Shown piece after piece: positions 1 through 64,000 of a DNA stretch of 64,000 bases (position 1 is its first letter; each line of letters starts with the position of its first letter). A model generated the notes under the pieces. It had not been told where the DNA came from and did no database searches. It saw only the letters and a program-made list of their open reading frames with translations. Position numbers and translations under genes: made by a program. The stretch is from contig OZ287085.1 in the NCBI GenBank assembly GCA_965645245.1, forward strand, positions 1-64,000, given 5' to 3'. The stretch is from Massalongia carnosa. Its lineage: Eukaryota.

Positions 1-3000
1 GGCGCATTTTACATCGGCGCGACCTATTACACCCTGGACGGCGGGGCGCAGCAGACTTACTCGGCTCCCTTTACCGTCACGGGCGACGGCATTCACACGC
101 TCCTGTTCTGGAGCGTGGACAAGGCCGGAAACGCCGAAGCCGCCCATTCGCTGACGGTTAAGATTGACGGAACGGCCCCCACGCTTTCGTTCGGCGCAGC
201 CAGCCCGGCGGCGACCGGGGGCTGGAACAACGGCACGGTCAGCCTGCCCTATACGTCCGCCGATGCCACCTCTGGCGTGGCGTCAGCGTTGCCTGCGGGG
301 CCGCTTTCGTTCACCACAGAGGGCAAAGCACAGACCCAAACGATTACCGTCACCGACAACGCCGGAAACACTGCCGCCGTCGCCAGTCCCGCGATCAACA
401 TAGATTTGACTGCCCCGGTCACAACCGCCGCGCCGTCAGGGCCGAACGTCGCAGGCACCTATACCGGCCCCGCCACAGTCACCCTCACAGCGACGGATAA
501 TCTTTCTGGCATCGCCGCGACTTCGTACACCCTGGACGGGGGCGCACAACAAAATTATACGGTTCCCCTTGCTGTCATCGGTGACGGTTCGCACACCATC
601 ACCTATTGGAGCATAGATGCCGCCGGGAACACCGAAGCCGCGCACACACTGACGCTGACTATCAACACCACGCCGGCCACCACAACCCCCACATTGGCCG
701 GCACTCTTGGCAGCAACGGCTGGTATACAAGCCCGGTTCAGGTCACGCTCAACGCCGCTGATCCCAACGGCGCGGCGTATGTGGCAAATACGTTCTACAC
801 GGTTGACGGCGGAAGCAAGCAGACTTACTCCGCGCCGTTCACCATTTCCAGCGACGGGACGCACACGCTCACTTTTTGGAGCGTGGATCAGGCTGGAAAC
901 ACCGAAGCGGCTAACAGCCTAACTGTCAAGATTGACGGAACGGCTCCGACGCTCACGTTCGGCGCATCCACCCCGGCGGCCAACACGGCAGGCTGGAACA
1001 ACGCGGCGGTCAGCCTGCCCTACACGCCCGCCGACGCCACGTCCGGCGTGGCTACGGCAACACCGGCCGGCCCGTTGACATTCGCAACCGAAGGGGCAAG
1101 CCAGACGCAGACGGTCACCGTCACCGACAACGCCGGGAACACAACAACACTGGCTTCGCCGCCGGTCAACCTTGACCTTACCGCGCCCGTGACGACTGCC
1201 GCGCCGTCGGGGCCGAATGTCTCCGGCACCTACACTGGCCCTGTCATAGTCACACTCGCAGCGACGGACAATCTCTCCGGCGTGGCTGTTACCAATTACA
1301 CGCTGGACGGCGGCAGTTCGCAGGCTTACTCGGCTCCGTTCACGATCACCGGCGACGGCAGCCACACGGTCACTTACAACAGCACAGATGCCGCAGGCAA
1401 CATTGAAGCCGCGCACACACTGACGCTGACCATCAACACCACGCCGGCCACCACAACCCCCACATTGGCCGGCACCCTCGGCAACAACGGCTGGTACACA
1501 AGCCCGGTTCAGGTCACGCTCAACGCCGCTGATCCCAACGGCGCGGCGTATGTCGCCAGCACCTATTACACCACTGACGGCGGCAGCAGACAGACTTACA
1601 CGGTTCCCGTCACCGTTTCCGGTGACGGCGTTCACACGCTCACTTTTTGGAGCGTGGATCAGGCCGGAAACACGGAAGCCGCTAACAGCCAGGCGATTAA
1701 GATTGACGGAACGGCTCCGACGCTTACCTTCGGCACGGCCTCGCCCGCTGCCAACGCTTCGGGCTGGAACAACGCAACAGTCAGTTTGCCCTACACGCCC
1801 GCCGATGCTACCTCTGGCGTCGCTTCGGCCACACCCTCTGGCCCACTCTCGTTCTCCAACGAAGGGGCAGGCCAGACGCAGAGCGTGACCGTCACCGACA
1901 CCGCCGGGAACGCGGCGACGTTTACCAGCCCCGCTGTCAACCTTGACCTCACCGCGCCCGTGACGACTGCCGCGCCGTCGGGGCCGAATGTCTCCGGCAC
2001 CTACACTGGCCCTGTCATAGTCACACTCGCAGCGACGGACAATCTCTCTGGCGTGGCTGTTACCAATTACACGCTGGACGGCGGCAGTTCGCAGGCTTAC
2101 ACGGCTCCGGTCACGGTTTCCGGCAATGGCCTGCACACGGTCACTTATTGGAGCGCAGATGCAGCCGGGAATGTGGAAGCGGCGCACACGCTGACGCTGA
2201 CGATCAACACGACACCACCCACCACTACGGCCGCACTCTCCGGCACTGTCGGCAATAACGGCTGGTACAAGTCAACCGTCAAAGTCACGCTCACCGCCGC
2301 CGATCCCAATGGGGCCGGGTATGTCGCCGCCACTTATTACACCCTGGACGGCAGCATTCAGCATACTTATTCTGCGCCGTTCACTGTTTCCGGCAGCAGT
2401 GCCGGTCATGTTGTGATTTTTTGGAGCGTAGACCAAGCCGGCAACACCGAAGCCGTCAACAGTCTGACCGTCAAAATAGACGCCGCCATGCCGACCGTCT
2501 CATTCGGCGCGGCCTCGCCTGCGGCCAATGCCGCCGGGTGGAACAACGCGACAGTCAGCCTGCCCTACGCGCCTGCCGATGCCCTGTCCGGCGTCGCTTC
2601 GGCCACACCCTCCGGCCCGCTGACATTCAGCGCTGAGGGCAAAAGCCAGAAGCAAACGCTCACTGTCACCGACAATGCCGGAAACACGGCGACCGTCACC
2701 AGTCCCGCCGTCAGCATTGACTTGACGCCTCCCGTGACGACCAAAATCCTCTCCGGGCCGAACGTCTCAGGCATCTACACCGGCAGCGTCACTGTTTCGC
2801 TTTCCGCAACGGATAGCCTTTCCGGCATCGCCGCGACTTCCTATGCTCTGGACGGTGGCAGTTCGCAGACTTACACTGCGCCGTTCACGGTTTCCGGCAG
2901 CGGCTTGCACACGGTCACTTACGGGAGCGTAGACAAAGCTGGAAACGCAGAAGCCGCGCACACGCTGACCTTCACGATTAACATGGCCCCGCCGACGACC

Positions 3001-4701
3001 ACGTCTGCCCTTTCCGGCACTGTCGGCAATAACGGCTGGTACAAGTCAACCGTCAAAGTCACGCTCACCGCCGCCGATCCCAATGGGGTCGGGTATGTCG
3101 CCGCCACTTATTACACGGTAGACGGCGGCAGCAAGCAGACCTACTCCGCGCCGTTCACCGTCTCCAGCAACAGCATTCATGCCGTTACTTTCTGGAGCGT
3201 GGATAAGGCCGGAAACACGGAAGCCGCTAACAGTCTGACGGTCAAGATTGATGGAACGGCTCCGACGCTTACCTTTGGCCCGGCCTCGCCTGCCGCTAAT
3301 GCCGCCGGGTGGAACAACGCAACAGTCAGTTTGCCCTACACACCCGCCGATGCCACCTCTGGCGTCGCTTCGGCCACACCCTCCGGCCCACTCTCGTTCT
3401 CCAACGAAGGGGCAGGCCAGACGCAGAGCGTGACCGTCACCGACACCGCCGGGAACGCGGCGACGTTTACCAGCCCCGCTGTCAGCATTGACCTCACCGC
3501 ACCCGTCACAACGGCTACGACCGCCGGGGCGCAGGTATCGCTCGCGGCCACCGACACCCTTTCCGGCGTGGCTTCCAAATTCTTCACTGTGGACGGTGGC
3601 GCGAAAACCACTTACACTGCGCCGTTTACGGTCAGCGGCGCGGGGACGCACACAGTCGCTTATTGGAGCGCGGACAAGGCCGGCAACACGGAAACCGCGC
3701 ATTCGCTCTCGCTGACCCTCAACCCGGCCCCAACCGTGACCAGCCTCAGCCCGTCCACAGCGTTCGCCGGGGCCGCCGGCTTTACCCTGACAGTCACCGG
3801 AACCAGCTTTGTGGCTGGCACGACTGTCAACTGGAACGGATCGCCGCTCCCCACCACGTTTGTCAGCAGCACTCAGATCACGGCGGCGGTGACGGCCAGC
3901 CTGGTCGCCAGCGCCGGCACAGCAACGGTCACGGCAGCGACGCCGGGGCCGGGCGGCGGCACTTCGGCCTCCAAGACGTTCACGGTCGTCAATGCCGCCC
4001 TGAGCAGCCTGAGCCTGTCGCCTACGTCAATTGTCTGGGGAACGCCTGTCATCGGCAAAGTCACGCTGAACGCGCCGGCACCTGCCGGGGGCATCGTCGT
4101 CACGCTCACCAGCAGCGCTGTCGCCGCGACCGTGCCAGCGACAGTCACCGTCAGCGCCGGACAAACCTCGGCAACATTCGCCATCGGCACGACCAGCGTT
4201 GCCGCGTCCACGCCGGTGACGCTGACGGCGCAGAATTTGAGCGTCACTAAGACAGCGACCCTGACGGTCAAGCCGGATGCCGCCCCGCTCTACATCAATG
4301 CGGGAGGAACGGCGGCCACGCCATTCCTCGCAGACAACGGCGCGTCCGGGGGAACCGTATTCAAAACGACCCAAACGATCAGCACCGCCGGAGTGAGCAA
4401 CCCCGCGCCGATGGCCGTTTACCAGTCGCAGCGGACGGGGAACTTCACCTACACGCTGTCCGGCCTTTCGCCGGGCGCGAGCTACACGTTGCGCCTGCAT
4501 TTTGCGGAACTGACCTACACTGCCGCCGGGAGCCGCCTGTTCGGCGTAACCGTCAACGGCGTTTCCGTGCTGAACCAGTACGACGTATTCGCCGCCGCAG
4601 GCGGGCGATATAAAGCAGTCATCAGCCAATTTGCCGTGAATGCCAATGCCGGCGGCCAGGTCGTCATCCAGATGGTGAATGGGAGCGCAGGGACGGCAAT
4701 T
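1..4701 (+). CDS. Partial bacterial-type giant secreted/surface protein: tandem Ig-like (OmpL47-type beta-sandwich) repeats, IPT/TIG domain and C-terminal malectin-like domain, truncated by telomere repeats
   Basis: Frame 1 is open from base 1. GC-rich, no introns. A ~257-aa module recurs every 771-774 nt (GWY.S.V.VTL, TYYTLDGG, WSVD.AGN.E, ATD.LSGVA). IPT/TIG-like PTVTSLSPS..AG...FTLTVTGTSF; malectin-like YINAGG...VYQSQR...YTLRLHFAE...RLF.V.VNG. The final (TL)n of the ORF track is translated telomere. Confidence 0.85.
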
Positions 4702-4855
4702 CTAACCCTAACCCTAACCCTAACCCTAACCCTAACCCTAACCCTAACCCTAACCCTAACCCTAACCCTAACCCTAACCCTAACCCTAACCCTAACCCTA
4801 ACCCTAACCCTAACCCTAACCCTAACCCTAACCCTAACCCTAACCCTAACCCTAA
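4702..4855 (+). repeat. Telomeric repeat tract (CCCTAA)25, i.e. TTAGGG telomere of a left chromosome end
   Basis: CTAA plus 25 perfect CCCTAA units, with the C-rich strand on + as expected at a chromosome start. Confidence 0.97.
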
Positions 4856-6010
4856 GTTCTTAGCTCATTTCGCAAGCTTCCAGAGACCATCTGGAGTGCT
4901 AGTGGCCTCCTCTACCCTGTCCCTATGTGTTGTCTTGAGAGCTTTTTGTACGATTTTGTTTTTGCTGTTTCTCGCCTCTCGCTAGGCTTCCCAGTCTTCC
5001 AGAGAGCGCGTTTCCTTATGCTTGCACCTGAGACGTCTGCATAGGGTGACTGCCTCTTTGCATTCCGGGGTAAAGCCAGGTTTTGAATGATTGCACCCTC
5101 TAGAAGGTGGGACTGCTGTCTCCACTGCGTGCTGGATAGCTTCAACTAACTCATGGGCCAATTTGTCGGGTTCTTGAACTGCGCTCACGCTCCTAGGTGC
5201 CTTGAGCTTGTCTGTCATCGTGTCTAGTAGCATTTTCCTATCAGTCTTAGACCACATGCGAGAGGACCTTATGGCCCTCTTAACTGTGGTGATATCGAAC
5301 GCTGTGCCAATGGGGTAGTGATCTGAGTCACAATCCAACTCTCTTCTCACATCGCACATGAGTACGGCTGAAGCCACTGCGGGGGTTGCGAACGTTAAGT
5401 CTATCGTACTCTGTGCTGATCTATGATCGTATGTTATGGTGCCAGGGGGGAGCAGAACTTCTAGCTCGCTTTGATCGAGAATCTCCAGTAGTTGGTCTGC
5501 CTCCGGATGTTGATGATGGTAGTCTTCGCCAGTCTATAGGGGATGGTGAAGATTGAAGTCCCCTACCACTATGTGTTCTCCCTCCACCTCTAGCGCCTTG
5601 CTTAGGTCTGGCAAGGTGTTGTAGTTTCCCTGAGAGGGGGAGGGATTGTAGATGTTATGGATATTGATGACTCGCTGGGTTTCGCCAGGAAATTCCAAGT
5701 GCAAAGTCATCAGATCGGGAGAGTGGAAGGTTACCTTCCAAGAGGCGCTTGCTATGTCTTTGTTGACGAATATGCATACTCTCGGAGGGAGCTCTTGTTC
5801 TCCTGTTTCGGGGGGATAGAGAAGGTGGAAAACATTTTTGACCGGATTGTGCGTGGTGTGTTGATAGGGGTTCCCCGCCCAGGGTTCCTGGATGGCCAGG
5901 ATGCCGTATTTCATGGTTTCCTCCCTGCGAAGGAAGTCCGCCATGACAGTGTTCTTGGATTTATTGCAGTTGTACTGAAGTATGGACAGATAGTGGGTGT
6001 ATTCACTCAT
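4856..6010 (-). pseudogene. LINE ORF2 N-terminus (APE/exo-endo-phosphatase endonuclease), in-frame stops, truncated
   Basis: Motifs ILQYN, AIQEPW, HNIYNP, GDFNLHHPL*, SDHYPI, GLWKLAK*AKN in one frame, with stops at 5534, 4982 and ~4865. Confidence 0.88.
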
Positions 6011-7701
6011 AGTTCCTCTTCTGTATGAGTACTGGGCTGCAAGCGACGGGTTGCCGATCTGGTGGTCATTGAAGAACTATCGTCGTTCTCCTTATCGCTC
6101 AAGACTTCCACAGCCTTCGAGGAGGGTTTCTTCTTTCCCTTCTTAGAAGCTGCTTGTGCCATGCTCCTGTTGGTAGAACTGGGGTTGTCTGCCAGGGGCT
6201 CTACCTTCCCATGCGCCCGCTTCTTCCCCTTGCGGAGAGTTGGCACGGTTTGCCAATCTTTCTCTCGTACAGAGCCCGTTCGAGGGCCCTGTTCCACCTG
6301 GGTTGAGGCTGGGGTCACCTCACTGCTTGTCGTGACCGTCGGCGTGGTCGATGCCGGCGGACTGCTCCGTTCTTGTTCCTGACCATTTAGGGTCTCCCTT
6401 GAGGAGGCCCTGAGAGGCCAGAAGGGGAGAGCTTCTTCTTTGGCCCGCTTCATTCGGGCCTTTTCCTTCTTTCGCTCCGGGCAAGACTCTGCGCTTGCCC
6501 CGTGGCCCTCCTTGCCACACGCATTGCATTTGATAGTGACCGATTTGCAATCGGTCATGTGGTGACTTTCGGAACATTTGAAGCATGCTTGATGCTTCTG
6601 TCGGCAAGCATGGCTCGTGTGACCATACTTACCGCACCGGAAACATTGGCTAAGCCTGGCCTCCGGAACATGTCTTTCCACCGCGAAAGATCTCCCATCC
6701 AAATATAGCTGCGAGGCGAAAATGATATTGCAGTCTAATTCGTTCTCAAAGTATACCACCATGGATCTAGCTGTGGCTCCTGCCTTACTCGTGCGGGACA
6801 ACCCTTCTACTCCTGTTACCCTATTCCTAACGGGCATATGTGACTTATTTTCCTCCCAGAGGCGTTCCTTGATGTCTGTCATGCTTAGATTAGCCGGTAC
6901 AAAGTGCGCGATTTAGCCGAAGCTTGGCTGTATTATAGTAGCTTTGCTCGATAGCCTGATGGCCCATCGGGTGTCTTTTCTTAGGCGTTCCGTGTCTGAG
7001 GCGTTGTTGACTATTACCTGTAGGTCTCCGCTAGGGGGGACCCTTGCTGCTATTGCTACTGCTGCCCTGGCTGTGCCATTGGAAATAGGGGGGGCGGTAG
7101 CGTTTTGATTGGTCGGAATTCTCGTGTTGTTATGATCCTTTAACGCGTTAGATATTGCCGCGTTGAATCTGTCTTTGAGCGCTGAGGAGGCCAGTTTGGC
7201 CAGATCCTTTGCTATGGCTTCGTTGTTCAGTTTGACGACGATTTCACGAGCTTTCTCTTCTAGTATAGGAGCGGGTATGGACGTCCCCGAAAGCGTAGAG
7301 ATCGTTGGGGCCGAGGCAGCAAACGCTGCCCGTTCTGCCCAGGTTATCGTCCTCTTGTAGCCAGTAGTGGCCGCGGAGGAGGTAGTGGGTGTTGTGCGGG
7401 CGGTGTCTTGCTTGCGCTCGACATAGGTGACTTTAGTGAGCGTTTGCTCTGTAGTGTTCTTTATTTGGTTGATGGTAGCTTGGAGCTGATCCATTGTGGG
7501 CTGGTTGCGCATCTTCTCCAGTAGGCTGAGCATACTGGAGAGTAACGGGGTGTAAGACTGAACCTTCATAGGTCTTTGCTTCTGATATGCCTCGCAGTTA
7601 GTTAAGTTATTAAGCACATTGGTGAGGAAGTGACGATGCTCGTCTAGTGATTCGGGGGGGGCGTCGTTGGGCACGACAAAAGAGCTCCCCATGGTTGCCA
7701 C
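6007..7701 (-). pseudogene. LINE ORF1 (gag-like nucleic-acid-binding protein) with one in-frame stop at 6913-6915
   Basis: ORFs 6913..7701 and 6007..6882 share a frame (SFG*IAHFVP). Knuckles CFRCGKYGHTSHAC, CFKCSESHHMTDC, CNACGKEGH..C. Confidence 0.85.
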
Positions 7702-7835
7702 AATGCAGCCACAACAGAAGGGACGATATAACTTTCGGCCAAGATAGCTACAGAGTCGGGGAGCAATTCTACGTGATCACTATGACTATTGAGGGCTTGT
7801 ATGGGTAACGAAGGCAATTTCTAGTCCTAGCTAAA

Positions 7836-10800
7836 AAGTGCGAAAGTTGTTGCCTTGCTCGACGAAGCTAGGAGAATCGAAGATCGACGCAAGGATGTCG
7901 CTCACTACTTTCCTCGGCCAGAGAAGTCTGGTCCGTCAAAGAACTCTGGTCGCGAAGGCAAGTCCTCGAGTGGACAAACCTCCATTTCCGATTCTCGTCA
8001 ATCGAGTGCAAAAGAGAAGAAGTCGGGTGATCATCCAAACTCCAAGTTCAGCGCCACGATAGTCAAACCCGCTGGTTGGATAGGGGTTTGGTACGATCCT
8101 GACCCCAACCCCAAAAAGTTGGAGAAAGAAGAGCGAGATACACTGTCGCGTCAGGGACGCTGTTGGGCATGTCGGGGGTCAGGTCATCGAGGAAACGACT
8201 CGATCTGCCCTCAATTTAAAGAAAAAAAGCTTAACACTACAAGAATTGTTGAGATAGACTCTGACTCCGAGTCGGGAAAAGCTTAGTCCTTGATCAAAAT
8301 CGCGATCAAGGACGTCTTAAGAAAGATATCATTTGTGAAATTGGTAGCGCTGAAATGAAGACAGTAAGGGTCTCTAGTTGTGCTGTTCTCGATACTGAAA
8401 AGAAGATCGAGGGCAAGCATCTCGTATTTAAAACTAGCATAGCTGGAATTAAGACTCGTCTACTTGTTGATAATGGAAGTGAGGCTGAGCTCATTGATGA
8501 ATCCTTCGCGCGTGTAAATAAACTGAACACCTCTAAATTAGAAACGGGGGTTAAACTGACCCTTGGAAACGGAGAGGTTGCTCAACTTCTCACGAGGACC
8601 GCCCTAGTCGACGTTAAAATCGGGGATCATCAAGAACAAGTCCTTTGCTATGTAGCAAAACTGGACGTGTACGCGATTATTCTAGGAGATGGGTGGCTAC
8701 AAACTCACAACCCCAGCATTGACAGGAAAGAGCGAATTATGAAGTTTAACTCTGCCGATTGCTTGGAAATGGGATGCCTTTCGCGTGGAATAACCTGCAC
8801 CGAATTTGCTGTCGGAAATAGGGCAAAGAATAGGATCGGAACAAAAGACGATATCGAAGTCCTTCCGGTCAATGCGAAACATTTATTTCGGATGGTTAGG
8901 AAGAAAGATCACGAGGGATACTTATGGACTCCCCGAGAATATAAGACCTTCTGTGCCACAACCACTGGGGCCGTCACCTCAAAGTATTATGACAAATTTA
9001 TGAAAGGCAAACCCGAGTACTCCCGCGAAGAATTGTTGAAGAAAACCCCCTCAGAGTATCATAGCATGATAGAAGTCTTTATGAAGCATAAAGCAGACGA
9101 ACTACCGGAACATCGTAAGGAGGATCACGAGATCAACCTCATGGACGGAAAAGAACCCCCTTATGTCAGGAACTATAAGCCTATGTCAGAACAGGAGTTG
9201 GAAGCTGTCAAGAAGTATATTGACGATCATATGGGAAAGGGATTCATTCGTCCTAGTTCGTCGGCAGCAGCAGCTCCAGTCCTTCTAGTTCGAAAACCAG
9301 GTGGTGGACTGAGATTTTGTGTGGACTATCGAGCCTTGAATCCCATCACAGTAAAGAATCGATATCCTATTCCCCTAATTAATGAGACGCTCGGAAAACT
9401 CTCGCAGGCAAAACGCTTCACGAAACTAGACGTTATTACGGCATTCAATCGTCTTCGAGTAATAGAAGGACATGAATTGCTTACCCCTTTTACCACAAGA
9501 TATGGCCAGTTCGAATATCTGGTCATGCCTTTCGGTTTATGCAATGCTCCAGGGACTTTTCAGAGTTATATAAATAATTCTGTTCGGGAATATTTAGACG
9601 TCTTTTGTACTGCTTATCTGGATGACGTCTTGATCTACAGTGATAATGAGGAAGAACATTCATATCACGTCTTGAAGGTTCTTAAACGCTTGGGGGAACG
9701 AGGACTCCAAGTTGACATTGACAAATGTGAATTCTCGGTGACTAAAGTAAAATACCTCGGACTTATAGTCACCACTGAAGGAATAAAAATGGATTCCGAG
9801 AAGATTGAAGCGCTTTTGAAATGGGAAACTCCGGAGTCCGTGAAGGACGTGCAAGCTTTTCTAGGCTTTGCAAATTTCTATCGACGACGACTCATATCAA
9901 AGTTTTCTCAGCGTACAAGGTCTCTGACGGAATTAACAAAAGGGGAACAAATAACGACCAAGTCGGGGAAGAAGAGAACCCGATATAACATGTTCATCTG
10001 GACCGAAGATTGTAAAAAAGCTTTCGAAGATTTGAAAGAGGCCTTCACTACTGCATCAGTGTTAGCGCACTACGATCCTTCTCTAGAGACATGGATAGAA
10101 ACAGACTCTTCGGATTTCGTTACTGCCGGAGTCTTATCTCAGATGCATGACGGAGTGCTCAGACCTGTAGCATATTTCTCCAAGAAGATGACATCGGCCG
10201 AATGTAATTACATGATATATGATAAGGAACTCCTCGCTATCATAAAGAGCTTCGAGGTCTGGCGGCCCGAGGCAGCAAGTGCTGCGCCTGACTAGCCAAT
10301 TAAAGTTTATACTGATCATAAAAACTTGGAACACTTTATGACGACAAAGCAACTGAACTACAGAATGGCCCGATGGGCTGATTTCCTTTCGGAGTTCAAT
10401 TTCAAAATCATGTATCGACCGGGCAGACAAGGCGAAAAGCCGGACACACTTACTCGACGTTCTCAAGATCTTCCAAAAGGGTTTTATGACTCTCGACAGC
10501 AACATCAATTCCAGACATTGCTACAGGAGCATCAACTGGACGATGACGTAAAGAAGGCTTTATCAGTGATCTTCTGTGCTAACACAAGAACAAATGACAC
10601 TGACGAAGAAGCTGAGGAACCTCAGGACATCGAGGACGATGAAGAGGCTCAGATTCAGATTTTAAATGAAAATCCGGTGAAAGAACTAGGCGAAAATTCG
10701 GAAGAAGATCCATCAGCGAAAGCTCTAGAAGAACTAATTGAAGAAGCTTATGAAAAAGATGAAGTAGTTCAAGACATAATCGCTGCCAAAACACGAGAAC

Positions 10801-11469
10801 TTCGCAAGCTTCCATCGCATCTTATAAAGAAAGGGATCAATTTAGCCATGGAGATCTCAAAGTGAAAGATGAAAGACTATAAGTCAAAGAAAGGCTGTAT
10901 GTCCCAGATCATGAACCCCTTCAATTATGCCTGTTGCAGTAACATCACGAACCTTCTCAGCAAGGATACCCGGGATATAAAAGCATGTATCAGTCACTGA
11001 GGGAAAACTACTTCTGGTTCGACATGAAGGATCACTGCAAAAGATACGCAGTGAACTGCTCCATTTGTCGAAGGTCAAAATCATACAATGTCAAGAAACA
11101 GGGCTTACTGAATCCTCTACCCATACCGAACAGAAAATGAACAGACGGCTCTTTAGATTTTGTGGAGTTTTTGCGGGAATGTCGGCGAAGGAATAGAGTG
11201 TATCAACACATATTAGTGATAGTAGACCGTCTAACCAAAAGACGTTTATACGAACCGCTTACGTCACTCTCCACCGACGAATTAATGGACGCCATGTCTC
11301 GACGACTCTTCTCCTCGTATGGCATTCCATTGTCAACGGTAAACGATCGAGGCAGTCAGCTGACTGCTCATCTGTGGAAAAGAATTTGTGAAAGATACGC
11401 AGTAAAGATAAAGCTCTCTTCAGCGCATCATCCAGAAACGGATGTCCAAACTGAGAATGCAAATAAAGC
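7836..11469 (+). mobile_element. Ty3/Gypsy LTR-retrotransposon internal fragment (gag end, protease, RT, RNase H, partial integrase), decayed, no LTRs seen
   Basis: Gag knuckle CWACRGSGHRGNDSIC; protease LVDNGS; RT LRFCVDYRALN...MPFGL...YLDD; RNase H ETDSS...YDKELLAI; integrase VIVDRLTK...HHPETD. Stop at 10293, frameshifts from ~10850. Candidate -1 slippery site GGGAAAA at 8274-8280. Confidence 0.93.
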
Positions 11470-12345
11470 TACCTTCGTAATAGAAAGATCTCCATCGGCC
11501 TGTTTCCAGGCAAAAAAGGCTTACTGTAATCGTTGTTGATAGGTGGAGGTGGGCATGGAGGTCTTGTGGGAGGTGGTTTTTTTACCTACACTCATGATTA
11601 TAAAGTTTCAAAACGATGAATATAATCTACTGTGATTTCTGAAGCTGAATTTGGATGTAAAATGTATGTAATGAAGGCTTCATCATCTAGAGTCGTCAAA
11701 AAGTGATGATTTCGGAATTACTTAGTCCCGTTGCCCAGTGAGTTACGTTAATTGGTAGGCGTCCGACTTCCAACGTCCTAGCAACTTGATTTTGTCCTCG
11801 CTCGGGCCAGCGTTTTTCGCGGAAGTGGCGGCGCCTCTGCGAAAGGAGTGACCTGAATAATTTCCTTGATATCCCTTCTCTTTTAAGACGTCTCGTAATG
11901 CTTTCGTGACGAAATTCCGCGTGAAGGCCTTTTTTGGATAGAATTATGGTTGAGTGAGATCTGTGGGAAAGCGTTCGGTCAGATTTCTCAATGATCGAAC
12001 TAGGCAGGCTTGGTCGTTGACGGCCGCTATTGTGACAGTGATACCTTGTCGGAAGGGGTCCGTCTTGGAGGCGGGGAGAGTCAGTTGTAATCCGTCCTCA
12101 CTCAGTAATAATAAACCTCTGGTTATGTGCCATTGGGCAAAGTCGTCTTCCCACATGTTTTCTTCCCATGTGAATTCTTCGTTACGTAAAAGGCCGCAAA
12201 GGTTAAACAGAAGGCCGCGTGCAATGTCGCTCTTCTTAAGGAATTTGGTCAAAAGTATTGACGATTTATTTTAGGATGGACCGGGTTATAGGTCGACGTT
12301 CTCGTGACTAGACAGCGGGGCGGAGCCGGCGTATGCCTGCTACGA
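11470..12345 (-). mobile_element. 3' remnant of a tyrosine-recombinase (DIRS/Ngaro-type) retroelement
   Basis: Minus strand reads LR.EEF, SKTDPFRQG, YSGHSFRRGAATSA and IKLLGRWKSD. Ends in CGAAGGTA, the same terminus as the element ending at 38354. Confidence 0.8.
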
Positions 12346-12460
12346 TTCTTGATGAATAGTAAAATTCACGTGTAGGTATAATAGCATGATTGTCATTGAA
12401 GGTAATTATCTATGTTGGCTATCTATCTGCTTTTATAGCAGTCACATAACAGTAATGCTG

Positions 12461-12570
12461 TAGGCTTCCTATAGCTGCTGTTAGGCACTTCCATAGCTGC
12501 CTGTTAGGCACCTCCATAGCTGCCTGCTAGGCACCTCCATAACTGCCTATTAGGCACCTCTTATAGATGC
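12461..12570. repeat. Short minisatellite (~22-bp units TAGGCACCTCCATAGCTGCCTG)
   Basis: About five degenerate tandem copies are visible. Confidence 0.7.
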
Positions 12571-13160
12571 CTGGCAAGCACCCGTGGGACTTACGATTGA
12601 TGCCTATACTCGTATTCACCCCCATTTGCAACACGCTAGTTAGTAAGCACCCTACCAAAATCCGAAAAACCTTTACCTTTCAGCTTCGCATGCCACCCAA
12701 ATTGCTAGTAATTGCAAGCCAACTGATGAACTTGGTTCGGAATAATCTGAAGATTTATTGACCTCAATTATATCCCGATCGCTGCATCAAAAAAACTGGA
12801 ATTGAGTTTTGTATGTACGTTTAAACCTCATATTTTCACTCCCCCTCCTTTTCCACCCCACTTTCCAGCTGTCTGACAACAGCAGACCGTCCTAACAACT
12901 TTCCCTTGACCAACCGATGTCCTCTAATCAACGAGGTCTTCCAGTTTGAGCTTCGAAAAAGCGATACTGTTGATCAAGAAGGCGTTGCTTGTGTTGGATC
13001 GGAGGGAGTTTTTTTAAGATGGGTCCTGAAGTCCCATCAACATTATTTGACAGATAAACTCTGGGCAAATGAACATGTGAAAGGACTGTTTATACGTACA
13101 GAGATATTTTTATTGGCTAGGAGGAGGAGGATCATGCGTACGAGGCGAGTTTCTAGTTCT

Positions 13161-13900
13161 TTAATCAAGCCTTTGCGACGGCGTTATTGTCTTACCACTT
13201 CGACTGATGCGCATGTCTTTCATTCTATTCGCCTCCGGCTCAATCATGAAAGTTTTTTTTGGCAATGAAGTTCCTCTCGATCGCTTCTTAATAGGACTGG
13301 GCGAGAGAAATATAATTGAATCCGAAGGCGCAGGAAGCATCGGAGGCCTTTGAAGAGCTTTCTTAATGGGACTGCGTTGTTTTGACTCCATGAATAAATC
13401 GGGACTGAGTTTGTTGAAAGATTTTACCAAAAGATTGAACTCTTTGGTCATTTGTTTATCAATCTTTTCCTTTTCTTTGCTAGCTAGTTTTTGCTCTCGT
13501 TCCTCGAGAACCTCTGAATTCATGATTTTAGCAGTACCATAATGTCTTTTCACTCGATTTGCTCTCTCGTGATTACGACGAGCAGCTACAAGAAGGTCTT
13601 CGTTTGTAATCCTGAGAAGATGACTGCTTGCCAACGCGGATTTGCAGGCCTTTCCAAGCTTGGCGAGAATCAACTGATTTGAGTCATTGTCAGTCAATTG
13701 CGCCATTAAATTTTTGACTTGATCAGCATTTGCTGGAGTAAATGCCACTGAAACAGAGACAGCATTTGAACTCGTGACTGTCATTTTCGGAGGCGTTGAA
13801 GGATAAGGTGGACTAGGAAGTTTTTGAAGAACTATAGCAGGATTGAATGGAAAAAACCCACTTTTGGACCAGGCATGCTGAATATTTTGAGTGGATAAAC
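13161..13900 (-). pseudogene. pogo/Fot1-like DDE transposase C-terminal remnant
   Basis: QNIQHAWSKSGFFPFNPAIVLQKLP followed by a coiled-coil tail typical of fungal pogo transposases; 5' part missing. Confidence 0.7.
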
Positions 13901-14605
13901 ATCGGGAAATCGGGAGATAACTAATAGATCTTGATAATTAAATATTCGACTTTTTGGTTTCTTTAGTCTTTATTCGTCAACCTTTAGTCAGTTGCCTTTA
14001 TCTATTGTACGTCTTGTCGTCATATTAGTCAGTGCAACCTGCATCTCAACAAATAATCGTCGCTCTGTCTTTACTTCTCGTCTCGATAAGCTTTATTATT
14101 CTCTGTACCTTGACCTTTTAACAATTCAGTCGTCTATTATTCACTCTATCCTATCTTTACGTCCTTTTTATCCGCCGCAGAGTAATTTTGGTTGTTCAGC
14201 TGCTCTCTTTACATGTCGCATCGTCATACATTGACTTCGTTCCAACTTTTGTATCTTGCGTATAACATATCTTTATAATGCGCAACCCACATTGCATGTC
14301 TCATCAAAGATAATGTTACGTACATTCAGTTCTCGAAGATCAACAGCATTCTACATCATTATGTGGTTATGATTCTCATTGATCTTTGAATTGATGATTA
14401 TCTGTTACTTGATGACGAGAAAGCCTGCTTAATGCCTACAGAGCACAAATCTTAGGAGACCAACTACTACCGCGACGACATATTAAGCTCATCTGTTCTG
14501 GAACAATAGTTCCTCTTAGACGGAAGCCCTTCCTTATCCTATTAAAAAGCGCATGCGTTTAGGAAGCCAATTCTCTTTTATCCAAACATAACATAATAGG
14601 GTACG

Positions 14606-14778
14606 TGTGATGATGAAGCGAGACAGTGAATAGATTTCTACCATTGCGCCACCTGTCCTCCCGACCAAAAGACACAATACTTAGTCCGCAGACCAAGCTC
14701 TATTCTACTATAACTGGGACTCATGCTATGTTCGCTGTAGGTCCTGCCGTCCAGACCACGCATGGTCGAACCGTTACA
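14606..14778 (-). mobile_element. Solo LTR of the TRIM family at 15853-16422
   Basis: TG...CA termini; near-identical to 15853-16023 and 16253-16422; flanks GTACG/TTACG (4/5 TSD). Confidence 0.85.
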
Positions 14779-15450
14779 TTACGTTATAATCCCAAACGTT
14801 TAGTTATAATCCCAAACATAAACTAAACACCCAATCCATCGAGTCTAAAGGATTCAAGAGCACATGAAGGTCTAGATATATGGGACGTGCGATGGGGGGG
14901 CGCTCTCGGTCGCAATACAAATGGACTCGGTTGGTTATATTAACCTGACAAATATAGTCCACTACTTGATTTGTTCATCGGGACATAGATTACACTTTCC
15001 ACAGCATCCTTCGTATAGACGGTGGTCAAACATAATATAGATGAGTGTATCGATAGTGGATAAGAGATGGTTTGGATTATAGTCAAAAGGTGGTATAGAC
15101 GGTGGTCTGGATTGTGGTCAAAAGGTAATCTGGGTGGTGATCTGGATGGTAGATAAATGGTTGACGAAAGATGGTCTAGATGATGTTCAAACGGTAGCAT
15201 AAGAGGTGAACATTCAGTTCATGAAGAATGTGGCGAAGGGCCGATGCGGAGCGTCTATGAGCAGGTCTGGGGCAGGAATTAGGCTTTTCGGGGGTGCTTA
15301 CTATGTTCAGTACTATCATCTCCGCAAAAAACACTGTTGTCCTCTGCTATGTCCGCCGTTTTCAACGCTTCAGGTCTGAAGTGCCACGGACTCGTTGCCG
15401 CTTCCATGATACCTGGTAACTATTGTTACAGGTTAACGAATACTATAATA

Positions 15451-15746
15451 CTACCCCCCCCTGAACAATCCTGAAAACATGGGATTTTGCAAGGGCGGTA
15501 CGGGGGTATGTGCTAGGGTGAAAACGGGCGTAGATACAGGCTTGTCACAAATCAGACAGTCGAATCTTCTGGATATTTGGGGAAGGTAAAATCACTAAGG
15601 GATTCGCTGTAGGGCTGTACAGTAAAAATTATTTACATGTCCTGATTGGCTCAAAGCCCTGGTTTCCACCCATGTGCTGTCAAGTCATCACTCCCGTCCT
15701 CCCCTTGCAAAAAACCCATGTTTTCAAGATTGTTCAGGGGGGATAG
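15451..15746. mobile_element. Tc1/mariner-type MITE (~296 bp)
   Basis: ~45-bp imperfect TIRs (CTACCCCCCCCTGAACAATCCTGAAAACATGGGATTTTGCAAGGG and its reverse complement), TA on both sides, no ORF. Confidence 0.8.
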
Positions 15747-15852
15747 TATGTGAGGTTTGACATACTGAGCCTTTTACAGAGATGATCTACGGTAAGCTAA
15801 CATCAACTAACCCTAATCTTACAGCTAACAAGATTTTCTTGATCTAACAGGG

Positions 15853-16422
15853 TGTGACGAAGCGAGATAGTGAATAGATTTCTGCCATTGCGCCACCTGT
15901 CCTTCCCGACCAAAAGGCACAATACTTAGCCCGCAGACCAAGCTCTATTCTACTATAACTGGGACTCCTGTTATGTTCGCTGTAGGTCCTGCCGTTCGCA
16001 CCACGCTTGGTCGAACCGTTACACTACCGCCCGTCCAGCTGCGGCTAGCCCCTAGCCGCTTCCAGTTATAGTTAGCCCCGAAGAATGGGTTCTACTTAGC
16101 GTACTGCCCTCGCCGATCCGACTTAGAGAGTTTTCATTCAACGCTTTCCCGTTTCGTCCTAGCTTCAGTCCGTCGAAGCAAGGTGAAAAAGCGAGGAACT
16201 CAGGTCAGGAATCGAACTCACGACTAGTACACCGATTGATGACTAAGTATTCTGTGACGAAGCGAGATAGTGAATAGATTTCTACCATTGCGCCACCTGT
16301 CCTCCAGACCAAAAGGCACAATACTTAGTCCGCAGACCAAGCTCTATTCTACTATAACTGGGACTCCTGCTATGTTCGCTTTAGGTCTTGCCGTCCGCAC
16401 CACGCTTGGTCGAACCGTTACA
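15853..16422 (-). mobile_element. TRIM (terminal-repeat retrotransposon in miniature), 570 bp
   Basis: Two ~170-bp TG...CA LTRs (15853-16023, 16253-16422), a 229-bp non-coding interior, a perfect 5-bp TSD CAGGG, and a purine-rich PPT-like tract next to the left LTR on the minus strand. Confidence 0.9.
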
Positions 16423-17052
16423 CAGGGGCTGTTTAAGCTAACAGGAATCGTTAGCATATCATAACAAAGTCAACGATCCTAACACGCTAGCTTCGGTTGC
16501 AATGGAAAACTTGGTCATTTTACTTTTCGCTCGATTTCTTCTACTTTGCTCGTTTCCCAAATCCACAGGTATTGCATATTCCTTGTTGCTTTTTTTTTCA
16601 TTATGTCAACATCAACAACCCACAAAGAATCACAATGGTACGAACCTCCCCAGGATGTATAGAAACCAACGCGTATCGCTGATCGCTGACTTTGCTTTTC
16701 CTTCGAGAACTCTCAGGAGTTTGATGATTCGCCTTCCGAGGAAGAGTTGCCTACATTGACACAACTAAAACGCTCTCGTGCACAATTTGATGGAAGTAAC
16801 ACTTACGGAGACAACAAACGCTCACATCGCCTGTCTTGTGTGGACGAGTTGGCTGAATCTAGTACTGGCAACGACTCAAGCGATGTAAGTTTCTAGCCGA
16901 GTGTAAATAGTATAGTCATGAATGCATGTATCGGGTTCTGACTTAGAACAGAAAACGCCGATAACTAAGTACGTGGCGAGGACATTACGGGCCGGCGCAG
17001 GCCGCGGTATTCAATACAGCTCAAGTTCTCCATCTCGAAGGAGCTCCTTACG

Positions 17053-17353
17053 TGTCACGGTGCGAGGGCGTGTAGTAATTCAGGTGGTGCAAACGTGAGA
17101 CTTGATTGTCTAGCTAAATGGACAAGACGTTCGACAAATAGAAAAGAAACAGTAGAACGAAAAGACATGCCTATTACTCCTGATAACTAAGCTAGTCCAC
17201 CTTCGGACGTTTTCTGCCCTGATTACCATGTTGACTTCGTCATGCTTTCGGCATGCACTTCCGCAATGCTATTACATCATGACTGTTCTTAGCACCTCCG
17301 GAAGACTAGTTCTTCCCGTTCCGACGTGGCATGTGCTTTGTCACCCCGTGACA
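17053..17353. mobile_element. Solo LTR (301 bp)
   Basis: TGTCACGG...CCGTGACA inverted termini and a perfect TSD TTACG. Confidence 0.88.
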
Positions 17354-17412
17354 TTACGAAGGGAAACATTACCTTCGTCTCCACCGAGAAACCCTTCCCG
17401 CGCCCTGGATAA

Positions 17413-18300
17413 CATCTTGTCGCCTTCACAAATACGCACTCGTCGGGGTTTGCCTGCGACTACTGCTCGAAAGGCCGGCGCTCCTCGCGAAGACGCTCAA
17501 GCAGGCCCTGCTTTTAACACTCGCGCCCGTTCCATGTCCCGTCATTCGGCTCGCTCTGATAGTATGCCAGGGACGTTGGAAGACTCCGAGCTTACACCCG
17601 GTGAGCAGATGGGAGACGAGACAGAATGCACACTAGAAAAGACCCCGAACGCTGGGTCAGGAAATGAGAAGGAAGGGGCTCACGAGATTGACATCTCGGA
17701 ACATCCATACTACGAACGAGAAACTCGGAAACATCCCGCACGTTACAAAATTCGCAACCTAGAAGACTTCCGAAATGCCGTCCTAGACGAGAACGAAGGT
17801 CCTCGTTGGTATGAGTTTTTGTCCAGAGCAATTCCCTATGACAAAACAATGTACGAAAAAAGCTTCGGGCTTCATGAGAAGCTTATCAAGACCAAGAAGC
17901 ATTTAGAACAATATAAGCAGATTAATGACCGTTTCGCTGACGAAAAGGATGAAGACGAACGCCAAATCCTTCTTGCTCAGGAAGAGCTTTCGCATAAAGA
18001 AATTAAGTTGGAAGAAGCCCTCCGGGCCCAACAGGACTTACAGAAAGAGAAGGAGAATCTTGAGCGACGGCTAGCAGCTCCCGACTCCTCTCGTGGCCAA
18101 CGGGAGGACACTGCTACAACCCAGAGCACCACTATAAATCCCCAAAACTGGCGTCCACGTGGCATTCACCCCAGCAAGCCTCTGAAAGGCGAAGACGCTG
18201 AGGAATATAGTCCTTGGCAATACTCACTCCGAAACAAGCTTAAGACTGATTCTCCGCTTTACGCCAACGAGGGCGAAAAGGTCAGTTATGCTCTATCATA
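17413..18300 (+). pseudogene. Truncated Ty3/Gypsy gag
   Basis: Coiled coil then capsid-like EEYSPWQYSLRNKLKTDSPLYANEGEKVSYALSY, breaking off at ~18300. The ORF-track start at 17228 lies inside the solo LTR. Confidence 0.6.
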
Positions 18301-19399
18301 TTCATTTGTGGAAATTCCGGCTCGAGATCTTTCCACTGTTGTAGAATAGGACCCGAGCGATCATGCATCGCTGTGTATTATAAATAAGTTGAACACAATG
18401 AGAAAAGATCTGATTTATTGTATCAGTTAACCTACTTCGCTGACGATAGCAGTTGAACTCGTCATCTACAGCGAGCGGAGTAGCATTATTCGTACTCAGA
18501 AGAAGATCCAGATTATTCAAGTCTCGAATGACCTCGACATTACGCCCGCGTACTTGTGAGGTTTGAGAATTCTCGTAGATATCGAATTCCGCTTCCAGAG
18601 ATTGACAGTATTGATCTTCCCATCCTGAGTTTTAGAATAGTATTGACGTAATTTCGTTGCAGCCGCCTCGATGCCATTCAATAGCGCACGTTTCCACGAT
18701 ACTCGCTTACGAGATAATCTTGCGCGAGCTTGATCCAGATTATTGGAATTTGGCGAGATACCTGAATATTTGCGACCGAGGTTCTTTTGCCTCCTGCTTA
18801 CTAATTTCCAGATTAGGCAATCATATGCTATATGCGAAAAGCTTCAGATATCGGCACGACTTCGGCAACTACGAGGAGGCAAAGGTATGCAGCAATAATG
18901 CTACATTTCGGAGGCAATTCAGCTGTTCATGATCACTGAGTGTCTCGGTATCTCCGGTCAGCAATAAGGTACATTTTGCCCAGCTGAAAAGGTTCAAAGG
19001 AAGCAGGTTTATGCATTTGATATAGGCCGCGATGGAGGCCCTCAAGCAGTATAAAGAGACGATGATTCCTCATATAATTTAGCTATTCAGTCGTTGAGAA
19101 TTCAGTTCAGCAGATAGCTAAATTTGGAGTATCTTCACTGGAAATACGGAGTACCCGCAACACGTTTGCAAGCACCTCTCTTTGCCTATCCTTGATAGCC
19201 CTAGACCCTCTTCTCCTGCATCCCGCTGCCGTATGCCTGGTTGTAAGACGTATGCTTCTACTCATAGGGCGTGTTGGTCACGTGAATGGGGTGTCTCAAT
19301 AATCTATGTTATTGATCTATGCCCTTAGAATAAGGTGGGCATCGACCTCTTTATCCTACAGACGTGTCTCCCCCTAAGACTCCGTTAACCCTGCATAGA

Positions 19400-22300
19400 G
19401 TACGAAATAACAAACGCTAAAGAAACAGCAAAAGCACTAATTGACAGCGGAAGTGAAGTTAACCTTATTTCTAGAGCTTACGCAAATATATGCGCTCTGA
19501 CAGTGTTACACTCCAGCGTCAGTTTGGAAGCTATTAATCACCAGCAAGTCATGACACATGGCATGGGTCTGTTGGTGTTCGGGGTAACTGATCAATTAGG
19601 TCAGCAACGTTTCTTTGAGGAAACATTCCTAATAGCAGATATACCTCATAATATCGTGTTGGGCATGCCATTCCTGCAGCTAGCCAATCCCGATATCGAT
19701 TGGTCAGCAAGGACCCTGAATTGGCGAGAACTAAGCGTTCAATCGGCCCTGATGACTACTCATCGGATAGAGATTATAGAACCAGAAGTCTTCATAGAAG
19801 AGGCGTTATCAGAAGATACACCGACCTACGTGGTCCATGCTAAGGCGCTAGGTGTAGATAACATCCATTCGAGCCGTCGAGCTAGAATAGCCTCAGTGAA
19901 GGTACAAGAAATCAAGGTCCCTGAGGCTTATACGGATTTCGCAGATGTCTTTTCGGAAGATAGTGCAGCCAAGCTACCAGAGCACGGGCTACATGATCAT
20001 GCGATCGACCTCGTGGATGGAAAGCAGCCTCCATATGGACCTATTTATAGCCTATCAGAAACAGAGCTCACAGTGCTAAGGGCCTACCTCGATGCTCACC
20101 TGGCTAATGGGTTTATCCGGCCATCTACCTCACCAGCTGGAGCTCCTATTCTCTTCGTGCCTAAGGCAAATGGTACCCTGAGGCTCTGCGTGGATTATAG
20201 GGGTCTGAACAATCTGACAGTTAAAAATCGCTACCCGCTACCATTAGTAGGCGAGTCTTTAGATCGACTAGGACGGGCCAAACAGTACACCCAATTGGAT
20301 TTGACTGCAGCCTATAATCGCATCAGAATTAAGAAAGGCGACGAATAGAAGACAGCCTTTCGCACCCGATATGGCTATTTCGAATACTGCGTCATGCCGT
20401 TCGGATTATTCAATGCTCCGGCCTCCTTCCAAGCCTATATCAATAAAGCGTTGGCACTAAAACTGGATGTCTTCTGCATCGTTTATTTGGATGATATACT
20501 GATCTATACCGAACAGAAGGGTAAGGCCCATGAAGATGCTGTGCGATGGGTGTTAGAACAACTCCGCAAGCATGGCTTATTTTGTAACTTACAAAAATGC
20601 CGATTCAGCACCGACGAAGTCGAATTCCTAGGCTATGTCATCAATCCTAAGGGTGTTTATATGCGAAAAGATCGCATCCAAGCAGGGCAAAATTGGCCAC
20701 GGCCCACATGCGTACGCGATGTACAGGTATTCATAGGCTTCGCGAATTTCTATAGACGATTCATTCGTGGGTTCAGTAAAATAGCAGGGCCACTTACCGC
20801 TATGCTGAAAACAAAGCCCGCTAATCATAGACAGAAAGCACCTAAGGGTGTCGAAAGCGAGTTCCTTACGGAGGAAGCTCTAGAGGCTTTTGAGAAGCTG
20901 AAAAAGTCGTTCATAGAGGCCCCGATACTAAGGCATTACGATGCTAGTAAACCAGTACGCGTGGAAACCGATGCGTCAGGTTATGCTATTGGCGGCATAT
21001 TGGCTCAGCAAGATGACGAGGGACAATGGCACCCTGTTGCCTATTACTCACGCAAGATGCTACCGGCTGAGCGTAATTACGAGACCCATGATGCTGAACT
21101 ATTAGCGATAGTCGAGGCCTTCAAAATTTGGAGACATTACCTTGAGGGGTCGTCTCACGAAATTCTCGTGTTGACTGATCACAATAACCTTACAAGGTTT
21201 ATGGATACCAAGCGCCTAAGCGGCAGGCAAGTAAGGTGGGCTCAAGAGCTTTCCAGGTATAATTTCCGCATCGATTATCGTCAGGGTAAGAGGAACCCAG
21301 CCGATGGGCTGTCAAGACCTCCTACCGCTGGCGATGATGATGGCGAAGTGCTGGTTGAAAACCGCAAAACGCTCCACCTTTTGCAGACATCCCTAGCAGA
21401 TAAGAACGCACGCGTTTGTCTAATGAGGGCAATGTCAGGGGAGTCGTTAGATGATGCTTCTGGCCCGACGGGGTCTCACCACGGTGAAATATGGAAGATC
21501 ATAACATGCGGAACATTGGTTGTTCCGAAGGTGAAGGCATACTGGAGTTCATTGCGAAACTCTCTCGCACAGCGCGAGTCACCTTATACTCAACCCGCTT
21601 CTAGGGGAGTATTAGAGCGTCTTCCTGAGTTGCAACAGGTTGACGAGGTCGCTATCACTGTTCGGAAAAGGTTAGCTACCTTGAAAGACAGTGACGTGTC
21701 GGGGACACAGGAGGTGGCGCCCTCCAGCGAGCCATGGTCGGACTCGGACCACTGTCTATTCCATGAAGGAAAGGCCTACATCCCAGCCTCCTTACGAGGA
21801 GAAATTCTTGAGTTAAATCATGATGATCCGCTGGCAGGGCACTTCGGGAAAGACAAGACGATTGAGCTAGTGAGTAGAAAGTACTACTGGCCATCGATGA
21901 AGTCAGACATAGCACGCTATGTAGAGGGTTGCGACGTCTGCATGAGTAGCAAAGCTACGAGGCATAAGCCTTATAGAAACTTGCAGTCGTTGCCTATACC
22001 AACTCATAAGTGGAAGGACATTACGATGGACTTCGTCACTGGCTTACCTAAGAGTAAGGACTGGAGGGGAGTTGATTATGACTCCATCCTAGTCGACGTT
22101 GATAGGCTCACCAAGATGGTGCACTATGAGGCAGTGAAGAAAACGCTGACTGCTGAACAGTTAGCTGAAGTGCTAAGGCACTGCGTGTTCAAGTATCACG
22201 GCCTACCTGACTCCATAGTCACCGATCGGGGCTCGCTATTTACATCAAACTTCTGGTCATCCCTATGCTATTACATGAAGATAAAGCGTAGGCTAAGCAC

Positions 22301-24195
22301 AGCCTTCCATCCACAAACAGACGGTCAGACAGAACGTCAAAATAGTACCATGGAAGCTTACCTTAGGTCTTACTGCCGTTTCGAGCAAGATTACTGGGTG
22401 CAATGGCTCCCTACCGCTGAATTTGCATACAATAACTCCCGTCATTCAAGCACCAAGCTCACCCCGTTCGAGGCTAATATAGGCTACCACCCAAGGATGA
22501 GTTATGAAGATAACCAAGACCCTCGATCGAAGTCGAAGACAGCTGAGGAACAGGCTAAAAATCTACGCGATTTGTTAGCAGAGTTGAAAAATAACCTGCA
22601 ATTAGCCCAAGACAATCAAGCCAAATATCACAATAGAACGGTGAAAGAACGTTGCTACGCTCCCGATGAAATGGTTTGGCTAAACAGCAAACATATTAAG
22701 ACGAAAAGGAACAAGAAGCTTGAGCATAAGTTCTTGGGTCCCTTTAAGGTGTTGAGGCCTGTGGGCACTCAAGCTTACGAGCTAGAACTTCCGAAAAGTT
22801 GGAAAATACACCCAGTCTTTCATGTGTCTCTGCTGGAAAGAGACACCACCAGAAGGGAGGTAGTAGACGAACAAATGGCTGAACAGCTTGAATTCGAAGA
22901 CGATGACATGCAAGAGTATAAAGTAGAGTGCATACGAGATAGTGCAGTCTATGCAAAAGAAGCAGAAGACGGACGACCGGCTGGATTATATTATCTAGTG
23001 CATTGGAAAGGTTATCCCGACGCGGAACACACATGGGAGCCCGTCGCCGGCGTCAAACATCTACGAAAGCTATTGAGGGAATTTCATGAGAAAAATCCTA
23101 CCAAGCCAACAGCAAAGTCCACCCCTCAGGCCACTAGGACTCCCTCATTAGCGAAAGAAACAGGACGACGCACAAAGAGGACTAAATAAGGCCAGCACTC
23201 TTTTCCTACCACCTGCCCACGAAAAAAGGTTGGAGGTTTTTAATGAGGCTGCGCTAGGAGCTCAGCAATGTGTTGCAGTAACGTCATGCTCGATTCCATC
23301 CAGGCCAGTAGCTCTTTTCCTAGCACCTTCCCTAGAAGGGAGGTGGGAGGTTTTTAATGAGGCTGAGCCAGAGCATCAAGTTATGTTATCCTAATATCTT
23401 CCAAGCTCTTACAAATCCCAACTCTTGCTAGCCTGCATTCAAGCGGCCATCGACGTTAAAGCCATCGGCACGATTAACCGCTTGCAATTACCACGCGATG
23501 ATGGGCTGAACGCACGAACTACCTGGGATGAATTTCGCAGGAGCTCATTACTAGAAGGGAGGTAATTGTAATAGCGCGGCAATACAGGACTGCGCTAGCT
23601 CCTGAGATGACTCACCCAAGAAGACCGGGTGACTGATAATCCGGATGCTTAGTCATGATAAGGCGGATAGCAATACTAAGCCATCAGCAATCAGCCTTAC
23701 CAGTTTATTAGGCAGCAACTGAAGCTATTCAGATAAGCCTCGATCTCATGGGAGGCCTGGGACGCCTAGGAGACCTCAGCTGAAGGCAACAAGGCTATCT
23801 GCTAGACCTCAGCTGAAGGCAACAAGGCTATCTGCTAGACCTCAGCTGAAGGCAACAAGGCTATCTGCTAGACCTCAGCTGAAGGCAACAAGGTTATCTG
23901 CTAGACCTCAGCTGAAGGCAGCAAGGCTATCTGCTAGACCTCAGCTGAAGGCAACAAGGTTATCTGCTAGACCTCAGCTGAAGGCAGCAAGGCTATCTAC
24001 TAGACCTCAGCTGAAGGCAACAAGGCAGACAGGTAACCAGACAAGTAGTTAGTAAATAGGACCCCAAGGGGTATATAGAAAGCTCGATTCCCATCTTCAG
24101 GGAATCAGCTTTTAGCTTTAGCACCTACCAATCTATTAGCAGTCACACTGAGCATTATAACCCATAAGGACTAGTGTCTACTGTCCCTCTTATAT
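19400..24195 (+). mobile_element. Chromovirus (Ty3/Gypsy) 3' half: pol (PR-RT-RH-IN-chromodomain) plus PPT and 3' LTR
   Basis: ALIDSGS protease; YLDD RT; integrase HHCC and DDE with HPQTDGQTER; GPF motif; chromodomain YLVHWKGYPDAEHTWEP. One TGG>TAG stop at 20346. PPT AGAAGGGAGG precedes the LTR at 23567. Confidence 0.93.
23567..24195 (+). repeat. 3' LTR (629 bp) containing 8 tandem 33-bp units
   Basis: Homologous to the inverted copy at 51951-52447. Units GACCTCAGCTGAAGGCAACAAGGCTATCTGCTA start at 23772 with a period of 33. Confidence 0.9.
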
Positions 24196-25129
24196 CTTCA
24201 TTAGCAACATGCCATCTCGTACTTCGCCACCATTCCATAAACTCCTCGCTCTTCTCGGCCACATATGCGTAGCATCTGCCCATAACTTGAAGATCGTATA
24301 TCTCTGAATCTATCATCTGCAAGCTGCTCATTGTTGCGAATGACAAGGATTGTATATATAGGAATGTATATACAGGATGTAACTGTAGGAATGTAGCTGT
24401 AGGAATGTAACTTCATTGACTAGATTATGCTGCGATAAAGCATTAATAACTACGTTTACGTTCTAAACACTCAGTCAAATCCAACGCATGCATAAATATT
24501 CCACCTAAACTAGCCAACCAAACCTAGTCATACTGAACCTAACTATACCCAACCTAACCTAGTTGCCACGCGCGACCACTGATAACCTGTCTGCTTGCCT
24601 GTTTGCTTTTAGATATGGCACCGAAGACTCCGCGCAAGCGTACGCGCAAACCTGCGCGAATTCCAAACCGAACACTCGACAGAATACCCGGACCAGGTGC
24701 CAGAACTGGTGCGATAAGAAAACCAACCACCAGGAAGAGTATGCCTGGTGGTAAGTAGATGGTATAGTTGAGAATACATAAGATACTAACGCCGATCGCC
24801 ACGTTGATAAGTCAAGGTCCATTACTAAGCATGTGATTTGGGTAACCCAATGAAAACCCAACCCGAACCCAACCCAACCCAACAATAACCCTACCCGAAC
24901 CCAACACATCATTGGGTTGGGTTCTTTACGTGAGAACCCAACCCAACCCATCCCATTCCGCGGCGTAGGTATTAGTGTATGCAAAATGATTTGGAATTTC
25001 GCTTATGAAAACACATACCACCAACACGACCCCACCATTCAGACTCCAAAATCATAATTTTCCTAGATATTTCCTACACCAAAATCCTAACATATTTTTA
25101 TAATTTGGTAGACATCTATAGAAATTATT

Positions 25130-26990
25130 ATGCCTCCAAATAGACGGAGTAAAAAGGGACCAGTTAACCAAGTTTTGCCGCCGGCGCCGACTCGGGGGGG
25201 TCGTCGCCGCCAAGTTCCTGCTCGCCTACGAAGCTCGCCTACCCCTCTTGGTCCTAACCCTCAAACCCCGCTCCAGGGTGCACGCCGTCCCCATGAGAGC
25301 CCTCCTCCTAATCCTCCTACCCCTCCTTCTTCTCCTCCTGTTGGCGCCCGTCTTCTAGCCCCTCCATTGTTTCCTCCCTTAGATGCTCGACCTCGACCCC
25401 CCCCGGTTCCACGCCGCCCGAGTGCGCGTGACGACCATATACCGGTATTCACCATGAAAACGCCCAAGATTCCCGGCAATACTCGCGAGGGGAAGGCGGA
25501 GCGTGTGTTTTGGCGTGTACATTTGGAGAGAAGCAAGGAGGTCGCCGCGCGAGCAAGAGCGAGACGAGATAGGGAGGATGAGGAATGGGAAGCGGAGGTC
25601 AATCAATTCGGGGAGCCGGAAGCCCGACGACGACGACTGGAAGAAATAGAGGTTAATAAAGAATTAGACAAATTGACTACATCGGACATTGAGGAAGATG
25701 AGGCCGAAGATCTAGTATCAGATCCTATGTTGACCGTTCATGCTAGACTTCGTGTCAATGGTAGAATTATATGGACCTCATCGCTAGGTTCTAAAAAACG
25801 AAGCGTTTTCAGAATATGGGATTTCGAACAGACATTGGAGACTGAGATTGAGAAAAGGAACGGGCATTCTAATGGATGGACGACGACCTCCATCGTCGTC
25901 ATTATTAAGGCCATTTATAATCGGGCCAGGAATGTCTATCAAACCATTGATAATTATACTAAGACTGAATTGGATAAGGTTCTAATTGTCATTGATGATG
26001 AATCTCGTAAATGGAAGCCAGATATCACTATTAAGATCGAAATTCGATGGAAGAACCGAAGAAATCAAATCCCCCTGACATATTACTAGATGCAACTAAA
26101 TCGCCTACTATTATTACTACACCTACCGGCCGAAGGACTAGAACTCATCAATTATTAGAACGTCAACGAGATCAAGGTGAGATCCTTATTAATGCGGGTG
26201 ATTTTGATAGACAATTGGTGAGTCGATGGGTTTGTCACAAGCTCGATGTACGAATCAAAATAACTTCTGTTTCGTTGATGAAGATGGGCTTCATTATGAT
26301 CTTTCTCATACATTGCAAAGAGATTGGGCTCAGGCTCTCGCTCGAGGCGACATCAGTGCTTCCCTAGATAATCTACCACCAACATTGTATAGGTTCATAC
26401 TACGACAGGGGCCGGCGGGTCTCAACTCTATGAAGACGAGAATACAGGAAGGACGGGAGGATTCCAGAAAAGATCGCGATGAGACGAAAAGCTTCAAGGG
26501 TGAAATGATGCAATTCACAAAGCAATCGATAGAAATGCGTATGCAGGAATCGATGATGGACCAAATAGAAAGAATGGGTGAAAGAATGGTAATATTCGTT
26601 GCCCCCCTCCCCCTCCTGTTTATTCTCAACCATCATCTTCTTCGGTCCCCGAACCCATCATCCCCCCACCCCCTGCGGCACCAAGGCATCGCTCGAAACC
26701 GTTGACTAGGTCAAGCGCCATATGCAACCCCGAGGATGAGGAGTTTGCTATGGAGGATTTCCTCAATTGGAAAGGGGAGGCATTGCAGAGTTAAAGAGCC
26801 AAGGATAGATGGAATGGGGTTAAGGAGATGGTTCAAATCGAGATGTGGTTTGTGGAGGATTTGAGAGATATGTCAGAAACGAGCTAATATATACAAACGG
26901 GCTATTCAACTGGGCATACCTGATGGAGGGGCACGAGAATTCAGAACTGATCTCCGTACATTTAAACCGCAATGGCGACATGGAGTTGAT
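25130..26990 (+). pseudogene. Uncharacterised accessory/cargo gene within the Tc1/mariner element (frameshifted)
   Basis: ATG just inside the left TIR. Overlapping ORFs 25130-26089, 26047-26367 and 26226-26705 join by frameshifts. Pro-rich N-terminus, charged helix and a C/H cluster (WVCHK.RCTNQNNFCF...H). The end is approximate. Confidence 0.55.
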
Positions 26991-27451
26991 GAGGGGGAGT
27001 GCCAGAGGAAGAGGTCGGAATAATTGGCTATATAGGTAGGGTTGGAAGTGTTGGAAGGATTATGCGTTTATGGATATTCGGGGTTAATCGATATATTTTT
27101 TCATGCTTATAATATGATAGAAAAATTTTCATACATCAACACTCGTAATTCTAACAGCCGAATGGCATCACACTATGCAAAAACACCTGTTTTTGGTGAG
27201 GTTTTACTAATTAGTTTACATGCAAATGAAGTCTTTTTTCTCCGATTCTGTAAACATGTAATCAATATTTATAAAAATTATAAATGATCAATAGATCTTC
27301 TCAATATGCTCAGTTCGATTGTGTCATGGAGTAGATTCAGGAGTGATTAATTTAATCAAAGATTTCCGGATTCAGGGGTATTAGCCTAGATATAGGTCAG
27401 ATGTAAAATCTAACCCAAAAGCTGGTCCAGATCTGGTCCAGATTGAATAAT

Positions 27452-28494
27452 TCAATCAAAATCTATTTGCACCGCACCCCCATATAGCTCCCTTTCTAAT
27501 TCAATAATGTCGGCCTCGAATATATACCCCCCACCCCTACCACTATAACGAGATTGCTCTTTAGCAAAACGGTCACAATGGCTCCTGTCGATGGCATATC
27601 GAATTAAATCGCCGAAGGTGCCCTCAAATTCAGAGCGAATTGAGGTATAATGGGTTCTAAACCAAGTCTTTAATACACTAAAACTCCACTCGATTGGATT
27701 GAAATCCGGTGAATAGGGGGGCAGATATCGTACTTCGCAACCGTGTCCACGAATAGCCTCCTCAGTGCGTGGGTTGCAATGGATAGCGGCATTATCCATG
27801 ACTATAACGCTTCGGGGCCTGGATAAGGGGTGCAATATGGAAGTAATTCGTCGGTTAGTCATTGGAAGAAACTATCTGCATTAAACTATCCCTCCCGAAT
27901 GCTCGTACATGGCAGATAGCTATCAACAGTATATGCAGGAAGAACGGTCCAATTATGACCCTTCATAATGTCACCCTTGTATCGAGCCGGTTGGCCAATT
28001 GGTGCGTATGCCCTCATCCTCCATCCGGTCATCTCATTGAATACTGTTTCATCAACGAAAACCAACTACTCTGCAGTCACACTAAGCATGCTAGCATGCC
28101 TATTTTCCCTCATATCGTCGTTCCTACGCCCATGACTTTGACTATTTTTTTGACTCCATCGCCGTTTCTTTATTTCCCTAGAAACGGTTGATTGATGCAC
28201 GAATATACCCCACTCCTCCCAAAGAAACCAGACCATCTCCTTTTGTTGGGCCCATGGCTGACGATTTAAATATTCGATCAAGGAGTCGCCGGCGGCTTTA
28301 GTAATTTTGTATGCGCGACTTAGATGAAGTCTTCGTGGAGCGGATATGCTACCATACATGAATAAATTCTCATGGAAATTATAGATAGTTCGGACACTGC
28401 ATTGAACCTCTTTGGCAATGGCATCCGGTCGCAAATGAAGGAATAAATATCGAATGATTCGCGATCACATGGATGGAGGAAGGGATTCGACCAT
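27452..28494 (-). pseudogene. DD34E transposase, with stops and frameshifts
   Basis: HTH region (CSVRTIY; VHQSTVSR), FVDET, VIVMDNAAIH, YLPPYSPDFNPIE. Confidence 0.88.
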
Positions 28495-28751
28495 ATTGAC
28501 GATTAATATATATATTTGTCTACATAATTATAAAAATATGTTAAGATTTTGGTGTAGGGAATATCTAAGAAAATTAAGATTTTGGAGTTCGAATTGTGGG
28601 GTCATGTTGGTAGTATGTGTTTTCATAAGCGAAATTGCAAATCATTTGGCATACGCTAATTGATTAAAGATTCATAATTTCAAAATTATCTAATCTCGTT
28701 ATTCAATGAGTAACATTACAGTTAAACTGATAATTTGGTATCAATTTCTAT

Positions 28752-31700
28752 ATGAGAAGGTTCTATGTCACGTGAGGCCCCTGAGTCAAAGTAAATTAAG
28801 AATCACCCTCTGAAAATTCTTTCCTCCTTCACTTCTTCTCACTCGGCCTTATCCATCTCACTGACTCGTCGTCGACCCCACGTTGTCTCGGTGCCCCTAC
28901 CTCGCTGTCAGTGCTTGCTGCTTTTCCAATCTCACTGTCTCGTCGTCGACCTCACGTTGTCTCGGTGCCCCTACCTCCCAATGACGAACACCCGTTCCCA
29001 AAGCACCTTGATGGACGACATAGTCCCCGACCCCCAGGAGATTGTCGGATTGACGCAGGCCCAATCCAATCAAATCTTCGCCCTACAAAAGAAGAAAGCC
29101 GAGGCGGAAGCGAAGGCGGCCGAGGCTGAGGCTAGAATTGCCGAGTCCAAGGCATTGGTCGCCGAGAAGGAGGTGGAAAAAATGCAGCTAGAAATCAACT
29201 GCATGCGCCGAGAATCTGACGCCCGAATAGCGGCCGTCATTCCTGCTGGCAAGCCGAGTCGTGTCGTCGGCGATGACGACGAGGACCTAGGTGAGATCCC
29301 TCTCGAAGTAAGAAGCATAGCACCCCGTTTCGCGGGCCTACCACAGGACGAGATCATCAAGATCTTTTCAAATAAATTCAAAGCCATCAACCTCTCCCGC
29401 CTCCGACACATGCACGGCATGCAATACGAGTCATACAAGGATCAAGACCGCATCGGCATCGAAGACGGCGCCTTGAGGTTGAGAAAGGCATCTGGGACCT
29501 ACAAAGATTTCGGAAAGACAGTTCATGACGTCTGGACCGAGAGCTTCATCAACTACACCTCGATCATGGTCAGTATTTTCGGGAAATCGAGTCAACAGCT
29601 TCACGCCACCATGTCGGCATTCCACGGAAAAATCCTCACGCTGGCCAAGGTGTACGAGTGGCAGGAAGCAGTCCTCCCCCTCGCCATCGAAACCCACACC
29701 CACATCATCGCGTCTCAGCCATCCGACGCATCCCAATAGAAAATGCCCGACGAATTCTATCAAGCTGTATGGGCTAATATGGAATATGTGTGAAAAGGAG
29801 TGGTGTGTATTGATCTATGGGAGGTCTAGGCTAGCTAACTGAGGGATATCTCATAGGGGTTCGTGGGTCATGTGACCCATGGCGGGTCATGTGACCCCTA
29901 ATCGCCTGACACACCCCCCCAGCTTTGACCAAAGCTGCCATGACCGAAAAACCTATATTAGGTGAAAATTTCCATGTTTTACCTTGATTTCTAGTGATTT
30001 TGGCCGATTCAATTTGTGGCCGTATTTCCCTTCTTCTTATTGGCCAATTTCTTCTGATTGTTGACCAGGTCCATGGCATTGACTAGCCCTAATAGCTTGA
30101 CGAAATGTTGATGCTTTTGAGGAGGTAGGATCTTGGTTAAACTATCTGCGACCATCTGATTAGTCGGCACATAGTCAACACATAATTCCCCCCTTTGCAC
30201 AGATTGCCTAAGCCAGCATTGGGCGACGTCTATATGCCTCAATTTAGTGTCAGTTTTTCCCATTTCGGAGGTTAAAATGCGAATTGTCTGTAGGTTATCG
30301 TTATAGATAACTATATCTTGATCCGGGTTAAATTGTAGCTTTTCAAATAGATGTATCCACCATATGAGCTCTTTACCCGCATGAAGCATAGAAAATAACT
30401 CGGCCTCAGTGGTTGACGTGGTCACGGTCAGTTGCTTCCTAGCGGCCCGGTCAATCATACCACCAAATAGCTTAAATGTATAGCCCTCGGAGCTTTTCCT
30501 ATCTGGGTTATTTGCATAGGATGCATCAGCCGTTGCCTCAAAAACCTGCTTATTAGCCGGAACCGGTCCATGATTTGCCATAGTAGTGATTTCACCGCCC
30601 CCTTTGGCCGAGTACTAGATTCCCAGATATTTCGTCCCATATAGATAACGTAGGCAATGGTCTGCAGCCCTCATATGAATAGGTCTCGGGTTGGTCAGAT
30701 ATTCAGCTAATTTTGAAGCTGATTTTGCTATATCTGGCCGAGTCATAATAGCTGGGTAGCATATTGATCCAATTTTCTTCCTATATAGATGCATTCTGGC
30801 CGGATCCTCCTCCCCCTCATATGGCGCCAGTTCTTCATTGAATATGGGCATTAGAGGTGTTTTAGCCTCCGACTTTTCATCTATGTCATACTCCTTGGCT
30901 AATTTGTTCATATAGGAGTCCTGAATCAAGTGGATCGTCTTTTCTTCTATGTTATGAATGACCCGTACGCCTAGAAAATAGGTTAATGGACCCATATCCC
31001 GTATTTCGATCATCTTCATGAAACGTTGCATATATTCCTCGACTTCGGCTTCTTTTTCGGGCCGATACGCCATTACTATGTCGTCCACATAGAAGAATAG
31101 TATGATTCCCTCCGTATAGAATAGGCATGGTTCGCCTGGCACCTGTTTTAAACCTAGTTCTATGCATTTGCCTATTAGCATTCGTAGCCATAGAAGGGGT
31201 GATTTTCTTTGACCATATAGCGCTTTTTTCACTTTTAGCACATTCTTTCTAAGCTTAAAACCATCAGGGAAAAAGCAGTAAATAGGCTCGTCATTGTGAG
31301 CGTTTAGAAAGGCGTTAATAGCGTCCAACTGCCTCGTTTTCAGCCCGAATGCAGCAACTAATGCCATTAATGCCCTAAACACCTTGAAGGCTAATGTAGC
31401 TGCATAAACATCTTGAGCATTATCTTGCTGTAGGTCACCTCTAACCACTAGACGTGCTTTGAATTTTGCCAAATAGCCGTCCGAATCAGTCTTATAGGTG
31501 AAAACCCATTTGAGGGGCAATATTGGCTGTATAGCCTCATCTTGATCAACTATTTCCCATGTTTCTTTGTGGAAAAGTGCCTCCCATTTAACGTTAGCTG
31601 CTTTCATGAACTCATCTGCATAGGGATGTCTTAGCAGAGCTCGCCAATGAGATGGGGGGTCGGGCAAATCATCAGTTCGGAGCTGATTAGTCATTCTCGC

Positions 31701-34700
31701 CGTCCCCGCCATAAACGCTGTATGAAATTGAGGGAATTTCGACATTTCTTCTGCTGACCAAGCTCCATTTGCAGCGTATCTAGGGTTTGGTTTCCTAGTA
31801 CGTTTTCCCTCTATAACGATTGCCTCATTTATCCCATCGCTCCTTTTTCCTGATGATTGCTCTATTTCGGTCACATTGAGGGGCGTTCGGCCCGTTTGCG
31901 GGAGTTGTGGAGGGTCAATTGTTGATTCCCTCACCTTTTTGGCCCTTCTTTTATCTATAGAGACATTAGGGCTGATATCTGGTTCAGGTGTTTCTATTGG
32001 CGTTTCCAGTTGCATGGGCGTTGATGAGCGAGTTATTTTCTCCTGTATTTCGTCCTGACTAGGTGAGTTATCTTCTATGGTCAATTGCTCTATACGCTTA
32101 TTGACTGATAAGTCTAGCCATTCTTCTTCCTCACTATCTATCTCCTGAAATGCGGGGCGTGGTTCAACTACATGAAACTCTATAAAGCTCGCTTTTTCAG
32201 TCTCCTTTAGCAATAGCTCCTTATTCGACGTATAGGCGCTATAAAGCTCATCTTCGTTGAATATGACGTCTCTATAACCGCTGACATTTCCCTTTTCTGG
32301 ATTCCATATCCTGAAGATATTGGTTGAATCATAGCCAACTAAATAGCCAACAAATGCCCTAGGTTTCAACTTATTGCTTTTGGGAGGAGCATCGGCCCCT
32401 TTTAGCAATGGATACGCCTTGCAACTAAACACTTTTAGATGAGCCAGCTCGTATCTGACTGATTGACCCTGATTGGTCAGTTTCTGCAATTTGACCAATG
32501 GGGAGTCCCATTCCAGAGCTTTATTAGGGGTTCGATTCATCAGATGGGCTGCAGCTAAATAGCACTCCGGATACAGGTCTTCTGGCATTTTTGCATATTC
32601 CCTGATGCATCGTGCTTTTTCAGTTAATAGGGCTCCGAAACGCTCCGAAACGCCATTTTGCTCAGGGGTATTCCTTGCTTACCATGACCATTCTATGCCT
32701 TGCTGACTGATCCATGCTTCTAGGGCTTTTCCTATTGATGTTTCTTGCCCCGTGCGAATCGTGGTTACCATTGAATTAATGGAAATGCCAGCTCTATCGC
32801 ATTGATTGATCAAGCTTTCGAAGATGGGCAATAGGGTCTTTTCCTTATGATCATTCAATGGATAAACCCATACATATGAGGTAAATTCGTCCGTAAAATG
32901 AGCTATGCAGCTCGTTCCATCGAAACCCTTATCATTGATGGTTAGGTCAAAATGAAGCACCTGATATGGCTTGATGGCACGCCCTGACGGAGCTTTATTG
33001 ATGACTCTATGCATTTTGGAGACTGCACACGTTTCGGATTGAATGGTCCTAGGTGCGTTTTAACCCCCTACGCCTTTTGAAACTGTCACCTCATCGATCT
33101 TCTCTAGCTGGTCAATCACCTCTGGCCGGCAATGACCGAGGCGAAGATGCCATTTCCATGGAGTTGCTTTTTACGTATCGCGTGGCTGCACTGAGTTAGC
33201 AAACCCTATATCTATGGATTCAGGGTTATATTCTATGATTGAGAGCCCATAGTGCTCCTTTATTTCACATATTTGTTGCCCTGTCTCCTTAACTATAAGG
33301 GTATCAGTGAACATATCCCAGAAAAAGCCTCGTTTTTTCAACTTATTGGCCGAAACCAACGTCACTGATGAATCAGGAATATAAGCTGTTCCTTCGAATA
33401 ATAGCTTCCTTTTCTGGCCATTCAATAGGCCATTTACCCTCATTGTGCCATGACCATGGATTTTCATCTCCCCGTCGGGGGTGTCTACACACATGTCTGA
33501 CGAAGTTGGGGTTATCTCTCCTATAAACCGTGATTTATCATAGGTCAGAGGGTTATCGCATCCAAAGTCAGAGATGACGCTTTTATGCAAGGGGTTATTT
33601 GCCCTAGATGTAACGTTCGCAAACGAGAAGGATTGACTAGGCAATTCAATGTGATTGCCCTGATTATGTTGATCATTCTCTGCTTTTTGGTAGCTCTTTT
33701 TGACTGACTCCTCAGTTATTCTATCTAGTATGTTAGTGTCGTTGACCTTCTTAATGGCAATGAAAAACCGAATGTTTGACTGAATTTTCTGACGTATTTC
33801 ATTGCGTACGGTTTTATCTTCCTTCCATGCAAGGGGGCGAGCTGATTTGACGATATATGGGCATAGCCTGAACAGATGTATTTTCCCACATACGCACTTT
33901 CTATCCTTGAATCTGGCCTCTTTTGATTGGCCATTCCATTGACTTGATTGGCTAGGCCCCGGACCTTTATTTTCGTCTTGCATTTGCCCCTGCAGCGAGG
34001 CTGCATTAGCTTGATTTCTAGACGTTGATTGTGCCTCATTCACGAATGATTCTACGGCTAAACGATATTCCCTGGTTGTGTCGTAAAATTCAACCGTCGT
34101 CTTAGCAGCCCTATGCTGCATTACCCAGTTTTCCAGAAATTGGGTGCCCATTTCTTCCCTGATTGGAGAAATTCATTGATGAATATGGTCTCGGAGCCAA
34201 ATAGGCCCGTTACATTGAGCTCAACAATTTGTCCCTTAATATTCTCCCAATCAGCTACCCATGCCTCTATTTTACCTTTAATGGGCGGGGTTTTTAGGGC
34301 TAGAAATTGCTCATGCAATTTCTCTATGACTTGGTCATCTGACCGCTTATATCTTGCAGCCAGAATTTTCATTATTTCCCTAACCGATGAAGCCATCTTA
34401 TTGGGGGGGATGTATGCTCGTGCGGAGCTCTTTAGTGCATTGTCCACTATTCTGAGTCCTTGGGCGACCTTCTCCACCTGTTTTTCCTTCATCTTATAGG
34501 CTGATATCTCCATTTTATAGTCCTCCTTTTGCTCAGCCGATAAATCGCCGTATTTCTCAGCCGATTTGGTGGCTATTACAACACCACCTTCTATAATGAG
34601 GTAAGCAATTCCACCTGCTGGCTGTGCTTGAATAGAGACTTGATATTGTGAAACTTCCGGATATTCTCCCTCTTCGGGCTCCGGTTTTGAACCATTGGGG

Positions 34701-37700
34701 TCCACATATTGCCATACCTTCGCTTTCTCGGATATTCCTTGTAATTCCCTAATCCATAGATGATAATTCTTGGGAGTTAGGGCGATCATCGTTGCTTTGT
34801 TGGTCTCCTCAATTTTGATCGTTTTGTTGGATCGTTTTGGGAAGAGGGTTTTATTCAATTAGATCAATGAGTAGGAATTGAAGCTTCTATGCTCTCCGGG
34901 CTCATAACTATCGAGCTGTATGGGCTAATATGGAATATGGGTGAAAAGGAGTGGTGTGTATTGATCTATGGGAGGTCTAGGCTAGCTAACTGAGGGATAT
35001 CTCATAGGGGTTCGTGGGTCATGTGACCCATGGCGGGTCATGTGACCCCTAATCGCCTGACAAATTCCAAGCTCGATTCTGCACCCCCCTCACAGTCCTA
35101 CGCCGTCGCCGCTCACGATCCCCGCCGTCCCGACGACCGACCCCGAGAGGAGACAGGGCCGAGAGGGTCGAGAAGGCAGCGGGGGAAATCTGCGACAAGT
35201 ACAACAGCGGCACCTGCACCTGGCCGTCGTGCTACCGACAGCACAAATGCAAATCGTGCGGCGCGGCTGGGCATGGCCAGAAGACATGCCCAACGAAGAA
35301 ATAGGGGGTTGGTGCAGGAGGCAGTAGAATAGCTTCAATAGCTGAATTCATGACGTCCCATCCCTGCTTACCTGCACCAATCAGACCAAATACAATCCCT
35401 TCGTTTCAACTCGTAGACGCATCTCGTCAGCGTTTGAAAGACAGCCCATCTCCCCTCGTACCGTCCGCATGGGCAACCCTACTTCAAGAGTATCCGGGCC
35501 CCCTCCGAGTCCATCTGCCCATGATCCTTCGTTTCGGAGTACAACTCGGATACGAAGGCCCCACAGACATCCTTCGGATCGAAAAAAATCTGACATCAGC
35601 GAATGAGGACCCGGAAACGATCGAGAATAAGCTTCAAGAGGACCTCAGGAAGGGCCGAGTCAGACGAATAGCCGCCCCGAGTCAGCCATTTGTGGCCTCC
35701 CCCCTCGGCTTGGTCCCGAAACATGACGGAGGATAGCGACGCATTCATCATCTGTCTCATCCCAATCAAACATCAGTCAACGACAACATTCCAGAAGAGG
35801 CATCCAAATTACAATACGCCAGACTCGACGACATTATTCAATTGATTCTGTCAGAGGGCAAAGGTGCTGTCATAGTGAAAAGAGACGTCAAAGACGCCTT
35901 TCGAAACGTTCCCGTTGCACCTCATCATCAATGGCTTCTGGCTTTCGGATGGAATGACGAATTCTACACCGAGACATGCCTTTCGTTCGGACTGTCGACG
36001 GCCCCGTTCATCTTCAATCTTTTTGCGGAAGGCTTTCATTGGATTTTGGAATCCTTTCTACAATGGAGATTACATCACTATCTAGACGACTTCGTTGCAA
36101 TTTTCCCATCCGAGACATCGTCAGAACGATTGCACCAAGAAACAAAAGCCTACAACATTCTTACCGACATTCTCGGCATCCCGAGAAACGACTCAAAAGA
36201 CGCCGAGGGAACGACAGCGACTGTCTTCGGACTCGAGGTCGACACCATCAACAGTCTTATCGGTCTGCCAGCGGACAAGCTGGAAAAGCGAGAATCATCA
36301 CTACAAAGGCACTAAACGAGACGACAATCAGCCTCGGCGACATGCAGTCAATAGTGGGCTTCCTAAGCTTCTGCGCACAGGCAGTCAAATTGGGCCGAGT
36401 CTTCTTACGATTATTCTGGAATTTTATAGCCTCATTTCCCTCGGGCAGTCATCGTCGGGTCAAAAGAAGAATCCCCACATGGGTCAGACAGGATCTCATC
36501 TGGTGGAACAAACTTTTAGTGGACTTCAACGGTATTGTCTTCTTCGAGACGTCAACACGAGACACGATCAAGGTGCATACGGATGCATGTCTCACGGGTC
36601 TCGGAGGCTATTTTCAACAAGACAACGAGCTCGTGAATCAAAAAAACGCATGTAGGGCCCGAGTCCTAGTCCTCAATCAGGAAGAATCACCGAGCATAAA
36701 CGTCCGAGAATTCGAGGCTATCCTTCTAATCCTTCAGAAATGGGCGCCGACATGGCGACATCGACAGATCCTTGTCTTTACCGACAGCAACACAGCATAC
36801 ACAGGATTCACGAATCTAACCCTCAAGGGACCGGCCAACGCGCCTCTACGAGAAATACTGTCCATAGCTGCAAAGTGGGACATCGTACTACGTTGTCAAT
36901 AGATCAGTGGCACTTCCAATGGACTAGCAGATGCCCTGTCACGTTTTGATGATGAAAGATTGGCTAACTTTTGCCCTCATTGGCAGAACCCATACAATTC
37001 GATGAACCTCCCTCCACCTACCTATCCTCCACACCAGGGTCAGCCCTGGTAAAACGCCTCGTCTGGCACGGACACTCGGCGGACACGAGAAAAGGGTACG
37101 GGACGGCGATCGACTCATACGAGGCATTCTGCGCGACGACGGGACGCACGTCGTGGCCTGCAACAACCAAGTCCCTCGAGGAATGGCTAGCCGGTCGACT
37201 ATACGGGGGTGGCACACCCAAGCAGGGAAAGCTAAAACCAGAGACGGCAGCGAGCTACCTCGCCGGCCTCAGATCATACCATGTAGACCGAGAATACGGC
37301 CTCACCCCATTCGAGGGGCCGAGACTTCAATTGATACTGAAAGGGGGAAAAAGGATCTTTTCTCAGACAAAAAGAAGACGCCTACCCATTTCAAAAGAAT
37401 TACTGACAAAAATCACCAGTATTCCCGCTCATTCGGCCGAAGACCTCAACATCGACGCGACATTCAAAGTTGCATGGGCAGGGTTCCTCAGACTCGGGGA
37501 AATCACCTACACTGTCGCCGATCGTAAGAAGACATCTTTTCAGAGATTGAAACCTACACGAGGTGACATCTCATTCGCCGAGAACGATCAATACGCGACA
37601 TTACGTCTCAAAAGAAGCAAAACAGACACAAATCACTCAGGAGTTCAGATAGTGCTGGCAGCGACCAATGAGAGCACTTGCCCCGTGACAGCACTACGGC

Positions 37701-38354
37701 GTCTTTTCAGAAATGATCCTCAGCCATCTACATCCCCGCTTTTTCGTCTCGGCACCGCATTCACCAGAGCCTCCGTCATAGCATCCCTGAAAAAGAGACT
37801 GATAGCCGCCGGCATCAACGACTCGGCATACTCGGGACACAGCTTCAGAAAAGGAGCAGCACAACACGCCGCCGACCACGGGATGCTGAATGAGAGTATT
37901 CAGAGACTCGGAAGATGGTCATCAAACGCGTTTTAGCTATACTTTTAGACGTCCTAGGCCTCACTATTCAATTTGAACCTCAGTTTTCAAAAAGGCATCC
38001 CTCTGGCAGTCCCACGTGCTGTCGTCGCCGAGACGAATCCTACAAACTCCTACCCCTACTCAATTGGGCATTCCATCGGGCGTAAAGGTCAACCAGGGCA
38101 TCGATCCGGAGCGCCGCCGGGCACCTCCATCTAGATCATCGCCGTCGGGCACTGCCGTCGGGCATCATCTATCGGATCGTTGAGCGTCAGCAGACGCCTC
38201 GGGCCTAGAAGATGAGGTTCTCACCTCAGCACCGACCCCGAGTCACGAGCCTAGGCCTGCCCGGGCTGACCTGTGTCGTTCCCATGCCCAATCAAATTCA
38301 AGCATTCAAATCAATTCATCCAATTAAAAGCCCCCCCTAGCGCAAGCGAAGGTA
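28752..38354 (+). mobile_element. Tyrosine-recombinase retrotransposon (DIRS/Ngaro-type), copy A, interrupted by a Copia element
   Basis: gag with C-terminal Cys/His finger (28981-29739, continued at 35068-35304); RT (KRDVKDAF, LSFGL, YLDD); RNase H (TDAC, TDS); YR 36971-37950 (RLGE, KRSKTD, GHSFRKG, LGRWSS). No TSD found. Confidence 0.9.
29758..35062 (-). mobile_element. Ty1/Copia LTR retrotransposon 1, full length, decayed ORF
   Basis: 154-bp LTRs at 29758-29911 and 34909-35062 (2 differences seen); TSD AATTC; PBS GTTATGAGCCC; PPT GGGGGGGTG; order gag-PR-IN-RT(YVDD)-RH with stops and frameshifts. Confidence 0.95.
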
Positions 38355-41300
38355 TCGTATGAGTCGATCGCCGTCCCGTACCCTTTTCTCGTGTCCGCCG
38401 AGTGTCCGTGCCAGACGAGGCGTTTTACCAGGGCTGACCCTGGTGTGGAGGATAGGTAGGTGGAGGGAGGTTCATCGAATTGTATGGGTTCTGCCAATGA
38501 GGGCAAAAGTTAGCCAATCTTTCATCATCAAAACGTGACAGGGCATCTGCTAGTCCATTGGAAGTGCCACTGATCTATTGACAACGTAGTACGATGTCCC
38601 ACTTTGCAGCTATGGACAGTATTTCTCGTAGAGGCGCGTTGGCCGGTCCCTTGAGGGTTAGATTCGTGAATCCTGTGTATGCTGTGTTGCTGTCGGTAAA
38701 GACAAGGATCTGTCGATGTCGCCATGTCGGCGCCCATTTCTGAAGGATTAGAAGGATAGCCTCGAATTCTCGGACGTTTATGCTCGGTGATTCTTCCTGA
38801 TTGAGGACTAGGACTCGGGCCCTACATGCGTTTTTTTGATTCACGAGCTCGTTGTCTTGTTGAAAATAGCCTCCGAGACCCGTGAGACATGCATCCGTAT
38901 GCACCTTGATCGTGTCTCGTGTTGACGTCTCGAAGAAGACAATACCGTTGAAGTCCACTAAAAGTTTGTTCCACCAGATGAGATCCTGTCTGACCCATGT
39001 GGGGATTCTTCTTTTGACCCGACGATGACTGCCCGAGGGAAATGAGGCTATAAAATTCCAGAATAATCGTAAGAAGACTCGGCCCAATTTGACTGCCTGT
39101 GCGCAGAAGCTTAGGAAGCCCACTATTGACTGCATGTCGCCGAGGCTGATTGTCGTCTCGTTTAGTGCCTTTGTAGTGATGATTCTCGCTTTTCCAGCTT
39201 GTCCGCTGGCAGACCGATAAGACTGTTGATGGTGTCGACCTCGAGTCCGAAGACAGTCGCTGTCGTTCCCTCGGCGTCTTTTGAGTCGTTTCTCGGGATG
39301 CCGAGAATGTCGGTAAGAATGTTGTAGGCTTTTGTTTCTTGGTGCAATCGTTCTGACGATGTCTCGGATGGGAAAATTGCAACGAAGTCGTCTAGATAGT
39401 GATGTAATCTCCATTGTAGAAAGGATTCCAAAATCCAATGAAAGCCTTCCGCAAAAAGATTGAAGATGAACGGGGCCGTCGACAGTCCGAACGAAAGGCA
39501 TGTCTCGGTGTAGAATTCGTCATTCCATCCGAAAGCCAGAAGCCATTGATGATGAGGTGCAACGGGAACGTTTCGAAAGGCGTCTTTGACGTCTCTTTTC
39601 ACTATGACAGCACCTTTGCCCTCTGACAGAATCAATTGAATAATGTCGTCGAGTCTGGCGTATTGTAATTTGGATGCCTCTTCTGGAATGTTGTCGTTGA
39701 CTGATGTTTGATTGGGATGAGACAGATGATGAATGCGTCGCTATCCTCCGTCATGTTTCGGGACCAAGCCGAGGGGGGAGGCCACAAATGGCTGACTCGG
39801 GGCGGCTATTCGTCTGACTCGGCCCTTCCTGAGGTCCTCTTGAAGCTTATTCTCGATCGTTTCCGGGTCCTCATTCGCTGATGTCAGATTTTTTTCGATC
39901 CGAAGGATGTCTGTGGGGCCTTCGTATCCGAGTTGTACTCCGAAACGAAGGATCATGGGCAGATGGACTCGGAGGGGGCCCGGATACTCTTGAAGTAGGG
40001 TTGCCCATGCGGACGGTACGAGGGGAGATGGGCTGTCTTTCAAACGCTGACGAGATGCGTCTACGAGTTGAAACGAAGGGATTGTATTTGGTCTGATTGG
40101 TGCAGGTAAGCAGGGATGGGACGTCATGAATTCAGCTATTGAAGCTATTCTACTGCCTCCTGCACCAACCCCCTATTTCTTCGTTGGGCATGTCTTCTGG
40201 CCATGCCCAGCCGCGCCGCACGATTTGCATTTGTGCTGTCGGTAGCACGACGGCCAGGTGCAGGTGCCGCTGTTGTACTTGTCGCAGATTTCCCCCGCTG
40301 CCTTCTCGACCCTCTCGGCCCTGTCTCCTCTCGGGGTCGGTCGTCGGGACGGCGGGGATCGTGAGCGGCGACGGCGTAGGACTGTGAGGGGGGTGCAGAA
40401 TCGAGCTTGGAATTCGTCGGGCATTTTCCATTGGGATGCGTCGGATGGCTGAGACGCGATGATGTGGGTGTGGGTTTCGATGGCGAGGGGGAGGACTGCT
40501 TCCTGCCACTCGTACACCTTGGCCAGCGTGAGGATTTTTCCGTGGAATGCCGACATGGTGGCGTGAAGCTGTTGACTCGATTTCCCGAAAAGACTGACCA
40601 TGATCGAGGTGTAGTTGATGAAGCTCTCGGTCCAGACGTCATGAACTGTCTTTCCGAAATCTTTGTAGGTCCCAGATGCCTTTCTCAACCTCAATGCGCC
40701 GTCTTCGATGCCGATGCGGTCTTGATCCTTGTATGACTCGTATTGCATGCCGTGCATGTGTCGGAGGCGGGAGAGGTTGATGGCTTTGAATTTATTTGAA
40801 AAGATCTTGATGATCTCGTCCTGTGGTAGGCCCGCGAAACGGGGTGCTATGCTTCTTACTTCGAGAGGGATCTCACCTAGGTCCTCGTCGTCATCGCCGA
40901 CGACACGACTCGGCTTGCCAGCAGGAATGACGGCCGCTATTCGGGCGTCAGATTCTCGGCGCATGCAGTCGATTTCTAGCTGCATTTTTTCCACCTCCTT
41001 CTCGGCGACCAATGCCTTGGACTCGGCAATTCTAGCCTCAGCCTCGGCCGCCTTCGCTTCCGCCTCGGCTTTCTTCTTTTGTAGGGCGAAGATTTGGTTG
41101 GATTGGGCCTGCGTCAATCCGACAATCTCCTGGGGGTCGGGGACTATGTCGTCCATCAAGGTGCTTTGGGAACGGGTGTTCGTCATTGGGAGGTAGGGGC
41201 ACCGAGACAACGTGAGGTCGACGACGAGTCAGTGAGATTGGAAAAGCAGCAAGCACTGACAGCGAGGTAGGGGCACCGAGACAACGTGGGGTCGACGACG

Positions 41301-41415
41301 AGTCAGTGAGATGGATGAGGCCGAGTGAGAAGAAGTGAATGAGGAAAGAATTTTCAGAGGGTGATTCTTAATTTACTTTGACTCAGGGGCCTCACGTGAC
41401 ATAGAACCATCTCAT
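38355..41415 (-). mobile_element. Tyrosine-recombinase retrotransposon copy B, inverted, truncated inside the YR gene
   Basis: Reverse complement of 28752-29757 plus 35063-37122; open gag ORF at 40173-41210; carries the empty site for the Copia insertion. Confidence 0.92.
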
Positions 41416-44135
41416 CTATTGCATGATCATGAGATGCATGAGCGGGAAGCTTGTTTGCTTTCTCTTCAGAAAAGACATCGAGGAAGTCTTGATACTCCTC
41501 AGGAAGAATGACTTCAACAGTCGCACCGAGTACGGGACTATCACGGGTCACATCCGTTACTTCGATGGCAAAGAGATAAGCACCAACTTTTGTGATACAT
41601 TCATCAAACTCCTCTGCACTAAGTAATGCTATGTTTATAGATACAGGTTCGTCACGCGCATTATAATGTTCTTTCTTAGTAGAAGAACTCATCAAGATAT
41701 CTTCCGAAGTTAGACTTCTCTTGGTCTCATATACATTATTCGGGTTCACGAAAGAAGACTTCGATGACAACTGTACATTCTTTGCAACGATTGATGTCGC
41801 TGACTTCTTCTCTGGACTCACAGAGCGTCCGACTGAACTTCTACGGCTCCTAAGCGGAGCAGGTATGGGCAGTTGCTTTCTTCTTTTTGCCAAGGCTCTT
41901 TGCCTCACGAGCTTGTACCGCCCTTTAGGTAGCATGGGTCCATTCATTAAATGACTTCCACGTACCGGTGGCAACTCCGTGGGTCTATGAACCTGTATTT
42001 TTTGCAACGGTGGAAGTGGGATCGGTGGCGACGCAGGCCCTAGCCGATACCACCACTTCCGCTGACCCCGTGCTATCTCGGGATCTTCCCGTATTAGCAA
42101 TGGTAGGCCCAGAATAACATCGAATCCAGCGAAGTCTGCTGCGATGAAGTCCGCCTTGGTAACACGCTCATTCTCTATCGAGTCCACAACTTTGGCGTAC
42201 AAAGTATGAAGTTGATAGGTCTTGAGCGCAGTACCGTCAATGGTCCGAACCCCATGCGGAAGATCAATGCCAGGCTCACAACCCAACCTCTTAATTAGGA
42301 GCTGGGTGATAAAGTTCAAAGTTGCACCACAATCTATGAGACCTCTTACCGTCAACTTGAACTTACCGCATATCATAGTAACCGGCGTCACTATGTGGCT
42401 GACATTTTGCCCCCTAGCAGAACGGGTCAATAGAAGGGTTGCGATGTCTACTGGCCCCTGCCGTTTCCCTCCATCTTTGGATTATTGGGTTTGAGACAAG
42501 TCTTTGCCATGTGGTCGTAATCGCCGCAGTTATAGCACTTGATGGTACTGTCGTTGTTACCATTGTTGCCACGGCGTTCCCGCTGACGGCCCGGATCTGT
42601 CCTGTCACGATTGAAGGACCTCATAGGCTCCTTACCGTTTGATCCGTGTCGATTATACTTTCCTCCCTCGTTATATGTGCGACGGGAAGATACGGACCTC
42701 TTGCGACGCTGACCTTGATGGAAACCGTCCTTGTTCCTCTTGTCATGAGTAGGGGTTTGATGAAAGCCAGATCGTTAATCATTCCCCGAGTCCGATTTCC
42801 AGACGTTCCATCCAGATGTGGCGTCGCTATCCCGTGTGGGTCGCGATGGTGCCTCTCTTCGGCCATTCGCCTTGGTACGGTTATAGTTGTTGTCAATGGC
42901 CTCGAGCTTCTGAGCTAAGGGTTCAAGGAGTTCCCGGGTGGTTACCGAAGAATTGTGCTTGATTATTTCTTCCCGGAGGGTAGGCTTCAGAGCTCCTAGG
43001 AGTGTGTTCATTCTCATGGATGACTTTTGTGAGGGTAGGATGTCTTCTATGCTCCTGATGTACGCGATCAGCTGGGCGACGGTTTGTCCTTCCCGTTGTC
43101 GTACTGAGCGGTACTTCAAGAATCCGTCATGAATTCGGAGGTGTGGCGGCCATACGTCGTCTCTCAACCAGGTAACGTATGTTTCCCAGGTAATATTATC
43201 GAGACCTACCGCTTCCTCGTGGGTCTGCCACTTGATAACGACGTCTCCGCGCTTGAAGGCTTTGGCGAAAAGGATCTGTCCCTTGGCCGTATCATATGTT
43301 GCAGGCTTTTGCTGAAAAGCCTGGAGACACTGGGCTATAAAGATGACACATTTAGCATACGTCTCAGCTGTGTACAGATCTACCTCGACGACGTTCAGCC
43401 GAGCCTCAACCTTTCGATTGTTCTCCAGCTTCTTCTCGAGTATCTCTTCGCTGGACGGCAACCTGCTGCTGCGGCGCCAATGAGACAATGTCATTGGACT
43501 GGTATCAGCGAGAGGAAAACCGTCCTGTTCTTCTTGCTCCATGAGGGCAAGCTGTCGGCTAAGGTGAGCCTCAGCTTTCTTTGCCATGATGGTATCTATA
43601 CGCGCTTGCATCTGCTCCTTGGTTAACGTTACCCCAGGAGAAGGAATGGTTAGGCTTGAGTCAGTTAAGCCCGACACGGTGCCGATGTCTGGCCCGATGT
43701 CCATCTGGCTGTCTACCACAATCCCTATACTAGGATGTTGGGCCTCTGGCTCCAGTTCAGACTCCGAGGGTTGGGCGCCTACGGAACGACTTCGGAGGGT
43801 GTAAGAGGTCATAATAGAGGATAAATGTCGTTGAGACGACAGGATAGGGTAGAGTTCCCACTGGACCACTCGTCGTAATGGATCTTACAATATGTGAGAG
43901 TGACTCTGGACTAGGAGTAGTGTAGTGGGTTAAGAGTAGAAAAATTTAGTACGGAGTAGTTAAATTGTAAGATGATCTATCTAGGTGGGCCTAACACCAC
44001 ATTATATAGATCAGTGGGAATAGTCGAGGTCGAGTTTTCTTCAGTACTCTGCCAACTATGCCAACTAAGGGCGGACGTTCCTCCGTGGGCTCAGACCTTC
44101 TGTCCCGTCCCATTAGTCATCGCTTGACCTGACTA
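41416..44135 (-). mobile_element. Ty3/Gypsy 5' half (split 5' LTR, gag, protease, start of RT); the LTR continues at 52452-52521
   Basis: gag ~42450-43812 with knuckle CYNCGDYDHMAKTC; slippery GGGAAAC at 42463-42469; protease LIDCGAT; EEYQDFLDVFSEEKANKLP. LTR end ...CTCTCACA at 43893, LTR start TGTTACA at 52521. Confidence 0.85.
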
Positions 44136-44280
44136 CAGAGGCGAATCTCAAAAGTAATGATAATACGCTAAAAGCTAGTGCGGTAATTTAAATTTTCCGT
44201 ACCGAGCAAATTTTCCCCTTTTCTTTCCCCTTTTCTCATCCCAAATCATTTACGAACCAACATTTGATCAAATCATCATC

Positions 44281-45719
44281 ATGGTCAATAAATCAGCTGA
44301 TATTTCTTTGCGGGCTCTGGTCTTGACGTTGTCTTGTTGCACCCCGGCCTCAATTGAATTTATTGCAGCTACTACAGGTTATTCTGTCCCCAACATTTAT
44401 CGTATTCGTCGCATTGCCAGGGATCGAGGATTTGATCAAGCCATTTCTTTGCAGGTGCTTGATAAATACGCCCGTCATGAAGAAAAATCTGGTCGACCGA
44501 GAAAGGCTACTACTGAGAAAGAAGTCATTAATCTAGTCATAAAAGACAGATACGCCCGTGAAAAAACCAGTGCCCAGTTGGCAAGAGAAGTTGGACTGTC
44601 CAGATGCACCGTGTGGAGAATCCTGAAACAAAGAGGCTATAAAAAAGTCAAACCGTCGTATAGACCAGGGCTTACTCCTGAAATGAAAGCGGCTAGACTG
44701 GCTTTTTGTCTCCTGTATAAAGACTGGACCGTGGAGGATTGGAAGCGGGTTATTTGGTCAGATGAATCAGCAATAGTGCTTGGTCACCGTCGCGGAGCTG
44801 TCAAAATTTGGCGTACAACCAAGGAAGGAAGAAGACCAGTCAAATCCACCGTACGTGCTAGGTGGCATGGGGCTCATGAATTCATGTTTTGGGGATGCTT
44901 TTCCTACGATTGGAAGGGGCCATGTCATTGCTGGAAACCGGAGACAAAAGCGGAAAAAGCGGAAGCCAAAACCAAGCTTGACGAGATGAATGCTGCATTG
45001 GAAGCCAGTGAGAGATTAAATTGGGAGCTGACCAATGGAATGAGACGTCTTTCAACTCGCAATTTACCAGGAAAAAAGCCGCAATGGAAATGGGATAAGG
45101 AACATGGAAAGATGATCAGAAAAGAAGGTAAAGGCGGCATTGATTGGTGGCGGTATCAAAACGTCATACTTCTGCCAAAACTGATTCCTTTTGCTCAGCA
45201 ATGCAATGCAAAAAGAAGAGAAGCCGGATTGTCTGAAATGATCGTACAGGAAGATAAGGCTCCGTCTCATGCTTCCAAGCATCAGATTCCCATCTTCTCT
45301 CGTCATGGCATCGAGCGTCTTTTATGGCCCGGAAATTCTCCTGATCTCAACATGATTGAACCCTGCTGGCCCTGGATGAAGCGACGTACACAGCCAAAGG
45401 TCCTCCTAGTTCTCGGTTAATTGCTGAATCTATGTGGCATCGCACTTGGGACGATCTACCTCAGGAGAATATTCAGGCATGGATTGAAAGAATTCCACGT
45501 CACATTGCAAAAGTCATTGAATTGGAAGGTGGAAATGAGTATTGCGAAGGACGTTTGGACGTTGATGGACGGACCAAAGAAGGAAAAATGCGACTTCAAC
45601 AGCTGAGGGAAGAATTGCTCAGTAATACAGCAAAACCAGCTTCTTCTTCTTCTTCTTCTTCTGTGGCGTCAACGAGACCATCATCTAGACAATCAAATGA
45701 TGATACACCCAGCCCGTTG
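44281..45719 (+). pseudogene. Tc1 DD34E transposase, frameshifted near 45400, C-terminus hit by Copia
   Basis: KSGRPRK HTH, WKRVIWSDES, QEDKAPSH, WPGNSPDLNMIE. Confidence 0.9.
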
Positions 45720-48700
45720 TGTTAGAATGTACAAATCAGGTTACTTCATTTCAGCCGCACTCACCTTCTACCGCACGAGTATGGCGCACGCTAATGGCTA
45801 GACGTATCGCTAGTCTAATACTAGCATACCGTACATTGTCTATAAATCTAGCTATTCCCACTATATAGAACAATAGCAAGCGTTCTATCCTCTATCTACT
45901 ATACTACCTTTTGATAGGTTATGAGCCCGGCCGCAGGGCGCCTCTTTACATGTGTTTGCTTGTCTTACTTTACCTACCCTAACACAAGCCTCCTTACCGT
46001 CGCAAACAATTACCGTCGCGAATAATCTCCTACAAAAAAATCCGACACAAATCGACACATATGAAACAGTCGGCAGTGTTTGAGATGGCTAAGCACTACT
46101 ATCGGGCGCCCGGCTTCTTCTTTGCCCCTTACTAAACGAACGCTAACAAATATTTTAACAGGCACCTCCTTGCACTTCGTTTCGATGTCTCGGATGATCT
46201 ACATTCCCCACAAAAAACCGGGAATGTGACATCCAGATGTCTCGGATGATCTACGTTCCCAATAAAAAACCGGGAATGTGACATCCACTTCACTTTGATG
46301 TCTCGGATGATCTACATTCCCAACAAAAAATCGGAAATGTGACATCCAGGTGTCTCGGATGATCTACATTTCCAATAAAAAACCGGAAATGTGACATTCA
46401 CTTCGATGTCTCGGATGATCTACATTCCCAACAAAAAACCGGGAATGTGACATCCAGATGTCTCGGATGATCTACGTTCCCAACAAAAAACCGGGAATGT
46501 GACATCCATTGGGATGAAACCAAATCTCCCTGTAATCGATTTTGCCCTCTATTTATAGTCAGCATCTGCGTATCAGTTATAAGACTGCAGGATTATGGCT
46601 TCGAGCAACAAAAAACGCTCTCGATTTATCAACCCCAAAGGCACAACTAAACGCCTCAAATCTATCTTTGCACCTGCATCTGCTTCTGCGTTTAGATCTA
46701 TTATATCAATCACTGCCCCATTCCTACGTGGCACTCTTGCCGAGATCCAATGACTCTCAGAGCCTCAACCAAATAATAGGCCGGCAACAAGGCTTGAACG
46801 GGATTCACAACATACATTACAGGCGGCTAGTGCGGAAATCGTTGCTTTCTCTTAGAGGATAACTCAGATCAATCAAAATTGGATTGCTTTGTACCATCAT
46901 CCCTGAGCCTCCAGTCACTCCCGGTCAGTCCACATCAAAATCGGACCTAGAACCGCCCAGCGACTGTGATCCTTTCGATCTAAGAGCCAGAACCAAGTCA
47001 CCAAGCACTTATAATAGCACTCCGTCGGAATCCGGTAAAACCAAACACCAGTTCAAGCCAGTCCGTTAACAAGGACAATCCATTAAGCTCTTCCAATAAA
47101 CCCTTTCCATCATGAGTGAAAAAATCTCTGGATCGGGGTCCTATAGCGCTATTGATAGGATCCCTAAGCTAGTGGACCACGAGGGTTATCCAGCATGGAA
47201 GCGAGCCATGCGAGATTGCCTCAAAATGATAGATCTTTGGATCTATTGTGATAACACCGAAGCTGCACCACGCCCAAACGCTCCCAATGATGGCTTCAAC
47301 AAATGGAAAAAAGGCCAAGATAAGGCCTGCACTGCTCTACGATTAGCTTGTGAAGGAAATGCCTACACCGATATAGAAGACCATACTACTGCTTCCGTCG
47401 CCTGGGACCTGCTTGAGTCAAACTATAAGCCTTGCGGTTCGGGATTCCTCAATGACACCTTTAGAAAATTAGACAACCTTATCCTATCGGATTGCAGCAG
47501 CCCTGCAGACTACGTTACCCAATTTCGCGCCACGGTGAATAAACTTCGCACCTTCTCAAGCAAGCTAAGCCTGGACGAAAACTGGCTTATCTATCGCTTC
47601 CATACCAATTTAGGCTTCGAATACAACAGCTATTTCGAACGATACGCTCAGGATCATGATCCTTTCAATGAAATGGGTGAACCCAGGCACACGTTAAGTC
47701 AGGCTATGCAGCATTTCCAAAACACGGTGACCAACCCAAGCAAGTCCAGCGATAAGGCCGTAATCGCAATGGCAGCTGTTTCAAACGCTCAAACCCAAGC
47801 AGGAGCTCAACCCGGAACAGCCCATTCTCGAATCATCACCAAGACCATCAAGTTCTGCAACCACTGCCGAAAAGACTATCACGTAGAGAGCGAGTGTCGT
47901 GAAAAATATCCACACCTCGTTAACCAAGACTCACAGCGTAAGTCCAATAAGCGTCGCAGGAATTCCAAAAGTCAAGGTCAAAGCCAAAAGCCAACCGGAA
48001 ACAATGACTCAACCAAAGGAGCCTTCTGCGCCTACATGGCCACCGCAGATATAACCAAAATATCTAAGCTCTGGATCTGTGACTCTGGAACTAGCCAACA
48101 TATTACCCACGATCGCTCCATCTTCACCTCATTCAAGACATCCGATTGCCCTCCAATTCAAGGTATTGGAGGAGTATTAATTCCCAAAGGAATAGGTAAC
48201 GTCATGTTGCGGTGTGCCGGTAACGAGGGTCTTCGGGAGTTCCCTCTTTTCGATGTGTTATACGTTCCGGACGGAGGCCTAAATCTCATCTCCCAAGGAC
48301 AATTACAACGAGATGGATGTCCCCTGAAGATTGTACCAGAGGGAATTGAAATCGGGAACTATGGTATTATCGCTCGCCGCCAGGACAACAATCTGTATAT
48401 CCTGAATATGTGGAACGTCTCTGAAGCCGCTCTCGCTCTTGCTGCAATTAATAGCGAGGCGATAAAAATGTGGCACGCTCGTTTAGGCCATCTTGGAAAT
48501 CAAAACATTCTCAAGCTCGCTGGCATGTCAAAAGGAATGGACCTCACCAAGCCCCCGCCCCAAGACGCCTGTCCTCCGTGCGCCATCGCTCAGTCCCAAG
48601 TAGAACCACACCGGGCCCCCATCCAACCAGGCAAGCACCCGCTGGACTTAATTCACAGTGATGTCCAAGGACCTTTCCCAGAAGCCTTGAACGGCGCCAA

Positions 48701-51666
48701 ATATATGGTGACCTTTCTTTGCGATTTCGATAAACGGTCCCACGTCACCTTACTGCGCGTCAAAAGCGGAGTCCTTCAAGCTTTTAAAAACTACAAGAAG
48801 CAAAATGAATATGGGGACAAACGAATTAAGCGCTTGCGATCGGACTGTGGGGGTGAGTATGACTCCAAGGACTTCGAGAATTTCAGAAACGAGCATGGCA
48901 TTCAGTGGGAACCTACCGTACCGGGAAATCCACCCATGAACGGGACAGCCGAGCGCCTAGGTCAAACGCTTCACAAGTTAGCCAGCACCATGCGAGAAGG
49001 CGCTAAACTAGACATCAAATATTGGGCTGAGATGGTTCTCACTGCCAACTACCTAAGAAATCGACAACCAACTGCGGGACGCTCCATCACCCCCTACGAG
49101 TCTCACACCGGCAGCCCACCAGAACTAGGACATCTAAGGATAATAGGACAGACTGGCTATGCGCAAAATCGCAAGCCCTCCACCGGATGGAAGAAATTTC
49201 AGGAACGAGCCACCAAATGTACTTTAGTAGGATACGAAGGCGGTCACATCTATCGAATGATAAATCCACGGGGCGCGGTCATGCGTTATTCCAATGTTCA
49301 GTGGATAGATAACAACCCCCCAACTCCTCCTTCCTTATCATTCTCTCAAACTAAAAGAGCCCTACATGTTGGACAGTCAGGACCGCCCACAAGAAAGCAA
49401 AAAATTACCCATCATACGGACTCCCCTCATACGGACTTAGTTGACGCTCATGAATCCATAGAATCAATTCCCACTGGACCTCTCCCATCAAACGCTGGAA
49501 AAGAGGCATTGGCAAACCAACTGCCCATTGAGCCTTGGTCCCAGGCAGATATTCTCTCTAAGCATCCAAAACTTCGCGCCCCCTCGCCTGACCCGCTTGC
49601 TCTTTTGGCTCTTCTTGCTCGAGCCAATGACCCGGAGCCATACGAGCCTAAAACCTATAAACAGGCCGTAGATAGTCGGGAGGAAAAGGATTGGCGAAGG
49701 GCAATGCAGGAAGAAATTGACTCTATCAACGAAAATGATACCTGGATCCTCACCTCCCTGCCCCCGGACCGCAAAGCCCTGCGAGGCAAATGGGTTTATA
49801 AAATCAAACGAGGTCCGGCTGGCGAGATTCTTCGTTACAAGGCTCGATGGGTAGTCAGAGGCTTTGAGCAACGTGAAGGCATTGACTACAATGAGACTTT
49901 TGCTTCAGTAGTGAAGCCAATGAGCTATAAAGCCATCTTCGCTATCGCTGCAGCCAATGATTGGGAAATCCACCAAATGGACGTAAAAACAGCCTTCTTG
50001 TACGGAAGGGTGGACGAGGAAATCTACGTGGAGCAACCAACCGGTCTGGATGACGGGTCAACGAGAGTTTGCAAGTTGAAGAAAGCTCTTTATAGGCCTG
50101 AAACAGTCGTCTAGAATCTGGTATGAAACGATCACTACTTTTTTCAAGTCTCATGAATTCGTTCCAGTCAACGCCGACCTTAGCGTTTTCGTTAAAGAAG
50201 GGGTTATCGTAGCCATTTACGTCGATGATTTAATCATCACTGGCTCTTCTTCTTCCGAGATACAACGTGTCAAGAAACTGCTGAGTGACGAGTTCTCGAT
50301 GGTTGATTTAGGCCCTATCAATTACTACCTGGGCATGACGATAACTCGGGATCGGGCTAATAGGATTCTTCGCCTTGGTCAGCAGGCCTATCTGGAAAAA
50401 GTACTACGCGACCATGGCATGTGGGACACTAACCCCGTGGCTACCCCGATGGATGGGCGACTGGAGGCTGCACCAGAGGGCCATCAGGCCACAGATGACT
50501 CTCGCCTCCGCTACCAATCAGCGGTGGGCTCTCTCATGTATGCTATGCTAGGCACTAGGCCTGACTTAGCCTACGCCGTATCGGTGGTCAGCCGCTATGC
50601 CTCGAACCCGACCGATACGCACTGGAAGGCAGTCAAACGCATCTTTCGATACATCAAGGGCACTCTACCGTTGCAGTTAACATACAAAGGTCACTTACAA
50701 CCCTTGAACGGTTACACTGACGCGGATTGGGCCGGAGATCATCATACCCGAAGGTCTACCTCAGGCTTCGTGTTTAATGTGGGTAGTGGCGCTATTAGCT
50801 GGTCTTCCAAACGACAACCGACCGTAGCCCTATCTTCATGCGAAGCCGAGTACATGGGTCAGACTCAAGCCACCAAGGAAGCCGTCTGGCTGTCTAGTCT
50901 TCTCGACCAACACCTCAAGTCCCTGGGATACACTCTCTCCAAACCCAGAGCACCTCTGTAGCCCTTGCCTGCTTGCCTACATCTTTCGCCCTAAATGCTA
51001 TCATCATTCACTGCGACAATCAAGGAGCAATAGCTTTGGCCAAAAATCCCCAGGCACACGCGCGGAGCAAGCATATTGACATCCAATGGCACTACTAAAG
51101 AGAGAAGATCGAAGACAAATCAGTGGAATTTCGCTATGTTCCTACCGAAGAACAGGTAGCTGACGGCCTAACCAAGGCCCTACCAAAGGACAAATTTGTT
51201 GTCTTTCGAAAAGCTTTAGGCTTAGAATAAACCAGAAGCCCTTTGTCGTAAAAAATTCGACCTTAACCCAAAAAAAAAAAAAAAAAAGTATCACCCACAG
51301 CTGAGCCTGTGGGGGTGTTTTCGTACATCGCCAGCAGCATTAGCCTGCGGAGTACACTGACTCACCTGCAGGTGATCCACTGGGAAGCATGATATTATAC
51401 TGGAGTATGTGGGAGTTATTGAATTTCTCTTTATCATGTGGGAGTGCTATTTCAGTGCCTGAGTGGGAGTGTTAGAATGTACAAATCAGGTTACTTCATT
51501 TCAGCCGCACTCACCTTCTACCGCACGAGTATGGCGCACGCTAATGGCTAGACGTATCGCTAGTCTAATACTAGCATACCGTACATTGTCTATAAATCTA
51601 GCTATTCCCACTATATAGAACAATAGCAAGCGTTCTATCCTCTATCTACTATACTACCTTTTGATA
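45720..51666 (+). mobile_element. Ty1/Copia LTR retrotransposon 2, full length
   Basis: Apparently identical 197-bp LTRs (45720-45916, 51470-51666); TSD CGTTG; PBS GGTTATGAGCCC; gag-pol 47112-~51230 (CCHC, WICDSG, integrase, YVDD, RNase H) with frameshifts near 50095 and ~50910 and a stop at ~51096. Confidence 0.96.
46184..46508 (+). repeat. Six tandem ~52-61-bp hairpin-forming units in the Copia 2 leader
   Basis: Units start at 46184, 46236, 46297, 46349, 46405 and 46457: GATGTC-TCGGATGATCT-ACATTCCC-(A-rich)-GGGAATGT-GACATC. Confidence 0.9.
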
Positions 51667-51950
51667 CGTTGAATGTCAGGGCAGTTACCCCTGAGCCCCC
51701 TCACAGAAGCCATTGACACCCCCCTTATTGAGAAAAAGAGCCGTTTTATCTCCGAAAAATCACCTTCCCCCACGCATTCAAAAGGTGGTTCGTACTGCAG
51801 CCAGGTTCAGACCAAAAAGACGTTGATTAGATGGTTGGTAATGGCATTTGTAGATAGTTGGTAGAATTTCAGGCTCGGTATGGAAAATCAAAATTACGGC
51901 GCTAGTCTTTAGCGTATTATCATTACTTTTGAGATTCGCCTCCGTATAGT

Positions 51951-52447
51951 ATATAAGAGGGACAGTAGACACTAGTCCTTATGGGTTATAATGCTCAATG
52001 TGACTGCTAATAGATTGGTAGGTGCTAAAGCTAAAAGCTGATTCCCTGAAGATAGGAATCGAGCTTTCTATATACCCCTTGGGGTCTTATTTAATAACTA
52101 CTTGTCTTGTTACCTGTCTGCCTTGTTGCCTTCAGCTGAGGTCTAGTAGATAGCCTTGCTGCCTTCAGCTGAGGTCTAGCAGATAACCTTGTTGCCTTCA
52201 GCTGAGGTCTAGCAGATAGCCTTGTTGCCTTCAGCTGAGGTCTCCTAGGCGTCCCAGGCCTCCCATGAGATCGAGGCTTATCTGAATAGCTTCAGTTGCT
52301 GCCTAACAAACTGGTAAGGCTGATTGCTGATGGCTTAGTATTGCTATCCGCCTTATCATGACTAAGCATCCGGATTATCAGTCACCCGGTCTTCTTGGGT
52401 GAGTCATCCCAGGAGCTAGCGCAGTCCTGTATTGCCTCGCTATTACA
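51951..52447 (-). mobile_element. Solo LTR of the chromovirus family at 23567 (4 tandem 33-bp units)
   Basis: Reverse complement of 23567-24195 minus 132 bp (4 x 33); TAGT on both flanks. Confidence 0.9.
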
Positions 52448-52921
52448 TAGTTCGACTGTGTTCAGCACCGCTGAGTCATCAGGCTTAGTAATAACCAGCC
52501 TTATACGGCGGCGCTGTAACAGAATATTTGAGACTTATATCGAATTAACAGCATCGAAGGACACGCAGACTTTGTGTCTCTTATTGATGATTTTATCAGA
52601 AAATTCTGACTTATTTTTTTGAAGTCTTGACGAAGATTTATCAGAAAATAAGCGAATGATAGACGACAGTTGATCGTCAATCAGATGAAAAGATAGTAAT
52701 ATATCAGTCACGGTGCGAAGTCAAAGCTGGTGGCTGCGCAAGGAAAACATTGTTTTGAAAGACGTCAAAATGTCAGTTGATAATTTCATGTTCCTGAATA
52801 ATGTCCTAGAATGATACCGTAATGTTTACTAGTAGTTCCCCCATTTCTCTACACAGAGTCTTTTGGGTTAATGTCATGATAATTATTCTTTATGCTCTAT
52901 CAACTTGTATAACGCTATCGA

Positions 52922-54129
52922 CGAAACAATCGGGTGCACTGATCAGGATCTCCGCGTCCACATGGGGAGCCTAGTTCTCGAAGGCCAGACAGGTTTATAT
53001 TGCGGTCGTTCGTCCGGCAATGATCTACGCATCCGCCGTATGGCACACACCGAAAGAAATAGGAAAAGCAAAGCCGCGACGAACAAGCTGGCGGTCATGC
53101 AAAACAAGTGCTTGCGAGCAATAACGGGTGCATTTCGGGCCACCCCGATTCCAGTATTAGAAACCGAAACGCACGTGACGTCTATAGAATCGCATTTGGA
53201 AGAATTACAAGTCAAAGCGAGATATCGCCAACGAACCGCGGGGCAAACGAGACTCATCTCGTCTTTCTGCAAGGAGATAGAACGCAAGTTGCGCGGAAAA
53301 GCGGGCAAGAAAAGATCGCCGAAACCGACCCAGGAATGCTCAAGCACGAATGGGCCAAAAACACAGTGATCAGCGCCATACCCACGGCAGCCCCAACGCC
53401 GCACCCACCCTGGATCACGCCTACGGAGCAACACATGCTAACAGCCAATGCAGTAAGGATGAGTCGCAGCGCTCACACGAAAGCCACAAAAGCGCATTAC
53501 AAAACGAATGGCAGACAACCTGGAAAGCATATCAAGATCGCGTACCCTTTCCCACCGAAGCACAGCGCGCTTCCTTAACCAAAGGAAGAATCAAAATACA
53601 CGACAATCTGGCAAAAGCGGAAAGCGCGTTAGCTACCCAAATTCGCACGGAAAAAATAGGTCTGGCAAGTTTTCTATTTAAACGACGAGTTCCCAACGTG
53701 ACGACCGCGGCCTGCAGCTGTGGTTGGCCCCAGCAAACGGCCAAACACGTAATCATGCACTGCCCATTAATGACGGGAAGACAAGAGCTGTTTCGGCGTA
53801 TAAATACCAACGAGTATCGTACGATACTCGAAACATCCAAAACATTGAAACAGGTAACGAGATGGATTATCGAAGCTGGCGTTTTGGCGCAATTTTCTTT
53901 ATCGGCAAGCTTGCTATACAAGCAATAATTTTCTTTTCATTCAAGGGACTCATCGAAAAAGCACACGAGCAGCACAGCTAGAGGTCGTTGGGACCTCGTA
54001 CGCGCAGCGTTGGCAATGGGTTTTTATTCCTCTTAAAGGTTTTCCTGTAGCATAGTAGTCTATCCCGCATGGGCCGGCCTTCGGCCGGTGACATATCGGC
54101 GTAAGCTTATATCTATCTATCTATCTATC
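52922..54129 (+). mobile_element. 5'-truncated Tad-like LINE (ORF2 C-terminus, 3' UTR, (TATC)n tail)
   Basis: QNKCLRAITGAFRATP, QIRTEKIGL, CSCG...TAKHVIMHC zinc finger; TATC tail at 54110-54130; 15-16-bp TSD (T)GTATAACGCTATCGA at 52906-52921 and 54130-54145. Confidence 0.92.
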
Positions 54130-54138
54130 TGTATAACG

Positions 54139-54279
54139 CTATCGAAAGGATAGGTGATCCTTATTACTTCTAGTTATCTTAACCCCGTCTATGGCCGTTC
54201 TGTTTGTGTGACCTATAATCACACCTCGATTGTTATCGATTTTGTCCCTAAATTTAACATCGCCCATACGAACCGAATG
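54139..54279 (-). pseudogene. Detached last exon of the SesB-like gene, encoding a candidate amyloid signalling motif
   Basis: Removing Copia 3 joins this stretch to the putative intron after ...SEEDRQ. It reads HSVRMGDVKFRDKIDNNRGVIIGHTNRTAIDGVKITRSNKDHLSFR*. The splice acceptor appears mutated. Confidence 0.6.
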
Positions 54280-54289
54280 TTTATGTTGG

Positions 54290-57200
54290 TGTTAACCGAT
54301 TAGACCACACTAATTGGCAGGTGGCCTGCCAATATCACCACTAATAGAAGTGTCACTCGGTTAGCAAGTGTTGCACTTAGTGAATAGCTGGCTACCGAGT
54401 ACGCACAAAAGGTGATGGGATAAGATAAAATAGATATTTAGCTAGAGATGATTTCTATCATCAACAACCATCCTAGATAAACCAGATCAATTTATCAAAT
54501 CCAAAACGAGTCTCCTTTAGAACGTAAACCTACCTAACAAATAAGCTGGAAAGCTTACGCATATCTAAGCGATAACCAGCTTGATAGTTATGAGCCCGGC
54601 ATCGCATCCCTCGTTCTAAAGAGCTCACAGTCAACCAAAGCAAGGCAGATAAATCGAGAAGATAGCAAAACGGGCAAGATCAAAAGTCCCTGCATCTAAA
54701 CTCGCATATCTGCATCACCTCGCATAAAAAAGAAATAAAAGCCAATCATGAGCTCCACACGGAAGATAGTGCTCGGTAAACCAGCAGATTGGGATACCTG
54801 GTTCTCATTCGTTCGGACTCGGGCAACAAATAGTGGGATCTGGAACCTAGTAAACCCAGAGACTACACCAAAGCCGTTAGATGTTCTACCGCCAATCAAA
54901 CCGGTATTCATCCTACCAATAGATCCAAGCACATACGACCCAGTAGCCTATGAAGTCTTCAAAGTACAAACACATATCTACAAACTGCAGTTGGGGGAGT
55001 ATGAAAAACAGCAAAAGGCGTACGCTGATCTTATCACGTTTATTCAAGAGACTGTGACAGTTCAGAACGCAACCTATATTCATAAAGTAGATGCTCATCC
55101 ATGGAACCTCCTTCGAGCCTTGAAAGAACGGTTGGCACCAAGCGACGAGGCTCGCTCGATCGAGATAGAGAACTAATATCACAAGCTTTGCAATTGACCT
55201 GGCAAGCAAGATATGAAAACATGGATTGAAGAATGGCAGACGGTGTATGCCGAGGGAAAAGCATACGGAATCAGTGAAGTCTCAGGAACACGACCTATTC
55301 GTGATTTCATTATGGCTATTCTCACCAAAGAGGCTGCGTTTGCTAACACTTATCTGATTGGTTTAAAGAATCGGAGAGAAGAAGAATTCTACGAAATAGT
55401 GGAGGAATTTCGCAGTTATATTCGAATGCATCAAACGCAAAAGATCGATCAAAACACGCATTCAGCCTTTGCATCCGAGAAAAAGAAGGAAGGACAAGGG
55501 CAAGGAGCGACATTCAATGGGCAAAAAACACCCGATCCATGTCTTTGCGGGATGACTCACTGGTATAACAACTGCTACTATCTACTACCAGAGAAACGAT
55601 CCTCAAACTGGTCTCCAAACCCTGCCACCCAAGCTCAAGTTAATGAGAAGATGAAAGATCCACAAACAAAAGCTAGGGTGGAAAGACTTCTTCAACGTTC
55701 CAAGCAAATGGATTTAAAAAAGGATAGAAACAATAAAAAGGCTACTGAGGAGAAGGAGCTCGGAACGTTTACATCGATAAAAACCGCATCATCCTTCTCA
55801 GCAGATAGCTACACGATCGGAGATTCATGGAAATTGGATAACGGGTCTAACAGCCACGTGTGCAATAGCACCATGAAAGAAAGATATCAATATCAACGAA
55901 ACGCCGATGGAGAGTATCTTATTGCTGGCACACAACGCCTAGCAATAGAGAGCTATGGCACAATAAACATAACTGTGCCAACTTCATCCGGTCCCAAATC
56001 CATGACTCTGTCAAACGTCGCATATGTTTCAGATTTCATGACTAATTTAGTCTCTCAAGATTTGCTCTATATCAAAGGGGTGTATTTTGATAATTGGAAA
56101 CTTCATCTTCATAGAGATGGAACTTCTATTGCTTACGTTAAACGCCACAACGGGCATTATCTCATGGAGGACAACACAGCAAAACAAGTATCAGCTTTTC
56201 CAGTTAAGAAGACGGAACTGGCTAACATCAAGACCGAAACAGCGCAGAAATGGCATCAAATATTAGCACATGTCTCGAATGAAGCTATACAGCATCTCGA
56301 GACATCCGCTAAGGGGGTGAAAATATCTAATGAGGAAGTTCCTAAGACAAATGAATGCGAGCCTTGTGCATTATCTAAAGCACATCGTATCGTATCTCGA
56401 TCATCGAAAAATGCAGAATCATCAAAAGAGCCTTTTTATCGCATCACATATGATCTCATGCAGCTCAACACTGCTATGAATAAAGATGAATGGGTCTCTC
56501 ATTTCGCATGCCATGCAACCGATTTTAATATGGTATTTACCCACGCTCACAAATCTGATGCTGCTAGGATAGTCAAAGAAGCTGTCAATATTATCGAGAC
56601 TCGCTTTAAATCAAAGGTAGTATTTATTCGATCAGACGGAGAATGTTCATTGGAAAATGAGTTCAAAGATCTGCTGATTGAGAAAGGCATTACCTATGAA
56701 TCATCAACACCCGATACCCCGGAGCAAAACGGCCACTCTGAACGAAAGGGAGGTATATTGGCCATGAAAGCTCGGGCAATGAGAATCGACGCTGGCCTAC
56801 CAATCTATCTTTGGCCAGAAATCGTGCGCACCGCGGATTATATAGCTAATCGAACACCTATGAGAAAGCATCAATGGAAGACTCCGTATGAGCTTGTCAT
56901 AGGAAATCCACCCGATCTAAGTCATCTTCGCCAGTATGGGTGCAAAGCCTACACTTTAAATAAGCAAATTCCAAACAAACAAAAGCTACAAGAGCGTGCA
57001 CATATCGGTCATCTCGTGGGCTATGAAGCAAGGAATATCTTTCGGGTTTGGATACCTAGTCAACGAAAGATTATTCGCACAAGAGACGTGATGTTTGACG
57101 AAAGCACAAGCTACGATGCTCATGATATTGATTTGTTGCAAGCAATCAAAGAACCAATGCTAGAAACAACCTACGAGCTTCATGATCTGGATCCTATCAC

Positions 57201-59623
57201 ACAAATCACGGAAATAGACTCTGATGAAGGAGAAGGAGAGGGAGATCACACACAAAACATAGGGGAAAATGTTGAAAGCATGGAATCGCAAGATTGGAAT
57301 GTGCAGGAATTGGTCTCTTCACAAATGAAAGAGAGAACTTACCTTCCAACACCAACCCCATCCGAATCATTCACAAAAAACACGAAAGCAAAGAAAGCTG
57401 CTAAACGAAAAGCATCAAAAGATATCAACTCCAGTCTCGATACGAATAATATCTTGCCTGAGGGGGTGGGAAGACGCCGCATATCCAATCAACGAAAGGA
57501 AACGTACGCAACAGTGTTAGCAGATGCTAATAACGGCGAGTTAAATTCTTATCATGCTGAATTCTCAGCCCACATCATGGCAAGTTCTTATTACATCACC
57601 AATAAAGAATATAGCAAAGAATCTAGCAAAAATAACACGCTGATTCTAAGCACCCGGTTTCATAGAGATAGCCTACCTCCCGAACCTGAACATTATCGTC
57701 AAATGCTAAAGCACCCGCATGCAGAAGGCTTCAAGCTAGCCATGAAGGTAGAGGTTCAGGCCCTTATTGCTAAGAATACCTGGACTGAAGTCGGACACGA
57801 AGCAGCTGTTATTGCTGGCAAAAAACCGATACCAACGAGATGGGTATTCAAATATAAATTCGATGAAAAAGGCTATCTAGTCAAATACAAATCAAGATTA
57901 TGCGCTAGTGGTGATCTTCAACGCAACGAGCAAGATACATTCGCAGCAACATTGGCTGCACGAATTTTTCGAGCGTTAATGGCAATCTTAGCAGCATTTG
58001 ATCTCGAAATACGGCATTACGATGCGGTAAATGCATTCGCAAATAGCCCTATTGATGAACCAACCTACTGTAGGTTACCTGAAGGGTGGCCTGGGTCAGC
58101 ATCTGGAGCTGTTAATATTCTACTATTGCTATTGCGAGCATTGTACGGTCTAAAGCAATCACCGGCCCTATGGTATCGGAATTTATCAGAGGCTCTCATA
58201 GAATTGAACCTTGAACCAATCTCGGGAGTGGACTGCCTCTTTATCAGCCAGGATAGTCATATACTGCTATTCTTCTTCGTGGACGATATCGTTCTGCTTT
58301 ATGATCGGCGGTATACCGATCAAGTAGACCAGTTTCAAGATCTATTATTCCAGAAATATGAGATGCGATATTTAGGACCACTAGAATGGTTTTTGGGTAT
58401 TCGCATTCAAAGAGAAAGAAGTGTTAGAAAGCTCTGGCTATCTCAGGAATCCTATATCGAAAAATTGATAGCTAAGTTCAACATCAATATAAATACCGAT
58501 ATCACTAAACGAGCGAGAGACTCGCCATTACAAACAGAAGAATTAACGAAAAATCCTTCTACAGCTACACCACAGGAAATCCATTCTAATCAACAGCGAG
58601 TAGGTTCATTGAACTTTGCCGCAGTCATTACCAGGCCAGATGTGGCCCAATCAGCTTCTAAACTATCAGAATTCCTAACCAACCTATCCAAACACCATAT
58701 GGATTGCGTCAATCGTACTCTCAAACATCTGGCACATACAAAACATCTATCTATTGTGTTCAGTTCGAGAGCTAATCCACAAACCATCTTCCTAGCAAGC
58801 AGCGATGCCTCATTTGCTGACGATACGATTACTAGATATAGCTCTCAGGGATACGCATTTAAACTCTACAACGGAATGATAGATTGGAAAGCTTCCAAAC
58901 AGAGGACTGTAACGACCAGCTCCACTGAAGCCGAATTACTAGCTATATCTGCAGCAGGCAAGGAGCTAATCTGGTGGACTCGATTTTTCCAATCCATCCA
59001 TCTGGAGTTGAATCATATCACTAGCATTCAATGTGATAATATGCAGACCATAAGAGCACTAACCACCAATCGATTAATTACCAAACTGAGGCATGTAGAT
59101 ATTCACAAACACTGGCTAAGACAGGAGATCGCTCTCGGAAAGATAAGCATAGAATGGGTATCAACCACCAACATTCTAGCTGACGGATTAACCAAATCAC
59201 TACCACCTCAACGTCATAAAGAGTTCGTGAGGCTACTCGGCCTCGGGGGTGCGGAGAATGACAATACTAAAGAGGTTGATAAAGATCTTCTCCATAGAGA
59301 AGAAGAAGATCTTCACCAAGGGGGTGTGTTAACCGATTAGGCCACACTAATTGGTAGGTGGCCTGCCAATATCACCACGAATAGAAGTGTCACTCGGTTA
59401 GCAAGTGTTGCACTTAGTGAATGGCTGGCTACCGAGTACGCACAAAAGGTGATGGGATAAGATAAAATAGATATTTAGCTAGAGATGATTTCTATCATCA
59501 ACAACCATCCTAGATAAACCAGATCAATTTATCAAATCCAAAACGAGTCTCCTTTAGAACGTAAACCTACCTAACAAATAAGCTGGAAAGCTTACGCATA
59601 TCTAAGCGATAACCAGCTTGATA
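54290..59623 (+). mobile_element. Ty1/Copia LTR retrotransposon 3, full length
   Basis: 297-bp LTRs (54290-54586, 59327-59623); TSD GTTGG; PBS GTTATGAGCCC; gag-pol 54748-59340 with two in-frame stops near 55174 and 55196; RT FFVDD. Confidence 0.96.
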
Positions 59624-59628
59624 GTTGG

Positions 59629-60668
59629 GTTTCAGCTGATTTCAAGCGCACGAAAGAGATGTCAGACCTGGCGATCCTCTTCAGATCCCTTGGATCGACT
59701 ATCAAGATCCGATATCCATTGAGCCAACTTTTGCGAAATTCTCTTGTATCCCTCTCGGTCTTCATCCTCAAACTTGCACATATCAACATGGTTCGCTTGG
59801 ATTGACTGTGAATCGATACCAGGCAGGCAAGCCGATTCCTTGAGCACGATAAATCCCATCTTCGTCCCTCCCTTATACATAGCATACTGTTCAAAGAAAC
59901 AAGCTACTTCCACAAACTCTCTTGATTCTGATCGATCCCGTGCTTTCAGGAATTTCTGGAAAGCTTCGTTAACGCTGATGAGCTTTGCCGAACGCTCTTC
60001 AAGACCCTTTACATCCTGCTTATGCGTGGTGCTTATCCAGCCCAGTATCTGTAGAGTCCTGCTTCCCCATTTTGCTTTTGACAATCCCTCAAAGGGCGTT
60101 CCTAGGAAGACGACTCCAATCGTTCTCTCTACGAGGGTAGTGCTAGACATGTCAGTGCCATTGTGCCTTGACAGCGCAATGGCGCACACGAGACCCCCTA
60201 GGCTGTGCGAGACGAAAATAATCGGTCGTTCAGCCTGGACATAGACATCCTATTAGCATATTTCTGGTGGAAAGGTAGGGGTGCGCCGATTCCTACAGTT
60301 TTGGCTTTCTCGCGGAGACCGATTAGGCCCTGGAACATTGCAGCCGCGTGATCATCAATAGTCAAATGCTCCGGGATGAATTTCGGTCCAACAAACGGAT
60401 AGAAGTGAGCAAAGTCCGCATTGTACCCAAAAGAAGGATGCGAGCTGTTGGGCAGGCTTGAGATAAGAGATCTTGCGGCCACAACAGCGATCTATCTCGA
60501 CCCTCCCATGTCCAAGTTTTCACTCTGTCGCCGTCGAGCCCGTGGACGAAGACAATACTGTTTGGTCAGTACAGAGCAACCCGGACAAGAAATGACATCT
60601 GGTGCGTACTCTATATTCGCCTCTGGAGAAGCAAAGAGGGGGTCGCCTAATCCGTACGGTTCGGCCAT
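59629..60668 (-). pseudogene. SesB-like alpha/beta-hydrolase (lipase-like) NLR-effector gene
   Basis: ATG at 60668; GT-AG introns at 60558-60609 and ~60235-60297; DIVFVHGL, WPQDLL, FGYNAD, PIIFVSHSLGGLV, GVVFLGTPFEG, ANHVDMCKF. 1-nt frameshift near 60433; last intron interrupted by Copia 3. Confidence 0.85.
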
Positions 60669-61302
60669 GCTAGCGTTGTCATCGCAATACTACAGAGGAG
60701 TCGTGCTTCAAATTTAGCACTATAACTTATGCGAGATAATCGTGATGCCGCCTGCATGGAGAGACCAGACGCTTCAGCACGTGCATAGCCTTGGCTCTAT
60801 TAGCCATCTATCCCGCATGATGGCGGGGTGCCCTCCATCGGCGAGTCCGTACCTATATTTATACTTAGAGATGAACAGTGCCTTTGGGAAGTCTTGGGCG
60901 TTGACTTTCTGACCGAACCTATGTGCGGTCCTGAGCACGGTAAAGATAAGAGTTTTCAGTCTTTTTCAATATAGCCTATAGCTCTAACGTCTACAATCTT
61001 CTGACACAGCAATGGCCGGTAACACGCTAGCAGTCTCTACAGGCGCGAAGTATTTTGGCACCATTTCTGGCAACAAAGGCGCTGTGGTCGGTGAAGTCTC
61101 AGGCCATGCAAAAGTGATTGGTCTGGGTCCTGTTCACATCGATATTGATCTTATGCTAAATCCTGATTAGGCTCTCAGATATACAATATTGCTCAATATC
61201 CAGGCAAGTCGGCATTCGCAATGATATAGCGTTCTGTGAGCCAAGGCTGATAGCATTCTGCGTTTGTAGAAAGACCCGATACCCCACCAAGCCCATCATC
61301 TA

Positions 61303-61718
61303 TGTTGAGGATAGCCGAGATGTCTGCTTATAGAAAATGGCACTAACCCCAATGCGCACTAGCTATTGGAAGTATTTGGATTGGCCACCTTGGGATTTAT
61401 CATCAACATCCCGCGTCTGATATTCTAGGAGACATTCGAACATTCTACAGTGGATTGATAATGAGGCAAATATGTCAGCTTTGGAACTCCGACAAAGACG
61501 AGCTTACATATCAGCATTTGACTGACCGATCACATAGAAAGTGGGAGAATCGTGCTCAAGGCAGGCAGCGGTATATAATGGGCTATATGCCCCCATAGAT
61601 AGCCTCAGTCATTTTCAATCAATCATTAGTAGCCTGCCATTGGATCAGCTTGATCATCGCACGTACTTTTTGCTGTTGTTTCCTACTTCCACCCCTATAA
61701 TCCGTAGCCTCCGCAACA
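61303..61718. mobile_element. Solo LTR (416 bp) inserted in NLR exon 3
   Basis: TGTTG...CAACA termini and a perfect TSD ATCTA; removing it restores PPSPSSTVPFRRD. Confidence 0.92.
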
Positions 61719-63189
61719 ATCTACTGTTCCTTTCCGCCGCGACTCTGATTTCGTCGATCGCGGAAAGCTACTTGATCAGATACACGAAAAGTGCTCCGCG
61801 CCAGCGTCAAGGGTAGCGCTTGTCGGCCTAGGCGGCGTTGGGTAAGCCAAAGGGCCTCAGGCTAGTTCTAATAGCTTACTTTCGCAAAGAAAGTCGCAGC
61901 TTGCCATCGAATACTGCTATCGAATCAGAGAGCAGTTGCCGGCGACGTGGGTTTTCTGGATACACGCCAGCAACGCAGCCCGTATCGAGCAAGGTTATAG
62001 AAAGATTGCAGAGCAAGTCAAGATTCCTGGCAGGGGGGACCCAAAGGCGGACATATTCCGGCTAGTTAAAAAGTGGTTATGCGACGAGAAGAACGGAAAG
62101 TGGGCTCTGGTTCTCGACAATGCCGACGAAACTACTGTGCTGTTCGAAACTCTTGTCACGGGCCAGAAGGCGCAGGCCAGCGGGTCTAGCGGCGGGCCCA
62201 CGCAATCACTGTTAGCATATCTACCTCAGAGCCGAAACGGCTCGATTCTCGTCACCACCCGGACTAAAAGTGTGGCATTGCGGCTAGCGGAAGAAAGTGA
62301 CATAATACCGATTGAGCCGATGAATCATACCCATGCGCTAACGCTTCTTGAAAAGAAGCTGGGAGAAAAGATCGATAGAGAAGATACTTCTGAGCTAGCA
62401 GTAGCACTTGAATTTATGCCGCTTGCCATTGTTCAAGCGGCTGCATACATTCGACTAAGAGTACCAAGATATTCTGTACGACAGTACGTAGATGAGTTCC
62501 ATAAGAATGATAAAAAAAAGACTAGTCTCTTGAATCACGAAGCGGGACATCTTCGCAGGGACCAGGAGGCTAAAAACTCGATCATTATAACCTGGCAAAT
62601 ATCGTTTGATCATATTCATCAGACTAGGCCTTCGGCGGCTAATCTGCTGTCGCTTATGAGCTTTTTCGATCGACAGGGAATTCCTGAGGCTTTACTCAAG
62701 AAACAAAACGAAGGGGAAAATGAAAATACAGCCGAAGCTGCTGGAGATGACGAAGATGATGACCACAAAGACGATAGCGATGGGGATATCGTAACCTATC
62801 TCAGCGTCGATAAGTTTGAAGACAACATACTTATCTTGAGAGACTATTCGTTCATCACCATCAGCATGGATGGAACTACCTTTGAGATGCACGGGCTAGT
62901 GCAGCTAGCCATCAGAAAGTGGCTAGAAGCATCCAATCAGCTCGAAAGATGGAAGCAGCAGTACATCAAGAATCTCTGTACAGTATTTCCGAATGGAGAT
63001 TACGAGAATTGGACAAAGTGTCAAGCACTTTTTCCTCACGCAAAGTTGGCAGTAGCGCAGCAGCCAGCTGTCGAAAGCTCATTACAAGATTGGGCCTTGA
63101 TACTATATCACGCTGCGTGGTATGCGTGTGCGAAAGGGAGTTACTTTGAAGCAGCGACAATGGCCTTAAAAGCAACAATAACCAGGCAA

Positions 63190-64000
63190 AAATTGCTGGG
63201 TCTAGAGGATGAAAAGACATTGGAAAGTATGGCTATGCTAGCCACGGCATACAGCAATGGAGGGCGACGAAAGGAGGCAGAAAAGCTGGAGGTGCAAGTG
63301 ATGAAGACGAGAAAGAGGGTGCTAGGGACGGAGCATCCTTCCACGCTGATCAGCATGGGCAACCTTGCATCGACGTATTGGAAGCAAGGACGCTGGACGG
63401 AGGCCGAAGAGCTGGAGGTGCAAGTGATGGAGACGAGAAAGAGGGTGCTAGGGACGGAGCATCCAGACACGCTGACCAGCATGGGCAACCTTGCGTCGAC
63501 GTACGGGAATCAAGGACGATGGACGGAGGCCGAAGAGCTGGAGGTGCAAGTGCTGGAGACGAGAAAGAGGGTGCTAGGGACGGAGCATCCAGACACGCTG
63601 GCCAGCATGAACAACCTTGCGTTGACGTATTGGAATCAAGGACAATGGACGGAGGCCGAAGAGCTGGGGGTGCAAGTGATGAAGACGAGAAAGAGGGTGC
63701 TAGGGACGGAGCATCCAGACACGCTGACCAGCATGGGCAACCTTGCGTCGACGTATTGGAATCAAGGACGATGGACGGAGGCCAAAGAGCTGGAGGTGCA
63801 AGTGATGGAGACGAGTGCGAGGTTGCTAGGGACGGAGCATCCTTCCACGCTGACCAGCATGAGCAACCTTGCGTCGACGTACGGGAATCAAGGACGATGG
63901 ACGGAGGCCGAAGAGCTGGAGGTGCAAGTGATGAAGACGAGAAAGAGGGTGCTAGGGACGGAGCATCCTTCCACGCTGACCAGCATGAACAACCTTGCGT
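63190..64000 (+). repeat. Highly conserved 126-bp TPR repeat array of the NLR
   Basis: GGGACGGAGCATCC recurs every 126 nt. Unit ~LGTEHP[SD]TL[ITA]SM[GNS]NLASTY[WG]NQGRWTEAEELEVQVM[EK]TRKRV. Confidence 0.93.

Follow-up and report, generated by a model that had tools for sequence, protein, structure and literature searches.

The gene pair at 54139..64000 of the window (the whole 64,000-nucleotide stretch of Massalongia carnosa DNA analysed here) is probably a decayed member of a conserved set of fungal lipase/NLR two-gene modules, in which a shared variant of the PP/RHIM class of motifs would activate the lipase by templating. The initial annotation had read the locus as an NLR/effector module sharing a terminal motif with a PP/RHIM-like core, and this reading stands, since the motif pair recurs head-to-head elsewhere and co-varies; the motif is, however, better placed within the PP class than in an unrelated family. 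As described there, a SesB-like lipase gene on the minus strand and an NB-ARC/TPR NLR gene on the plus strand face apart, with start codons at 60668 (-) and 61012 (+) separated by exactly 343 bp (60669..61011), and both peptides quoted in that annotation are present in the DNA as given. A HeLo-like third partner was not seen within the window.

On the NLR side (+ strand) the receptor-side motif has an exon of its own, exon 1 (61012..61120; MAGNT...KVIG), identified by its ORF and by 81% identity to the N-terminus of the homologue P0035. A 50-nt GT..AG intron (61121..61170), read from the DNA and read through by the ORFs of P0001 and P0150, separates the exon 1 peptide from SQIYN in exon 2 (61171..61203; ..SQIYNIAQYP.., from tblastn of P0035 and the DNA). 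Intron 2 is a predicted GC..AG intron of 66 nt (61204..61269), and read-through ORFs of the relatives P0150, P0151, P0166 and P0175 suggest that they have its GCAAGT donor in common. Exon 3 is split by a solo LTR of 416 nt (61303..61718; TGTTG...CAACA, from contig joints and the DNA termini). Its left part (61270..61302; RPDTPPSPS.., from tblastn, translation and the contig joint) ends in the target site duplication (TSD) copy ATCTA at 61298-61302, and its right part (61719..61841; ..STVPFRRDSDFVDRG...GLGGVG with the Walker A motif, from the ORF and tblastn) begins with the second copy at 61719-61723. Together the LTR and TSD add 421 nt, which is not a multiple of three, and introduce in-frame stops. 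LTR-free contigs joining 61297 to 61719 occur in runs X1 (two), X2 (one) and X4 (two), an X2 contig beginning at 61303 has about 3-fold depth, and no further copy of this LTR was found within the window. Following intron 3 (61842..61889, 48 nt, DNA and tblastn), exon 4 (61890..64000) carries NB-ARC, DUF7779 and TPR_10 repeats according to Pfam, includes tandem 126-nt units at 63273-64000 (TRF), and continues past the window end.

The lipase gene (- strand) starts with exon 1 (60610..60668; MAEPYGLGDPLFASPEANI.., from tblastn of P0002 and P0005 and the DNA) and a 52-nt GT..AG intron (60558..60609), which is omitted from an X5 contig joining 60557 to 60610. Exon 2 (60297..60557) requires two frames in tblastn owing to a 1-nt deletion next to 60433, after which the frame departs behind ..ARIL, away from SFGYNADF. 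One extra base behind 60433 is found in contigs of X1 (four), X2 (one) and X5 (one), and the remaining depth there in X1 and X2 agrees with the deleted form in the window. Intron 2 (60235..60296, 62 nt) was read from the DNA, homologues running unbroken from ..KTKT into AERP.., and exon 3 (59668..60234, from tblastn and Pfam) encodes the alpha/beta-hydrolase core with GHSLGG and ends ..SEEDRQ; it is 87% identical to P0002 over 189 aa in tblastn, with weak Pfam matches to DUF676 and Abhydrolase.

Intron 3 houses a Copia LTR retrotransposon of 5334 nt (54290..59623, +), recognised by its LTRs (54290-54586 and 59327-59623, about 300 nt each and 99% alike), its TSD (GTTGG at 54285-54289 and 59624-59628), an unbroken gag-pol ORF (55198-59340) with RVT_2 and gag-pre-integrase domains, and empty-site joints. 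Copia-free forms are present in four of four runs, as a joint of 54284 to 59624 with five ambiguous letters in X1 and X5, and of 54288 to 59633 with five other letters between in X2 and X4. What remains of the intron is a 5' part with one TSD copy (59624..59667) and a 3' end (54283..54289); after excision it measures 46 nt, like the homologous intron of metagenome locus L001 (GTTTGA..ACAG, between ..KRQ and THSVYMGDV). The window intron reads ..CAACAT where L001 has ..ACAG, and the AG acceptor is therefore missing; an X1 contig variant carries a base that would restore it.

The tail exon (54139..54282, -; KHSVRMGDVKF...ITRSNKDHLSFR and stop) matches the lipase-tail HMM at E 4e-15 and the P0002 tail with 64% identity in tblastn. 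It lies in frame +1 relative to the exon before it and is joined via the 46-nt intron. The last exon proposed initially on excision of the Copia element is thus real and present in homologues; it ends later than supposed, since the tail ORF (54139-54291, -) contains GDVKFRDKIDNNRGVIIGHTNRTAIDGVKITRSN followed by seven more codons (KDHLSFR). Alignment with homologue tails places the effector-side motif at 54163..54264, with an intact core NNRGVIIG and otherwise degenerate, reading GHTNRTAID and TRSN for the homologues' GHAYSTATD and TGSS. At 54199, 54207 and 54208 the window is at variance with contigs in all four runs, and by codon reading the variants at the first two regain the homologue residues.

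The window module is dead and both genes are non-functional: the lipase because of the 1-nt deletion, the young Copia in its 46-nt intron, the lack of an AG acceptor at the tail exon and the degenerate motif, and the NLR because of the solo LTR in the exon between motif and NB-ARC domain. The lipase deletion, the +1 frame of the tail via the intron and the solo LTR were absent from the initial annotation.

In homologues the motif is conserved. Of 28 longer lipase homologues listed, 23 were fetched and 21 tails aligned (P0002-P0022); all but the most divergent, P0021, are alignable to HSVxMGDVNFxDKIxNNxGVVMGHAYxTAxDGVRIxGS, so that intact homologues do not stop before the tail exon and the lipase tail is genuine. 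Among 120 NLR homologues listed, P0035, P0101, P0135 and P0149 carry the NLR motif fully and P0050 partly, while an exhaustive profile search gave 29 representatives at E<=0.001 (13 at E<=1e-10), on both NB-ARC/TPR and NACHT/ANK receptors. These include the full NLRs P0172 (NB-ARC/TPR) and P0162 (a NACHT receptor whose C-terminal repeats read as ankyrin-like) and one unrelated 1949-aa repeat protein, P0168; most diverge right after ..VIG, the end of exon 1. The motif measures approximately 35-40 aa (about 37) and lies at the C-terminus of the lipase and at the N-terminus of the NLR, with conserved flanks beyond the core (..TGAKxF.. upstream, [RK]-[VI]-x-G downstream).

The common pattern drawn up initially, beginning G.{1,2}K[YF], fits both window peptides by reading. 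Their pairwise similarity appears modest, with a local alignment score of 34 against 18.9 +/- 3.8 for shuffled sequences, reached in 19 of 5000 shuffles. With few identical positions and a p of ~0.004 for this pair alone, a chance likeness of two low-complexity peptides might be considered; it is contradicted by the conservation in homologues, the recurring pairs and the co-variation (below), and is hardly credible. Between species, Smith-Waterman scores of the partner motifs reach up to 64, equalled in 0 of 500 shuffles, and hhalign of the two motif alignments (A4 vs A3) gives a probability of 88.7% and E 2.5e-6; a separate hhalign run scored 21.8 against 11.6-11.7 for reversed controls. The lipase-tail HMM matched NLR N-termini weakly in the 120-sequence set (HMMER, best E 0.084), missing P0035 and P0135. 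The cross-species and hhalign comparisons indicate that the NLR and lipase motifs are homologous.

Matched head-to-head lipase/NLR pairs recur in metagenome contigs. A lipase homologue was present at 80 metagenome loci, 75 of which had a tail ORF as well as minus-strand ORFs upstream. In 15 of these 75 the cognate upstream ORF scored >=46 against the tail, a score that no more than 4 of the 74 non-cognate loci reached; a clear cognate match was absent in the other 60, many of them on short contigs. Six of the 15 pairs are hydrophobic-centred (L003, L010, L014, L015, L016, L033), six have Q and three another motif. Under the cut lie L001 (NLR-motif HMM E 6e-20, ~260 bp from the lipase start), L011 and L017 (weak Smith-Waterman scores of 37 and 42), L021 (paired by eye) and L032 (NLR-motif HMM E 0.014). 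NOD domains lie 3' of the motif exon in L003 (NACHT+ANK), L014 and L021 (NACHT) and L011 (NB-ARC); none was found on the sequence at hand in L001, L010, L032 and L033. The Aspergillus nanangensis lipase P0009 (KAF9893431.1) and motif NLR P0162 (KAF9893432.1) have consecutive accessions and equally long contigs, and appear to be adjacent, judging by accession order rather than coordinates. The motif NLRs found in Lindgomyces ingoldianus and Dendryphion nanum are on contigs differing in size from that of the lipase, and therefore not adjacent to it there.

The partners also co-vary: for seven pairs the summed cognate score is 343, and 8 of 20000 random pairings did as well, with the cognate topping its row in 4 of 7 only. 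Co-variation and pairing would be expected of any direct interaction, including one through a docking or regulatory peptide that forms no amyloid, such as the folded interface of a heterodimer or a site that both partners offer to a third protein. Such a role is very unlikely, because the G, N, V/I and S/T composition, the terminal position, the PP/RHIM spacing, the aromatic-rich stretch after the motif and the fusion of the paired lipase domain to NLRs (P0027-P0029) all parallel known amyloid signalling motifs as described in parts of PMC4518210 and PMC3321046. By analogy with the PP, sigma and HET-s modules, we infer amyloid templating: ligand-induced oligomerisation of the NLR would gather its N-terminal motifs, which may then take a cross-beta fold and template it in the lipase tail, turning the effector on.

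As to its class, the motif is best read as a PP-class variant that has gone unrecognised, because of the same N-x-G-φ-X-φ-G spacing, the Q in the P0017 tail and the presence of PP on the closest NB-ARC relatives (of 55 rows, 32 are PP and 6 V-type). The PP/RHIM-like core with V/I in place of Q was thus correctly noted: the centre is V/I/M/F and not the hallmark Q, N-x-G-φ-[VIMFAL]-φ-G occurring in 30/34 NLR copies and 15/22 tails (the window's own counted) and G-φ-Q-φ-G in 0/34 and 1/22 (P0017, GVQAG). When scored against known motifs, V-type peptides were missed by the Pfam PP model PF17046 at E<=5-10, which matched the control P0037 at E 7e-6, and the sigma (PF17106) and HET-s (PF11558) models gave no match; the sigma submotifs GxGxQF and GGTQN and the HRAM signature R/K-h-x-h-G-N/D were found in 0/34 NLR copies and 0/22 tails. 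A 2022 census labels an NLR whose accession adjoins a homologous lipase 'noasm'. In the preferred reading the suggestion of an undescribed motif family gives way to a PP-class variant.

An ordinary, drifted PP module like Chaetomium globosum SBP/PNT1, inseparable from the described family, would account for the shared spacing, the GVQAG tail, the lipase-tail profile score against the PP profile (17.5; reversed control 12.1) and the Q-centred pairs adjoining lipase homologues at L022, L036, L039, L044 and L053, and parts of PMC3321046 and PMC7885112 describe PP tails on SesB-type lipases. It is nevertheless rather improbable: the Q-centred pseudopalindrome is strongly conserved according to a section of PMC7885112 and Q occurs in none of the 34 NLR copies, PF17046 finds its control and no V-type peptide, the hhalign probability against PP is 13-30%, the motif has its own flanks and ~2x the PP length, and the V-type is sharply conserved on NB-ARC lineages interleaved with PP ones, the tree forcing at least three changes. 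Conversely, a separate amyloid family with its own fold, e.g. a multi-rung beta-arch of three φ-x-φ-G units that resembles PP by convergence on N/G-rich beta-arch sequence, is unlikely. Three such spaced units can be read (NLR VSTG/AVVG/KVIG, tails VRMG/VVMG/RITG), the profile similarity to PP is weak, the Pfam amyloid motif models all miss the motif, and Zopfia rhizophila holds both a PP NLR (P0039) and a V-type tail (P0019); against this, the core is spaced exactly as in PP, the homologous tail P0017 is a Q-bearing intermediate, and the effector family and NOD clade are those of PP.

The putative PP-class variant is closest to the PP modules, PNT1 (NLR)/HELLP (HeLo-like)/SBP (SesB-like lipase) of C. 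globosum and HELLP/PNT1 of Podospora anserina, in which likewise a SesB-like lipase adjoins an NB-ARC/TPR NLR and the motif sits at the effector's C-terminus and the NLR's N-terminus, with identical glycine spacing. It differs in its V/I/M/F centre, the loss of the downstream half of the pseudopalindrome (G-x-N), a length of about 37 aa compared to 17-18, and in being missed by PF17046, named 'Ses_B' in Pfam and called misnamed in a passage of PMC12261475. Parts of PMC12261475 and PMC7885112 treat PP as a homologue of RHIM and BASS3; RHIM (RIPK1/RIPK3 and others) and bacterial BASS3 have the same G-φ-X-φ-G tetrad and N/G flanks, while Q defines their tetrad and by description sets them apart. 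The sigma system (sesA/sesB/het-eN, Nectria haematococca) also has a SesB lipase effector clustered with an NLR and a terminal motif of ~40 aa, as a section of PMC3321046 describes, and differs by its GxGxQF and GGTQN submotifs and its PF17106 profile. With HET-S/NWD2 and the HRAM families the module would share templating of the effector C-terminus by the NLR N-terminus, and it has the aromatic-rich stretch after the motif; its effector is a lipase and not HeLo, and it has neither the HRAM signature nor a PF11558 match.

The window holds a lipase gene and an NLR gene arranged head-to-head, with exactly 343 bp between the start codons at 60668 (minus strand) and 61012 (plus strand), as reported in the initial annotation. 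Exon 1 of the NLR (61012-61120, plus strand) encodes the N-terminus MAGNTLAVSTGAKYFGTISGNKGAVVGEVSGHAKVIG and is followed by a 50-nt intron, a short exon (..SQIYNIAQYP..), a 66-nt GC..AG intron and exon 3 (RPDTPPSPS.., starting at 61270, plus strand); the exon with Walker A lies further 3' and is separated by a 48-nt intron from a long exon which encodes NB-ARC, DUF7779 and TPR_10 repeats and runs off the window. Intron 2 (61204-61269) has an apparent GC donor (GCAAGT), for which the read-through ORFs of relatives suggest identical letters. Underlying the TPR_10 repeats are tandem units of 126 nt (63273-64000; 5.8 copies before the window end) that are 92% alike, and strongly conserved internal repeats of this kind are typical of fungal NLRs. 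As far as ..SEEDRQ at 59668 the lipase has three exons, with 87% identity to its homologue P0002 over 189 aa, and its tail ORF is found at 54139-54291 on the minus strand. It fits the description of a SesB-like lipase (an alpha/beta-hydrolase of about 350 aa with a GxSxG nucleophile and a C-terminal extension) and keeps GHSLGG; the Pfam matches to DUF676, Abhydrolase_6 and PGAP1 are weak (at or below the Pfam cut-offs). The claim that the NLR lacks an N-terminal effector domain and adjoins an effector gene was likewise borne out; the two motif peptides and the pattern by which they had been aligned were correct, except that the tail ORF runs 7 codons beyond the ..ITRSN given as its end.

The locus is a retrotransposon-disrupted relic, in which both partners of the module have been knocked out by LTR retrotransposons and of which insertion-free forms persist in other samples. 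A Copia element (54290-59623), located between ..SEEDRQ and the lipase tail and flanked by the target-site duplication GTTGG, has 300-nt LTRs that are 99% alike and an uninterrupted 1380-aa gag-pol ORF with RVT_2; from the similarity of the LTRs and the open frame it looks young and possibly active. Its insertion is polymorphic, with Copia-free joints in all four of the sequencing runs examined. At the metagenome locus L001, which carries a lipase homologue, a 46-nt intron (GTTTGA..ACAG) separates ..KRQ from THSVYMGDV, and the window with Copia removed has an identical 46 nt at the corresponding place; this puts Copia within the intron, 2 nt short of the 3' end. The homologous intron 3 ends in AG in L001 and in AT in the window, where ..EDRQ and the tail exon cannot be spliced in the right frame through any canonical GT..AG intron. 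Through a 1-nt deletion next to 60433 the lipase leaves its frame after ..ARIL and meets a stop; the extra base at 60433 is present in contigs of the runs X1, X2 and X5, and most of the depth in X1 and X2 has the deletion. The lipase motif reads GHTNRTAID and TRSN in the window, as opposed to GHAYSTATD and TGSS in the homologues, and the evidence for RIP as the cause of this degeneracy is too thin to claim it.

In the NLR, a 416-nt solo LTR (61303-61718; TGTTG..CAACA, target-site duplication ATCTA) introduces stops. The sequences on its two sides, RPDTPPSPS.. and ..STVPFRRD, share one frame, as in the homologue P0035, and contigs of three of the four runs join 61297 directly to 61719, the 421 nt skipped being the solo LTR plus its 5-bp duplication. 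This LTR belongs to a family different from Copia and has no second copy within the window; its roughly 3-fold depth in run X2 indicates further copies elsewhere in that sample.

Left of 54063/54064, just past a (GATA)n stretch at 54103-54138, the contigs of all four runs cease to match and end loosely, and 54063-54138 probably marks the edge of another insertion or of a rearrangement. The small last lipase exon known from L001 (..NTYNG..) was not found in the window near this segment. A 20-aa ORF at 52789-52848 (minus strand), containing ..SKHYGIILGHYSGT, matches both motif profiles weakly (E 0.016-0.086); we considered it as a third motif-bearing gene and judged the match to be probably due to chance; its surroundings support no gene. 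The ORFs at 52872-53928 (plus strand) have no Pfam match.

The tail is, on comparative grounds, part of the lipase. A listing for the lipase core gave 28 longer homologues; 23 were fetched and the tails of 21 (P0002-P0022) aligned; these come from Pleosporales and other Dothideomycetes, Aspergillus, Penicillium, Xylariales and Leotiomycetes. All tails but the most divergent, P0021, could be aligned to HSVxMGDVNFxDKIxNNxGVVMGHAYxTAxDGVRIxGS, with an aromatic-rich stretch following, which upholds the expectation that intact homologues carry the tail. A strict N-x-G-φ-[VIMFAL]-φ-G core, hereafter V-type, is present in 15 of 22 tails, the window's own included. The Xylariales tails P0013-P0016 fail it solely through an N shifted by one place, the tail of P0017 has Q at the centre and that of P0020 has no N. 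An all-in-one architecture also exists, since in P0027-P0029 the lipase domain is fused with NACHT and ankyrin domains.

On the receptor side, the motif was found at the N-terminus of P0035, P0101, P0135 and P0149 and partially in P0050, among the best 120 NB-ARC relatives; their source records are from Lobaria immixta, Lindgomyces ingoldianus (two), Dendryphion nanum and Patellaria atrata. Searched by word index, the NLR N-terminus had a single match (P0001); a 7-sequence profile of the NLR motif (A2), run against 1.84 billion representatives, gave 29 proteins at E<=0.001, 13 of them at E<=1e-10. Most of these are ORFs of 43-105 aa which match over residues 1-37 and diverge directly after ..VIG, and which are the first exon continued into the intron; gene calls usually miss the motif exon or read through it. 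Two of the 29 are full NLRs, namely P0172, of NB-ARC/TPR type, and P0162, which by reading of its sequence is of NACHT type with ankyrin-like C-terminal repeats; another of the 29, P0168, is a repeat protein with no relation to them. P0170, P0173, P0175 and P0176 are degenerate copies of the motif exon, P0175 with D at several conserved G positions, which suggests decayed copies of the NLR motif in other genomes too.

Profile and pairing comparisons indicate that the NLR and lipase motifs are related and paired. Alignment of an NLR-motif profile (A4) with the lipase-tail profile (A3) by hhalign gave 88.7% probability (E 2.5e-6) over a region ..I-x-x-N-x-G-V-V-x-G-x-x-x-x-A, and in local hhalign the NLR motif and the tail scored 21.8 against 11.6-11.7 for reversed controls. 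By Smith-Waterman the window's own pair scores 34, a value equalled by 19 of 5000 shuffles, and cross-species pairs reach up to 64, equalled by 0 of 500; plain HMMER with the tail profile against 120 NLRs gave marginal matches only (best E 0.084). With seven pairs, 8 out of 20000 random pairings came up to the summed cognate score, and the cognate partner was row-best in 4/7; together with the profile alignment this sustains the proposal of a shared motif, N-terminal on the NLR and C-terminal on the effector.

Co-occurrence of the two motifs was also seen at other loci. Of the 80 metagenome loci fetched for carrying a lipase homologue, 75 had a tail ORF and upstream minus-strand ORFs, and 15 of these passed a cut at which the best upstream ORF scores at least 46 against its own tail, a value that no more than 4 of the 74 other loci attain. 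Six of the passing loci have a hydrophobic centre (L003, L010, L014, L015, L016 and L033, L015 and L016 being near-copies), six have the Q centre of classical PP (L022, L036, L039, L044, L047 and L053) and three have another motif. The motifs of these last (L037, L038 and L066) are neither Q-centred nor V-type, e.g. ..KVINQAGKDINIGSQSF beside ..LVINKAGENISVG, and by their sequences may represent additional variants on the same effector family. Below the cut lie L001 (NLR-motif HMM E 6e-20), L011 and L017 (Smith-Waterman 37 and 42), L021 (by eye) and L032 (NLR-motif HMM E 0.014). The effector/NLR arrangement is that of the window in L001, L003, L010, L014, L021 and L033. Of the loci with a Pfam domain 3' of the motif exon, L014 and L021 have NACHT, L003 has both NACHT and ankyrin, and L011 has NB-ARC; the contigs of L001, L010, L032 and L033 end too early for such a scan. 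In Aspergillus nanangensis, the lipase P0009 (KAF9893431.1) and the NLR P0162 (KAF9893432.1) have consecutive accessions and lie on equally long contigs. The motif NLRs found in Lindgomyces and Dendryphion sit on contigs other than that of the lipase, which speaks against strict pairing.

As for the class of the motif, PP (FGDxNxG[LF]Q[AV]G..) is present in most close NB-ARC relatives, and alignment to PP N-termini shows that the V-type motif has the same N-x-G-φ-X-φ-G spacing; it differs in having V/I/M/F instead of Q at the centre and in extending over about 37 aa with conserved flanks of its own. None of the 34 NLR N-termini has the G-φ-Q-φ-G core and a single one of the 22 lipase tails does, as compared to 30/34 and 15/22 for the hydrophobic-centred core. 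A2, A3 and A4 show no variation at either core glycine or at the N that precedes the first of these by two residues. The PP model of Pfam is PF17046, according to the part of PMC12261475 consulted. The PP-bearing control protein P0037 matches it (E 7.2e-6), whereas the window peptides match neither this nor any other Pfam family at E<=10, and no family was found at E<=5 for the N-termini of P0101 and P0149 or for P0002 and P0017. With hhalign the probability against the PP profile is just 13-30%, with scores still above those of reversed controls. The threefold sigma submotifs GxGxQF and GGTQN, the pattern R/K-h-x-h-G-N/D of the 21-aa HRAM unit, which is doubled on effectors (the pattern being a simplification of the description in part of PMC4518210), and the PUASM signature FxGxGxQxxGxGxF were each found in 0/34 NLR copies and 0/22 tails, with no match to PF17106 for sigma or PF11558 for HRAM; PUASM moreover occurs on PNP_UDP effectors, and the effector here is a lipase. 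The Pfam PP, sigma and HET-s models all miss the motif.

An NB-ARC tree was built of 55 NLRs with a short N-terminus (up to 130 aa), a called start and a Walker A match. Its six V-type rows lie dispersed among 32 with PP, and five changes are needed, at least three of them forced by well-supported branches. Since the motif has its own exon, this distribution looks like the exchange of a discrete module and less like slow drift. On account of the PP spacing, the hydrophobic centre, the lack of a PF17046 match and the scattering on the tree, we file the motif as a variant of the PP class, outside the PP family as described. The suggestion of an undescribed family stands as regards V/I in place of the central Q and the unmatched Pfam models, and is qualified by the spacing. 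A stronger reading, that V-type (N-x-G-φ-V-φ-G flanked by ..TGAKxF.. and [RK]VIG) makes up a family of its own, the sixth in fungal amyloid signalling, self-contained and not cross-seeding with PP, we regard as rather doubtful. Zopfia rhizophila has in one genome a PP-type NB-ARC/TPR NLR (P0039) and a hydrophobic-centred lipase tail (P0019).

Five fungal amyloid motif families, HRAM, sigma, PP and PUASM 1-2 (PMC12261475), are treated in the portions consulted of PMC3321046, PMC4518210, PMC5485727, PMC7885112, PMC12261475 and PMC9815663, and the motif strings occur neither in the main texts searched nor in the supplements of PMC9815663, its FASTA/HMM files and two archives aside. NLR34 of Wojciechowski 2022 was considered as the same motif and rejected, as the 25 rows found in the portion consulted are all from Tuber, Fusarium, Lomentospora or Pyrrhoderma, those of Fusarium and Pyrrhoderma annotated NACHT and those of Tuber and Lomentospora carrying no NOD (NB-ARC or NACHT) annotation. 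In the consulted part of S1 Table of PMC9815663, a census of 2022, RDL34715.1 is an NB-ARC TPR protein with an unannotated N-terminus, marked 'noasm'. This accession adjoins that of the lipase P0020 (RDL34716.1), and from the near-identical metagenome locus L011, not from its own sequence, we infer that it may carry the motif. If so, amyloid-signalling NLRs are probably undercounted at present, the V-type variant being one that escapes Pfam models.

Overall, the initial observation of the motif pair was confirmed and its interpretation was largely right. By analogy, the function of intact family members is most likely that the NLR templates a cross-beta fold onto the lipase; a complex prediction of the L001 NLR motif and lipase tail, run without alignments, scored 0.00 and counts neither way. 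Were V-type a separate family without cross-seeding, PP and V-type NLR pathways could run in parallel in one cell, and the Q ladder thought typical of RHIM/PP/BASS3 cores would be dispensable for signalling amyloids. Signalling by fungal NLRs through amyloid templating is known, and a G-φ-Q-φ-G core links PP with RHIM in animals and BASS3 in bacteria. The conserved, co-varying NLR/lipase pairs retain the PP spacing and never have Q on the receptor side, and such pairs offer a natural test of the need for glutamine in a RHIM/PP-type signalling amyloid, and of how parallel pathways remain insulated. In their anatomy and comparative signals, as far as sequences can tell, they match the paradigm of NWD2/HET-S, PNT1/HELLP/SBP and het-eN/sesA/sesB.
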